Shown here one piece after another: positions 1 to 64,000 of a stretch of 64,000 nucleotides of DNA. Position 1 is the stretch's first letter, and each line of letters starts with the position of its first letter. Made by a program: the position numbers and the translations under genes. The stretch is taken from contig JAKMXF010000222.1 in assembly GCA_024704765.1 (NCBI GenBank), forward strand, positions 1,281,192 to 1,345,191, in the 5' to 3' direction. This DNA comes from Oopsacas minuta (taxonomy: Eukaryota; Animalia; Porifera). A model generated the notes under the pieces. The model ran no database searches, was not told the origin of the DNA, and was given only the letters and a program-made list of their open reading frames with translations.

Positions 1-245
1 TCTGAACGCTATCCCCATATTTTCAAACTGTAAAATTAATGTTTGTTGCATTTCCATCATCATATCTTGTCGAAAAGGGATCCAGCACAGTAGTTAATCT
101 GCTCACAAAACAAAGAAATCGACTGGAAATAGCAACAAGAGGCGACTTGAGACTCTTTCTGACGCAGTTAGAACCGGATGTAGTCAAACTAGCAAAGAGC
201 CACCAAAGTCAAGGATCACATGTTCCAACGTATACTGATACTTAG
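1..245 (+). pseudogene. Frameshifted C-terminal dimerisation region of a Buster/SCAN3/ZBED5-like hAT transposase
   Basis: ERYPHIF then a frameshift into TVKLMFVAFPSSYLVEKG...RGDLRLFLTQLEPDVVKLAKSHQSQGSH; catalytic E in YLVE and the typical GDLRL...HQ.H end. Confidence 0.8.
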
Positions 246-393
246 ATTAGTCCCTAGATACTCTATCAGTCTATCTTTAATATTTCTATATAGTCAGTAA
301 TTAAAACTGATTCAATAAAGTATTAAATAGGAGCGTTCTGTAAATATTAAGTCTATAAGGGGGCGTTAAATTGGTAAAGGTTGGGAAACACTG
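1..393 (+). mobile_element. Right end of a Buster/Charlie-type hAT DNA transposon, lying upstream of the recognised FGFR1OP2-like exons (probably intronic)
   Basis: TIR ggttgggaaacactg at 379-393 (reverse complement CAGTGTTTCCCAACC), followed by ctcTAtcc, which fits the nnnTAnnn Buster target pattern; transposase C-terminus lies just upstream. Confidence 0.85.
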
Positions 394-673
394 CTCTATC
401 CAATCATAAATATTGTGTCGAGTTGATCATTGAATAACTAGACACAATCTAAGTCATATATCATAGCTTCTATTAAGTATATTACTAATCCTCAATCTCA
501 TATTGTGTTGTGTAATCTTCCTTCAGTGGACACTTTAGGTAGAAGACTGTTATAATTGAATATTTCTAGTTCGTTTTAACGGATAGCGAAAATGAATTTG
601 AATTTGACCATCTCTTCATTGTGTACTCATAAGTTATGTCATATACATAGAATATTTATTATATATTTCTTAG

Positions 674-2935
674 TATGAGCTACAGCAAAAGAACCAACAA
701 GTCTCTCAAATGATATCAGTAAGCTACCTTATGTTTGTATTAGGCAACCACTCTTGCTTGTAATATAATCTAAAAATATCTGCTCTGTATATAAACTACC
801 CAGAACAATGTATCTACTAGAATTCCGACCGGCTGGTTGGCTACTGCCATGCTGTCTCTATGTTATTGCACTGTGGTTAGAATTCATTATCCCACAAATT
901 TGCTAATCTACCATTATAATATTTATACTAGTTATTCAATGTATGTAGACATGATATTTTAGCACATTGATATGTGTTTGGTTTGATTATTTGAACTGAA
1001 CTACTTTTCTGGATATCTCCATAATTGCATAATGTAGTTAAAGTTCATCAATCTACTCGCTCTGTAGGTCTACAAGATAATTATCCTTCTTTTCTTAGAG
1101 TCCATAAGGTTATTAATTTATGCTAGTTACAATTCATTACATTGCTTGTGACAAGTGTCCTTTATTGTAATTATTGCTGCTACAACCTGTGACCATATCT
1201 TTCACAAACAAATTCAATGCAATTATAAACCGTCGATATCCATATTAACGATCTTTGTACTCACAAATTAATTAATGCATAATTGTTGTTCCGGTGTTAC
1301 TAATCTTTGACATGGATTCATACAGATGCAATCATAGAACAATACCAGTCACATCCTAATATTACTGATAACATGTAAAAAGCTAATTATCCCATGAAGC
1401 CAAATTAATAAATAATTAATTTTAAATATAAGCCATAGATTAGCATGACTTTATAATTTAACATTAAACTCAATTACTAGACACATTAATATTTACAGAT
1501 TCCTTATAATAGCTCAACTATAGTATAGCACAGTTTTTTGTAATACAAAAACCCCAAACCCTCGTTCCAAAAAAGGTGACTTTCATTAGGCCTAACAAAT
1601 GACCTTTCCTCGAACATAGAAAAGCTGATACACAAAAACTGTACTATAGTATAGTTGAGTTATATATAAGGAATCTGATAAGTTATTTGTAATATTTATT
1701 TGTCCGCACGTATGCGTATACATTTTTATTGAAGTTACTCAGTTATTGAACTGATTACATTATTAGATTCTTTAAAATGAAATCATCCTCTACTTCGACC
1801 TAGGAAATATATCTCGATTATTCTAATACTGCTAATTCCTAACGATCGTAACCAAGGCAGGGAAGCACTTTTAATTGTCAAATTGCCAGGATATCAATCT
1901 GAAATCACTGAATAACGCATTAATGGTTACGATTCTTCCTAAAAGTTTTACTGACATACTCAGTTAGTTCTACCTATAGAGTTGCAGTATTTTTAAGTAG
2001 AATAATTCGACTAATCACGTATTTGCATTATATTAGTATATACTTGTCTGTCTTATTCCGATAAATAGTTTGTATGTTGTTACTTTCACCCGCACTGGTT
2101 TTATGCATCTAGTTTAGTCCTATATTAGATTAACATTGTTGGTTTATAATTATATACAGATGCCCTTCATTCGTAAGTATATTTGATATTTTGCTATCTC
2201 GCATTATCGGAATCGTTATTTTATCAACTCTCCTGTGAAAATTGGTCTAACTTATTAATTTACTGTCTACGAACGCCATTATATTTTGCATACGGGTAAC
2301 TTTGATCCAATGTATATTATCAGCTGCTGATGTTTCTATAGCATTGTAGAGGCTGGTACATAACATTCTGGAATATATATTGCTACGTTGATTAGGCTAG
2401 CCTAATACGCAGCTTGTAATAGCGGTGTAAATAGCATATTCTAACCCTCTTAGATTTAGATATTGATTAAAGGATTTATCGCATAGAATTGTTTTATTAG
2501 CTAATTGATGTTAATGCTGTTAGTACACATTTGTATTTTATGCAACATTCGTACAATGTTATCCAATAGGTTATGAATACAGCTGCAACTTGTGATGATC
2601 AGATATGTATTGAGAAGGAAGAAGAAGTCATTGCATTGAAATATGAAAACGAAGGTTTAAAAAGTCTATTAGGAATAGCAGAGAGTGGAGTTATGGATCA
2701 GGGAATGATAAAAACTTCAAGAGAGAACACTTTACTTCGACCATCTAAGAAATCTAGATCATATTCAGATCTAGATTCTGTTTGTAATACTGGGTTTATA
2801 TCTTATACAGACTATACTCTGAATCCTCTTTCTAAACCCAAATTGAGAGTCCGAGATAGCATGGAGGGACTGGATTTGGTAGGGGAAGAAGATGATCTGA
2901 CATATGATTCAAATACTTCACACGATAGCATCTGA
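674..2935 (+). CDS. FGFR1OP2: FGFR1OP2/SIKE1-family (STRIPAK) protein, last two recognisable exons (674-718 and 2570-2935); earlier exons outside the window
   Basis: ag|674-718|gtaag encodes YELQQKNQQVSQMIS and joins in phase 0 to ag|VMNTAATCDDQICIEKEEEVIALKYENEGLKSLLGIAES, matching the family segment ELQ.HVDQITEMAAVMRKAIEIDEQ...LEQENKGLREILQI. Confidence 0.75.
1496..1677. mobile_element. MITE with ~45-bp imperfect terminal inverted repeats
   Basis: cagattccttata..ctcaactatagtatagcacagttttt (1496-1540) is the near reverse complement of 1633-1677. Confidence 0.7.
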
Positions 2936-3763
2936 ATTTAATGGTATGGAAGTTTACTTATCTTGATATACTCTTATATTTGATTTGCTAGTGTTTCTTA
3001 TTGAGTATATTGTGTTTATCTATATTGAAATTATCCACCTGCTATATGTGTTAATACTCCTGTTATTCTCGTTCTATATTACAAATAATGTAATTAGTTA
3101 GTTCTTAATATTACATACAGCAACTAATCACGAAGTTTACTGTCTGAAGGAAATTGATTAGCCAATCATAAATAAATCTACAGTAGTACTTGAATTCATA
3201 TACAAATGTAGAATACTACACATACGCAATTACTAATCAAAATACAGGCAAGATTCTCTTCACAATAGTCATTATTTGAATATTCATCACAACTACTTTG
3301 GGAATGTAAACTATTAATTTTGTCTACTAATCTGATATCGTCCTACTTGTCTTGGCAGCATATTTCACTACATGTTGTCATTATAGTATTGATATTATAA
3401 CCTATATCAACAGTGTATTAGTGAGGGTATATTAATCCTGTGTCTACTCGTTGGAATTTCTCTTTTTCTCCTGCTATTAGATAGAAACATATTTATAATT
3501 CAATACTGCTAGTTATAATGACAATATTTCGAATATAGGCACAGGTTATAATATGATTTATGATTGATAATCTGAGTTAATTAAATAATAATGTTTAAAG
3601 GCAGTAGCTAATAATAACGAAAATTTAACAGTAATTCCTATTGCGTGCTATATTATTTCTTCTCTCTTTATTATATTTGAGATGTTGAATATTCTGCTTG
3701 TATAACCGCAATTAAGAATAACACCCAAACTAAACTACTACTTCTTCATCCTTATTATTTAAA

Positions 3764-3765
3764 TC

Positions 3766-3806
<41 letters not shown>

Positions 3807-3856
3807 TTTTGAAAATTTAATAATTTTAAATTTTGTTTTAGTGAGCCAAATGCTCG
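3764..3856 (+). mobile_element. Putative 93-bp minimal Helitron containing a (TG)n microsatellite
   Basis: A|TCTATATATA start and gagccaaatgCTCG|T end, the same 3' end as the family-A Helitrons at 25065 and 61384. Confidence 0.5.
3774..3805. repeat. (TG)n microsatellite
   Basis: About 15 contiguous TG units. Confidence 0.95.
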
Positions 3857-4756
3857 TAAACTGAAATTATGATAGTGCTATAACGTTATTAGAGGTCGTA
3901 AGAGACGTCATTTTCGAGGCCCCGGCCGAGCTTAAAACGAACCTCTGGTCGGGTTGAGCTTGTGACCTAAGCAAAAGCACATTTATCTAATGAGTAATTT
4001 ATAACTACTACTAGGATAAGTTAATAACTTAAGAATCCTATTCAGTGTTGCCGTACTTGTAGTCAGCAATTATCATTCTCTTGTCTGCATTCAACGTAAA
4101 TGTGGCTCTAGTGTTCTGTTTAATCCTTGTATGATTGATTCAGAATAATTCCCTAATTGCACCATTGTAAAGCTCTAGTAAACGAAGCCAGGATTTGAAT
4201 ATTTTATTTGTCCCAAGTAAATTCTGGATACACTTTTATTTACAATAACTCAAAAGATAATGCAATTATAACCTTTAAGTTTTCTGTACAAATTGAACAC
4301 ATGCTCAATCATCGAATTTATGTCATCGATTAGTATTCATCTCTTAATTTAGTAAATAATACAAATAATATATCTGACTATTATGCTAAAAAAATTTCCA
4401 TCAAAATATGGCCTACGTAATATACGTCTATTTATGTCCCTGAAACTAGAAAGAAGAAGGCCAATTTAATTTTTCTGATTTTGGAAAACTTAGCCTCTTA
4501 TTAATTGCAAATTGGACCTTCATAAAGGTTTGAAGATATGAAGAATCCATGCGTCCAGTCCTTAAGTTCAAACGGCTATGCTTCATTACGTTTAGGCGCA
4601 TTTTATTCATAAATAGCTTTTGTTAAATTTATTATTTTCAATTTCTACTAGAAAATGTACAATTTTATTTCCACAGCTCTTGTTGAACTTTTGAATATTT
4701 TCTTTGTGAAGTATATGAAGGAATTCTAATAATTCTCTCGGGAATAAGATAGGATA

Positions 4757-5307
4757 TGTATATATATTAAATCTCAATTGTTGTTTGTCTGTTTGTCAAG
4801 GAAATGATTTACTGTATGCAATTTTGAAATTGTCGCATAACTATGTATTTATCGTGTTTATCAAGGAAGTAAATAGAATTCAATAAAACTTCGCTAAATA
4901 TATCGAACATGCTGAATCCGATTTTTACACCTTTGGATTGATCATATGTAAATTTATTGTTTGTTTTTATGAATATAAAGTAAACAAATTTCAAAATTGA
5001 GGTAGAATCATACTTTCAACGGCTATCCTGGGGTAATCGAGTATGCTGAGTCCGAATTTGGTATTGTAAACAACATGTTTTGAATATTTGTTTACTTTTT
5101 AGGTACACAAAGTAAACAAATTTCAAAATTGAGGTAGTATCATACTTTCAATGAGTATACTGGGATAATCGAGTATGCTGAGTCTGAATATTGTAAACAA
5201 CATCAATATTATTAAATCACAATTGATGTTTGTCTGTTTGTTTTTCCATTGAATTCCTCTAGGCGTAATCCGTCGAGTTCATCGCGAAGCGACGAGCCAA
5301 AGGCTCG
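4757..5307 (+). mobile_element. Non-autonomous Helitron family A, copy 1
   Basis: 5' tatatattaaatctcaattgttgtttgtctg; 3' gcgaagcgacgagccaaaggctcg|t hairpin; homologous to four other copies in the window; internal ~100-bp duplication. Confidence 0.8.
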
Positions 5308-5953
5308 TATGTATATTTGTAGATAATATTAAGATTATACTCAAGGAGAATTAATGCTAAAGTCATAGGATAAATTGCGGCTCAGACGAAATGGAGGTGC
5401 CCTTTGTAAGTCAACATCTGTTCATTCGAAGAATCAACGGAGAATAAATATGGTCGAATTAGCGAATGTGTTTATAAATAAATTGGAATAATGTCATACT
5501 ATCATACTAGCTTAGATATTCTTACAGAATTTAGGGTAATCATGGTTACTTAAGCTGTGTGCTGGATGATAAATATGTTGTATACAAATTTCGCATTTAA
5601 ATTGAATATCATAAAGTTAAAAATTCGTTTACTTTACTTACAGGGGATAAAATTGGTTGTTTTAGTTATGTTCCAGCCAAAAGTTTCAATAAGATATAAT
5701 ATTGAATTCTCAAGTTTTATTTTTGTATCATGTTATGAAGTGTATTGTGCATATGCATCAACTATACAACTTAGAAATAATAACAATAATAATACATGTT
5801 ATTACAATATTCCTTCGCACAAATTGATTGAAATATTACAAATATTACAAAATCTTTACAGCTGCACAGTTTGGTTAAAATCGATAAAATGATTTTGTTC
5901 TTCGCTTGGGAATCTTTAGAAGTTGATTTGTACAATATTTATTCTGTTTCTTT

Positions 5954-7093
5954 CTATACATATGTGACTCTGTAGTAAGCAACGTTACCAGAACTTGTTT
6001 TTGAAGGTATCATGCTTGTACGACCAATTCTTTGTGAATCAATAACATTTGACATCATTTTCTCTATTTTCCGTTTTTCACATCTTTTTTGCTCAGATTT
6101 CAGGGATTGTATTGGACTGTCTGACGTCGATATTGATGGTTCAGAAAAACCACTATCTACTGTATGGAAACTTAAATTCACTGGGTCTTCGTCTTCACAT
6201 ACTTCGTTAGACTTTTTAAATGAGTTTTCTTGGAAACAAAATGGATGGTTTAGTGTAGGCTCGTATTCTTCCAGGATAAGGTTATTACCATCAGGGTCCA
6301 TTGTCTGCCATAAAGGAGTGCGTTCCTCTAAGTTAGAATGTTGGACTGCTTGTAGCTTGTTGTTAAGAAAAGGTTTTAATCCTTCTAGATTCTTAACTCT
6401 AATTCTGAGACCTATCATACTACTTGGTTTAACGTTTATACTTTTCGATTCTTTAATACAGAATTCGTACTGTGTTTTGTCATCACCTTCTAGAATAAAT
6501 GTGCAGAACTTATCCGAGGCGTAGGAATATTCTTGTCTTAATAGGAATTGGTAGAAATAGACTGTTTCTAGGAAGTTATTTGTTATGAGGACAAATCGCA
6601 TAATGTTTTGAGGAACCTTTCTCCGACTGGTTGAATAGAATGCCCAGCTAGGAGTGAATCTATTATGATTGTAGAAATCTACTGGATAATATTCTAGGAA
6701 TTCGTTAGGGGTGGTAAAAGGGAGATCAGTTGAAAAGGTTTTATGCCAAGGTCTCGATTTGAGTGGAGCTATCACCTCACTCTGATATTTTTGAGGATGA
6801 GAAACACTAATACTGATAGAATGTTCAACTTGTTTGGCTGAGCTGTACAAACCATTAGATGTGAATTGTGTAAAAGTTTGCGTGTCTTGGTCCTTGGACA
6901 ATGTTTCATCCACGAAATTGTTCATCTTAATTCCTTGTACAGTGTAGTTCGCGGCTCTCGTGAGTTTTATATAATCTTTTATCTTTGGTGCGTATTTGCT
7001 GCTGAATTCGATCATATCTTTGATCTTAGAAACAGGCACATCGTCCTTCATCAAATATTGAATTGTGATTTGCTTCGTTTTGGAGTCAGACAT
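5954..7093 (-). CDS. FAM124: FAM124-family protein, intronless
   Basis: RFVLITNNFLETVYFYQFLL...FCTFIL...LRIRVKNLEGLKPFL...WQTMDPDGNNLILE matches the FAM124 core (...LYEMILQ...NFCFFVL...LQFKVQEIGQLVPLL...WQTQDYDGNKILL). Confidence 0.8.
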   Translation of the reverse strand: MSDSKTKQITIQYLMKDDVPVSKIKDMIEFSSKYAPKIKDYIKLTRAANYTVQGIKMNNFVDETLSKDQDTQTFTQFTSNGLYSSAKQVEHSISISVSHPQKYQSEVIAPLKSRPWHKTFSTDLPFTTPNEFLEYYPVDFYNHNRFTPSWAFYSTSRRKVPQNIMRFVLITNNFLETVYFYQFLLRQEYSYASDKFCTFILEGDDKTQYEFCIKESKSINVKPSSMIGLRIRVKNLEGLKPFLNNKLQAVQHSNLEERTPLWQTMDPDGNNLILEEYEPTLNHPFCFQENSFKKSNEVCEDEDPVNLSFHTVDSGFSEPSISTSDSPIQSLKSEQKRCEKRKIEKMMSNVIDSQRIGRTSMIPSKTSSGNVAYYRVTYV

Positions 7094-8014
7094 AATTTTA
7101 AATTTTGTAGTTAGTTTTGGGTATCGCGTAACTTTCCATTATTTATACTACTATAAGTCAATTTGTTCGCATGAATCAACTTGATAGCCTAATTCATTGT
7201 GACTATAACTATACTATGATGTGAATACTATAGTTCCTCAATACTTATAATTCACTTCTCCTTATAGCTATATCTGGAATAAATGAATTTAGATAAATGT
7301 AATATCTGTTCGTTCTCCACCAGTTACTACTACATGTTTTGTATAAGGGATTGCAGCTTGAATATAGTTATGTTAATAATAGAAAACATTTCCATATAAA
7401 TGTTGCAGTTTTAGCGTATTCCAGAATACATTATATTATTCGTACTTACATTGCAATAGTTATCAACCTTCTTTGTAGACTCTTTTAGAGTATTTCTTTC
7501 CTTTTAACACTTATCACTGTCTATGTAGCATCTGTTCATTTTGTTGCAGTTCAACTCATTAACACATTCATATGCTAAATCTATAACATATTATTCTAAA
7601 TACACAATGGGACCTCTCAAGCAATATTTCCAGTATTTACGCTTAAAATTTTGAATTTGATTTATCCAAGTTAATTCAGCGGGTTTTCCTGATCAATTTA
7701 TATACGTGATAATGTTACTTTGGAATGTTTGTCAGAAATATTATAGAAATCAATTATGTAGTTAGTGACTCACTGGGTAATTGGTTTTATACAATTTGGG
7801 TCAAAATTAATTGATTGACACATCATTGCATCAAAATTAAACACAAACATAAATTCATAATAGACTAAAAGTAATACTCGTGGGCTCATGGCAACTGATG
7901 CACTCTAGCATGTATGGTTAAAAAACTATGATATTCATTGTCGCATTTACTCCTTTCAATAATTTTAATTCTCGTTTGTTGGAAATGCCATATTGTTGCA
8001 TCATTAAGACGTAT

Positions 8015-8424
8015 TAGTGTTGCAGCGGTCCGAACTGGTCCGGTCCCGGTCCCAAAAATTTGCCACTTATCGGTCCGGTCTGATCCAAGCCTGTTCTGAC
8101 TGGACCGAGCTTGATAATTTTATCCACTTTTGTTTCTATACTGTTTTAAAATGTACATATATGATCTTGGTAAAAGATGTTCTTTGTGGAATCATTTCAT
8201 TCATGTCATTCATAATTGCATGTCATATTCAATGAATAATTCATATTTAATATTCCATATATTTTATTTGCTGATTCTATTACGCACATCTTTTGATAAC
8301 AGTATTAGGTTCAGTCCTGCCCAGTCCGAATCCAGTCGAGTCGGTCCGACAGTCCGGTCCAGCCCTGATATTAAATAGATTGATCCGGTTCTGGTCCGAA
8401 TTTTTGAAACTAGCTGCAACACTA
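8015..8424. mobile_element. hAT-type MITE (410 bp)
   Basis: Perfect 12-bp TIR tagtgttgcagc / gctgcaacacta; 8-bp flanks agacgtat vs ggacatat (6/8, decayed TSD); many subterminal GGTCCG/GTCCGG motifs. Confidence 0.8.
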
Positions 8425-8999
8425 GGACATATTCAACCTCTTTCTCATCTGAACAATACCCTCAAGACATCTATGATATTCATATGTGGCATATGTGTAA
8501 TTAGAACCTTAAAATATCACCAAATATCTAATATGGGGATTGAAACTGCTCAATTATTTTCGCAATTAGACAATATAATTACAAGTAAGTATAGTTTCGT
8601 GACCCCTACTTAAAGCATTTGAGACTCCCAGGTTGATAACCTGCATTAGGAGAACAATCATTTTGTTATTTACTCCTACGAAGTGTGTAAGAAATAAAGT
8701 ATTCAATGCTAATATTGTTTCATGAAACCTTTTTGTTTTCATTCAAATTTCAATTCCTCTAATCCTCTCATATACACACTATTGTAATATTTTAAGAGTT
8801 CTTTACTTAGAATATCTAGCATCGATACGCTAAATGGACCACTTGTTGTTTATATTATTTTACATTAACATCCTCAATCAGTTAGTTCCTCTATGGAGAC
8901 AATTTAGCTTTCAAATGGTGTGTTCAATGCGTAAATACTATTACAAGCTTTACTAATATACAACATTACGACATAAATTAGTGAAATTCCATCTTTAAG

Positions 9000-9869
9000 A
9001 TGGGAAAACTACAGCAAAAGTCCTCTCTTGATATTCCAATACTAATATTCATAATCTCTCTCATCTGCCTCATGATATCATTCCTATTACTCGCTCTACA
9101 TGTCCACTTAGTACCCCTACCAGCCTGGGAACTTAATCACAAATGGAACAGACTCACAATGGGATTAGGGGAACAGACCTTCTGTCTCTCCTCTCAGTAC
9201 CCCACAGATCTATACTCTCAATGCAATCCATCTTTCAATATATTTCCTAAACTACAGACTCCCCAGACGTTAGCTTTCCTAGTTAAAGCAAAAATAAGAA
9301 TTGATAAATCTCTTTTTCTTAAAAGAGACAATCTTACATTATTTTCATGTTTTAACAGAAGACTAGTAGCTACTGACATAGACTCTCTATCTATAGCAGA
9401 GAGCACTTATTTCTCTATCTCTATCTCTCTGTCTTCATCTCAGATATTAGCTTACAATATAGCTGAGGATAATAATATTGATCTGTGTGTAGGAGTTATC
9501 TCTACAGATGAAGTGGTAATCAAACATTTTCAGAAGCTTGATACTAATCCTCGCCCTCCCAAATGTGAACTATTACACGATACAGCTGATTTATTACCTC
9601 TACTGCCTCTTATACTCCACAATAATACTTCTATGTGTGAGTTTGTTCGTATACAACCTATACCACAGGCATCTAACAACTGGGAGCTATCACTTTTGTT
9701 TAAAGATGCCTTTCCTCTCATCAACTTATCTCTTACTGAGCAAGATAAAAACTATGCTATTAAACATCTTGTGATGATGTCGTTGATACTTCTTCTCATT
9801 GTTATAGTTTCAGGGCTAATTTGTTTTATTAGAAAATATACATATATATTTTGTAAATCTTTCCTTTGA
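9000..9869 (+). CDS. TMEM248: TMEM248/TMEM219-family two-pass membrane protein
   Basis: N-terminal TM followed by W-N..L.....FC, luminal PPKC, and a C-terminal L.EQDK.YAIKHL..MS TM segment, matching the TMEM248 layout. Confidence 0.7.
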   Translation: MGKLQQKSSLDIPILIFIISLICLMISFLLLALHVHLVPLPAWELNHKWNRLTMGLGEQTFCLSSQYPTDLYSQCNPSFNIFPKLQTPQTLAFLVKAKIRIDKSLFLKRDNLTLFSCFNRRLVATDIDSLSIAESTYFSISISLSSSQILAYNIAEDNNIDLCVGVISTDEVVIKHFQKLDTNPRPPKCELLHDTADLLPLLPLILHNNTSMCEFVRIQPIPQASNNWELSLLFKDAFPLINLSLTEQDKNYAIKHLVMMSLILLLIVIVSGLICFIRKYTYIFCKSFL

Positions 9870-10897
9870 TTATTTATTCATATAGATGTGTACATTATTA
9901 ATCTCGCTTGACATCTATTTTTCTTTGCTTGTCTATTGGTTCAATATTGAGCTTTGATGGTATAGTACGGCATATTCTGGCCCGTATAGTAAGCTATCGA
10001 TATCTACCTGTTAATATTTATAAAAGGTAGGTAAAATGATTCCAACCATTCCTTTTCTTTAAATAACATCCATATGCACTGCTAATGTCAAACTGATCAT
10101 AATTTATCCCCCTTTCGTCAGCGTTGATAAATGGGACATATGATTGACAACTTGAACCATAGCTATGCTTGAACAGATTTCATATGCCCTCGAAATGACA
10201 TGCTATCTATATCTCTAATTCTCGCTTCCCAAACATATATTGACTTCCCCTGACGGTTCGAGCTAGCGGATATCATATGTATTCTCGTTAATTGTGGCAT
10301 TCTTTATTTCAAACATGCTCTATCTGGAACAGTTCCCTTGATGGTTCGAGATAGTCCTAATTACTAGAATACAAATAACTCAAGAATAATCATGCATTCC
10401 TTATTTCAATATGGATTCCGATTTTATTTCGTGCAGGCCTCGCCATATTGAATACAGCGCTCAATATGCAACATTAGCTATTATCTAAGAAATACCGTGT
10501 ATACACAAGTTCATACTCTTTAACGTTAACTAAATGGGAATTGACGAAGTAGGAATACTCTATCAATCTCCGCAGATATAGGATTATATATCTATAGGTT
10601 TCCTATTGCTAGCGATGCTTCTGATTGATTTAGTTTGCTATTTACCTTCAGATATCTCTCTTATCTGACACTATTATGACAAACTGCATTAAATTGTTAA
10701 GTTAATATGAATATGTATGTCCCAGTCATGACCTACTCATGTATTGATTCTTTTCATACCTGATTTACTAAGTTACATTACTTGTCAGTTTGTAGTACAA
10801 TCCAACAAGTATGTATTCCTACAGATTTGTAATCACACTCCTCTGTTGTTATTTTATCATTTCATTGTTTAGCCTTCTGTTATCCCTTCTAGCACTG

Positions 10898-12043
10898 ATG
10901 GCTTCCAGATCCATTGAATTCCCTGATTTACATCCTGATTTGCTACTAAAGATTTTTGTATATACCACACTCCGTGACGTCATTTCCCTCTCCAGGTGCT
11001 GTAAACAATTATATAGAACTTGCAATATAGACTTATTATGGAAATATATTTTGATTTATCGTTACAACTACAAGATACATCATACTCATATATTTCTCCG
11101 TATAGACTTTCTCTATAAGTACTTTGTGTTACGTCATTACTGTCATGTCTATCCTATCGTGGGTTTATGGCTCATACAACTATCTCCTTATAATATTGTG
11201 ATGCAGATATCTCAATCAGATACCATGTTATATGCACTGAAGGGTGTTATGTACTATTTGGATGCTAATTCAGATCGCCTCTCTAATCACGTTTCTTCAC
11301 ACAATATCGCTTCATTTCGAGTATACCAGTGTACAAGTAGTGAGTCAGAAGAAGGCGAGATACCCTCTACTTACGAGTTCACTGTACTCACAGATGAACA
11401 TTACTATGATCAGTTCAAGCCGTGTAACGAGTTTGAATTACACTACTCAAAACCTGGGTCTGGGTCTGTTGTATGTAGCATGAATTATTTCAAATTCCTT
11501 GAACTAGTGGGGAAAGATCCTTACGCTCGCGAGAGACTTGCAAGATTGCAAGGTCGCAAAGCTATTGCACGACCAATTCTGGTATCAAAGCTGAGTTTGA
11601 AAAAATATAATCTCCCATCACAATACATTCTACTCCCTGGTATATATAAAGGTACATTCTCAGCAGAAACTTTCCAGCTAACATTAGTCTATTATCACGA
11701 AGGTTGGATATACTGCAAGAAATTAACTGGTGATATCCTAATCCCTGGGGGGAAGTTGATATTGAAAGCACTACACAACAATATTAAGTTATCTTCTGAC
11801 TCCTTCCCATTAGATCTCTCTGCAGAAGGTAATTATAGATTTGATATAGATCTACCTGTAGATAAGTTTGTAGCTTGTTACAAGGGAGAGTCTCAACTAG
11901 CTCTAAAAGGATTTCTCTACCCCAATCCATGTCCTGGTAAGATGTATATTGCGAATAAGGATAGTTTTGTATTTGTGACAGAGGATAATTGGCTGAATGT
12001 TAGTTATTTTACAAGATGTTCTGAGTTGAGTATGTTATTGTAA
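10898..12043 (+). CDS. FBXO31: F-box protein, FBXO31-like
   Basis: F-box (FPDLHPDLLLKIF...LSRCCKQL...LWK), IVGLW...PY, PGIYKGTF, KKLTGDILIPGG and ACYKGESQLA..GF..P..CPG motifs; ATG at 10898 preferred to the ORF start at 10811. Confidence 0.8.
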   Translation: MASRSIEFPDLHPDLLLKIFVYTTLRDVISLSRCCKQLYRTCNIDLLWKYILIYRYNYKIHHTHIFLRIDFLYKYFVLRHYCHVYPIVGLWLIQLSPYNIVMQISQSDTMLYALKGVMYYLDANSDRLSNHVSSHNIASFRVYQCTSSESEEGEIPSTYEFTVLTDEHYYDQFKPCNEFELHYSKPGSGSVVCSMNYFKFLELVGKDPYARERLARLQGRKAIARPILVSKLSLKKYNLPSQYILLPGIYKGTFSAETFQLTLVYYHEGWIYCKKLTGDILIPGGKLILKALHNNIKLSSDSFPLDLSAEGNYRFDIDLPVDKFVACYKGESQLALKGFLYPNPCPGKMYIANKDSFVFVTEDNWLNVSYFTRCSELSMLL

Positions 12044-12730
12044 TTTTTCACCTTTTATAATTTATATTTTGCCTATGTTAATGAGATATTTTTTTCAGAT
12101 CCACACCATCTCCATTTAAGTATGTGGGCGGGTGGAATTTCATTATCATTTTACAACGTGGCCATTTCATAAAAAAATTCAATAACTATACTGAATATGT
12201 GAGTAATGTGTTAAAGGAGATCTGTGAGGATGAATCACTACCGTTAGTTAGATTATCTATTGTCTATGGTCTAGTGGGATATCACTGAGAAAAATGGCAA
12301 TAATTCCAATAATATCCATACGACAGGAAACTTGATGCGGGCGGTGGAGCTGAAACAAGTTTCCAATTATCAGTGGTTTTACAATTGTCCTTTTTGTCAG
12401 TAATTATAATTATAATTGCATACTTTATTATTAATATATTGCCTAAATACAACCAGGTATTGTTATGTATGCTTTTTGCATAATCATCCTTTTGTTTGTG
12501 GAAAATAATTTATTCTATACTTTTTGAGAAACCCCTCTCTCAATTCAGGAGGGTAATCTGTTAAATTCTATGAATATTTGGCTAGGAATCTACGAATTCA
12601 AACTATTCTATGGAGAATTTTAATAGAACATAGTTTTTGTATAAAGGATATACATATGATAATGCTGAAGAAGAATAAATTATGACGTTATACCATAAAT
12701 TCCTCCTAACGAAATGAAGGATGGCCCTTT

Positions 12731-13428
12731 TAGTGGGGCGGATATGTCGACTAAATTCAACGAATTGTGAGATTTGTCATAAAGCCATGCAAATTGGCAC
12801 AGTCATAAATCATGTTCTAGAAATGAGTTTTAGCTATGGACTCATTTTGAAATCACCGTATATCAACCTTGGTGGGTATTTTAAACACCATTTTTGGACA
12901 CATTTTGGAAAATTACAAATAACCATAACTTCTACAATACAATATATATCTAATCCCATTTATATATCGATATTCGTAATCAGAGTAAAATTTCGCGTCG
13001 TTTGAATTGTCACTCGAAATATGTTTAGGAATATTATGATTCCCTAGCAACGCAGGAATGCGGCAACATTCTATTCTCAAAATTTGGCTAACCCCATCGA
13101 GTGATCACTCTTTCGTGCCGCTAGGTAGCTGAGTGTAGTTTTACACATATCGAATGATCTTTCAAACAATTTAACAGGATCGTCTCCTGCGGCCTAAAAT
13201 TATCTTGCAAGTTTTTCACATATTTCTTACAGATTCATAATGTCATCGTCTGTTTTTGTGAGAAATTTTCCAAATTGTTCCCAAAAGTGGCAACTTAAAT
13301 ACTCGGCAAGGTTGATATACGGTGATTTGAAAATGGCTCCATAGCTTAAACTCATTTCTTGGACATAATTTATTACTGACAATTTGCATGCTTTTATCCC
13401 ACAATTTATTTACATATCCGCCCCACTA
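12731..13428. mobile_element. Long-TIR (foldback-like) non-autonomous DNA transposon
   Basis: Perfect 17-bp terminal IR tagtggggcggatatgt / acatatccgccccacta (may include a TA TSD), continuing as ~190-bp imperfect inverted arms. Confidence 0.85.
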
Positions 13429-14269
13429 TTTGACATATTAAGTGGTCGCAAATGATTCCTCATATTAGGAAACTCCAAGAATTCTAATTTGCAATTAATA
13501 TAAGCTTGTCATTTCAACATGAGAATAATATGCTGCAGCTGGCTTTCTTCTTCTCTAGCCTTTTGGCGACATATATGGCAGTATATTTAGTAGGAGATGA
13601 TCTAGCTACTAACAATAACATTCATAGCATACTCTTTATGGGATGTGATATAAAATGGTTTCTTCTCCATTATCTTTGTTATCTTCTCCAATCTCCTGTC
13701 CATACCTGTAATTCTATTAAGTTAGCTTTCATAACCTGAAACCTATTGACCATTCACTAACAATTTGCTAGCACTAATTAGAGCCATAAAGTCTTTCAGG
13801 CACTCTATTGTCACATCATATTTGTTTATAGTTTTGTTGACAAATCTCTATCAATACAAATATGATTTCATAGTCTTGACTGATGTTAACTAAAGTATCT
13901 TTCCCAAGCAATGATAAAGTACTTTTTATGTGACTGGTTCATAAATGTATTAAATACAATGGAACTTCGTTAATATGAACACCAACGGACAGTCAAAACT
14001 TATCTCTAAGTATACGTAATAGCAGTATTGGGAGCTTATAATAATTATTTGTGATGTATATTGTATAACCCAGTGTAACCAGCATATTTCTAGTGAAATG
14101 GTATTTTAAAATCTATTTAATCCAGTTTTGTTTTTCTGGGTTACATATCCATTTCAAGTGCGTCTCTGATTGTTACGATCGTAACACAGTGATACTTGAA
14201 CCTTTGTTGTATAAAGTTTAACTCATGATCGTTAATATACTTATTCACACTATGTTATGTTCATATTTA

Positions 14270-14646
14270 CCAACCCTTTGAAACTATTTACCTGGATTCC
14301 TTACTTTCTGTGCAAAAACTAGGAATTTTCCCTCTTTTATGAGAAAAAAAAAAAAATATCCAATAATTTCCTTGGAATTTGCAATTTTTCCCCTAAAAAT
14401 CAAATCCCTGAATGGTTGGTAAGTTTGTATCTTGTAATTAATTAGCCAACTCTAGAATATATTATACAAAATGTAATTAATTGTATACGATATTTTAATA
14501 ATAGCATACTTACCAATGTAACTGTTTCCCTGTATATTTTTCTCAAAATCCCTGGATTTCTAATTTTGTATGCAAATATTATGAAATTTTCCCTCTTTTA
14601 CTCAATATTTCCCCCTGGATCATAAATCAAATCCCTGTATGGTTGG
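14270..14646. mobile_element. Two neighbouring ~140-150-bp copies of a TA-flanked MITE (14270-14419 and 14513-14646)
   Basis: TA|CCAACC...GGTTGG|TA for copy 1; copy 2 shares ccctggatt, aattttccctctttta and aatcaaatccctg.atggttgg. Confidence 0.6.
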
Positions 14647-14945
14647 AGATGATTGAATACTTTCGAATGATCAATAACTTGAACCGATATCTTTCATGCG
14701 TTGCTAATATGTCCTGAAAGCTGTTTTTATTGTAACTTAGGCATATTTGTCTATCGACAGAAATATTCTAAACAGCTGACTATAATTTGTTCATGATTAT
14801 TTATTGTATACGAATGATTTGTAGTAGGATAGAAGAGTTTTGCTTCGTGCATGGCGGCATTGTTTCCATATAATATTTAATTCAAATGTGAACAAATGAG
14901 TGTACTAATACCTTTGACATATTTAAATATTCATAATATTCTTGT

Positions 14946-15106
14946 TACGTTCGCGCTTCTCTTGCTCTCGCTACACGGTTTCCAACACTTCGTGTCCGCA
15001 CTCGGGCCTACGTCCCTCGAGTGCATAAACTCATAATCTTAACCGTAGCAAACATGATACTGTCATAGTCCATAAACAAACAACAATCGAGATTTAATAA
15101 TATAGA
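14946..15106 (-). mobile_element. Short Helitron family B, copy 1
   Basis: Reverse complement aligns along its length to 61949-62112; A|TCTATATTATTAAATCTC start; 3' end decayed. Confidence 0.75.
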
Positions 15107-15355
15107 TTCTTGTCTAATCAATTTATTATTATTATTACTATTGAGCGATTGTTCTTGACTTTTGTCTACTTTCTCGACTTTGAATATATGTATGTAAAGA
15201 CTCAATTTTGTCGTAAAATTTGGAATCAGATTATCGTACTTTTGAGATTGTAGTACGTGAACTTTGAATTGTGTTTTGGATGGAAATTTCATCTTTGTTT
15301 AATGTATTAATTATTTGGATTCATAGCTATTTCATAACTAGCAATTTATCTTTTA

Positions 15356-16765
15356 ATGCGAGGCTGTCGTGTACTATTCTCCATCACATTTTGGGTAACA
15401 TTCGTGCCTTGTGTCTCTATAAGCATATTCACAATCTATTATCTTGTCTATTCAGGCTATTACTCATCCATAGATCTTTTCACCTCAAAGAAATCCATTC
15501 ATCTATCTCATCTCTACGATTATGATACAAGCACTGTTACCAAGGATTGTATGATTACACCTCAGATACAGTTACTTAATTATCCACCCACGTACACTTT
15601 TATTAATAAGAATCCCATCAATGTACTCAGAGAAATTTTATCAGAGAAATCATGGATTTATATTGACCCAAAATTAAAACAATCTCAGCTCCTCAGTTTC
15701 CTAAATAGAATTGATTTAATATTAACACATCCTACTGCTTATGTATTACACAAGACAGCTAAGATATTCTCTCAGCTCAGAGATGATGGTACTCAGTACA
15801 TTAATTGTATTGATAGAATGTATAACGTTACTGGGAACAAATATGTGCAGAGAAGAGTTATGGAAGATTTCGCGAGTAGTAATGGCTGCTTCCTGGACAG
15901 CCTGGGTATAATGCCGAAGACATTTTTATTAGGAGAATTAAACGAATGTAAATCTTTCTTTAGATACTCTAAGCGAGTAACAAACAGTTGGATATTGAAA
16001 CCTTATAGTGGGGAGGGAGGAGACGGTATAACGGTACATTCTGATGTTAGTAGTTTGAAGAATAAGTTTGATTGTAAAGTATCTAAGAAATATCTAGTAC
16101 AGGAATACATCAAGCCTCTTCTGTTGGATGGAAGGAAGTTTGATGTACGAGCTTATTTCTTAATAGCTCGTACAGATCCATTTCTGGTATTCTATCATCA
16201 TGGATATCTTAGATTATCTCTCAAGAAGTTTGAGATGAATACAGATATTGCCACTCATCTTGTCAACACTCACGTACAGAGCAAACACCGGGGATACAAA
16301 AATATAGCTCATAAACACATGTGGACGTTCAAAGAATTTCAGGATTATCTTACTGCTAACGAGTTAGTTGGGAAAAATTGGGTTGAAATGGTATTAGAAA
16401 AGTTTTTGAAAAGAGTTGCAGTTTATATATTTAACTCTGGAATAGATTTATATGCGAGGAGAAGAGGTAGTTTTCAGTTGGTAGGATTGGATTGTTTGGT
16501 AGATGATAAATTCCGTCCTTGGTTCACTGAAGCTAACAATTACCCCTTATGGATAGAATCAATACCAGAAGACGTACATAATGTGTCTGCTAACTTGGGG
16601 AGAGATATGCTAGACCTCGTGTTCATGCTGCATCAGGACCCTCCTGCTCATCCTCTATACCCCGGATACTCTTATGGTGGATGGAAACTGTTGTATAACC
16701 AACAAGTACAGAGATGTAACCCGGATCACTCACCTTATCAACCTTGTCATGATTTCCATTCTTAA
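15356..16765 (+). CDS. Tubulin-tyrosine-ligase-family ATP-grasp ligase closest to TTLL10, with an N-terminal hydrophobic signal anchor
   Basis: WILKP.SGEGGDGI, LVQEYIKPLLLDGRKFDVRAY, HHGYLRL, THLVNTHVQ, FQLVGLDCLVD and WFTEANNYP (ExN intact); residues ~6-32 are hydrophobic after MRGCR. Confidence 0.85.
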   Translation: MRGCRVLFSITFWVTFVPCVSISIFTIYYLVYSGYYSSIDLFTSKKSIHLSHLYDYDTSTVTKDCMITPQIQLLNYPPTYTFINKNPINVLREILSEKSWIYIDPKLKQSQLLSFLNRIDLILTHPTAYVLHKTAKIFSQLRDDGTQYINCIDRMYNVTGNKYVQRRVMEDFASSNGCFLDSLGIMPKTFLLGELNECKSFFRYSKRVTNSWILKPYSGEGGDGITVHSDVSSLKNKFDCKVSKKYLVQEYIKPLLLDGRKFDVRAYFLIARTDPFLVFYHHGYLRLSLKKFEMNTDIATHLVNTHVQSKHRGYKNIAHKHMWTFKEFQDYLTANELVGKNWVEMVLEKFLKRVAVYIFNSGIDLYARRRGSFQLVGLDCLVDDKFRPWFTEANNYPLWIESIPEDVHNVSANLGRDMLDLVFMLHQDPPAHPLYPGYSYGGWKLLYNQQVQRCNPDHSPYQPCHDFHS

Positions 16766-17930
16766 TCTGCAGTCATACTCTCCTCAATTTCTTCATACTT
16801 TTCAGGTTAAGTGATGTCATCTCGTCTATATTTGTAGTGTTGTGTTTTTTATATTTTAATATAGAAGATTTATTTGATGGAAATGTGGGATCGAAATACA
16901 TGGGCTTTTATTCTTTTAGATTGTAATTGCTTGATATACGCCTGAAATTTATTTATCATGTGACAAGTGATAGCTGACCGCCTGAATCATTACCGAATCC
17001 ATATTTTGAATTGATCGTGGTCAAATGCTGCACTAAAAAAGTACTAAATTCGACAAGACTGTGGCCCATGAAACACAACAATTCAGTCCGGATTGGTCAA
17101 AAATAAGTTCAGCATTTATAGTGAGTAATCCCTTGTGCATGAGTAAATATAGATATTCCAATTCGATTTGAAAGTACATTGCAAAACGATATCCAGGTCA
17201 TGAGGAAATTACGGATGTTCCAATTTGTAATTAGTTAAAGACAAAGTTGAAACCGCTCAATCTGAATATCATATCAGTACGTATTCATGAACAGCTGTCT
17301 TACTGAATATCGAATTCTGATATTTTATTTTCGTTGGATAATAAAATTATTAGTTTGGAATTTACTTCTGAATACATGAAATTGTATCTGTCTGTTGCGC
17401 TTCCTTTTCTTATCAAGAAGAGCATTGAACTGATTTCTCGTAAATTTGTGTTGATTCAGCAAAACAGATAATCTCGCCTCCATTTTTCCGAAGATTCTTC
17501 ATAGGAATCGTACATTTCACTAATGCTGAATTACATTGCCATTCTGCGTATGAATACCATAGCCTTATTAGCCTACGACTCAGAATGAAATTGTATGTCA
17601 GCGAAAATTCTTGACTCCTAATTAATTGTTGTATATATTTATCAGCATCGTGGAAAGCTGTGCATGCATCGCCATTGCTCGAGGGCAGAATTTAGAATCC
17701 AAATTTTCATATGTATAATTCCATTGAAGACATTATTCTACTGGATTGGATTCCTACTATCATTTATAACATATCTTTTAGATGTGTTGCTTGATTCATG
17801 TGTGATATATTTGTATACTTGTTCTGGATCTGCATGCCATACACATTGGATCATATTACATTTTAAGAATAAATAATTAGCATTGATCCGTACTGCATCA
17901 GGACGAAACTATCCCAATAGTAGAATAATA

Positions 17931-19526
17931 ATGTCACGAAAAGATAATCTATTCGATGAATACAACATTGTGGATGATAACCCAGACCTCCATCCTGATG
18001 ATAACTTCTTCATGAAGAGTCCACCAGCTGTTAAGTTTGAATTAGACGACGAATTGATGGAAGTGCGCCAGAATGACGAGTTTGACCATAATGACATGTC
18101 AAATTCCTTTCCAACAGAAGTGAATCCAGATGACATTATTGAAAATATAGTCCGTTTCTACTCCCTCTCTTATGGAGTAGATGAAACGGAGATTGTATCA
18201 GTGTTTCAGAGCGATATCCCTGACCTGAGCCCGGATGATGCTATTATCATTAAGCCCAGTAGTGGGAAACATACCTGCACTGCATTTCTGAATCTGGGAA
18301 GTAAAGAGGAAGTACAGGCAGTATTGAGACATAATGGAAGCATGCTAAGAGGTAAGTCGTTGATGATGATGCCCTCTACTGAGAGGGAAATACAGAAATG
18401 TCAGGACCACGCAGAAAGAAATGATTCCATCCGTTCCAACCCAGTTAAATCAGGTCATAACAAGGGCCTAACACAGATTAGAACTCAATGCATCCATATG
18501 AAAGGAGTTTGTCTTACTTCTAACCATAACGCTATTCGTCGATTTTTCGAGCCAATCCGTATCCCCTCCCAGAGTGTTTTCCTAATTCCTAGACAGTCAG
18601 GAGCATCTTCTCTAGAAGTATACGTGCAGTTCCGAGAAATAGAAGATTGTGAGAGAGCTCTCACTAAGCACAGATGTGATTTAGATGGAAATGAGGTTGA
18701 TGTGTACTCTGTGACCAAGAACAAGATGCTAGAAGCTATAGAGGAGTATGGTGTCCTAGATAAAGGTCCTAATTACAACAAATCAGAGTATGTAGGCTCT
18801 GACATCATAGATGCACGTCTTAGAGCTAGACAGGAAATATTGAAGGAGAGGGGTAGGATACGTTCCCGATCCCCTGTCTACAGGTCCAGTGATTACCATC
18901 GATCCAGTTTGCTGTCTAGAGATAGAGACTCTGACGCTTTGTCTAGACTACAGGAGATAGACCTGTTGAGAGATAGGGATAGACGAGATAGAGATAGAGA
19001 TAGATACAGTGATAAGGATAGGAAATACGATATTGATCGTAAAGAATTATCTTCTATGGTCTACGGTAGTAAGAGAGATCGTATTGGTGACTCTTTACAG
19101 TCTCGATACTATTCACGTGAAGACGACAGAGATTTAGAATCCAGAAGATACTCTTCTAGAGATGAAGAGTATAGGCAATCTCCTCATAGCAAGAGATTCA
19201 GTCGTAGATCTCCTTATTCTGACAGACTACCCGCATCCACCAGCAGATCCAGAGACTTAGGGAGCTACAGCACTGAGTTTAGTAAGAATCCTATCGTCAG
19301 ACTAACTGGCCTATCAAGCGAAACTCTCATTTATGACATAATGGACTTCTTCCACGGTTTTGAATTGAAAATCGATTCTATTCGTATTCAGTGTAACGAT
19401 TATGGAGCACCCAATGGAAAGGCCTTTGTACGATTCCCTTCGTTTTCACAGGCAATGCTAGCTATTGATCAGTGCAAAGGCAAAGAACTGGGAAGTTCCC
19501 GTAGTCTTGAAATGTCTCTAATTTGA
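17931..19526 (+). CDS. RBM12/hnRNP F-H/ESRP-like protein with three quasi-RRMs and an RD/RS-rich linker
   Basis: QCIHMKG...IRRFF...VYVQF...ERALTKH...VTKNKML and terminal IMDFFHGF...GAPNGKAFVRF...LGSSR resemble RBM12 RRM4/5; ATG at 17931. Confidence 0.75.
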   Translation: MSRKDNLFDEYNIVDDNPDLHPDDNFFMKSPPAVKFELDDELMEVRQNDEFDHNDMSNSFPTEVNPDDIIENIVRFYSLSYGVDETEIVSVFQSDIPDLSPDDAIIIKPSSGKHTCTAFLNLGSKEEVQAVLRHNGSMLRGKSLMMMPSTEREIQKCQDHAERNDSIRSNPVKSGHNKGLTQIRTQCIHMKGVCLTSNHNAIRRFFEPIRIPSQSVFLIPRQSGASSLEVYVQFREIEDCERALTKHRCDLDGNEVDVYSVTKNKMLEAIEEYGVLDKGPNYNKSEYVGSDIIDARLRARQEILKERGRIRSRSPVYRSSDYHRSSLLSRDRDSDALSRLQEIDLLRDRDRRDRDRDRYSDKDRKYDIDRKELSSMVYGSKRDRIGDSLQSRYYSREDDRDLESRRYSSRDEEYRQSPHSKRFSRRSPYSDRLPASTSRSRDLGSYSTEFSKNPIVRLTGLSSETLIYDIMDFFHGFELKIDSIRIQCNDYGAPNGKAFVRFPSFSQAMLAIDQCKGKELGSSRSLEMSLI

Positions 19527-20584
19527 TGCTAGACCAACTAACTAATTACTAATTCCTGAATCAGTTTATTCATGCATTGCTTTAGCTATCTCTACTCTCT
19601 AGCCTTACTGTTAGAGATTAATTCCAAGTCAGAAGGGTACCTCTCTTCCTGTGTTTGTACTTTTTGTTAAGTTTTGTGTATTGTCTTTTTGCTAAGTAAT
19701 TATCAATTCGGGAATTAGAAGGACCGTCTTGGCTTGGAAAGTAGTTTCATTGCCATTGAAGATTTGGATTATTTCGTATGCATTTTGCTTTCATTGACTG
19801 ATTGTTATTTCATCACCCGGCCCTGTTTTTAACTTCCAGTGTTTTAAATACAGGATTTTAATAAGTAGCATTCCAATTCAGATCCATTCTACTTGGCATA
19901 TCTTTACAGTCGCTGTACACCAATGAATATTATTTCCACTGAATCCACACCTCTCCTCCTAGAATAATTGAATTACAGCAAATACGATTTATAGCAAGTA
20001 GGCAGAATATTGGTAAACCAATTTTGGTAAGGTTGACTAGTACTATTTATATTAGCAGTCCAGATGTTGATCCGGTTAAAACCTACGGGTATGATACGTA
20101 CGTGTGTACTATGCTAGTATATATCTAAACGAGCAAACATTCTGCAATTTCCCTTATGAAGCTGTATCGTAAGTTTAGGCGTGTAGATGCTGAGGATACC
20201 ATTTTCGGTGTATGTGGTAAAGAAGCTGGATAAAGCCAGGTATATATCTTGCCCTGGATTGGAATGGTTCTGTAATTTGTGATATAATCCAAATATACCT
20301 TCTGGAATTCCGTAGCATATAATTATTGTGTCATCTTAAATATCCTTTACATGCTTTCGTATAATTTTCCAGATTCTGTCATATAAAGTAGAATGTAGAC
20401 AAGGTTAGAATAGTAGGGCAATTTCCGATTGAGTAGTTTTGTAACTACGAAATACTGTAGTATATTCCCCTACATACATACCGCTACCTGCATATGAGGT
20501 AATATCAGCCTTGTTATTGATGCCATCCATCATGTTGCATGCTGCGTCTATTTTATCCTATTTAATCTTCATAAGCTCGAGTTA

Positions 20585-23500
20585 ATGTATAAGAAGAAGT
20601 ATATAAGAGGACAAACTAAACCCAAGCGTTCTTTTCAGAAAGCTTCCCATCTCCGTAAGAGTCGTTGGGCGAAAGAGCGTGCTGCTATTGATAAAGTACA
20701 ACAATCTATACAGGAGCTTAAACCTCAGAGTATAACTTCTTTCCGTCAAATCCCTCTCTCCTCTTTGACTCAGGAGGGACTGACTTCTTCGGGATTCTCA
20801 GCTCCCACCGACATCCAGAGAGAAACATTACCGATTGCGCTTAGGAGTGGAGATATACTGGGCACTGCAAAAACTGGTTATTATTATATTTGATTATTCA
20901 TAACGTTATATTATTTCTTATTATATTATCTTATTAGGATCTGGAAAGACATTAGCATTCGTTATACCAGTATTAGAGTGTTTATGGAGAGAACAATGGG
21001 GGGCAGTAGATGGTGTAGGAGGTATTGTAATATCTCCTACCAGAGAATTAGCATTCCAAACTTTTGAGGTTAGTTTATTCCGATTAGGTATGTAGTGTTT
21101 TAATATTAATCAAACAGAAATTAATTGATTGATATACAGTCAAATCAGCTCTGTATAAGAGTCACCTGCACATAGCGCGCATATATAGCGATCACATAAA
21201 AGCAGTCCCCTAGATTTCCTTCATAATGATCTAGGCCTCTCAATAGCTGCCACCTGTACATAACGACCACTTTTCCCTCGGCGACCGTTCAAGTTTGATT
21301 GTAATTTTTATATGAATTTAGATTGTCTTGAGTGTACCGAACAAACCATACAAAATGAATAGAATAATGTATGGTGGAAGTTGCATATAATAACGTTAAT
21401 CGTGTATGACTGACATCAGAGTATCTGGTGAAGAAAGTCACTCGAAAGAGTTCAGATCACTGATTTCCGCTCCTGTATTCTATTTTAAACTTCATTTGTG
21501 TTATCTCGCTCGGCTACACTCAGTAAATGTTACATAACATGAATCTATTTTTGGGAATAAGGAATATTATAATACTTAGTCTTGAACATTCTCTGACACA
21601 CGTATTTTGCTGCTATTCAAAATTTCGAATTATATCATGTATTTAGGTTCTCCGTAAGGTTGGAGTCAAGCACGAACTATCAGCTGGACTAATTATTGGT
21701 GGTAAAAACATTTCTGAAGAACAGGATCGTATATGTGCAACTAATATACTAATATGTACTCCGGGGAGACTGCTACAACATATGGATGAAACTCCTGCCT
21801 TTGATTGTAGTAATCTTAAGGTTAGTCCGGGGTTAGTGTGGTAATACTATATGGGTATACTATGAGTGTTTAGGGACTACAGTGGGGTATATGGTCACAC
21901 GGCCCCAGAAATAAGCGGATCAAGAACACTGCTAATATTTGCGTCTTCCTGCCATGTATATTCATGTCTGGATGAAAGAAAACCTTCCGTCTAGCTATTT
22001 TAAATTTGGCTGCAATTTATGCTTCTTTTCTCCTGTAATATTACCCTGAAACAATAAATTATTGATGTTAGGAATACGAATAGGAATACGAATATAGAAG
22101 AAAATTGATGCATTTTATCTACAATAAATTGAGATTTCAACTAGACAAAATGTAAATTTCAAATTGATGAATAATTTTTATGAATAATACGTAACTAACT
22201 TATGTAAATAGTACAAACACAAAGATTGACTTAAATATATCAAAGCCTTTCAAATTATAACTGAGTGGTAAGGTTATTTAATTTATTTCACAATTTTAAT
22301 TCAACTGTTATATTATAAATGAATAGGTGAAACTATTTCATTAATTGAGTTGGCCTAATTATAATTATTCTATTCTCTATTTTATTCATTAAATCTTATT
22401 AATACTAATATTCCATTATTATTAATTATGTAAATATTTCATTTCAGATACTCGTGTTAGATGAAGCTGACAGAATATTGGATCTAGGATTCAAAGACAC
22501 TCTTGACTCGATACTCGAGAATCTCCCTGCTTCCAGACAGACCCTCCTATTTTCCGCTACGTTTAACAAATCAGTTCATAATCTAGCTCGTCTCAGTCTA
22601 AATAACCCAGATTATGTGTCAGTCCATGCAGCAGACCTTCAGGCTACTCCTTCTAATCTTACACAGAGCTATGTTATCTGTTCTCTTGAGCATAAACTCG
22701 ATTTGTTGTTCTCTTTTATAAAAGCTCATCTTAAAAGTAAAGTGCTAGTTTTCATATCAACATGCAAGCAAGTGAGCTTTATAGTTCAGATTCTTACTAG
22801 TATAGTGGTATAATAATAATATAGTGATTTCCATTAACGGAAATAAATACTCTCTCTTGTTAGGTGAGATTCGTGTATGAGACTTTCAGACGGATGAGAC
22901 CAGGGATACCCCTGCTAGCTCTGTTCGGTAGGATGAATCAGACCCGTAGAATGTGTGTGTATCAGAGCTTCTTCCAGCGGGATTCTGCTATCCTATTCGC
23001 TACTGACATTGCAGCACGAGGACTAGACTTCCCAAAAGTTAACTGGGTGTTCCAATTAGATTGTCCCCCGAATACGGACGAGTATATTCATCGAGTAGGC
23101 CGTACTGCCCGCTACCACTCTGGAGGACAGGCACTACTAGTCCTATTGCCTTCTGAGAATAAATTCATAGAGTTATTAGAAAATAATCGTTTATCCCTGA
23201 CTCAAATAAAACCAAATCGAGCTCACTTATTCTCTATCTCTGAGAGATTGTCATACTTCTGTGCAGAAGATAGCTCTATTAAGTATTGGGCACAACGAGC
23301 ATACGTTAATTATATAAAATCAGTAGCAAAAGAGAGTAACAAACAGGTGTTTGATATAACTCAAATTCCACTGGAGAAGTTCTCTCATGCTATTGGTTTG
23401 CCTATAACTCCTAGAGTTAGATATCTGAATAAGGTTATCAGCACCAAACAGGAATCTAACATACAAGTAAATGAGGATAGAGAGGAATCTGTTTCTGATG

Positions 23501-24060
23501 AAACAGCTGTTCCTCAGGTACTGTTGCATATCAAACGAAAACTGTCTGAAGTATTTGATGATAGTGAAGAATTAGATTTAGCATTAGTACCAAAGAAAAG
23601 GAAAGTGACTTCTCAAATAGCAATTAGTAAAAAACTTTTGAAGAAGAATATTAGACTAAATTCTAAGCTAGTGTTTGATGAGGAAGGTAACGTATTAGAA
23701 GCTATTAAGTATGGTAAGAAGATTGATGCTAGTGAGCTGATAGGCAGTAAAGATAAGAAAAAGAAATTTAAACCTGGGCTTGATCTGTCCGAAGCTAGAC
23801 AGAGTCTAGACGATCAGCTGGAGGGAGACAAAGAAAGAGATCATGAGAGAGTTACTGCTAAGCATAGAATGATTAAACAGAAACTAAAGAAGTCCAAAGT
23901 GAGAAAGTTGTCACCAGGAATAGAGGCTAGATTAAGAGATAGTGATTATTCCCAATCAGATACTGAGTCTACACCTGCACGTGATGAGTCAAATGAAGTT
24001 ACAGTAGATTTGACAGATATTGAGGATACGATATTAGCAACGATTGGTCATACACCATAG
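20585..24060 (+). CDS. DDX10: DEAD-box helicase DDX10/Dbp4; exons 20585-20876, 20938-21068, 21647-21820, 22448-22771, 22864-24060
   Basis: GT-AG junctions rebuild [57 protein letters not shown] and HRVGRTARY. Confidence 0.95.
21137..21301. mobile_element. pogo/Tigger-like MITE in DDX10 intron 2
   Basis: TA|CAGTCAAA...TTTGATTG|TA; internal ccacctg..ataacgaccac motifs shared with 24225-24420. Confidence 0.7.
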
Positions 24061-24172
24061 CTTTTGGTTAGTTCTTTTAATTATACTATATCAATATAAT
24101 TATTGTGTCTATTTCTGAAGATACATCCACAGGTGTACTGTTGAAACTAATGAACTTCACAGCTCTATAGCT

Positions 24173-25439
24173 CAGTGTTTCTCATCTTTTTAGCCTGGGC
24201 CCCATAATTGTACACATATCTAAAAACAGTCCCCTCCGATTTCCCATTAAAATGACCTCTGTATAACGGCCACCTGCTCAACGCGGGCAGCGGCCACCAA
24301 TTTTGGTCCCTTGCTGACTACAAACATGTCTATAACGACCACTACCTTTATCTAATGGCCAATCCCTTTATCTAAAGGTCACTTTACAAGGTGGTCGCCT
24401 CCTATAAGTTTACTTTGACAAGTCCATTGGGTAGCCATCATTACTTGCACTATATTATCTTTAATATCGATCACTTGTCTTAAAAGTCAACTTCTCTATA
24501 TCACCACCATTAACATAAAGTTACTACTCACACTAGACAAAACTACAAAAACCTTGAACCATTAAGGTTTTGGCAAGTTTTGGTGTGACATTAGTCTCAT
24601 TAGCCCTCAACACATGTTCGAAAAAGCGGGACGTCTTATGTTATTATCTAATCTATATTATTAAATCTCAATTGTTGTCTGTTTGTTTGTTCGTTGTCAA
24701 GGAAAGGATTTACGGTATGCAATTTTTGAAATTGTCGCATAACTATGTATTTATCGTGTTTATCAAGGAAGTAAATAAAATTCAATAAAACTTCACCAAA
24801 ATATATCGAACATGCTGAATCCGATGTTCTCACTTTTAGATTAATCATATGTAAATGTATTGTTTTTTTTATGAATATAAAGTAAACAAATTTCAATGTT
24901 GTTGTAGAATCATACTTTCAACGACTATCCTGCGGTAATCGAGTATGCTGAGTCTGAATATTGTAAACAACATCAATATTATTAAATTTCAATTGTTGTT
25001 TGTCCGTTGAACACCTCGAGGAGCAATTCGCTGAGTTCATCGCGAAGCGACGAGCCAAATGCTCGTTATTTATAATAATTGAATTATTGAATGGCGGAGG
25101 TGGTCACGGAAGCATCTATGCAGGTATAAACACTAATTCAGTGTGTAAGGTAGATACCCCCTCCAACCAACGTAGGAGTTCCTCAAAATGACCTGGAATA
25201 ACATCCAAGTAGGTATGGTCACTAATTCAGAGTAAATCCCCACTACAAACCTAGCCAGTAGTGCTAAAATACCTGGAACAACGACGAATATCTCCGAGAC
25301 CAATTTTATCGTGTAAATTCTTCAACGACCATCTTTCCGTCAACGGGAATTAATACGTGTAGATATCGCGATTGATTCTATTATAATATCTAAATATCGA
25401 TCATTTCAAAAATTTCTGGGCCTACTTTGAGAAACACTG
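24173..25439. mobile_element. Non-autonomous Buster/Charlie hAT element with nested insertions
   Basis: Perfect 12-bp TIR cagtgtttctca / tgagaaacactg; ctctatagct duplicated on both sides; contains a pogo-like fragment and a Helitron. Confidence 0.85.
24652..25065 (+). mobile_element. Helitron family A, copy 2 (nested in the Buster element)
   Basis: A|TCTATATTATTAAATCTCAATTG...gcgaagcgacgagccaaatgCTCG|T. Confidence 0.85.
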
Positions 25440-25759
25440 CTCTATAGCTCATAAGTTAGAACAATTATATGTCGATTATGGTTTCTAAGGGATAACTATG
25501 GCATAGGACCTCAAACCACATCCCAACCAATACTTCGAGAAATGAAAAGCACCGAATAACAACCACTTTGTAGGTACTCCGCGTCGTGAAGCAATTTTGC
25601 AAGCGAAACGCGCTGGTATTTCTAATTATACTAGTAGTCTAGTACGTGTAGTTATTTGTAGAGGAGAACTATATGAATTAGTTTAAATTATAAGAATAAT
25701 ATCTTAGAAGACATTTTATCACAAACAATGATACAATAATCTAATAAACAAAATGATAA

Positions 25760-25975
25760 TTAAGTTTTAGGTTTCTTATCAAACTCTTCATCCAAGAAAT
25801 TTTCTTGCCGAACAGCCATAATGCTATAAGCGTATATCCCAGCTATACACCCGAATATTACTATTCCCAGTATTGCATTGCGTCTACGGTAAGGTCTGAT
25901 AAGCTTGTATCTAACCATCTTCTGGTATTCCATTTTGTTGCGAGATGGGTTCTGTTTGAATGTTATTCTGTTCAT
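25760..25975 (-). CDS. COA3: Cytochrome c oxidase assembly factor 3 (COA3/CCDC56)
   Basis: RRRNAILGIVIFGCIAGIYAYSIMAVRQENFLDEEF matches the family pattern R.RN..G.......IY.Y....V.QE.FLDE. Confidence 0.8.
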   Translation of the reverse strand: MNRITFKQNPSRNKMEYQKMVRYKLIRPYRRRNAILGIVIFGCIAGIYAYSIMAVRQENFLDEEFDKKPKT

Positions 25976-26323
25976 TCTCTAATTAGATTAATATTAGCCA
26001 GATTAATGTGTAGTATTAGGTTGGTTGAATAAGCAGGAATTATGTTTTATGGTATGTTATAAATAACTCGTAAAATATATACGTAGCAAGGGCTGAGGAG
26101 ACAGTTTGATAAACCTAGTCATGCCGTGTGGCTGCCTATTAGTTTGAATAGGTGAAGAGAAAAGTCTGACGTTTCCGTAGGCATTGCCCATGTATATGTA
26201 GGACTGTTTCATGCTTATTTAACATCTTAGTATTCCACTATACTAGTCTACTAATTATATCACCTCATGCATTATCAAGCTCAATTTCACTAGCTCCTAA
26301 TAATCTTATTTAGTATAATTAGC

Positions 26324-29300
26324 ATGTCTCTTCTGCCTAGTGATGTCCCTATAAATGACAGACTTCGTCTAATCTCCAAACACGTGAAAGAAGCTCTTGA
26401 ACTAGACGGAGCGGATCGTCCTATAGAAGCCTACATAAAGTATCTCTCATGCATGCAATCCATTGTACAGACGTTATTAGATGACGCATTGGGTAGAGAG
26501 TCTTGGGTGATTAAAGCCAAGGCACGAGAATCCTACTTCAGAGTTTTAGGTGAGACTCTTACCAGAGCTTCAGCGAATGTAGATCTCGCTTACAAGAAGA
26601 AAGCTATGATGAATCACACTATCCCTGATGTATCTACACCATCAATAGCAAGTTCGGGTTCCTTCCCTCCCCCTCTTAACCTAAAACCATCCACAGATAC
26701 TCCTATTATCCCTAGTGATAAGATTAGGAAGAATTGTTTCCTAACGAATACTTTTAGTAAACACCAACCTGTTCACAAGAGTCGTAGTATTAATTCTGTT
26801 CATGGACTGGTGAGTTATAATGTAACATATAGTATAATGCAGCTCCTATAGCTATAGGGAGATGCCCTAATAGCATGGGCGATATGCGACTTACGTCGGT
26901 CCGTCCCTCCATCCGGGGGCCATGCGAAATCTAGCAGTCCGATTAACTTTAAAAATTGTATAAATGTAGTCATGCATATTTTGGATCGGAGATTTGCACC
27001 TTGAGTATGAATTTTCTTAAGGAAAAACATACTTGAGATTAGGCCTCAACATGTTGTCAGGGGTAATTGGACACACCAATTTTAAGTTTTCAGAAAATCA
27101 CACCTTTTGCACAAACGTATTTCAAAATAATACTACAAACGGCAGTTATAGCATCATTTCAGTTGTGAGGGAAACATGGATAGAATATTTCCACGAGCTA
27201 CACTCCCAGTCTGTCGGCTGAACTTTTTTATTATTCATATAGTTTTTAGAGTGAAGTAGACACGAGGAACAGATATCTACAACAGTTACACACATCTCTA
27301 TCTCGTGACAATCCAAATACCAGCACAAAGATATCAATTAATCTACAAATGGCACGTAGGATGGAGGAGAATAAAGACCTCTCTGATAAGAGAGCTAAGA
27401 TCCTACATGAGCAGAGAGAAAGACTGAAGGAAGAGACTAAAGCTCAGGAAATCTACCACATGTCAGTACACCAGGTAACTCTTAAACAGAGAGTAGAAAC
27501 ATTCTCAAGGAGGAACAGATGGATTGTGTCTACTCAGGTGAGAATGCTATATAATATATGAAATTATATTTAGTATAGAATAATTAGATATCTACTTGGG
27601 CCTATTAAGGCTATCATACATAAATCTGTCTTCTGTATTTTGTACAGCTCCTGTGAGATGTCCTATCCCGCTTGCACATAGGCGATGTCTGACGTCGGTC
27701 GGCTTGATCCTGCGACATATGACATTACATCAATTATTGATATACAGTTAACATCCGGTAACTCGAACCCTCGGGGATTTTTCCCACATTTCTTACTGTT
27801 TTTGAAAATTTCATTGGATCAGTGTTAAAAATGCTCCTCAATGTTTCCCACATGTTTCACCACCTCTTAGATTTTGTTCTGGGTGTTTTAAAACATAATT
27901 CTATTGCTTAATGGATCAAACTACTTTATCCCATCGGTACTTAAGTAAATTTATCCGTAGCCGGTACTATAGAATATTGGTCTTGGTTTGTGGTTGTTTT
28001 GACTAGAAATCTCTATTCTTGTTATTAGTAATTGAGTATTGAGTTTTGGTATATTTTCCAACCAGCAACCCCCACCATTTATCTTAGTAGCCTATCTCAA
28101 GAATCAAATTGAAGCCAATATTTTGCCTCAAGGGCCAACTTTCAACACTAATATTATCCTATCTTTTAGAGGCATTTCCGTTCTTCATGTCATGATCCTG
28201 AGAAAGATAAATATGCTAAAGAATTATCTTCTGGAGTTTTGAGGTTAACTGGTCATCCTATCTGTCAAATCCTCAACCAATACCAGATGGAAGTATTCTC
28301 AATGATCAGCTCTACTTATCAGAAGTTACATCAAGCTGGAGACTTCCCTGCTCTAAATCTAACCTGTAACCTAAGTGATCCTGTTTCTGATGGTCATTGC
28401 GATTTAACTGAGTCTTTGTCTTGCAGTACTAGTGCTGAATCAATGATTACTTGTAGTGATGAGCAAGTATCACTTAGAGGGAGAATCAGCTACGGGAATC
28501 TAGGTAAATAGTGAAGATAGCTGTTAATTAACATACGTGTACTGAAGACTATTAAAAGCTATATTCAAATTTCTAACAGGAGTTATGTCTTAATAATGAT
28601 TTGATTAAGCATCAATTACACAATACAGTACACTACCGTTATCGAACACTGATTTATCGACCCTCAAATTATACAAAATATCGTCCCAACCGTCCTTAAG
28701 TTGTATAAATCGGTTATATCGAACTCCACTTATATCGGAATAATTTCTAGAGTTCTCATTATAATATTTGATTTTAATATCTACAGCAATACATATCAAT
28801 ATGTTCCATTGTAATGATAGCATTTATATTCTAATTGTATTGTGTAGCTTGTATAAGAGAGATACAGTCAGAAGTGACAGGGAGAGTTCTTAAGAAGGTC
28901 AGTGAACAAATCCTCTCAAAGATAGACTTCCTAGAATTCAGTTTGTTAGAGTGTTATTTGGATTTAGAGCCGTATAAGATAATCTGCAGAGAGTCAGTAG
29001 AACAAGTTTTCCTTCACGCCTTATGGGTCCCTCTCCTCTCTCTATTCCGCTGTAAGAATCTAGACCAGGAGCTTGCCCTATCTCAACACATGATTAGTAG
29101 ACTTGATGACCCTCCATCTGCTTTTGAGGTACCACAACATCTCTGTTTGTGGGATGATGTTACAAACTTTCATAATATTCCCTACTCAGCAGCTATCAAC
29201 AAACTCAAACTATTAACTGAGCAGTACAACTTGTCTGAGAAAATATCCAGTCTCAACGAATCATCTCGACTCATCATATCTTGTATTGATGACTATCAGA

Positions 29301-29533
29301 AACAGAAACAGATTAAAGATTCCTCCTCCAATGTAGGTACTGATGATCTACTTCCTATCGTATGTTTTATAGTACTGAGGTCATGTACTCCTCAATTGCT
29401 GTCAGAATGTGAGATGATTGGATCTCTTCTCCCTGAAAATGCTCTCTTCGGAGAGACAGGATTCTGTCTCAGTACAGTGCAAACAGCCCTGAACTATCTT
29501 GTAGTCAGGCAGACGAATGGAGTTGAAAATTAA
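26324..29533 (+). CDS. VPS9D1: VPS9 domain-containing protein 1; exons 26324-26809, 27250-27537, 28170-28503, 28848-29533
   Basis: MIT-like ALELDGADRPIEAYIKYL, LQMARRMEEN, HPICQIL, and a VPS9 domain with VGTDDLLPI and GETGFCLSTVQTAL; splice phases are consistent. Confidence 0.88.
26839..27105 (+). mobile_element. DINE-1/Helentron-like interspersed repeat (family D); further copies at 27645-27720 and 37630-37870
   Basis: Shared gcagctccta..ggagatgcccta..gcatgg.cgatatgcgac..cgtc.gtccgt..gaaatctag.agtcc.att..ggtcggagatt..aacatgttgtcaggggt; GTCC microsatellite-like core; T-run before the 37630 copy. Superfamily is inferred. Confidence 0.6.
28626..28811. mobile_element. Decayed pogo-like MITE in VPS9D1 intron 3
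   Basis: TA|CAGTA...CATTG|TA with repeated ttatcga/tatcgg motifs; TIR match is poor. Confidence 0.4.
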
Positions 29534-31523
29534 GCAAATTTGTTCAATTCTTTCTAATATTTAGTTCAATATATTTATTTTCATCTATTAGCAAATATTC
29601 AACTATACAAGTGCTTTTTTGTCGCCCAGTGAATGTTTGGCTGAACAATGACATTCTGAATGCTAGCTGTTATGCGTCTATATTTATAAATTTGTTCAAT
29701 ATTTGTATACATTTGACTTGTGCATTAAGACTGTTTATCTCATGTTTATATATTATTTCATTCATGATTGGTTTTACCCATACATATATACACTCCGCTA
29801 TGGTATCAGTGCTGATAAGCGCCATATATTTTACGCATGTATTTCATATTTGATTCATTTTGAAAATTTGAATTTACATTCTACTCTACAAAATACTAAA
29901 TGTATATGATTATCACTATTAAATCGTTTATGTTACACTTTAACTTCCACACATAGAGAAGCTAGGTAGCCTTAGGACAATGTAATATGTAATATATGGA
30001 TTGATTCTCGCTAATTTGTAAAGGATCAATTTCAAGAAAATATCTATCATCAATGAATTCGTATGGTTTATTCGTTTGTAGACTAGTGTGTATATTTCAC
30101 TGTACAAGATGATAATTCTTATGTAGAATTACAAGGCAAGAATTAAATACCTTGATATCATGCTTCTACAAATTTCTGTTGGTTGAATGAAATTCATTTA
30201 AATTTTTGCTTATTAATTCAAATTCCGTTGCTTTTTTCTTTGATACAATGCAAGGACATTCTAGAAAATGTGATCTGCTCACCGCTATCAATTTTTGATT
30301 ATTTGCTGTACAATTTGTTCTATATTTAGGCATCATAGGTTTCCAACTGTTATTGCTCATTAGAGGACGGAGAATAATATATATCTAGTACCCTCACGTG
30401 GTTATTAAACTTGGTAATTAATTCCACAATTCTATACAAATCGTGAGTCATGTGTATTTTAGTTGCGAACCTTATGGCAATTGAGATTTAGGTTCATTCA
30501 ACCATAAATTATGTGATGACTGTTAGTTCCCTTCCTCTTACATATTAATTCTATTCAATTGAGGTTTTTAGACTCTCTTAGGGATTCTTGCCTTTGGGAC
30601 CTAAAGCAATGATAGCTACAAAATGTATATTTTTGATATTATTTGTAAATTCATAGCTTTGGCCATAGGTAAATGACCTGTTCATGTTTTATCATTATTA
30701 TTATCATCATCACGTTACACAACAACTGTAAGAGTGGTGTTGCATAAATTGACGAACTTTTGCTCCCCTTACTATTCTTCTTTTCAATTGCTTATTGATA
30801 TTGAAATTCTCATCACTATAGAAATGTTATTACAAATATTATTTAGAGTCTTATTCATACAACAAATGTAGCAAACCCTTTCGTGACGTAAATCATGGTG
30901 TCCGTAAGGAAACAGTGCTGAGTCGGATCAGTGGGGCACAGGTTATTAAACGTTGGCATACTTACATTGATAAGGTGGGGCACGGTCCCCACCCTCGCGT
31001 CACCTCTGTTTCGGATTAGTGAGGGTGTACTGTGTAATGGCCTTTGGCCTCCACAAATGATTGTCATTAAATCCAATAATTGCTGTAATTCATGTGTGCA
31101 TCTAAATTTCTAACTATTTTAGATGTAAATCAAGCAATGACACCGTGTTTTTATATTAAAATCATTTGTACCGAATATTTATACAGTACGTATTGATAGA
31201 CATTAGCAACAAATTCTAGAAAACTTTCGGATCTCTAATTTTGATAAACAATTATTTAAATTTGAATGTAATGCTTTATGAGAGCCTAAATCAATTGAAG
31301 GATATCTTGAGTTCTATAGAACTTGCGAAATAATCTCAATGAATTCCGCATTTCTGAATTTCCTAGAAGTTCAATAGGCAAATTTAATTCGTATTTGTTG
31401 TTTTCGATTGAAATTTGATAAAACGGCCTAAAATATATCACCTAACAAATACCAAACTACCAGAATTCGTGAATTACGATTTCGTGCCTGAATCCAGCCC
31501 TGCCCATTGAATATCGATGTAGA

Positions 31524-31931
31524 ACTAATAAAATCTCAATTGTTGTTTGTCTGTTTGTCCGTTGTCAAGGAAAGATTTACGGTATGCAATTTTGAAATTG
31601 TCACACAACTATTGTTTTAATCGTGTTTATCAAGGAAGTAAATATAATTCAATAAAACTTCAATAAACATATCGAACATGCTGAATCCCATTTTCACACT
31701 TTTGGATTAATCATATGTAAATTTATTGTTGTTTTTATGAATATAAAGTGAACAAATTTCAAAATTGAGGTAGAATCATACTTTCAACGACAATACTAGT
31801 ATAATCGGGTATGCTGAGTTTGAATATTGTAAACAACATCAATATTATTAAATAACAATTGTTGGTTGTCTGATGAATACCTCGAGGCGGAATGCGCCGA
31901 GTTCATCACGAAGCGACGAGCCAAAGGCTCG
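31524..31931 (+). mobile_element. Helitron family A, copy 3
   Basis: aaatctcaattgttgtttgtctg...gcgacgagccaaaggCTCG|T. Confidence 0.85.
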
Positions 31932-32252
31932 TATATTTAAAGTTAATATTTACAAATTCTCAACAAAGTGAAAAAGTTGGTGCTGCCCACAGCATAAACT
32001 CTACCTGCCCACCATATTTCATACACGATACAAAATTGTTGCTTGACAAGGCAAAATACTCGATACAACATTGTTGCAGGAAAATACGTAGAGGATGTTT
32101 CAGTTATCATAGAACTTGATACATACAACATTGTTTCATGGAGCCCTCGCCATACGCGGTGCAACAATGTTGGACGCAATTCTATTGAATGGAAAATATA
32201 ACATCAGCACACAAATTTGTTGCATGCCTCATAGTTTCATTGTGTATGTTGG

Positions 32253-32369
32253 ACCATGGCCTACTTAATATACAGCTAGATATGTGCAGAATAGAAGAAG
32301 ACCAGTTTTGTTATTCTCGTTTTGGACTTCTCGGAGACATATCTAGCAGTATACTAAGTAGGCCATGGT
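32253..32369. repeat. Inverted repeat with 33-bp arms and a ~50-bp spacer
   Basis: accatggcctacttaatatacagctagatatgt vs the reverse complement of 32337-32369: 31/33 identical. Confidence 0.85.
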
Positions 32370-33259
32370 TGGGCTTGGTATGCAAACCCTCGTACTCAAC
32401 CTTTATATGAAGCTTTTACATTGATTAGGGCCTTAGGGACCAACATTGAGCTTCTTGGGGTCTATGCTTCAGCTGCCGACTTCCAAATGTCCTACTTGCA
32501 TATCTTCGAATCAGCTTGGCCTGGTATGCTTGGAATCCTTGGATATATCTAGTAATTGCATCTGTTCTATATTCTAATCTCTATAGTTAATTTGGGAGTA
32601 TAAAATAGTACATGCAAACTCTAGCTATAACTATTTTCAAGGTTGCAACAGAATAGTTCAATATTCGGTTCAACCGATTAATATTTGGCGAATACTTGAT
32701 ATTTGGGTAGCAACCGATATCATTACCCAAAATTATAAGTATTCGTTGGGTTAACCGAATATTATCAGTGTTTGTTTCAGTCTTATTAGTTTTCACTTGT
32801 AAATTCCTATAACCAATCCCGTTACCATTGACTTGAAATTGACTTGCAATAATCATTTTACAATTGAACTCAATCTCAAAAGTGACTTGTCATAGTTATC
32901 TAACATAATATTTAAATAGCCAGATTTAAATTCTTGTACGTGACAATATTATTAATATAATTTATGATCTGCTCATCAAATAAGCCACATTAAATAGAAT
33001 TCATAAAGGTGGTACTCTTAATATATTCTTAATATCTATATTTAGATTACCAAACTTGTTTCTACTGTAACTCATCTGTAAAATTACTTCCATGTGCTGT
33101 ACAATTACATAGTACTTTTCACGCGCTCTAGTGAACTAGTTCGAGTGCCATACTAGCTCAACTATAAATACGAGACCTATGTAGGAATGCTAAATTCCAC
33201 GCGCATACTATACAACCTCGTTACTCACTATCTCATTCACACTTATTTATACGAATAAA

Positions 33260-34189
33260 ATGGCACAAAGATATGAAAATAACGAACCTGAAGTAGGTGA
33301 TTCCTGCTGGGACCGGGAGCAGTATGAACAGCTGGCATTCGGATTCATGGCTGCTAAAGCTGAGCGCCAGCGAGACCGCTGTACGAGTGAGTCTGAAAAA
33401 CAGCTGCTAGATACTTTTCACACAGAGCTTAGCACTGTCAGACACGAAAGAGTTCCGTCCAATGACCTAGTAAGTGAAACTTCTGATACCGTATCCCCGT
33501 CATATCTAGATTCTGATCCTGGTGATAGTCCTCCTGCCGAGCGGGTAGGAGCTGTACTGGGTGAGCTGGGAGATGTGTTAGAGCATCACTCCAATGCTGT
33601 AGTGGTACCGACAGAACAGGATAGAACTCCTGTTGTTCCCTTCTTCCTGAATGGTCCTACTCAAGTGCCCTTCTCAGAGCTCAAAGAGAGGATAGACCAA
33701 GCTGTCAATCGTATTGCTCCCTCTCAGTCTACAGCCTCAGGGAGCCCTGCCCTGCTGAGTGAGAGCACCCAAGAGCCTCCTGTTCCTCCCCTTCCTCCTC
33801 TGGAGAGCAGTACATTTAATAGCATTGCTCGTGAATTGATACAAGTAACAGAAGGGATGAGATTGCTTCCTGGACAGCTAGCAATTTGCCTATACTTCTG
33901 TTATCGGTTGGGAGTTAGACTGCTCTCTCAACATATCGCTAACCATCTGGGACTAGGAAACACACTGAGGAACCTAATGGAGACCTGTGTTCAGTTCCTG
34001 GTAGAACAACAACTACTGCATTATGTGCAACAACGTGGCGGATGGGCTAGCTATATTGAACAGTGGATACAATCTGAGCCCAATGGACAGATACAACAAT
34101 TTAGCATCAGCACAGCTATTGGGTATGTAGGAGTTGGAATAGCTATCGGATTTGCTTTGGGGTTTCTTGTCCGTTCCTTCAATTCTTAA
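33260..34189 (+). CDS. Multi-domain Bcl-2-family protein, BAK-like, tail-anchored
   Basis: BH3 VLGELGDVL; BH1/alpha5 region GQLAICLYFCYRL (BAK: GRVVALLGFGYRL); BH2 VQQRGGW (BAK: IAQRGGW); C-terminal TM followed by RSFNS. Confidence 0.85.
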   Translation: MAQRYENNEPEVGDSCWDREQYEQLAFGFMAAKAERQRDRCTSESEKQLLDTFHTELSTVRHERVPSNDLVSETSDTVSPSYLDSDPGDSPPAERVGAVLGELGDVLEHHSNAVVVPTEQDRTPVVPFFLNGPTQVPFSELKERIDQAVNRIAPSQSTASGSPALLSESTQEPPVPPLPPLESSTFNSIARELIQVTEGMRLLPGQLAICLYFCYRLGVRLLSQHIANHLGLGNTLRNLMETCVQFLVEQQLLHYVQQRGGWASYIEQWIQSEPNGQIQQFSISTAIGYVGVGIAIGFALGFLVRSFNS

Positions 34190-36698
34190 TTAATTTCTTC
34201 AATTTCTTATACAATACAGTCTTCCTCATCTCTTACCTTTTCTTAAACTTCAGCGCTTATATTTACAGATTCAACTCTACTTTTCTCGACTTATTTTATC
34301 AGATACTGACCCTCTTATTCACTGATCTATTAATGCATTGCATGTTCCCTTCCTCTCTCATTTTCTTTCAGAATACAGTTTCTCTTTGATTATTACCCTT
34401 TTTGTTGGCTCTACGTCTACTGCAACATTATTTTATATACTGATTGGTATTATGCAATTAATCATAAAGAATAATTACATTCTTATACTTTATTGGACGG
34501 AAAATTCTCACTTTAATACTATGAGTCTTTACCGCGCCGAAATATACTTATATTGACGGAGCCTTCTTTTGAGATTTTGCTCTGTGTTTGCATTATATTC
34601 GTAAAACGGCGGATAAATCTGTATATGATTAATTTAAGAACGTAATTAGTCAAGTTTTATTGTTTCTATCTTTCTTGATCTTTATAACTACGATATACTT
34701 ATTTATAACTTATAAGGCATTTTGGATCCAAACTCATACCATGCCATAACTTTCCTTGACAACAAACAACATTCAGTAACCATAATATCCGTTTTTGGCA
34801 CAGTTACTAATTTTGTAATTTTAGAAAAATCTCTAGAATACTAAAGTTAACGATTATGATCAATTATCCTCGAGAAGTTACAAATATATTCAAGTTTTTT
34901 AGATACCATGACTCCTCTTAGTTTATTTGGCCATCATTTAATCGATTTCTCCACTTATTTGGATCAATTTCCAGATACAATTTTGTCCGAGTACTTTTCA
35001 AAGTATGCAAAATTATACTACCTTGTTAGTTACCATTAAATTATTGGACATTATTAGAATTATAATTCAAAATATTAGAGTATATAAATTCCATTAATCA
35101 AGAATGATTATATGCAATGAATTTCTGAAGGAAATGAATGAGTAATCCTTTGATGATGACTTCATGAAGGATATTTTGCCTCTATTAAAAAAATATACAC
35201 ATGATAAAGGATGAATGTTTATGGGAATGTTATATTCTTTAGTTCACATTTAATTACACATCTTTTCCAGGGAGACTAAGATATCTATCAATAATTATTT
35301 TAAATACCAAATTATCACTGGTAAATATTCTCTTATAGTACGTGTATATATTTATTATACCATTTATTGTCCTTTGTTGCTCATTTTGATTTTTTACCAG
35401 TTTTATTCTGGTAATTCTTAAAATGGAGTAAAACCTCAAAGTAAATATAATCATCTCATTTTATTTTGCACTTTAATGTTTAGATAATATTCTATAATTT
35501 TGTTTGACGCAATTCAACTCTGTTTTACCATAGTTCTTGTCGTCTAATTTGTAATTTCTCGGTTTTGGATGATTTACAGATTATTTATATATGAGATGAT
35601 AATCGAAAATTTGATTGTTGTTTTGCGTTTTGATAAACTGCAAATCTGTAGCACAAGTTGGCCCACTATAGTGACTATACTATCTACCACCCACTCCATG
35701 CACTTGAGAACGTTAGTTATTTGGTAATTATTTATTGTGAAATGTAAAGTCTTAAAAAATTTCTAATTTTAGCGAAAATGTTTAAATATTAATGGAATTC
35801 CAATATGTCCTTTTCGTAACCAGTCTCTAAATTTACCCAAAGTTGCTATATTTAATTATTCCGTGATTGCCACATTTATTTTATTAACATGTAATTTTGT
35901 ATTATTCAATCATTAGTGCGGGTTAAGGCGAAATTTTAACTATTTTTAGCTTGCATGCCATTTGGTCTCAACTGTTGAGAATAGGATATAATATGTTAAT
36001 ACTTATTTGGTTCCATAATTCTTTTGGTGAGTTTTTACAATCTTGTGATTCCACCAAAACGCGAAATGATACGATTTACTCCGCAATTGGTTTCCCTCAA
36101 AACCTTAAGTATTTCAGTATCATATGGTTTTAAATACCTCAAAGGAAAATGGTATCTACAGATGATATCCAAGAGAAATTCTCACGTCTTGCTAATTTAA
36201 ATATATTCTAGATTGTATTAGATCAGGGGTAGGCACACATTTTTCCACGAGTCTCACATATCTTGTCCTAATATTTAGCGCGGGCCATTCTAATCCCTAA
36301 AAACCTAAATTATAATACAAATAGATGAGTATAGGCTAGAGGATTATAGTCCAGCAAATTAAATCAATTAATGACTAAAAATAATCAAATATGACGACAT
36401 CAATTTATATTTTCGAAATATTATGGAATCATTTGCGGGCTACTAAATATTTCTAACTGGTAAGCGAGATAATTTGTAATAATAAGGTTATGTTTTAATG
36501 CTTTATTCTTGATCTAATTTCAAATTTTTGGCATCCAAATCAATTAAAGTGATAAATAGATTAGCAGCTTCGTTTTACGAATTTTAAAGAAAACGAATAT
36601 ACGGCGCTACATACGGTCTCATAATTTGGACGTTCCCCCTCCTACCATAATTTAAAGTTGAACCATTAATTATTGAAAATATTTTCATAGTTTATTTA

Positions 36699-36875
36699 CA
36701 GGGGCCTTATTAGCTAAAATTCTAAGAATTATTCTTATCTTAATTCTAAGTGTATTTCTAAGAATAATTCTAAGAATTCATGAATTATTCTTAGTTTTCG
36801 TTAAGAATTCTTAACTTGGCTATACTTAACGGATTCTAAGAATTATTCTTAGAATTTTAGTTAATAAGGCCCCTG
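36699..36875. mobile_element. Palindromic MITE (PIF/Harbinger-like ends) built of ATTCTAAGAAT motifs
   Basis: 31-bp TIR caggggccttattagctaaaattctaagaat with 1 mismatch; no clear TSD. Confidence 0.75.
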
Positions 36876-36976
36876 GACCTGAAAACAAATTTTATAATTT
36901 ATTAAATGTTAGAGATGAAATGAAAATGGAATTCATTTTCAATCAAACGTACTGATTACTTTTACAGCATGGATGC

Positions 36977-37052
36977 CAGGGTTGTCGTAGGAAGGAATTT
37001 CAATTCCTGTTCCCATAGGATAACTACGATTCCCATTCCCACGGCAACCCTG
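36977..37052. mobile_element. 76-bp hAT-like mini element
   Basis: cagggttgtcgtaggaa vs the reverse complement cagggttgccgtgggaa (15/17); no TSD seen. Confidence 0.55.
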
Positions 37053-38279
37053 AATTGGGTGCATACCGGATGAATGGAAGATGAAATGACCAAAATGGAT
37101 TTTTTGATCTGCGCACCATTAAACGATGAGTGATTTTGTAATTTGTTATGTCGCTAACATTTTACAAAATCGGACTAATGAGGGGTCATAGGACCTTATT
37201 AAGTGGTTGTAATGCAATGTTATCCTCATATCTTGAAAACCTAAGTAGGTCCAATTTGCAATTGATAATATAAAGAGGTTTAATTGTTCCAAAATGTGAA
37301 TAATATACACTATCCTTATGATGAAATTCAGAAAGAAATATTGTATCAGAATTTCGCAGTTCAGACTTCAGAGCGCTCCTAGGCCTGTTGTCAGGATACC
37401 TTCTTACATCCTCCACTAAGTCTAGTAAGCATTTTCCTACATTGACATCCCATTTACCTCCCCTATGTAGCTTGGTAATTCTTTCTCTTAGTTATCCGAG
37501 ATGACCTCAAATTCATCTAATTTAGCATTCTATTACAGAAACCATATCGTAGGAGAACATAGCAAAGATTCAATCATTGATTTTAGCATCAAGGGAAAAC
37601 TGATTATCACTACCATCACACTTTTTAGTGCAGCTCCTATTGGGAGATGCCCTAATGGCATGGACGATATGCGACGTCCGTACGTCCGTGCGGCCGTGCG
37701 AAATCTAGTAGTCCAATTAACATGAAAATTGGCATACATATACATTTTGGGTCGGAGATTGCACCTCAGGTATGAATTTTTCTAAACTGAATATTTCACA
37801 CTTTTCTATTTAAATTAGAAAAGCAAGCTAGAGATTAGGTTTTCAACATGTTGTCAGGGGTCATATGATTTGAGGATAAAAACATGAAGTATATTAGGGG
37901 ATGAATAATATTGAATATCCTGAAATATTTATGATCCGCGAGCCCAAAACCAGTCGGGTCCGGTGCATTGCGGCATCTACACGGGGGTCATGGGGGGGGG
38001 GCGTGTAAAAGATTTATACCTTATATGGGAGACAGATTACTACAATTGGTAAAATATGCAAATTTGTAAGATTGGGTAAATTCGCACCGATCTCTCATCT
38101 AGTACTTTTCACTATATTGTTACTGATATCTAAGTTGTTTTGCGTAAATTTCTCTTCAGGAATTGTTAAAAATTCTGCAGGAAATTGCTACTTTAGAGAA
38201 TGCGCTGTAGTGTATACTTCTTAGTTTTAGAGTCATTATTAGTTTATTGGCTGTACAACTTTCTGATCTAATTTAGCTA

Positions 38280-38861
38280 ATGGAAAATTTGGGCGATGAG
38301 ATACAATCTGGACATCCTACATCTGTCACAATATTTCAACAAGCTAGAAGCACCATTGAACAAGACGTAAATATGATCATTCAAAGTCTAAAATGCAAAA
38401 TGGTTGAAATGTTTGCTGAGATTAATAGACTAGAGCAGGAATTTGTTAGTAAACAACAACACCTCTCAACTAATTTATATACTCTTGAAACATTGAAAAT
38501 CAAGACAGAGGATGAACTAGGAGACAATAGTCTAGCAGAAGTACAGATTAAAGTTATTGATAATTTACAAGAGGGAATAAACAAAATATCTTTAGAAATA
38601 AGAAATACTCCTGACTTTAAGATTTCATTCAAATGGAGGATAAATATGGAGCAATTATTACAGAATATACAAATGTCTTCAATAGAGATTAAGAAGGTGA
38701 TTATACCAGATCCCTTACTTCCTACCTCTCAACATCTCCACAACGGGGATAGAAATATTAATCATATGACGAATGATGAATATTATAATGAACCAATTAT
38801 TGAGGATGAGGATGAGTTATCCTCAGATGATAATTTAAGAACATTCCATTTATCGCTCTAA
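38280..38861 (+). CDS. Coiled-coil (TRIM BBC-like) protein with an acidic tail; paralogue of 40498-41253
   Basis: Aligns with the 40498 ORF (IFQQAR..IEQDVN.II / IFKQAR..VEHDIN.II; LAEVQIKVIDNLQEGINKI / LSEVHDKVTDGLKGGINKL; conserved KW). Confidence 0.7.
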   Translation: MENLGDEIQSGHPTSVTIFQQARSTIEQDVNMIIQSLKCKMVEMFAEINRLEQEFVSKQQHLSTNLYTLETLKIKTEDELGDNSLAEVQIKVIDNLQEGINKISLEIRNTPDFKISFKWRINMEQLLQNIQMSSIEIKKVIIPDPLLPTSQHLHNGDRNINHMTNDEYYNEPIIEDEDELSSDDNLRTFHLSL

Positions 38862-39389
38862 ATCACATTTTAATATTAATTTAACTTTTTATCTGCTAGA
38901 TTGCTAGTACAGCGGATTCTAAGTTCAAACTTTACTCATTTTTAGATTCAATTCTTACAATTGAGATTATGACAGTTGTTATTGTGGTATTTACTGATCC
39001 TTTACCTAGTCTAGTGTCCCTAACTAACTATTCAGTATCTACTATCTAGTATCTACCAGCCTGTGAGGGGACATCGTAGCCTCCTAGTGGATGGATTACA
39101 TATAAAGATAATTTGACTACAGTGGAACGTCAGTTATCCGAACATGATGGGATCGAGAGGGGTTCGGATAACGGATATTACTGAACTCTTAACCTGGATA
39201 CCTTCGAAATCGTGAGATTCGTAAAAAATCTCTCGATTCTATCTTGAGATTTACAATCTAGTATTAGTTCCCTGAATTTCATAGGCTATTTCCTCCCAGC
39301 AGTTGAAATTTCAATACAGAGCAGAAATAGTTTCACGTATATAAAAGTTATACCCAAAACTAAGCCAAATCCTAACAACCATTTATCTC

Positions 39390-39770
39390 TTGATGGTTTG
39401 GATAGCCTTCCTGTTACAATTTCCGACAGTCCAGGAACACAAATTGAACAAGATGGAAGTACGTACAAAAATTCATTTTAAAGTTGCTACGCTTATTGAA
39501 CGCTCGTTTTATTATAAAGTTTCACTACACAAATTATCATTTGTGGCACTGCTGAATCCGACCTATGATTTTGTATGTCTCAAAGGTTTCACTATTGATA
39601 ATATATCTTAGTACATCTTAGTAGCTGATGGTGGTCATTATCGAATTTTGATATCTTCCAATGGAGGCCATTTTATCAGGACCATCACCCATCCACTTGA
39701 CAAGCCTCACAGGCTTTGTATAATCAACTGCATGGTCGTCTTCTCCGCCCAATGGAATGGCATTACTTGA
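39390..39770 (+). pseudogene. Degenerate NHL-repeat coding remnant downstream of the 38280 ORF
   Basis: LKGFTIDNIS*YILVADGGHYRILISSNGGHFIRTITHPLDKPHRLCII fits an NHL blade (P.GI.ID...I.VAD..N.RI..F) with an in-frame stop at 39609-39611. Confidence 0.55.
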
Positions 39771-40497
39771 CGTTACTTGATACAGGGTCTTTGAAATGTC
39801 AAAAACAATGCTTGCTAGAATAGGTAAATTGGAGCAAAAGTTAAGTTGAACACACAAAAGTTACGAACTACTATCATTGAAAAAGACTATTAGTCCAAAC
39901 AGAGGCTGGCCAGACCTAATTATTATTTCTCAGAATTTCCAAGAAGGAAGATAACCCGTGATTATGTAATTGATATAAATTGGTGAATGAATGTGGAGAA
40001 ATCGCTAGAAGACAGAGGATATTCCTCAATGAAGGTGGATAATATGATTTTATGAGTTCCCTTAGATATTGGCAGATTGGGGACTTAAAACTGTCCTGGC
40101 AAATAGTACTGAACCTACTACGCTCATCAACTCACGCTACCAGCCCATTTGTCAAACGGGCTGCCCGGTGTCCCTGAGCCACGCTACTGCCCTTGGATCT
40201 TATCAACTTCTCCAGAGTAAAAATTATACACAGACAATTGATGATTTGAGTTTTGGGCTTTTAGAAGCATTTTATTTAAATCCATAGACGACTTTTCATT
40301 CACTTTATATGAAGTAAACGTACGTCATTCACGTATACGTATATTTACAACTTTTTTAGGCTAAAATATTCTTTTTGTTTACTATCTTATTAATAAATCC
40401 CTATTCACTGCCTCATGAACTATATTATGGTTATACATAGTTACTGAGCTGCTTTCAAATACTTTAATACATCTTACACAATTAGATTCAACAACCT

Positions 40498-41253
40498 ATG
40501 GCCAATTCTGACAACCGTGAATCAGCTGCGATGATTTTCAAACAAGCAAGATATATAGTTGAACATGATATTAACCAGATTATTTATTGTCTACATCACA
40601 AAAAATTAGAATTATTTTCACAAATCGATATTTTAGAAAAGGATTATTTTTCCAAGCGAAATGAAATGCACAAAAGTTTGAATACCCTGAACTCATTGAA
40701 GCCACGAATTGAAGTGGATCTAGCTGCTAATAACTTGTCCGAGGTACATGACAAAGTAACTGATGGACTCAAAGGTGGGATTAACAAACTAAATTTAGAT
40801 ATAGTACATACGAGAAAACCCGGCAAGATTGAAATCAAATGGGGAATGGCTTTGAGGACGTTACTTTCGAATATTCAAAAGTCTACGGTCGCAGTAATCA
40901 AGACCTCCCCTGAACCAACAGCACAAACACGAACACAAACCAATAATAAGCCAAAGCATGGACAGCCAAACTCCAAACCGAAATTGAAACCTTCTTGGGC
41001 AGATGATCGCGATGATAAAGATAATCCTTGGGAAAATACTGAACCTTCTTGGGCAAATAATCTCTGTGATATAGGTAATCCTTGGGAAATTACTGAACCT
41101 TCTTGGGCAGATGATCACGATGATATAGATAATCCTTGGGAAGTTACTGAACCTTCTTGGGCAGATGATCACGATGATATAGATAATCTTTGGGAAAATA
41201 CTGAACTTTCTTGGGCAGATGATCATGATGATATAGAACTTTGGGAAAATTAA
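40498..41253 (+). CDS. Coiled-coil protein with five C-terminal 18-aa Trp/acidic repeats
   Basis: Open 251-aa ORF; N-terminal half paralogous to 38280; tail (E/K)PSWADDxDDxDNPWExT x5. Confidence 0.75.
   Translation: MANSDNRESAAMIFKQARYIVEHDINQIIYCLHHKKLELFSQIDILEKDYFSKRNEMHKSLNTLNSLKPRIEVDLAANNLSEVHDKVTDGLKGGINKLNLDIVHTRKPGKIEIKWGMALRTLLSNIQKSTVAVIKTSPEPTAQTRTQTNNKPKHGQPNSKPKLKPSWADDRDDKDNPWENTEPSWANNLCDIGNPWEITEPSWADDHDDIDNPWEVTEPSWADDHDDIDNLWENTELSWADDHDDIELWEN
40987..41250 (+). repeat. Coding 54-bp tandem repeat, 5 copies (last shortened to 48 bp)
   Basis: Unit gaaccttcttgggcagatgatcacgatgatatagataatccttgggaaattact starting at 40987, 41041, 41095, 41149 and 41203. Confidence 0.95.
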
Positions 41254-42300
41254 AATCCAGAACCTAGGTATCTTTTTATAAGTGATTTTGTATTAGTCAT
41301 ATCTACAAGTCTTTATCGAATTTTGTGTTTAGATTATCTACGTTATTCACGTAATATTCTAATTCTGCATTGTATATGTTTTTCCAGCGTTTCTCAACCT
41401 TTTTTCGAACTGTGGCATGCTCTTTCATCTCTAATTTATGAAGGCACACCTTTCAAGGGTGAATTCAATTTTAGTTCAACCGTAGTGTCAAAATTTATAG
41501 ATTAGAGTTACTTTCAATACCATTTATATCTAAATATTCGTTTTTATGTTTCTAGTTCTTCTTGGCTATTAGTAATTTCATCTCCAGAGTTCCTGAAAAT
41601 AAGCTCTAAAGCATTATTAAGAAATTTGTTTTATGCAAGTGACATTTTCTGGCACTGTTAACCTTAGGTGTTTAGACCTTTCATAGGATATTTCGTACCA
41701 GCAGCTCAGGTTAATGAGAGGGAGGTAGTTTAGTTTGTTTATTGCTTATTGTACAAGTAAATATCTGGTACGAAAGTTTTCAATTTGTCAGTGTATGGGG
41801 TAGAGGTAGAGTCGTTGGTTTAGCTACATGTAAGATTTCATAGTGGAAATCCGCGCTGCTAGGAGCTTAATATAGAATGTTTTAATGGATTGGTGGACGG
41901 AAGCGAAAACTCCATCTATGAGCTGTGCTAGTTTATTGTATGTGGGAGATAGCTGGTGTTGGCTTTTCTATGAATTGATGCTCTGTGTAGGATTGTATGT
42001 AGTTGGATAGATGGGGATGTTTTGGATTTTGGAGGAGCTGGGGTTGGTATGACTTGGCGTCGAATTTGAGACACGCTGGACAAAAGTACCAAATTTTGTA
42101 TACTTAGTCATAGGTTATGACGTAGTCTACATGACCCCTGCATCAAATTTTTCCGCGGCCCAGCGTCGATCGGATACATTTTCAATCCAAAATTGCATTT
42201 ATTAATTTGCGGCTGTTTGCTAATTCGCCGATACATCCCCATGTGTCAACCATTTCATTGAATCAACCACCAGATTCGTACTCAGCGTACACTTTTCCAT

Positions 42301-43014
42301 CAGTTTGATGGGTCACTTGACCATATTTGGACATATTTTCCTCGCAACGCTGGAATGTACAAACATTCCATTATCAAAATTTGTCCTAACCCCATCGAGT
42401 GACCCCTCGTTCTACCGGACAGGCGAGCTGAGTCTAGTTATGCCCATGTCAACCTCTAAATGATCTATTAATGCTATTTTACTAGATCGACCTCCTCGGT
42501 CTCTCAATTTTCTTCATATTTTATAATTTTTCATGAACACAAGATTTTATTGCATATTTTGTAATAATTCGTAGCTATAAATTGATTCATTTCCGTATGG
42601 TGTAGATCTTGGTACCAAATATTTATGCTAGATGTCAAGAAAGACTGTGTATTTGAATAGTCGATATAACCTCGGAGGTAACTCGTTTGCATGGGGATGG
42701 ACGATATTCTATTCATTGGGAAGTCGATCGATTGCCCCAAAAGGATACATGAAATAGTTTAGACAATCAACCGACTTCCCAATGGATTGAGTCTTTTGAG
42801 GGAGCGCGGAGGTCAATCTTGTAAAATCGTATTCAAAGATCATTTATAGGTCGATATGGGCATAACTAGACTCAGCTCGCATAGCCACGTCGAAAAGGGT
42901 CACTCGATGAGGTTAAGACAAATTTTGAGAATGGAATGTTTGTGCATTCCTGGCACATTCCTGCGTTGCTAGGAAAAATATCTCCAAATATGGTCAAGGT
43001 GACCCATCAAATTG
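42301..43014. mobile_element. Foldback element with ~200-bp inverted arms
   Basis: 42301-42500 is the reverse complement of ~42806-43014; the arms match the central part (about 13040-13200) of the 12731-13428 element. Confidence 0.8.
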
Positions 43015-43299
43015 GTCTGGTTTCGAACTTTTGGGAGCTCCTGTTGGGTGTGAGAAGGGGTGTATTACCGGCCTTGAGGGTGCACTCGGTAGCAGAGGCG
43101 ATCCTAATAGAAGTAGGTTGTCGTTGGCTGGAAGGCTTCGCCTTGAAGACTGCAGGGTGAGAAGAAGTGTGTGATTTTTCGGCAATTGTTAGCAGTTATT
43201 ATCTTGCACTGGTAGTTCAGAATTGTTAAATTAAGGAGTGCTAATAGGATGGAACAGAAAGAAGGAGTTGATATAATTAACTTCACTTCTTCATTATTT

Positions 43300-43981
43300 T
43301 CACCACAAAGGTATGAGCATTGTCTGTACAGATTCCTGATGGATGTTATAAAGCTTCTTTCTGAGAACATTTTCCACTAGGCAGAATATCTGGACTCTGC
43401 CTGTATAGAAGTCAGTTACAAAGATTATATCATTGAGATTATATATGTCATATCCCGCGGATTATTTAGTTGATTGTCTAGCTTTTATTTATCACACGAA
43501 CTCCCCTTGACTGGTCTAGGATCTCTTTTTTTCAAGTCACATCTTTCTCTGCTCACAAGTATACAGGGTATTGATGCTCTTTCTCAACTCATTTACTCTC
43601 CGTATTAGTTTCACGGAGGGAATATTATAATTCATTCCTCTTTTCATGGACTCGATTGTTTCATTTATTTGGTCGAAAGTTTTATCCAATTCTTTGACTG
43701 TTTTCTCTATTTCAGTTGTGTGTGTGTTTTCACTCTTTTTGGTAATTTCTCTTGCCTGTTATTGCTTATAAGCTTCATACCAACTTCCAGCTCTCCTGAA
43801 ATCAACTGAGTCTTTTCTTCAATCAGCAGTTTCGTTTCATCACTAACTCTCCTCACTAAGAGTACACGTAGTGACTTTTTGTCGATTACTTCTCTGAGTA
43901 CATTCATTCTGTCCAGCTGATTGCTGACTTCAAGGTAACGGATCCACAATCTGGATTGCAATTATTGTGCGATTCTATCAT
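43300..43981 (-). pseudogene. Coiled-coil + NHL-repeat (TRIM-NHL-like) pseudogene with several frameshifts and stops
   Basis: Pieces EVSNQLDRMNVLREVIDKKSLRVLLVRRV, TEIEKTVKELDKTFDQINETIESMK..IPSVKLIRRVNELRKSIN, QLNNPRDM and NDIIFVTDFYTGRVQIF lie in different frames; one shift is at an (AC)n run near 43720. Confidence 0.65.
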
Positions 43982-44325
43982 TTCTGAGTTACTAACAATA
44001 GTTCTAAAGCAGTTACTGCTAATGAACTAATGAAGAAAGTGGCTTAAGTATATAGGCTGAATTGATATAAATGAATTTATCAATATAAGCAATCACGTAA
44101 CTGTCCCTTTTGGCCAGCGCCCCGGCTGAATACTGACCAGTACGTATTAATTTACATATTGCGAGTCTCATATAAAAGAGACTCAGTTTACTCAAATGAT
44201 TTTGAAGTATGAAAGATTTTGCATTTTTTATACACTATACTCTCCTATTCACTATGTTATAGATTAGTCAATAGAGCAAGAGATAAAACTTTGTACAAGC
44301 ATAGATACATTCAGAAGAGAACATA

Positions 44326-45891
44326 TTGCCAATGGAAATCGAATTGTCAGAGATTCGAACTAAGATAGTAAACCATTTCAAATTTTCTGGTTTCAATTTG
44401 AAACAGGAAGTTGCTGACAAATTGAGTAGAATGTTGAAGAAGTGTTCTTCTCCAGAAGATGTACAAGAAGCCCTAGAGAAGATAACAGATGTAATCCTGG
44501 AGCGTGGTATTACTTCTACACTCATTGACATTAACCTCTTGGAGCAAGTACTCCAGGAAGCTGTTAGTATAAACGAACCTCAAGATTATATATTTGTATA
44601 TGATGCTTTTTATTTTCCGAAATTCTCATACAACTGTGACTTGAAGAAGTTTGTGAAATGTAAATTAGAACCTCTCTCACTCCACCCAGAAGCTGCTAGT
44701 AAGATATCTTTATTCAGAGAAAGATACAACATTGTATTACAGATCTTACAGAGACACGATTTGTTTTCTGTACGATCTTTAGCTTCTGCTAATAACGAGA
44801 AATATTCTCTTACAACTACAGAAGCACTAATAGGTAGTTCTAGTAGTGACTCTTGTATCATATTAGGAATGTTGGTACAGTTGAAAGAGGGAGAGTACCA
44901 TCTGGAAGACCTCACTGGTACTGTTAAGCTAGACCTCACGATAGCATCTTACCAGAAGGGAATATTCTCAGAGAATTCTATTATAATTGTAGAAGGTTGT
45001 TATGAAGATAAAGTATTACTGGCTAAAGCTATTGGTTTCCCTCCTTTTGAATCTGCACAAAAAACAGTGAATTATTTCGGTAATATTAATTTCTTTGGAG
45101 GAAACTCTTCTGCTTGTCCTAAAGCTTCTGCACAGCTGAGAGATTTAGAAGATACACTTGTAAATTCTTTTTTTGTTGTTATTTCTGATATTTGGTTGGA
45201 TATTCCACAAGTTTTAAGTAAACTAAAAGTATTATTTGATGGATATTCTGATAATCCTCCTACCGCCTTCATACTTATCGGCAACTTCTCTTCTGAACCT
45301 TACGGAACTTTACACTACCAGAGAAGCAAGGATACTTTCAAACAGCTGGCTATACTCATCGCTATGTTCCCGAACATCCAAGAGAAGAGTCATTTTATTA
45401 TTATCCCTGGTCCAGAAGATGTTGGTCCAGGTAACATATTCCCTAAACCAGCATTGCCCAGCTCTATTCAAGCAGAATTTAAGAAAAGAGTGCCTCTAGC
45501 GAAATTCACTACAAATCCTAGCAGAATACAATTATGCACTAAAGAGATTGTAATCATTAGAGACGATCTCCTCAAGAAGTTATGTAGTGGAGCAATACAC
45601 TTCTCTTCCAGTGCAGATATACCCGATCACTTAACTCACACTATCCTCTCACAGGCGTACTTGTGTCCTCTCCCTATTCATTCCCGTCCTATCTATTGGG
45701 AGTATAGTCATTCTCTGTCTCTCTATCCAATCCCTGACTTCCTTATACTTGCGGACAGATATACACATTTTAGTGTTTGTATGAATGACTGCACTTGTGT
45801 TAATCCAGGTCCTTTCTCACAGAATGAATTCTACTTCAGTGCTATTTATCCTGTTACTGGAGTGGTGGAGGATTGTTTAGTCCCGTTATAG
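44326..45891 (+). CDS. POLE2: DNA polymerase epsilon subunit 2, intronless
   Basis: LFRERY..VLQ.LQRH.LF, EGEYHLEDLTGTVKLDL, FVVISDIWLD, FILIGNF, IIPGPED, TTNPSRI, LSLYPIPD..ILAD and NPGPF motifs. Confidence 0.95.
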   Translation: MPMEIELSEIRTKIVNHFKFSGFNLKQEVADKLSRMLKKCSSPEDVQEALEKITDVILERGITSTLIDINLLEQVLQEAVSINEPQDYIFVYDAFYFPKFSYNCDLKKFVKCKLEPLSLHPEAASKISLFRERYNIVLQILQRHDLFSVRSLASANNEKYSLTTTEALIGSSSSDSCIILGMLVQLKEGEYHLEDLTGTVKLDLTIASYQKGIFSENSIIIVEGCYEDKVLLAKAIGFPPFESAQKTVNYFGNINFFGGNSSACPKASAQLRDLEDTLVNSFFVVISDIWLDIPQVLSKLKVLFDGYSDNPPTAFILIGNFSSEPYGTLHYQRSKDTFKQLAILIAMFPNIQEKSHFIIIPGPEDVGPGNIFPKPALPSSIQAEFKKRVPLAKFTTNPSRIQLCTKEIVIIRDDLLKKLCSGAIHFSSSADIPDHLTHTILSQAYLCPLPIHSRPIYWEYSHSLSLYPIPDFLILADRYTHFSVCMNDCTCVNPGPFSQNEFYFSAIYPVTGVVEDCLVPL

Positions 45892-46237
45892 AATACCTTG
45901 ATTGTCTATTTTATTCATTTCTGGTTTTATTGCAATATTATATTAGATATTGTTATGTGTAAGCTGAATTGACTTTTTGCAATTGTAAAATATTTGATTT
46001 CAAATGTTGTAGAAGAGATTATAATTCGTCGATTCTCCAAAAGGAAAATCTAAGCCCTGTCCCAACTTTAGATTTGCACACACTCTCTGATAACTGTATT
46101 GTAGATGATGCTGATTGATACTTTAATTGTTCGAATCAATCACAATCAGTAATTTGTGTGCCAATTTGGGAAAACAACAGACAAGTTTATCTAAATTTAG
46201 TTTATATGATTGATTATCCATTTTATTCTATAGCAGT

Positions 46238-46789
46238 ATGGCATTATCAACTCCTGCAGAATCTCTCATAAATATCTATAATTTAATAATCCCTGGTTTA
46301 GATACCTCCACTTCTGTTGGTATCGCACTATGTAGTGGTTTTAAAGAACCTATAAGCTTCCCTACACTTTTATCTAACGGACTCAATCTGTGTATTCTAC
46401 GAGCTAATGTTGTAATTAGTAGAAACAACATATTACAGTCTGTATTCAAAGCGATTTCTAACAATGCAAATGGTAAAATGAAGGCTAAAGCAATTTCCAC
46501 AGAAGTCATATTCAGCTTGTCTCCGTACAGACAGATTAAGCAGAGTCTAGCTACATTTGGAATATCAGGAATTCCTGATACAGTCTGGGTTGTATCTCTA
46601 GCAAATGATCCTAATAGTGTGATTAGTAAGTTTCTAGAATTAACTCAATCTCAATTACTAAGCCAAACAGCAGCTGAAGTAGGAAATACAGATCTTATTT
46701 ACGAGATATATGGTATAACTCCAGAAGAGCTATCTATTGGCTCACTTGAAGATGCTATTACTAATAGAATCGCTGTTAAAGATCTGTGA
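46238..46789 (+). CDS. TPRKB: KEOPS/EKC subunit TPRKB (CGI-121)
   Basis: KAI......GKMKAKAISTEVIFSLSP.RQI..SL.TFGI and C-terminal IY.ITPEEL.IGSLEDAI.NRIA.KD. Confidence 0.9.
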   Translation: MALSTPAESLINIYNLIIPGLDTSTSVGIALCSGFKEPISFPTLLSNGLNLCILRANVVISRNNILQSVFKAISNNANGKMKAKAISTEVIFSLSPYRQIKQSLATFGISGIPDTVWVVSLANDPNSVISKFLELTQSQLLSQTAAEVGNTDLIYEIYGITPEELSIGSLEDAITNRIAVKDL

Positions 46790-47176
46790 TTATGTTACTT
46801 GATTAGTATCAGTTTAACTATACACGTACTTCCCCAATATCTTAATTAATTAATTAATATTACTGGTTGGTAAAAAATCTTCACGCCTATCTTCTATCAT
46901 TGACATATTTTATCCTCCACAAAATAAAACTGCTTGTAAAATGAAGTTTTGTTTACAATCAAATATTGTCCAAATCTTTATCAATTGCAAGATACAAATT
47001 TTCTTCAATCAATCATATCTAGAAATTATTCGCCCCCTATTAGCCTTTGATCCGCCATGATCATATGCGTACTAATTATAATGGTAAAAATTCCATTAAA
47101 TGTTTTCGTAATTTCCGTTTTGCCAGCTAACGAGTAATACTGACTTTTCACAAATAATAATCAAGCAAAAACTAGA

Positions 47177-47539
47177 ATGGTGAAAGGAATCGGTAACATT
47201 AACAAGCACAGAAGTACTGGCGGTATGATAAGGAATAGTCGTAGATTGAAACGCAAACAAAATAAACATTCAACAAATAAACGTAAGTTAAACCGTCAAA
47301 AAGCTATAAAAGAGGCATTGAATGAAAGTAATACAACCAAACAGCTTATCAAGCAGAATAAATCCAACCCAAATGCGAATCTTCTCATCTCTAATAAAAA
47401 GAGACGATTAGTGCTGAGGAACAGACGGATACGTGACAAGGACAACTCTAAGATGGAAGTTACTAGACTTAATACTAAGAAGTTAATGTCTGCAGTTACA
47501 ACGAAAAGTAGTAAAGATAAAATGGATGTGTCTAGCTAG
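47177..47539 (+). CDS. C11orf98: C11orf98-like (Alb1-like) small basic protein
   Basis: NKSNPNANLLISNKKRRLVLRNRR...KMEV matches [24 protein letters not shown]...AMEV. Confidence 0.7.
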   Translation: MVKGIGNINKHRSTGGMIRNSRRLKRKQNKHSTNKRKLNRQKAIKEALNESNTTKQLIKQNKSNPNANLLISNKKRRLVLRNRRIRDKDNSKMEVTRLNTKKLMSAVTTKSSKDKMDVSS

Positions 47540-47874
47540 ATCCTTGTATAGTATGTTTGAGATTATATTACATAATACATAGTATAAAATTACTTATCCA
47601 ATTTCTACATTATTGGTATTTTAATATTTTGATACAGGGGTGAAATTCTTTGGCCTGCTTAATAATATAAGCAGGTCTATAAGCGCTCGTCAAATTGTAT
47701 CGAGGCAATCCAGCTCTGCGCTTCATGTCACAAACGGACCTCGCTCCACCAGATTTCCTTGATTATAATTCTGCATGCTGTTATTGATTATATGCACAAT
47801 TTCTCTACTAATATAATGTTAAATGTATTTCTGAGTGATAATTATGCTATTAAATACAACCTGAGAGATTAGAC

Positions 47875-49641
47875 ATGTCGCAACATGCACTTCTCCCAAA
47901 AATGCCAGTACCAACTTTGGCTGATACGCTCAAAAGATTCTTAACAGCTCTGAAGCCCCTTCTAACTTACTCGAAATTCGAAGAAACTGTCCGAAAAACA
48001 GACTCATTCGCAAAAGAACATGGCCCTTATCTTCAAGATAAGCTAGTGAAATTATCAGAAGAAGTTGATAATTGGGCGGGATATGTATCCGTACATGTCA
48101 GATATCTTGCCAATAGATCTCCTCTCATATTGACTAATGGTGCAGGCGCTACTTTTGTACCAGCAATAGGTAGTCCTGAAGAATCTATACTTACACTCTT
48201 ATCATACTATATTGCTGAGACTTGTGCATTAAATGAGAATATCCGGAATCATAAATTACCACAACAAATGTTTGATAACGAACCATTATGTATGGCACAA
48301 TACAACAATCTCTTTTGTTCGTGTAGAATACCTGGTATAAAAATAGATACATTCAAGCACTCACCGCATAGTAAGCATATAGTAGTAATGTATGCAGGGA
48401 GTATGTACAAGGTACCCATGTACAGTGGAGACAAGCTGATTAATCTGCAGGAGATTCATAATCTCCTCTCTCAGGTACTTGAACAGAGAGAAGAGGGGAA
48501 GAGTGTAGGTCTGTTAACAGCTCTGGACAGAGACACCTGGTATACTACAAGGGCGCATTTGAAACTGTCTCCCATTAACACAGCCTCCTTAGAAATCATG
48601 GAGGGATGTATTATTGTAATTAGCATTGATGACTTTGGAATGGCAAATTTATCTCACGGTGATAAGTTAAAGTATACAATATTCTGCGATTTCGAGAACA
48701 ATTTTCCAAATTTTAATCGATGGTACGGAACTTCTCTACAAACAATAATTTCAAAAGACGGTTATTTCTGTAGCACCAATGAGCACTCACTATTTGACGG
48801 AACTATAGGGAGTGACAGAGATCAATATGATCCTGTCACTCTAATTGAAGATTCTGAGATACAATCTAATTTGAAAATAGAGTTGTTACAATGGGAAATC
48901 TCTCCGTTTATTCAATCAAAAATTGATGAATCTAGACTAGAGCTGAGCAAGATTTCTGAATACTATGATACTAAGACTTTTAATTTCCCTGATTATGGGA
49001 GGGATTTTTTTAGCAATCACGGTTTATACTACCAAGGTTATATGCAGTTAGCTTTCCAATTGGCTTATTTCAAATTATACAATAGATTGTGTCCAAGTTA
49101 TCAACCCGTTAGCCTCAGGAAGTATCGTGGCGGTCGGCTAGAACATCCTCACGTCGTGAGTGAAGAGTCGAAAGCATTTGTTGAAGCAATGGTGAACTCA
49201 CAGTCAAGCAGCAAGGATAAATACAAACTAATGAACCTTGCTTTGAACAGACACAAAGAGTTAATGGCTGATGCAAGCCAAGGACAAGCCTATTGTAAAC
49301 ACTTGCTAGGTCTTAAAATGTTAGCAGAGGAGGAAAATATGAATTTGGAAATATTTCAGGATGAATGTTTCAATGTGTTCACTCAACACAATTTAGCCAC
49401 AAGTGGTATGCCCATTATAGTGCCTATTTTGAGTAATCATCCTGTTCATAGTGGAAATGGCCATTTTGTTGTCTTTAAACCGGAGAATGAGTCATTAAAC
49501 TACAACGTTACAACTCTCGTACATTCTTCTGAATATACAAATTCTACTGAATTTGGTTCTGCAATAGCCAAATCTTTGATTGAGATCAAACGACTTGTAC
49601 TTGCCCAAGCAACTGATGGAATATTGCAATCAAAGCTGTAA
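47875..49641 (+). CDS. Choline/carnitine O-acyltransferase-family protein with a PTS1 (-SKL), divergent acceptor site
   Basis: LPKMPVPTL..TL, DNW, NRW, catalytic EHSLFDG, QLAFQLAY, KHLLGLK, ATS; ends QSKL. Confidence 0.9.
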   Translation: MSQHALLPKMPVPTLADTLKRFLTALKPLLTYSKFEETVRKTDSFAKEHGPYLQDKLVKLSEEVDNWAGYVSVHVRYLANRSPLILTNGAGATFVPAIGSPEESILTLLSYYIAETCALNENIRNHKLPQQMFDNEPLCMAQYNNLFCSCRIPGIKIDTFKHSPHSKHIVVMYAGSMYKVPMYSGDKLINLQEIHNLLSQVLEQREEGKSVGLLTALDRDTWYTTRAHLKLSPINTASLEIMEGCIIVISIDDFGMANLSHGDKLKYTIFCDFENNFPNFNRWYGTSLQTIISKDGYFCSTNEHSLFDGTIGSDRDQYDPVTLIEDSEIQSNLKIELLQWEISPFIQSKIDESRLELSKISEYYDTKTFNFPDYGRDFFSNHGLYYQGYMQLAFQLAYFKLYNRLCPSYQPVSLRKYRGGRLEHPHVVSEESKAFVEAMVNSQSSSKDKYKLMNLALNRHKELMADASQGQAYCKHLLGLKMLAEEENMNLEIFQDECFNVFTQHNLATSGMPIIVPILSNHPVHSGNGHFVVFKPENESLNYNVTTLVHSSEYTNSTEFGSAIAKSLIEIKRLVLAQATDGILQSKL

Positions 49642-49983
49642 TTTGACTTCAAATTTTACCTAGTTTGTAGATTTTACAAAATTTGCAGTATATGTACTTT
49701 GTTAATTCAACGAAATGTTGCACTTTCATTTTATAGCCATTTTTATATACTTCCAATTTTGAATTTAATCACCATGTGCATATTTTAATTTCTAGTGATG
49801 TGTTAACAATCAAAGTTGGGTCCGTTCATAACTTCATATAATAAGGATTCCGGGAGACCAATTGATTATTTTGGAATTGATTTTGGAGCTACGATAACCA
49901 GATTGGTAGGGACATAGCCTCACCAACCTACCGGTGCCCACACCCATGCATAGTAGAAAAATTCTTTCCCATTTTATAATAAA

Positions 49984-50164
49984 CGAGTATGCTTCGCTTG
50001 CTCGTGCTGCGTGGCTTGCGGTAATTTCGTGTTTGTACTGGGCTCGGCACTTCGTGCCTAAAATTAACCTAAAGTGTAACAATATCAAAATGTATGAAAT
50101 TTATATTAAACAAATGTACAAACAGACGCACAACACACACAGTCTCATTATTTAATAATATAGA
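49984..50164 (-). mobile_element. Short Helitron family C
   Basis: On the minus strand: A|TCTATATTATTAAAT...gagcaagcgaagcataCTCG|T. Confidence 0.75.
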
Positions 50165-50639
50165 TTAGGGCTTTTAAATTTCCTTCAATACGAAACTATG
50201 TAGTATAGTTAAATAGTTATGCCTCCTTCGAATCAGAATTATATCATTTTATTGTTATGCTCTCTTTGCTGGATGAAAATATAAATATACATAACTCGTG
50301 TACAGTTTTAAAAGCGTTAAATATAGAAATATGAGTACCGAATATCCAGCTAATTTCGCAAAAGTATATACGTAATTATGCCACATCTCAGAATTGTGAA
50401 ATTCAATTCAAAATAGCATACCATTAATAATTTTCTTGACAACGGACAACAGAGTAATAAACTCTAATTGGGATTGTATAATACACGTAAATAACTTTAC
50501 TCTTATCACATTATCTTACAATGGTATACAAAACTAATACCCATTTGTATATATCTAGCACACTTTAAGGCCTAGACTACATGCTAAAAACTAAAATAAC
50601 ACACACACACACACACAGCATAATACCGTTTCGTTGGTA

Positions 50640-51298
50640 TTATGCTGTAGATAGGAAGAACATAGCCATAGCAGCTAGCAATAGCAACCAGCTAGTTATA
50701 GCTATAGTATCAGCTGAGCTGGTTCTAACACCTTCTGGACATGCAGTACAGTCGAATTGGATACAATCCTCAGGTAGTCTGAAGTCAGAAAATGCTGGTG
50801 CTTCGTTACTGTAGCTATTGATAGTTATTACGGTGGTTGAAAAGTAGCAGTTTCAGTGTATTCTGTGGGTAGTCCATCGACTATTACGACCTGATGCGTA
50901 TTAAATATGTTGGAAACTGTGAATGTTCCAGCTGGACTTTCTGTAGCCCTTTGAAAAATATCCCAAGTGCTTTCATTGACAGAGAATGGGGATATACTCA
51001 AAGAGTCTGCTATTGTACGCACGCACGTATCAACCGTGTTAGAGTATTCTGCTGAATCATTTACACTAGCGACCTGAACTGTAGTGGGAGTTGTGAACAA
51101 TATACGTTGAGTTGAAACTACCGATTGAAGACCCCTTGAGATGTCGTTATATACGTTGTAGCACGGGTTACTAGTTACCAAACCGAAAGTGGTTGATTCA
51201 CTTGACCCTTGGAAGGAAAAGCTACCAGAGAGTTGAGGGAATTGTGCATTCGTAATGGCCAGCAGTACTATGAAGCAGAGCAACACGGCGCTGTTCAT
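50640..51298 (-). pseudogene. Secreted ependymin-related/LolA-fold-like protein with a GPI-type C-terminus, broken by a 1-bp frameshift (or an assembly error)
   Basis: Signal peptide MNSAVLLCFIVLLAITNA; adding one base in the 4-nt run at 50840-50843 reads on through TVITINSYSNEAPAFSDFRLPEDC...TSSADTIAITSWLLLLAAMAMFFLSTA* (219 aa). Confidence 0.6.
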
Positions 51299-52531
51299 AT
51301 TTATATCTAGAAATATTACGATTTAATATTATTGATTTTTGAACCGAATACGGTCGAAGTGTTAGGTTAGTAATGCAAAGGAACACTAAATTTACCACTT
51401 CGTTTTAACCAATTTCCGAACCAAAAACAAGATTTTTGACCTCATCAAATCACACATTTTCCCGGCAGTATTCTGTTAACAGAATCAAATATTATTTATT
51501 ACTAGCGTGCATCGCTTGCTAGGTCGTGATTCAATTTCAACCATCTATCATTTATATTGGCTGAGCAGTGGCTAACAATGTGATTTCTCAAACTTGACTC
51601 GTCCGAACCAAGCCCAAAATACCCCTGTATGGCAAAATCAGCCCTGGGGGCCTTCCAGTTTGTTCAATCAATTTCGAACATACAAACATATATATAGAGA
51701 TTAATTGCGTTTTATTAGTATGGATTACGTATATAACATACTATATCTGTTCCTACTTGGCTTGGAGCATATATTATTTCTTTATATATTTCAGTATTAG
51801 ACTGGCTCTGATAGTTCTAGAAGGATTTTATACTGTTCACTAATTGAGTTTAATGCAATGTGATCATTTGTACTGCCTTGAGGCTATTATGTTTGACAGC
51901 ACACCGGGACACATTCTCCCAAGTCAGATTTATCCATTACGTATGCTATCAATTATTCCTCCTGATAATGTTTTCAATCTTTATACGTACTTACGTATGC
52001 TTTCCTTCTAAATTCTTACGTATGCTATCAATCTGTACTCTTGGTATGCTATTAAATCATAACTTCTAATCAGGATGTATTGATAGATAATTCCACGAGC
52101 CACACTAGATTTTTTCAGCGACTGAACATGGCTAATCGTGTTTCTAAGTTAGCTATGCGGGTTTTGTAATCCAGTATCTCAGTAGAGAGCGAGAGGCATT
52201 TTATAACCTTTAATGCTCGGAACATTATAATTTAACAACGAAATCAATGTTACCAGACGCTGTGTAACCTGTATCAGTAGTCTTATAGGGTATACAAACA
52301 ACATAATTTAATGAATTACATCATGACCTTTTCTACAAGAATCTCCCAATATTAAATCCCGAGGCTAAATTAAGGATTCCCCATCTACAGTGGTTTAGCC
52401 CCACCACCCATATCAATTTTACAAAGCTGGTTATCCCACTGTTAGCAGGACAAAATTCTGTTTCGGCCTCTCTTGATAGATAAATATTACTTGTATCACA
52501 GCAACTAGATTTATCCTTCCTAATATTTTTA

Positions 52532-53917
52532 ATGGCATCAATACCTCCTAACACCACTCTAAGTCTCAGCAAGGAGAGTCATGTTCTCGTGTTAGGAACT
52601 GGGTACGTAGCAGAACCCTGTATCCAGTTCCTAAACAGAGACCCACTGATAAGACTAACTGTTGCTTCCAACGAAGAATCTAAACTGAGTATGTTGGAGA
52701 AGAAATACTCCTGCAATACATGTTTACTAATATTACCAGCTGAACGTGATAAGCTACCAGGGTTAGTACAAAAGTATGACGTCATAATTAGCCTCCTACC
52801 TAAATTCCTACATGCCATTGTTGTTGAGGTTGTTGTAGAGCAGAGAAAACATATGGTTACCTCCAGCTACGTGTCAGAGGAAATGCGTAAGTTCGATTCT
52901 CTCGCTAAGGGGAGAAATTTGATTCTACTGAATGAAATGGGGCTAGATCCTGGTATCGATCATATGCTAGCTCTGAGAGAGATACAACAAGTACATGATC
53001 AAGGAGGTAAGATTATTAGTTATACTTCTTGGGCTGGTGGTCTCCCTGCTCCAGAGAGTGCTGACAATCCTCTCAAATATAAATTCACATGGGCTCCTAT
53101 TGGTATGCTGACTAACATATGGAATCCTATGAAGTATCTGAAAGAAGGCCATATAATTACAGGAGAGGGAGGGACTGTAATAGAACATCTTGATAATATA
53201 CAAGTTACAAAAGAATTGAGATTCGAAGTATTCCCTAATCGTGATTCTCTGGTATACAAAGACGAGTATAAAATACATAATGCTACTACAGTGATACGAG
53301 GATCACTCAGATACCCCGGACACATGAAGGTACTTAATGCTCTGAAAGACCTGAAGCTAATTGACAGATCTCCTCTCCAGCACTCACACTCAAATACCTG
53401 GAGCAGTTACCTACTGAATGTACTCGGAAGAGTACAGGAAGAGAGAGATAAATTGGTTCAGATTGTTACAGAGATATTAGGAGATACAGGGTTAGTTGAT
53501 GTTGTTGGGGAATTAGGACTCCTATCTGATACACCTATAGAGGTACTGTCCTCTCCAGTAGAGACACTAGCTCGATTCGTTGAGGATAAATACCCTCTCA
53601 AGAGTGATGAGCGTGATTTAGTAGTGCTGCTGAATACTATTGTAGCTGAGTATTCAGAGGGTGAAAGAACTCGTATAACTGCTGCTTTAATAGAGTATGG
53701 CATAGTTAATGGATTCTCCGCAATGTCTCGATGTGTCGGATTGACAGCTGCTATTGGTTGTAAAATGGTTCTTCTAGGAATGATAGCAGAAACAGGAGTA
53801 ATTACCCCTTCACATCCTCTCATTATTCAGACTGCTCTTCAGGTACTGGAGTCAGAAGGGTTGTCATTCAAAGTTAAACGAGAGGACATTTCTCAGAAGT
53901 TACAAATGTATTCATAA
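52532..53917 (+). CDS. Saccharopine dehydrogenase (AASS SDH-domain-like), stand-alone ORF
   Basis: VLVLGTGYVAEP, ISLLP..LH, NEMGLDPGIDHMLA, GGLPAPE.ADNPLKYKFTW, PNRDS, RGSLRY and GFSAM.R.VG motifs. Confidence 0.92.
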   Translation: MASIPPNTTLSLSKESHVLVLGTGYVAEPCIQFLNRDPLIRLTVASNEESKLSMLEKKYSCNTCLLILPAERDKLPGLVQKYDVIISLLPKFLHAIVVEVVVEQRKHMVTSSYVSEEMRKFDSLAKGRNLILLNEMGLDPGIDHMLALREIQQVHDQGGKIISYTSWAGGLPAPESADNPLKYKFTWAPIGMLTNIWNPMKYLKEGHIITGEGGTVIEHLDNIQVTKELRFEVFPNRDSLVYKDEYKIHNATTVIRGSLRYPGHMKVLNALKDLKLIDRSPLQHSHSNTWSSYLLNVLGRVQEERDKLVQIVTEILGDTGLVDVVGELGLLSDTPIEVLSSPVETLARFVEDKYPLKSDERDLVVLLNTIVAEYSEGERTRITAALIEYGIVNGFSAMSRCVGLTAAIGCKMVLLGMIAETGVITPSHPLIIQTALQVLESEGLSFKVKREDISQKLQMYS

Positions 53918-53996
53918 TCAGAGCAAATATTTTACCTAGTTTTAAATTATTTCTTTATATTAAATTAGATTTATCCCATTGTAATTCTATTAATTA

Positions 53997-54292
53997 CGAG
54001 CCTTTGGCTCGTCGCATTACGCCTCGAGGTATTCAACGGACAAACAAACAAACAGACAAACAACATTTGAGATGTAATAATATTGATGTTGTTTGCAATA
54101 TTCAGACTCAGCATACTCAATTACCCTAGTATACTCGTTAAAGTATGATTCTACCTCAATTTTGAAATTTGTTTACTTTATATTCATAAAAACAACAGTA
54201 AATTTACATATGAGACACTTGAAATGCGAAATTCGGATTCAGCATACTTAGTTACTCCTGGGTAGCCGTTTAGAGCACACCTGTACGTATTT
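53997..54292 (-). mobile_element. Helitron family A, copy 4 (5'-truncated)
   Basis: Reverse complement ends cgacgagccaaaggCTCG|T and matches the internal segments of copies 1 and 5. Confidence 0.8.
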
Positions 54293-54525
54293 TTTTTGTT
54301 GATAACCCAGACCCTTATTTTTGTTAGCTAACGCATAACTTTTGACTTAGAGTTACACTTTGCTTTAATTTATTATTCGCCCTGACCTTTCCTATTCTGA
54401 GATTCTATGAACGGTAGGGTGTAGTATACTCAGGCACGTAGCTACGGGGGGCAAGGGGGGGCGGTCGCCCCCCAAAAGTTTTTCTCGCCCCCCCAGATAA
54501 ATTTGGAAGTTTTCGTTTTTATATA

Positions 54526-54666
54526 CAATGTAGTTAGCTTATTAGTAATATTGCTCTATTAGCAACCAGCTTTCGGGTCCCAAACGGGATTATAATGTTA
54601 ATTTCGTTGCCCTATTAGCAACCAAATCTCTGCAAAATCCGAGTTGCTAATAAGCGAACTCCACTG
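54526..54666. mobile_element. pogo/Tigger-like MITE nested in the 5' non-coding arm of the hAT
   Basis: TA|CAATGTAGTTAGCTTATTAG...CTAATAAGCGAACTCCACTG|TA; the TIRs match at 19/23. Confidence 0.75.
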
Positions 54667-55056
54667 TAATTAATAGTCTATGTACTTCAACTGCATCGTC
54701 AAAACTATGAAATTAATAACTCGCGTTGCGATGATGGTTTTAATACTAGACAGGAAGTAACGCTCATTGATAGTAAACTTGTTCTATTTTGACAGGCACT
54801 GAATTTCTACTATAATTTTAATTGAATTACCACGACCGCTAGTAATTGTTGTCAGAAGTTAGACTGTCCATTGGAGTAATTGAAGCATTGGTGATGCTCT
54901 TAGGGTTTCAGTTTTCAAAGCTTGTTTTGAAATTTACACATGAGTGAAGCCAATTTCAGATATTCTCTATAAGTTATAAAGTCATTCTATATCTCAAATC
55001 TTTCACATTTTCTGTTCTTCAATCAGTTCAGTGACTCGTATCTCTAACAATTCTAG

Positions 55057-57375
55057 ATGACTAAAAGACTACAACAAAGCAAAGTTCAGGCATATTTTAA
55101 AAGAAATCGAATAGAAATCGAAGATCATGTCGTCTCTTCAAATTATGAGGAGGTAGAGCCTGTTGTTACGAGTCTTCAAGTTTCGACCCCTTTAACTTCC
55201 GATTTTTGTACAACTATTTCAACTCCAAGTTTAAACACGACTCATATACAATCACCAATTGTGACTGTAAATGATTTGTCCAAAAATGGTGAGAAACCGA
55301 GGCAGCCTTCTATTATCTTCCCAAAAAATAAGGCCGGTAGACATTTTAGTACTCATTGGTATGCCCAATTCTCCTGGATAGAGTATAGCAAAGAACTCGA
55401 TGCTATATTTTGCCAACCGTGTCGGCTTTTTGGAGGATCAACAGCTGAAGCAACGTTTTCAACAAAAGGACTTTGTGACTGGAGGAAACTTGGCGACAAG
55501 TGCAGGAAGCACGATAGTTCTGTGTGTCATATGGCAGCTGTTGAAACACAGAAAGTCTGGGCAATTCATCAAATAATAGGGACGGTAGATAAGCAACTGG
55601 ATCCAAATTTTCGAAATGAGAAATTCATAGATGACAATCGGAAACATTTAATGACTGTTCTTGACATTATTACTTTTTGTGCCAAACAAGATATTCCTCT
55701 TCGAGGAGATGATGAATCAGATCAGTCGCTTAATAAAGGGAACTTTCTTGAAATATTAGAACTTTTAGGAAAATATGATAGCAATGTGACCAAGAGGATA
55801 GAAAGTCTTCCAGGAAATGCAAAAATGCTAAGTCCAGATATTCAAAATGATTTGCTTACATCACTCGCTTCAGTGCTTCTAGACTATGTTAAAAGTGAAG
55901 TAGAAATCGCGTCTTGTTATGCTATTCTAGCTGACGAAGTAAAAGATGCATCTAAGAAGGAGTTGTTAGGTGCTTCTTTGCGATATATCCATAAAGGTAA
56001 TGTCCGAGAAAGAGCTATTGGCTTTATTGAATTGAAGGACATGGATGCGGGCACCATCTCTGAAAAACTGATAGAGCTACTTAAGCCTTTTGAGCTCGAT
56101 CCTCTGAAATGTGTAGGGCAGGGTTACGACGGGGCTAGTGTTATGTCAGGAATACACGGTGGTGTCCAAGCCCGCATGAAAGGAGCAGGTTATCGCAATG
56201 CCACATATGTTCATTGTGCTTCACATAGGCTTAACTTAGTATTAGCTGCAACTGCTGAACGACATCCTCTGATGAAATCTTTCTTTGATATATTGGATTT
56301 GACGTATTCGTTCATGAATGAAACAAAGCGACATGCAGTTTTCATAGACGTCCAGAATGAGCGCTATCCCAACGTCCAAGCTCTTGAACTTGCACGTTCA
56401 CGTAGTACTCGTTGGTCTTCCCGTTCTTTGGAGGTGGAAAGGTTTCTGCGTCGGTTTGATTGCATACTTGATACTTTAAGCATATTTGGAAATGATAATG
56501 ATGCAGACACAAGTTTAGCAGCTAAATCTTTACTAGGTAGTCTACAAACAAAGAAATTTATGACCATCTTAGTTTACTTTGGTAGGCTGTATGATTACTC
56601 TGATTTTTGCACTAAAGCTTTTCAGAAGTCGACAGCAACTGTTTCTTCTTGTTTGATATTACTTGCCGATCTGAGGGAAAGGTTGGTCAATTTCGATTTT
56701 GACAAGGTTGTCGAATATGTCAAAGATTTGTCCGGTAAATATGAAATCGAAAATTTTGATGTAAGAGACACAATCAGGCAACGGCGTCTTCCAGAAAGGT
56801 TTAGAGAAGGATATCTAAATAGCTCTGTTGGACACACAAACGCATCCAACTTTGAAGAGCTTGAAATATTGTTACGCCAAAATGTCCGCGAGATCTTAGC
56901 AGAATTGGATGCCCGTTTTGGTACAGATCAATCAGGCATCATGAAGGCTGCTGATTGCTGCTTACCAAGGTCTCAAAACTTTCTTAACAAACAGGAATTG
57001 AATACACTATCTGAACTGTATGCAATAGATATCAAAGATTGTGAAATAGAAGTTTTCCGTTCGTTTATTGCTCGGAAAGATGAATCTCAGCTAAATACTT
57101 TGATCGATGTACTGGATGTGATTGACAAAGATATTTTCCCTGATGTTTTCAACTTATACCAAATTCTTGTGACTATCCCTCAGACGTCTTGCAAGGTTGA
57201 GAGAATGTTCTCATCTATTAAGAGAATAAAAACACGTTTGCGCTCACAAATGACCACTGAGCGTCTCAACCATCTTGCCCTGTTATCTATTGAAAAAGAT
57301 ATTGCAGAAACACTTTGTTATAATGATGTGATCGAACATTTTAAGCAGATGAAGCACCGCCGCTTTCTTTTGTAA
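55057..57375 (+). CDS. hAT transposase (TTF-type Zn finger, DUF4371, dimerisation domain; ZMYM1-like)
   Basis: W..QFSWIEYS...FCQPC, LRGDDE..GNFLE.LELL, ILADEVKD (D), QGYDGASVM (D), HCASHRLNL (CxxH), TRWSS, and VERMFS (E). Confidence 0.95.
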   Translation: MTKRLQQSKVQAYFKRNRIEIEDHVVSSNYEEVEPVVTSLQVSTPLTSDFCTTISTPSLNTTHIQSPIVTVNDLSKNGEKPRQPSIIFPKNKAGRHFSTHWYAQFSWIEYSKELDAIFCQPCRLFGGSTAEATFSTKGLCDWRKLGDKCRKHDSSVCHMAAVETQKVWAIHQIIGTVDKQLDPNFRNEKFIDDNRKHLMTVLDIITFCAKQDIPLRGDDESDQSLNKGNFLEILELLGKYDSNVTKRIESLPGNAKMLSPDIQNDLLTSLASVLLDYVKSEVEIASCYAILADEVKDASKKELLGASLRYIHKGNVRERAIGFIELKDMDAGTISEKLIELLKPFELDPLKCVGQGYDGASVMSGIHGGVQARMKGAGYRNATYVHCASHRLNLVLAATAERHPLMKSFFDILDLTYSFMNETKRHAVFIDVQNERYPNVQALELARSRSTRWSSRSLEVERFLRRFDCILDTLSIFGNDNDADTSLAAKSLLGSLQTKKFMTILVYFGRLYDYSDFCTKAFQKSTATVSSCLILLADLRERLVNFDFDKVVEYVKDLSGKYEIENFDVRDTIRQRRLPERFREGYLNSSVGHTNASNFEELEILLRQNVREILAELDARFGTDQSGIMKAADCCLPRSQNFLNKQELNTLSELYAIDIKDCEIEVFRSFIARKDESQLNTLIDVLDVIDKDIFPDVFNLYQILVTIPQTSCKVERMFSSIKRIKTRLRSQMTTERLNHLALLSIEKDIAETLCYNDVIEHFKQMKHRRFLL

Positions 57376-57626
57376 TGTCAAATAGTATCCCTGAATTGAG
57401 TTTAGTATCTTAATAAATGCTCTTACTATAATGTAGACTAATCTAATGCTCCCTAGCCTAGTAATCTGGTACTTTATGAATTAAAAAGGTTATACATGTA
57501 AGAAAAGGAGACTGGGTCGTACTTGTTATACACAAGTAATTAACTTTTCAAAAATATTTATCCCTGCAATTGCCCTCCCGAAATACTTCTTGCCCCCCTG
57601 AATGTCTTGCTCTAGCTACGTGCCTG

Positions 57627-57875
57627 CTACACCCTACTGAACAGTATACTACACCCTAATGAACAGTATACTACACCCTACTGAACAGTATACTACACCC
57701 TACTGAACAGTATACTACACCCTACTGAACAGTATACTACACCCTACTGTACAGTATACTACACCCTACTGAACAGTATACTACACCCTACTGAACAGTA
57801 TACTACACCCTACTGTACAGTATACTACACCCTACTGTACAGTATACTACACCCTACTGTACAGTATACTACACC
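57627..57875. repeat. 22-bp minisatellite, 11 full units plus a partial, abutting the hAT right TIR
   Basis: Unit ctacaccctactg(a/t)acagtata, contiguous, no spacers. Confidence 0.97.
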
Positions 57876-58490
57876 ACGGCCCAGCGAGTAACTTAATTTG
57901 TGGGACAGGAATATTATTTTAAGTTCGACTAATTTTCCGTGAATCCTTTCGTAATCAGGGCAATGATCTTTTGAAATTTACGTAAGTTACATTACTTACA
58001 TACAATATTCCATATACGTACGTATATTCAGCACTAAGGGACTTTCTACAATGTTCCAGACCGTTGCAGCATTTGAATAGTAGTAGTGGTGATATATATA
58101 CTATTATTTTCAATAAGAAAGGATATAAAGGGCCTAGCCGATATATTCTTATATCGGTACTCTTCTCATACAAAATGATAGGGGAAAAGATAATTACTAG
58201 CAGAAATGTTTCTTATAACCGATATATTCTATGTTCTTACTGTACGTATATTGTTTAGTGGATTAAACTTTCTTAACACGCTTAAATATGTAAATATGTA
58301 TGTTTGCTTTTCGATTTCGATTTCGATTTGGATGATGAGAACTGTTTGCTTTCTAACCCGTCAATCCTTATGCATATGTTCAAACCTTGTTTGGTAGATT
58401 GCAACCTTTATATTGTTTATTTATACTTTCCTTTATTAATATCATATTAATTACTAGTTAGTTAATTTTACAATATATTTATACACTCAC

Positions 58491-58889
58491 ATGATTACTG
58501 CTCGATATGGATCTCAATCTGTTTCCGATCTCGACTTTTTTGAGAAGCGATTGTGCGATATTATTCAGAGGCACAAGAATATAGCTATTATATGGAAGTT
58601 ATTTTCATTTGCAAGTATCCTCTCTTTCGCTGTTACCATTTATTTTTATCTCGAATTTGAGCGTGTTCCTTTCTGCACCCTTTTTGATCATTTATATCAA
58701 CTGAAATGGCCAATTTTATCTATTCTGTTAAATATATTGTTATATTATTATGGAGGGATTACGAGATTGAAATCACACGATATTATTATCCAGCGGTGCA
58801 GGAATGTATTATATAACTACAGATTAGAATCTGTAAGTAACGATACATTTCTTAAAAGTTATCCATATTTGCATTTATTATGTATTTGA
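58491..58889 (+). CDS. CNEP1R1: CTD nuclear envelope phosphatase regulatory subunit (CNEP1R1/TMEM188/Spo7-like); 3' end uncertain (possible donor at 58833)
   Basis: DLDFFEKRL..II, two TM segments, and IIIQRCRNVLYNY matching DLKAFERRL...IIAARCRTVLAEY. Confidence 0.8.
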   Translation: MITARYGSQSVSDLDFFEKRLCDIIQRHKNIAIIWKLFSFASILSFAVTIYFYLEFERVPFCTLFDHLYQLKWPILSILLNILLYYYGGITRLKSHDIIIQRCRNVLYNYRLESVSNDTFLKSYPYLHLLCI

Positions 58890-59488
58890 GTCTAACTTGT
58901 CGTATTATTGCTGAATCAGTGCGTCTTTGTACTTCTACAAGTTATATTTGTTCACATGAATTATTATATGTCTTATCTATACAGAGGTGATCAACCTGGG
59001 CCCACGGAGCCTTAAATGATTATTACAAATATGGATTACAGCCAGGGGCGCTTAATGTGAACCAGTTTATTATCAGCATTCTACCATTATGAATCAAGTC
59101 GGCGGTCGCAATAATATAATCTCCATGGGATGATAAATTCAGTTTGCTCAATATGAATTCTTTTTATTACAATACTCTCAACAAATTACATAGTATGTTG
59201 GTGATAGCCACCAAAATGCCCAACATTGTGGCTTACTTAAGCTACACAAAACATTTCAGACTGAGCTCATGATCTCCATTGAAGGCAAATTTGAGGAATA
59301 TATTATCATCAATTGTTGATTTGTAGACTTTTAGTCATTTCGTATTTTTTGCATATGTAGAAATTATGTATAATTTTAGGTTACACTCTTTCTTTTCTAG
59401 CTACCTGCATAAAAATTCCAATTAAATAGCCTCAAAAATAAAAATCACATTACTTAACAAATTTAAGTATATACTTGTAGTGTTAGAT

Positions 59489-60568
59489 ATGACGGTACAG
59501 TGTAAGTACTGCGAGAAGAGAGCACAGCTTAAGCGACCCAAGACGGGCCACGCTGTGTGTAAGAGTTGTTTCTGCTCGATTTTCGAGGAGGAGGTCCACC
59601 AGGTGATCACTGAGTACGGGTTATTCAGAAAAGGAGATGTAGTGGGTATAGGCGCATCAGGAGGTAAGGACTCTACTGTACTAGCTTATGTATTGAATGA
59701 GTTGAATAAGAGGCATTCATACGGACTGAAATTGCATCTGGTATCTGTAGATGAGGGGATTACAGGGTATAGAGACGATTCTCTCCAGTCAGTCAAGAGG
59801 AACGAGTCAGAGTATGCTATTCCTCTCACTGTTGTATCATATAAGGAATTGTATGGATGGACTATGGATGAGATTGTGAAAGAGATCGGCAGAAGGAATA
59901 ACTGTACTTTTTGTGGAGTTTTCCGTAGACAGGCTCTTGACCGTGCTGCCCTCAAACTCCATGTTAACAAGCTAGTCACTGGTCATAATGCAGACGACAT
60001 AGCTGAGACCGTAATAATGAACACACTTCGTGGAGATATAGCACGCTTGCAGAGATGTACGAATATAGTTACAGGTTCTGAGAGTCTTGAGGAAGGGGAT
60101 TTAGTGCCTAGATGTAAACCTTTCAAATTTGTGTATGAGAAAGAAATAGTATTGTATGCATATCATAAGAAGCTAGACTATTTCTCTACAGAATGTATAT
60201 ACTCTCCTAATGCTTATAGAGGATATGCTCGTTCTTATATCAAAGATCTAGAGAGAGTACATCCACATGCTATCATAGATATTATACAGTCTGGAGACCA
60301 TATGACAGCTCGTGTTGATGCTAAGATGCCTACGCGAATAGAATGCACTCGTTGTCACTACATATCATCTCAAATACTGTGTAAAGCTTGTATTCTCCTA
60401 GATGGACTTAATTCAGGTAAACCCAGACTGAGTCTGACAAAAGCATCTAGACCTCTAGCAGTCAGTAAGGAAGTATGTAGCAAGAAGGATAAAGTTTCTA
60501 AAGGCAAAGAATGTTCTGGAAGTTGTGGATGTGCTGAAATTCAAGGAAATGATATTAACTATTTCTAA
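59489..60568 (+). CDS. CTU1: Cytoplasmic tRNA 2-thiolation protein 1 (CTU1/Ncs6)
   Basis: [60 protein letters not shown], and terminal CxxC motifs. Confidence 0.96.
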
Positions 60569-60828
60569 CCATGCATGTTAGTACTGTATGGCATTCAGAA
60601 TATCGGAAGAAATACAAAATGGGAAATAAGCTGTTAGAAGCTAGTTCAGCAGAGCTCTCTACTACATGAAACTACGTAATTGCGGTCAACTATTTCTACA
60701 TGGGGTTTGTTTTATACTTATATCTGCATGTATTAATTCAGTCATTTGAATATTTGTATACTTGGTTATTATCTCTTCATCAATTCTTACTATTATTACC
60801 ATTCATGAAATAGATACACGGTAATACA

Positions 60829-61384
60829 TCTATATATTAAATCTCAATTGTTGTTTGTCTGTTTGTCAAGGAAATGATTTACTGTATGCAATTTTGAAAT
60901 TGTCGCATAACTATGTATTTATCGTGTTTATCAAGGAAGTAAATAGAATTCAATAAAACTTCGCTAAATATATCGAACATGCTGAATCCGATTTTCACAC
61001 TTGGATTAATCATATGTAAATTTATTGTTATTTTTATGAATATAAAGTAAACAAATTAGCCAAATTTCAAAATATACGTACAGGCTTGCTCTAAACGGCT
61101 AACCAGGGGTAACTAAGTACGCTAAATACGAATTTCGCATTTTCAAGTTTCTCATATGTAAATTTATTGTTGTTTTGATGAATATAAAGTAAACAAATTT
61201 CAAATTTGAGATAGAATCATACTTTCAACGACGATACTGGTATACTCGAGCATGCTGAGTCTGCATATTGTAAACAGCATCAATTTTAATAAATCTCAAT
61301 TGTTGTTTGTCTGTTTGTTTGTCCGTTGAATACCTCGAGGCGCAATGCGCCGAGTTCATCGCGAAGCGACGAGCCAAATGCTCG
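60829..61384 (+). mobile_element. Helitron family A, copy 5
   Basis: A|TCTATATATTAAATCTCAATTG...gcgacgagccaaatgCTCG|T. Confidence 0.88.
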
Positions 61385-61507
61385 TTATTAATAATAATAA
61401 TAATAATACATGTATTTTTTACTTTTTGTAATTGTTGATGTATTATACTAAATAATTGTATGAGATAGCTATTTGCTGTCTACTAGTAGTACGTATTCCT
61501 CCTTCAG

Positions 61508-61912
61508 ATGTCTCTGAGATATCTCATAAATTCATTAGTTTATACAAGATTCACATTCTCCAGAACTAATACAAGCTCGCTAATTAGAATGGCATCTAGC
61601 AATCAGCCAGGAGCAGGTAACACTTCTCAATGTCAATGTCCAACTGACGAAGACAGTCATTCAACTCTACTGACTGAGAATGCTAAGAGAGAGAAGAGAA
61701 TGCATTCTCTCCTCACAGAAGCATTGACTCCTATTGCAATACACATAGAAGATATGTCAGGAGGATGTGGTGCTATGTTTAGGATCAGTGTATGCTCAGA
61801 TAAGTTTAGAGGAAAGAAAATGCTAGAGCAACATAGGATGGTTAATACTATATTGAAGGAAGAGATCAAATCGATTCATGCTATTACTCTAGATACTAGT
61901 ATTCCTGAATGA
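61508..61912 (+). CDS. BOLA3: BolA-like protein 3 with a likely mitochondrial presequence
   Basis: IEDMSGGCGAMF.I.V.S..F.GK....QHRMVN..LKEEIK.IHA. Confidence 0.9.
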   Translation: MSLRYLINSLVYTRFTFSRTNTSSLIRMASSNQPGAGNTSQCQCPTDEDSHSTLLTENAKREKRMHSLLTEALTPIAIHIEDMSGGCGAMFRISVCSDKFRGKKMLEQHRMVNTILKEEIKSIHAITLDTSIPE

Positions 61913-61948
61913 TTAATTTATATATTCTTGTTGAATATTTCCGATAGA

Positions 61949-62112
61949 TTTATATTATCAAATCTCAATTGTTGTCTGTCTGTCTGTCTGATTATGGCAG
62001 TATCATGTTTGCTATGTTTAAGATTATGAGTTTATGTGCTCGAGAGCCGTAGGTCCGAGTGCGGAAACGAAGTGTTCGCAACCGCGTAGCGAGGGCAAGC
62101 GAAGCGAGCTAG
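61949..62112 (+). mobile_element. Short Helitron family B, copy 2
   Basis: Family-A-like 5' end; canonical 3' end gcaagcgaagcgagCTAG|T. Confidence 0.85.
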
Positions 62113-62300
62113 TAAATAATTAAAAAGTCGAATATTTTTTGGTCTACAGAATTTCCTTGAGGTCATATATAGGTTAATTAGTATATACCTTGTAGAATTG
62201 ATCTCCCCTGCACTGTTTAGGCTATTGAAGTGATTAACTATGTACGATTTAAATCATTTCGATTAGATATTATCGTTACTCAGAATAATACTACATGGTA

Positions 62301-62465
62301 CAGTGGATCCGAACCTTTTATTCCGAACAAAGGACAGTCAAATTTTGTTCGCTTTATTCGAATGTATTAACCGGAGTAATATGTATTGAATCCATTATAG
62401 GGTCCTGATTTTGTGTAAATATTTCATCGTCTTATCCGAGAATTCATATTAACGAGGTTCCACTG
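62301..62465. mobile_element. pogo/Tigger-like MITE
   Basis: TA|CAGTGGA...TCCACTG|TA; a related end lies at 13957 (caatggaacttcgttaatatgaa). Confidence 0.75.
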
Positions 62466-62692
62466 TACGTACGTATTACAATTGTTGCATTATAAGAAGA
62501 TAGGAATTTCTAACTAGCGACCTAGTTTGTAGGGAAGATTTGTATTTAGCAACCTAGGTTGCTGCTTAGAAACCGCCAAAATATATAATAAAATACAATA
62601 TGCTAAGATTTAGATATACTTGATTCAAAAGAAATAGACATTATAAATTGATTCGATTCTCCTAAATTCAAGTACGAATCAATCTGCAACAG

Positions 62693-64000
62693 ATGAACTG
62701 GTTAGTTGTACAAAAAGGCAATAATAACACTTTTCCAACTCTTGCTGATCGCAGCTTATTATCTCTTGTCAAATCAATTAAATTAAGTTATAATGCAAGC
62801 AGGGAAACAAAAGACTTACATGCTGAGGCAGTTAAGTACAGTAAGATTATAAAACCTAATGCCATTGATAGTTTTGGTAGTGTATCCAGAAAATACACTG
62901 AAAATTACCTTAATGTATTTGCACGAAAGTATCTCCCTCCACTCATGTATTGTGAGTACTATAAATATGCACTTATTCAGATTAAATACTATCTACAGAC
63001 GAACTTACTATCTGGTCATGGTCCTATTCCTCCTTGGATATCAGACAGACTTCTAGCTCATATTGTTACTGATGAAGAGTGTCCTAATGAATTCTTCAAA
63101 GGTTTTTTTTCATCTGAGGTCTGTTCCTTGTTAAATATAGAAATAACAAATCGAGCAAAACTTTCACTTTTGATTAATCGTCGACTATTATACCTGAGTG
63201 CTACTAACATAACCAAATTAGATCTATCACACTGTCACTGTATTGACGATACATTGATTGAATCATATTCTAAATCTAGAGCTGCTAACTCTTTGATAGT
63301 ATTAAAACTCAGAGGTTGTGAATTATTTACAAATATATCTTGTCTGGGTTCATTTGTGAATCTCTATCATCTTGATTTGAGTGAAAATTATAGCCTGAAT
63401 TTTAAAAGTAACAGCTCGTTTACTGAGATTCTCTACTCTTTGATACATTTATTCCCCAATATACTTATACTGGATCTTCATTTCACAAAATTCATTGCGA
63501 GAAATTGGGATATCCAAGTTCACTCGTCAGATGCTTGTTTGTTTTCAACCTTAAAAATTCAACAACTCTACCTGTACACTGATATAAGAAGTGAAGGGAT
63601 ACCTTGTACTCAAAATCTGAAGGTATTCTATAGTTCCATAACTAGTCTCCCAAGCCTCACACATCTAGATTTATCAGGATGGCCATATCTTAACCAGCTG
63701 AGTTCATTAATAACTTGTAGACAGATGAACAAATTGCTATTCTTTGGCACCTATAAAACATCTTTGACTGGAATCAGGTCTGAATTTGATTTGACAAATT
63801 GTGAGATAACTGGAATGAACGATGAAGAACAGATTATATCTACATTGTCCCATTATTCTCATCACAGTAATTACCTCAATGATTTATATAAAACATTGGA
63901 ATATCTAATACTACACCATTCATTAGTCAATCTTTCTGGTGAGACTATTCAGCAGTTAATTCGGCTAATTATTGCTTCAGTGGAGCATCATTTATCTGAG
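62693..64000 (+). CDS. ZYG11/ZER1-family LRR-ARM substrate receptor, 5' part (open to the window end; missing from the ORF track)
   Basis: My translation from ATG 62693 has no stop to 64000: MNWL...FPTLADRSLLSL (BC/VHL-box-like), LRRs (ITKLDLSHC, LYHLDLSEN, LTHLDLSGW), LLFFG and ITGMNDEEQIISTL..Y. Confidence 0.75.
   Translation, partial: MNWLVVQKGNNNTFPTLADRSLLSLVKSIKLSYNASRETKDLHAEAVKYSKIIKPNAIDSFGSVSRKYTENYLNVFARKYLPPLMYCEYYKYALIQIKYYLQTNLLSGHGPIPPWISDRLLAHIVTDEECPNEFFKGFFSSEVCSLLNIEITNRAKLSLLINRRLLYLSATNITKLDLSHCHCIDDTLIESYSKSRAANSLIVLKLRGCELFTNISCLGSFVNLYHLDLSENYSLNFKSNSSFTEILYSLIHLFPNILILDLHFTKFIARNWDIQVHSSDACLFSTLKIQQLYLYTDIRSEGIPCTQNLKVFYSSITSLPSLTHLDLSGWPYLNQLSSLITCRQMNKLLFFGTYKTSLTGIRSEFDLTNCEITGMNDEEQIISTLSHYSHHSNYLNDLYKTLEYLILHHSLVNLSGETIQQLIRLIIASVEHHLSE

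Follow-up and report, generated by a model that had tools for sequence, protein, structure and literature searches.

TTL and TTLL enzymes are known from textbooks as cytosolic enzymes that write the tubulin code, and those that have been characterised are, to our knowledge, all cytosolic or ciliary. A gene in the window (the whole 64,000-nucleotide stretch of Oopsacas minuta DNA analysed here) encodes a TTL-type ligase that begins with a hydrophobic segment. The locus raises the question of which side of a membrane such an enzyme works on. Our reading, to which we assign a probability of roughly 0.6, is that the product is a single-pass type II membrane protein that places its ligase domain in the ER/Golgi lumen or on the cell surface. 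The gene itself is as follows.

15356..16765, + strand: complete intronless CDS of an anchored TTL-family ligase (469 codons plus stop; ORF listing)

The 469-residue ORF contains no internal stop and its product is identical to the database protein P0001. Orthologues of the gene are intronless and syntenic, being flanked by an F-box gene and an RRM gene. The initial annotation had pointed out that the hydrophobic segment might be spliced out of the transcript; the contigs of run X4 cover the ORF and contain no splice joints within it. (Note that the kind of run that X4 represents is not on record, and that its depth tracks genes and so appears RNA-like.) The closest paralogue in the genome, L011/L019, is a two-exon gene without an anchor, as judged from its exons taken unjoined.

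Most of the protein is taken up by the catalytic domain, to which the following features belong.

15536..16762, + strand: globular TTL/ATP-grasp domain and C-terminal tail, residues 61-469 (AF2 pLDDT mostly >90; Foldseek; Pfam)
15998..16537, + strand: catalytic and nucleotide-binding residues K215, Q249, K261, D263, R265, N304, D379, E392 and N394, all intact
16529-16537, + strand: E-x-N motif, E392-A-N394

Residues 153-422 (window positions 15812-16621) match the Pfam TTL family PF03133 with E=2.2e-41 and a score of 142.4 bits (cut-off 20.1). The AF2 model (pLDDT 90.5, pTM 0.85; globular part 60-469) was compared with solved enzymes by Foldseek, which returned TTLL6 with E=3e-21 and TTL with a target-normalised TM of 0.72-0.77, over 360-400 columns; by these two methods the N-terminal, central and C-terminal domains of the TTL-type fold are all present. 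Moreover, every motif on which the initial annotation had based its claim of an intact ATP-grasp TTL domain could be located (K215-P216, Q249-E-Y-I252, R260-K-F-D-V-R265, D379-x-L-x-D383 and E392-A-N394). K215, K261, D263, R265, N304, D379, E392 and N394 are invariant in 54 members of the clade described below, the exception among the listed residues being Q249, which is commonly Met in protist members. Judged from these motifs and from the model, the TTL domain of the window protein is catalytically intact.

The clade to which the protein belongs was defined by a profile search of the whole library together with two trees. It is recovered with 98% SH-aLRT support, and its sister is an anchor-less TTLL10-type clade (97%). 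Members come from sponges (including a Sycon RefSeq model that carries the NCBI name 'TTLL10-like'), labyrinthulomycetes, a euglenid and MMETSP protists; Hondaea, a thraustochytrid relative, is among them. (ESM Atlas taxa for P0009-type relatives include diatoms, arthropods and giant viruses, which we treat as leads only; we suspect that the contigs of these relatives derive from sponge hosts in ENA metagenome assemblies.) The count of anchors that had been proposed alongside a TTLL phylogeny showed that the anchor goes with the cysteine triad: it was found in 56 clade members out of 76 and in only one odd row among 18 seemingly complete TTLL10-type relatives (Fisher p=1e-7, for rows that are phylogenetically non-independent). 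The remaining 20 of the 76 seemingly complete clade members have no anchor, several of them being fragments or borderline cases. The earlier description of the protein as TTLL10-like therefore holds in so far as TTLL10 is the nearest characterised family, both by tree, in which the two are sisters, and by structure (Atlas TM 0.72-0.73), and in so far as the Sycon model bears that name; the window protein is not a TTLL10 orthologue, however, since it falls in a separate, 98%-supported clade.

In the window protein the N-terminus is organised as follows.

15356..15370, + strand: basic N-terminal tail MRGCR, residues 1-5, predicted cytosolic (MRGxR kept in orthologues)
15371..15451, + strand: 27-residue hydrophobic segment, residues 6-32, VLFSITFWVTFVPCVSISIFTIYYLVY, predicted type II signal anchor (Kyte-Doolittle; AF2 helix; dN/dS)
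15452..15535, + strand: disordered stem, residues 33-60, poorly conserved (pLDDT <50 at 40-57; sequence varies among orthologues)

Averaged over 19 residues, Kyte-Doolittle hydropathy peaks at 2.04 within residues 6-32, and the AF2 model places a helix over residues 4-41. The net charge of the flanks is +3 on the N side and +1 on the C side. Of 75 anchored family members, 63 have their more positive flank on the N side. Net charge averages +3.0 in the N-flank and +0.2 in the C-flank across the 75, and a more positive N-terminal flank predicts type II topology. Together with purifying selection on the segment (see below) and a model that runs from tail through membrane helix and stem to globular domain, this charge asymmetry argues for the type II signal anchor that had been suggested from the window sequence. 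If the protein is anchored in this manner by its N-terminus, its catalytic domain probably faces the interior of the secretory pathway. The predicted topology draws on hydrophobicity, on the charge rule and on a set of cysteines, which are given here with the glycosylation sequons.

15887..15889, + strand: C178, clade-invariant; proposed partner C464 (alignment A2; co-loss)
15947..15949, + strand: C198, clade-invariant; proposed partner C240 (alignment A2; co-loss)
16073..16075, + strand: C240, clade-invariant (alignment A2; co-loss)
16745..16747, + strand: C464, in the C-terminal tail, clade-invariant (alignment A2; co-loss)
15548..15550, + strand: C65, kept in sponges and in a small number of protists; possible partner C454 (weak evidence)
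16715-16717, + strand: C454, possible partner of C65 (C65 and C454 co-present in 6/9 informative rows)
15824..15832, + strand: N157-V-T sequon, in all listed glass-sponge orthologues except the most divergent, P0007
16580..16588, + strand: N409-V-S sequon, which includes Ser411; NVS, NTS or NLS in all orthologues

C178, C198, C240 and C464 are invariant in the same 54 clade members in which the catalytic residues are, and the cytosolic relatives, those of TTLL10 type included, lack the four-cysteine set, the TTLL10-type proteins usually having Arg at 198. Where the cysteines have been lost, they have been lost two at a time. Both C198 and C240 are missing from P0052 and P0094, each of which retains C178 (P0094 retains C464 too), and the reverse is seen in P0036 and P0175, which lack C178 and C464 and retain C198 and C240. 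These pairwise losses fit two disulfides better than a single metal site, and we propose from the alignment that C178 is bonded to C464 and C198 to C240. (Note that the part of the protein predicted to be lumenal has 7-8 cysteines, including C380, which is probably free, so that cysteine parity is uninformative.) The sequons NVT and NVS and the terminal cysteines that the initial annotation had listed are present, as N157-V-T, N409-V-S, C454 and C464, and the lumenal or extracellular placement that it suggested is consistent with the four clade-invariant cysteines and with the conserved N409 sequon.

It could instead be argued that the protein is tethered to a membrane and faces the cytosol, where it would act locally on tubulin or another cytosolic protein and where its cysteines would make up a Zn(Cys)4 site. 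Such a placement would accord with where characterised TTL and TTLL enzymes work; hydrophobic stretches as long as this one (27 residues) can favour the reverse orientation; and four invariant cysteines are possible metal ligands. However, the flank charges of the family point the other way, as does conservation of the N409 sequon, and a zinc site sits poorly both with the two-at-a-time losses and with cysteines that are distant in sequence, form no CxxC pairs and are nowhere within the clade substituted by His. Moreover, the protein stops ~45 residues past the TTL core, in a tail that holds the conserved C454 and C464, and a tail of this length leaves little room for a long cationic microtubule-binding domain after the core. 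We therefore regard a cytosol-facing enzyme as unlikely.

Returning to a ligase domain inside the secretory pathway, which amino acid might it use, and on what acceptor? Specificity sites were transferred by alignment from work on TTLL6 (bioRxiv 10.1101/2020.06.07.139295). In glutamylases the gamma-carboxylate of the donor is bound by two invariant lysines, K283 and K377 of TTLL6, at whose positions TTL has Glu and Tyr, and regioselectivity is associated with the position of TTLL6 Q180, which is Gln in elongases and Arg in initiases (bioRxiv 10.1101/2020.06.07.139295). Two of the corresponding residues of the window protein are as follows.

16319..16321, + strand: M322, at the TTLL6 K283 position (Lys in glutamylases, Glu in TTL, Met in TTLL3; alignment)
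16016..16018, + strand: G221, at the TTLL6 Q180 position (alignment)

S411 aligns with TTLL6 K377, in a register that is possibly off by one helical turn, in which case the residue would be G415. The donor pocket thus lacks both the Lys pair of glutamylases and the Glu/Tyr pair of TTL; M322 and S411 stand in their place, and hydrophobic or polar residues replace the Lys pair (M322; S411 or G415) as they do in glycylases. The mapping of these sites is validated by the glutamylase-type TTLLs of the same genome, L002 and L004, which, aligned together with the window protein, have a Lys at each of the two donor sites. Because the pocket is of the glycylase type, the donor is most likely glycine or another small neutral amino acid. 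Of the Gly or Glu chains that had been envisaged for the enzyme, then, the former would suit a pocket with M322 and S411, whereas Glu chains are unlikely because both of the lysines that define glutamylases are absent. At the Q180 position the window protein has Gly221 and most clade members have His, compared with Gln in 38 of 45 TTLL10-type rows. As aligned, G221 at the regioselectivity site is unlike the residue of any characterised TTLL, which makes a tubulin tail an improbable acceptor.

An acceptor that is not a protein at all would also be compatible with a lumenal enzyme, which might amidate a carboxylate of a small molecule or, in a glycan, that of a uronic or sialic acid. Acidic glycans abound in the Golgi lumen, Gly221 (or His, in most of the clade) differs from what is found in every tubulin-modifying TTLL, and the protein gives weak Pfam matches to other ATP-grasp families (YheC/D, E=3e-8; sugar-transfer-associated ATP-grasp, E=0.035). 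Yet the K261/D263/R265 block is invariant, the protein as a whole folds like TTL and the TTLLs, which modify peptides, and the closest relatives are protein glycylases. A non-protein acceptor accordingly seems to us quite unlikely, and a secretory or membrane protein that offers a carboxylate is, in our view, the likeliest acceptor.

A lumenal enzyme need not stay attached to the membrane, and the hydrophobic N-terminus might be a cleaved signal peptide that leaves the protein soluble in the lumen or secreted. Small residues follow the hydrophobic stretch (…LVYSG…), and in three clade members, P0030, P0047 and P0101, the hydrophobic segment begins at residue 1, as it would in a signal peptide. 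The 27-residue core of the window protein nevertheless far exceeds a typical h-region, and in the anchored family the segment has a median length of 21 residues and often follows a basic tail of 15-60 residues, an arrangement that fits signal anchors. Cleavage is for these reasons very unlikely.

The membrane-anchored reading also supposes that the segment belongs to the gene. In four syntenic species, conservation starts at the ATG and takes in both MRGxR and the hydrophobic segment, codons 1-35 evolve among the syntenic orthologues with a dN/dS of 0.19-0.43, and homology ends at the ATG, the upstream DNA being unalignable between species. Nor is the hydrophobic N-terminus there by chance: all full-length glass-sponge orthologues share it, and so do relatives farther away. 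By these sequence comparisons, the anchor is real coding sequence under purifying selection. It is scarcely credible, then, that the anchor is an artefact of the gene model and that a downstream Met (for example M66) or an upstream exon starts an ordinary cytosolic TTLL: the X4 contigs cannot define where transcripts start, but besides the conservation just described there is an in-frame stop 7 codons 5' of the ATG, X4 depth is already above zero at 15176-15372 with no joints found, and similar anchors occur in the Sycon RefSeq model and in protist transcriptome ORFs.

How does the window protein compare with enzymes that are better understood? TTLL10, which we take to be a tubulin/NAP polyglycylase and glycine elongase, shares with it the ATP-grasp catalytic residues and the hydrophobic or polar residues that replace the glutamylase Lys pair; apart from the differences in anchor, cysteines, regioselectivity residue and placement in the tree given above, the window protein is also without long extensions. 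By sequence, its best match among solved structures is TTLL3 (PDB 5vlq; E=1e-21), with which it has in common an identical M-W pair at the first donor position. The monoglycylases TTLL3 and TTLL8, in contrast, have Arg where the window protein has Gly at the regioselectivity position, and are cytosolic or ciliary enzymes with neither the anchor nor the set of cysteines. TTL and the glutamylases TTLL6 and TTLL7 resemble it in their three-domain fold (E down to 3e-21, TM up to 0.77) and catalytic residues. It differs from them in the donor-pocket pairs, and its core is probably followed by no long cationic microtubule-binding domain. In overall layout (a short basic tail, a single membrane span, a stem and a globular domain with cysteines and sequons) it recalls type II Golgi enzymes such as glycosyltransferases and sulfotransferases, and it would use lumenal ATP as FAM20C-type kinases do; these likenesses are analogies only, as the fold and chemistry of all three groups are unrelated to those of the window protein.

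We know of no eukaryotic ATP-grasp ligase that works in the secretory lumen. The remark in the initial annotation that no such enzyme had been characterised agrees with our search of the literature, in which we found no equivalent: neither a description of anchored or lumenal TTL enzymes nor any amino-acid ligase of the ATP-grasp type from the secretory pathway of eukaryotes. C. elegans TTLL-15 was considered as a member of the clade and set aside, because it has been placed closest to TTLL5 in a paper that mentions no transmembrane segment. ER-targeted ATP-grasp proteins in work on diatom silica were considered as a precedent, found no support in the literature searched and were dropped. A paper on hexactinellid silica proteins makes no mention of glutamyl, glycyl or ligase and so provides no lead to a substrate. 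The suggested link to the sponge matrix or skeleton is pure speculation. The clade is not restricted to sponges, with labyrinthulomycetes, a euglenid and MMETSP protists among its members.

TTL and TTLL enzymes first make an acyl-phosphate and then ligate an amino acid to it. For the window protein we envisage that the five-residue basic tail would remain in the cytosol as the 27-residue signal anchor directs co-translational insertion, and that a flexible stem would connect the anchor to the complete TTL-type ATP-grasp domain in the ER/Golgi lumen or at the cell surface. There, lumenal Mg-ATP would serve to phosphorylate a substrate carboxylate to an acyl-phosphate, to which a free amino acid would then be ligated through its amino group. 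More broadly, and tentatively (at slightly worse than even odds), we suggest that sponges and protists share an ancient clade of ATP-grasp ligases in the secretory pathway, which would carry out a TTLL-type modification, probably the addition of Gly or another small residue to carboxylates of secreted or membrane proteins or of glycans.

The clade is a large one, spanning sponges and many protists, for which we found no description in the papers searched, and the combination of anchor, four cysteines and donor-pocket residues offers a simple sequence signature by which members may be spotted. If our reading is correct, carboxylates would acquire amino acids by an ATP-dependent, non-ribosomal route in the ER/Golgi lumen or extracellularly as well, and an ATP-grasp ligase would join the short list of lumenal enzymes that use ATP. 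This would predict an as yet unrecognised modification of secreted or surface molecules, and with it a class of extracellular post-translational modification that has so far been without a characterised enzyme.

The gene under study lies in a window with a G+C content of ~35% and is a single open reading frame, with an in-frame stop seven codons upstream of its ATG. The features of the locus, in window positions, are as follows.

Features of the locus
14990-15115: dispersed repeat of ~87 bp (core about 15014-15100); the ATG lies some 250-340 bp further downstream
15356-16765, forward strand: the TTL-family ORF, 469 codons
17883-19526, forward strand: downstream neighbour, 547 aa, rich in Arg/Asp/Ser repeats
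near 61948-62070 (contig C222:1343139-1343261): second copy of the repeat

Pfam TTL matches residues 153-422 of the protein (E=2.2e-41; 142 bits against a cut-off of 20.1), and among solved structures the best match by sequence is Xenopus TTLL3 (5vlq, 1e-21), followed by TTL and thereafter by TTLL7 and TTLL6. The motifs quoted in the initial annotation, the sequons at N157 and N409 and the terminal cysteines C454 and C464 were all found where it had placed them, and the ORF, Pfam and motif checks confirm its observation on this sequence as a whole. In an AlphaFold2 model, made from an alignment of 54 sequences of the clade described below (mean pLDDT 90.5, pTM 0.85), residues 4-41 form a single long helix, residues 40-57 are disordered (pLDDT <50) and residues from about 60 to 469 make up a globular part modelled with confidence. 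Foldseek aligned 360-400 columns of the model with TTLL6 (E=3e-21) and with TTL (target-normalised TM up to 0.77), and the closest ESM Atlas cluster is named 'inactive polyglycylase TTLL10' (TM 0.72-0.73). Profile, fold and catalytic residues all place the protein in the TTL/TTLL superfamily. As modelled, it would be built like a type II Golgi enzyme: a short basic tail leads into a TM helix, and a flexible stem links this helix to the catalytic domain.

The initial annotation had claimed that the protein begins with a hydrophobic anchor. The N-terminus reads MRGCR; the next 27 residues (6-32) carry no charge and are mostly hydrophobic (maximum Kyte-Doolittle mean over 19 residues, 2.04). The order F-box, TTL, RRM is common to three other assemblies, in which the TTL orthologues are 63-74% identical and all intronless; in pairs among these four syntenic genes with unsaturated dS, codons 1-35 have a dN/dS of 0.19-0.43, and the DNA 5' of the ATG is unalignable between species. 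MRGxR and the hydrophobic stretch are conserved in all full-length glass-sponge orthologues, and relatives at just 31-36% identity carry a similar basic tail and hydrophobic segment. The dN/dS values and the conservation from MRGxR onwards show that the anchor is genuine coding sequence. The N409 sequon (NVS, NTS or NLS) is present in every glass-sponge orthologue, and that at N157 is retained by all except the most divergent.

Whether transcripts splice out the hydrophobic segment was examined in read contigs of four runs from one study. Depth was flat, ~100x and DNA-like in three of the runs. In the fourth, X4, depth was near zero over the upstream spacer and 360-600 over the ORF, with no joints; this pattern resembles RNA, the kind being judged from the pattern alone, with contigs that define no 5' end. 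That X4 depth follows the ORF without joints argues against splicing-out of the anchor. A single X4 contig (16540-17908), at lower depth, bridges the entire spacer from the TTL gene to its downstream neighbour, whose syntenic orthologues have RRM_11/RRM_1 matches; this could represent read-through or a long UTR. At the upstream repeat read-contig depth rose from ~100 to ~52,000, and a query of the genome with the repeat gave 240 first-look candidates, 40 of which were scored (82-96% identity, many contigs, both strands). The repeat resembles a MITE or a SINE.

Searched with a profile, 1.84 billion representative proteins yielded 13,920 TTL-family matches (574 below 1e-30). In most of the best 150 of these, aligned to the profile, C178, C198 and C240 are all cysteine, the remainder usually having Arg at 198. 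Counting as complete those rows with a Met start and at least 120 residues ahead of the C178 column, and as an anchor an upstream hydrophobic segment of KD at least 1.6, we found an anchor in 56 of the 76 Cys-triad rows and in 1 of the 18 others (Fisher p=1e-7, for rows that share ancestry and are non-independent). Of the 20 anchor-less Cys-triad rows, many are borderline, are fragmentary or represent the second domain of a tandem protein. A TTLL phylogeny, as the initial annotation had proposed, was built as two trees, and these agree in placing the Cys/anchor proteins, including that of the window, in a single clade (98% SH-aLRT in the smaller tree). Its sister (97%) is an anchor-less clade that includes Pinctada and Haliotis proteins named TTLL10. 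The sponge sequences form a subclade of their own (96% in one tree, 87% in the other). Read from few named sequences, the range of the Cys/anchor clade takes in the sponge Sycon ciliatum (XP_065186459.1, 'polyglycylase TTLL10-like') and, among protists, Hondaea fermentalgiana (GBG32757.1, 'TTLL10'), Mucochytrium quahogii, Ploeotia vitrea and MMETSP transcripts; such type names were assigned automatically by the database.

Some protist members are tandem proteins whose second TTL domain is degenerate. In the tandem forms P0028-P0032, P0036, P0055 and P0062 (clade members from protists or metagenomes) the active, anchored domain comes first, and the second retains the cysteines and has lost catalytic residues (e.g. 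KQWDK, NGR); it may be a pseudo-enzyme partner.

We compared the net charge of the 15 residues on either side of the hydrophobic segment in 75 anchored members. The excess of positive charge lay on the N-flank in 63 members and on the C-flank in 8, with no difference in 4 (mean +3.0 for the N-flank versus +0.2 for the C-flank). By the positive-inside rule this excess predicts an N-in, C-out, that is, type II, topology.

Invariant catalytic columns in the 54-sequence alignment are K215, K261, D263, R265, N304, D379, E392 and N394, and exactly four cysteines are invariant as well: C178, C198, C240 and C464. These four are missing in the TTLL10-type sister group and in the genome's own cytosolic TTLLs. 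They might together form a single Zn(Cys)4 site; however, the few exceptions among the clade's database members drop cysteines in pairs. C198 and C240 are both gone in P0052 and P0094, which keep C178 (and, in P0094, C464), and P0036 and P0175 have lost C178 and C464 and kept C198 and C240. Loss by pairs favours two putative disulfides, C198-C240 and C178-C464, as the better fit.

Searching the O. minuta assembly (365 contigs, 61.46 Mb), we found about 13 TTL genes, three of which, the window gene (L010) included, are intronless with an N-terminal hydrophobic segment. The other two are:

L006:1072-2583 (contig C310): 504 aa; MKLIRRRK, then a hydrophobic stretch; His for Asp263
L008:979-2625 (contig C166): 549 aa; N-terminal hydrophobic segment, intronless

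Both are just 24-27% identical to the window protein and without the four-cysteine signature, and their long branches fall close to the glutamylase-type genes; on these sequence grounds they belong to one or two separate lineages. The closest paralogue of the window gene, L011/L019, has two exons (taken unjoined) and is anchor-less.

In TTLL6, the donor glutamate is bound by K283 and K377, which are invariant in glutamylases; glycylases have hydrophobic or polar residues in their place, and TTL has Glu and Tyr. The Q180 position governs regioselectivity, elongases (TTLL10 among them) having Gln there and initiases (TTLL3 and TTLL8 among them) Arg, and H362 pairs with the free carboxylate of the acceptor (bioRxiv 10.1101/2020.06.07.139295). 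We mapped these sites through a TTLL6 alignment of L002, a glutamylase-type gene of the O. minuta genome, and a common profile alignment. As controls, L002 and L004 have Lys at both donor positions, TTL Glu and TTLL3 Met align to the first donor position, and the TTLL10-type group has Gln at the Q180 position.

Equivalents of TTLL6 specificity sites in the window protein (profile alignment)
Q180: G221; H, G or Q in the clade
K283: M322; F, I or M in the clade
K377: S411, or G415 under a one-turn shift of the helix register; T or S in the clade
H362: N395; G or N in the clade

The missing Lys pair rules out a glutamylase, and the missing Glu/Tyr pair a TTL tyrosine ligase. Nor is the protein a TTLL10 orthologue, since it falls outside the TTLL10 clade and lacks the elongase Gln; the label 'TTLL10-like' holds in that the sister clade contains TTLL10-named proteins and the nearest Atlas cluster is TTLL10. 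The donor-pocket residues are glycylase-like, and our best guess is that the donor is glycine or another small neutral amino acid. Thus, of the Gly/Glu chains suggested initially, Gly stands as the best-guess donor and Glu is unlikely, given the missing Lys pair. None of the characterised TTLLs has the acceptor-selectivity residue of the window protein, G221. The published residues also separate the canonical TTLLs of this genome cleanly in that alignment: those of L002 (R, K, K) suggest an initiase-type glutamylase, those of L004 (Q, K, K) a glutamylase of the elongase type and those of L005 (C222:242841-243668; R, I, C) a monoglycylase of the TTLL3/8 type.

A role in the sponge skeleton or matrix, as had been proposed, is unsupported because the clade reaches non-silicifying protists and a calcareous sponge. 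C. elegans TTLL-15, considered as a counterpart, is unrelated. In a full-text search of the literature we found no description of a signal-anchored or lumenal member of the TTL family, in agreement with the initial statement that no such characterised enzyme was known; the Cys/anchor clade is large and without description in the literature searched. The enzyme fold and chemistry are known. What would be new is the predicted compartment, which is unprecedented, and it would be new for a whole clade rather than for a lone gene.
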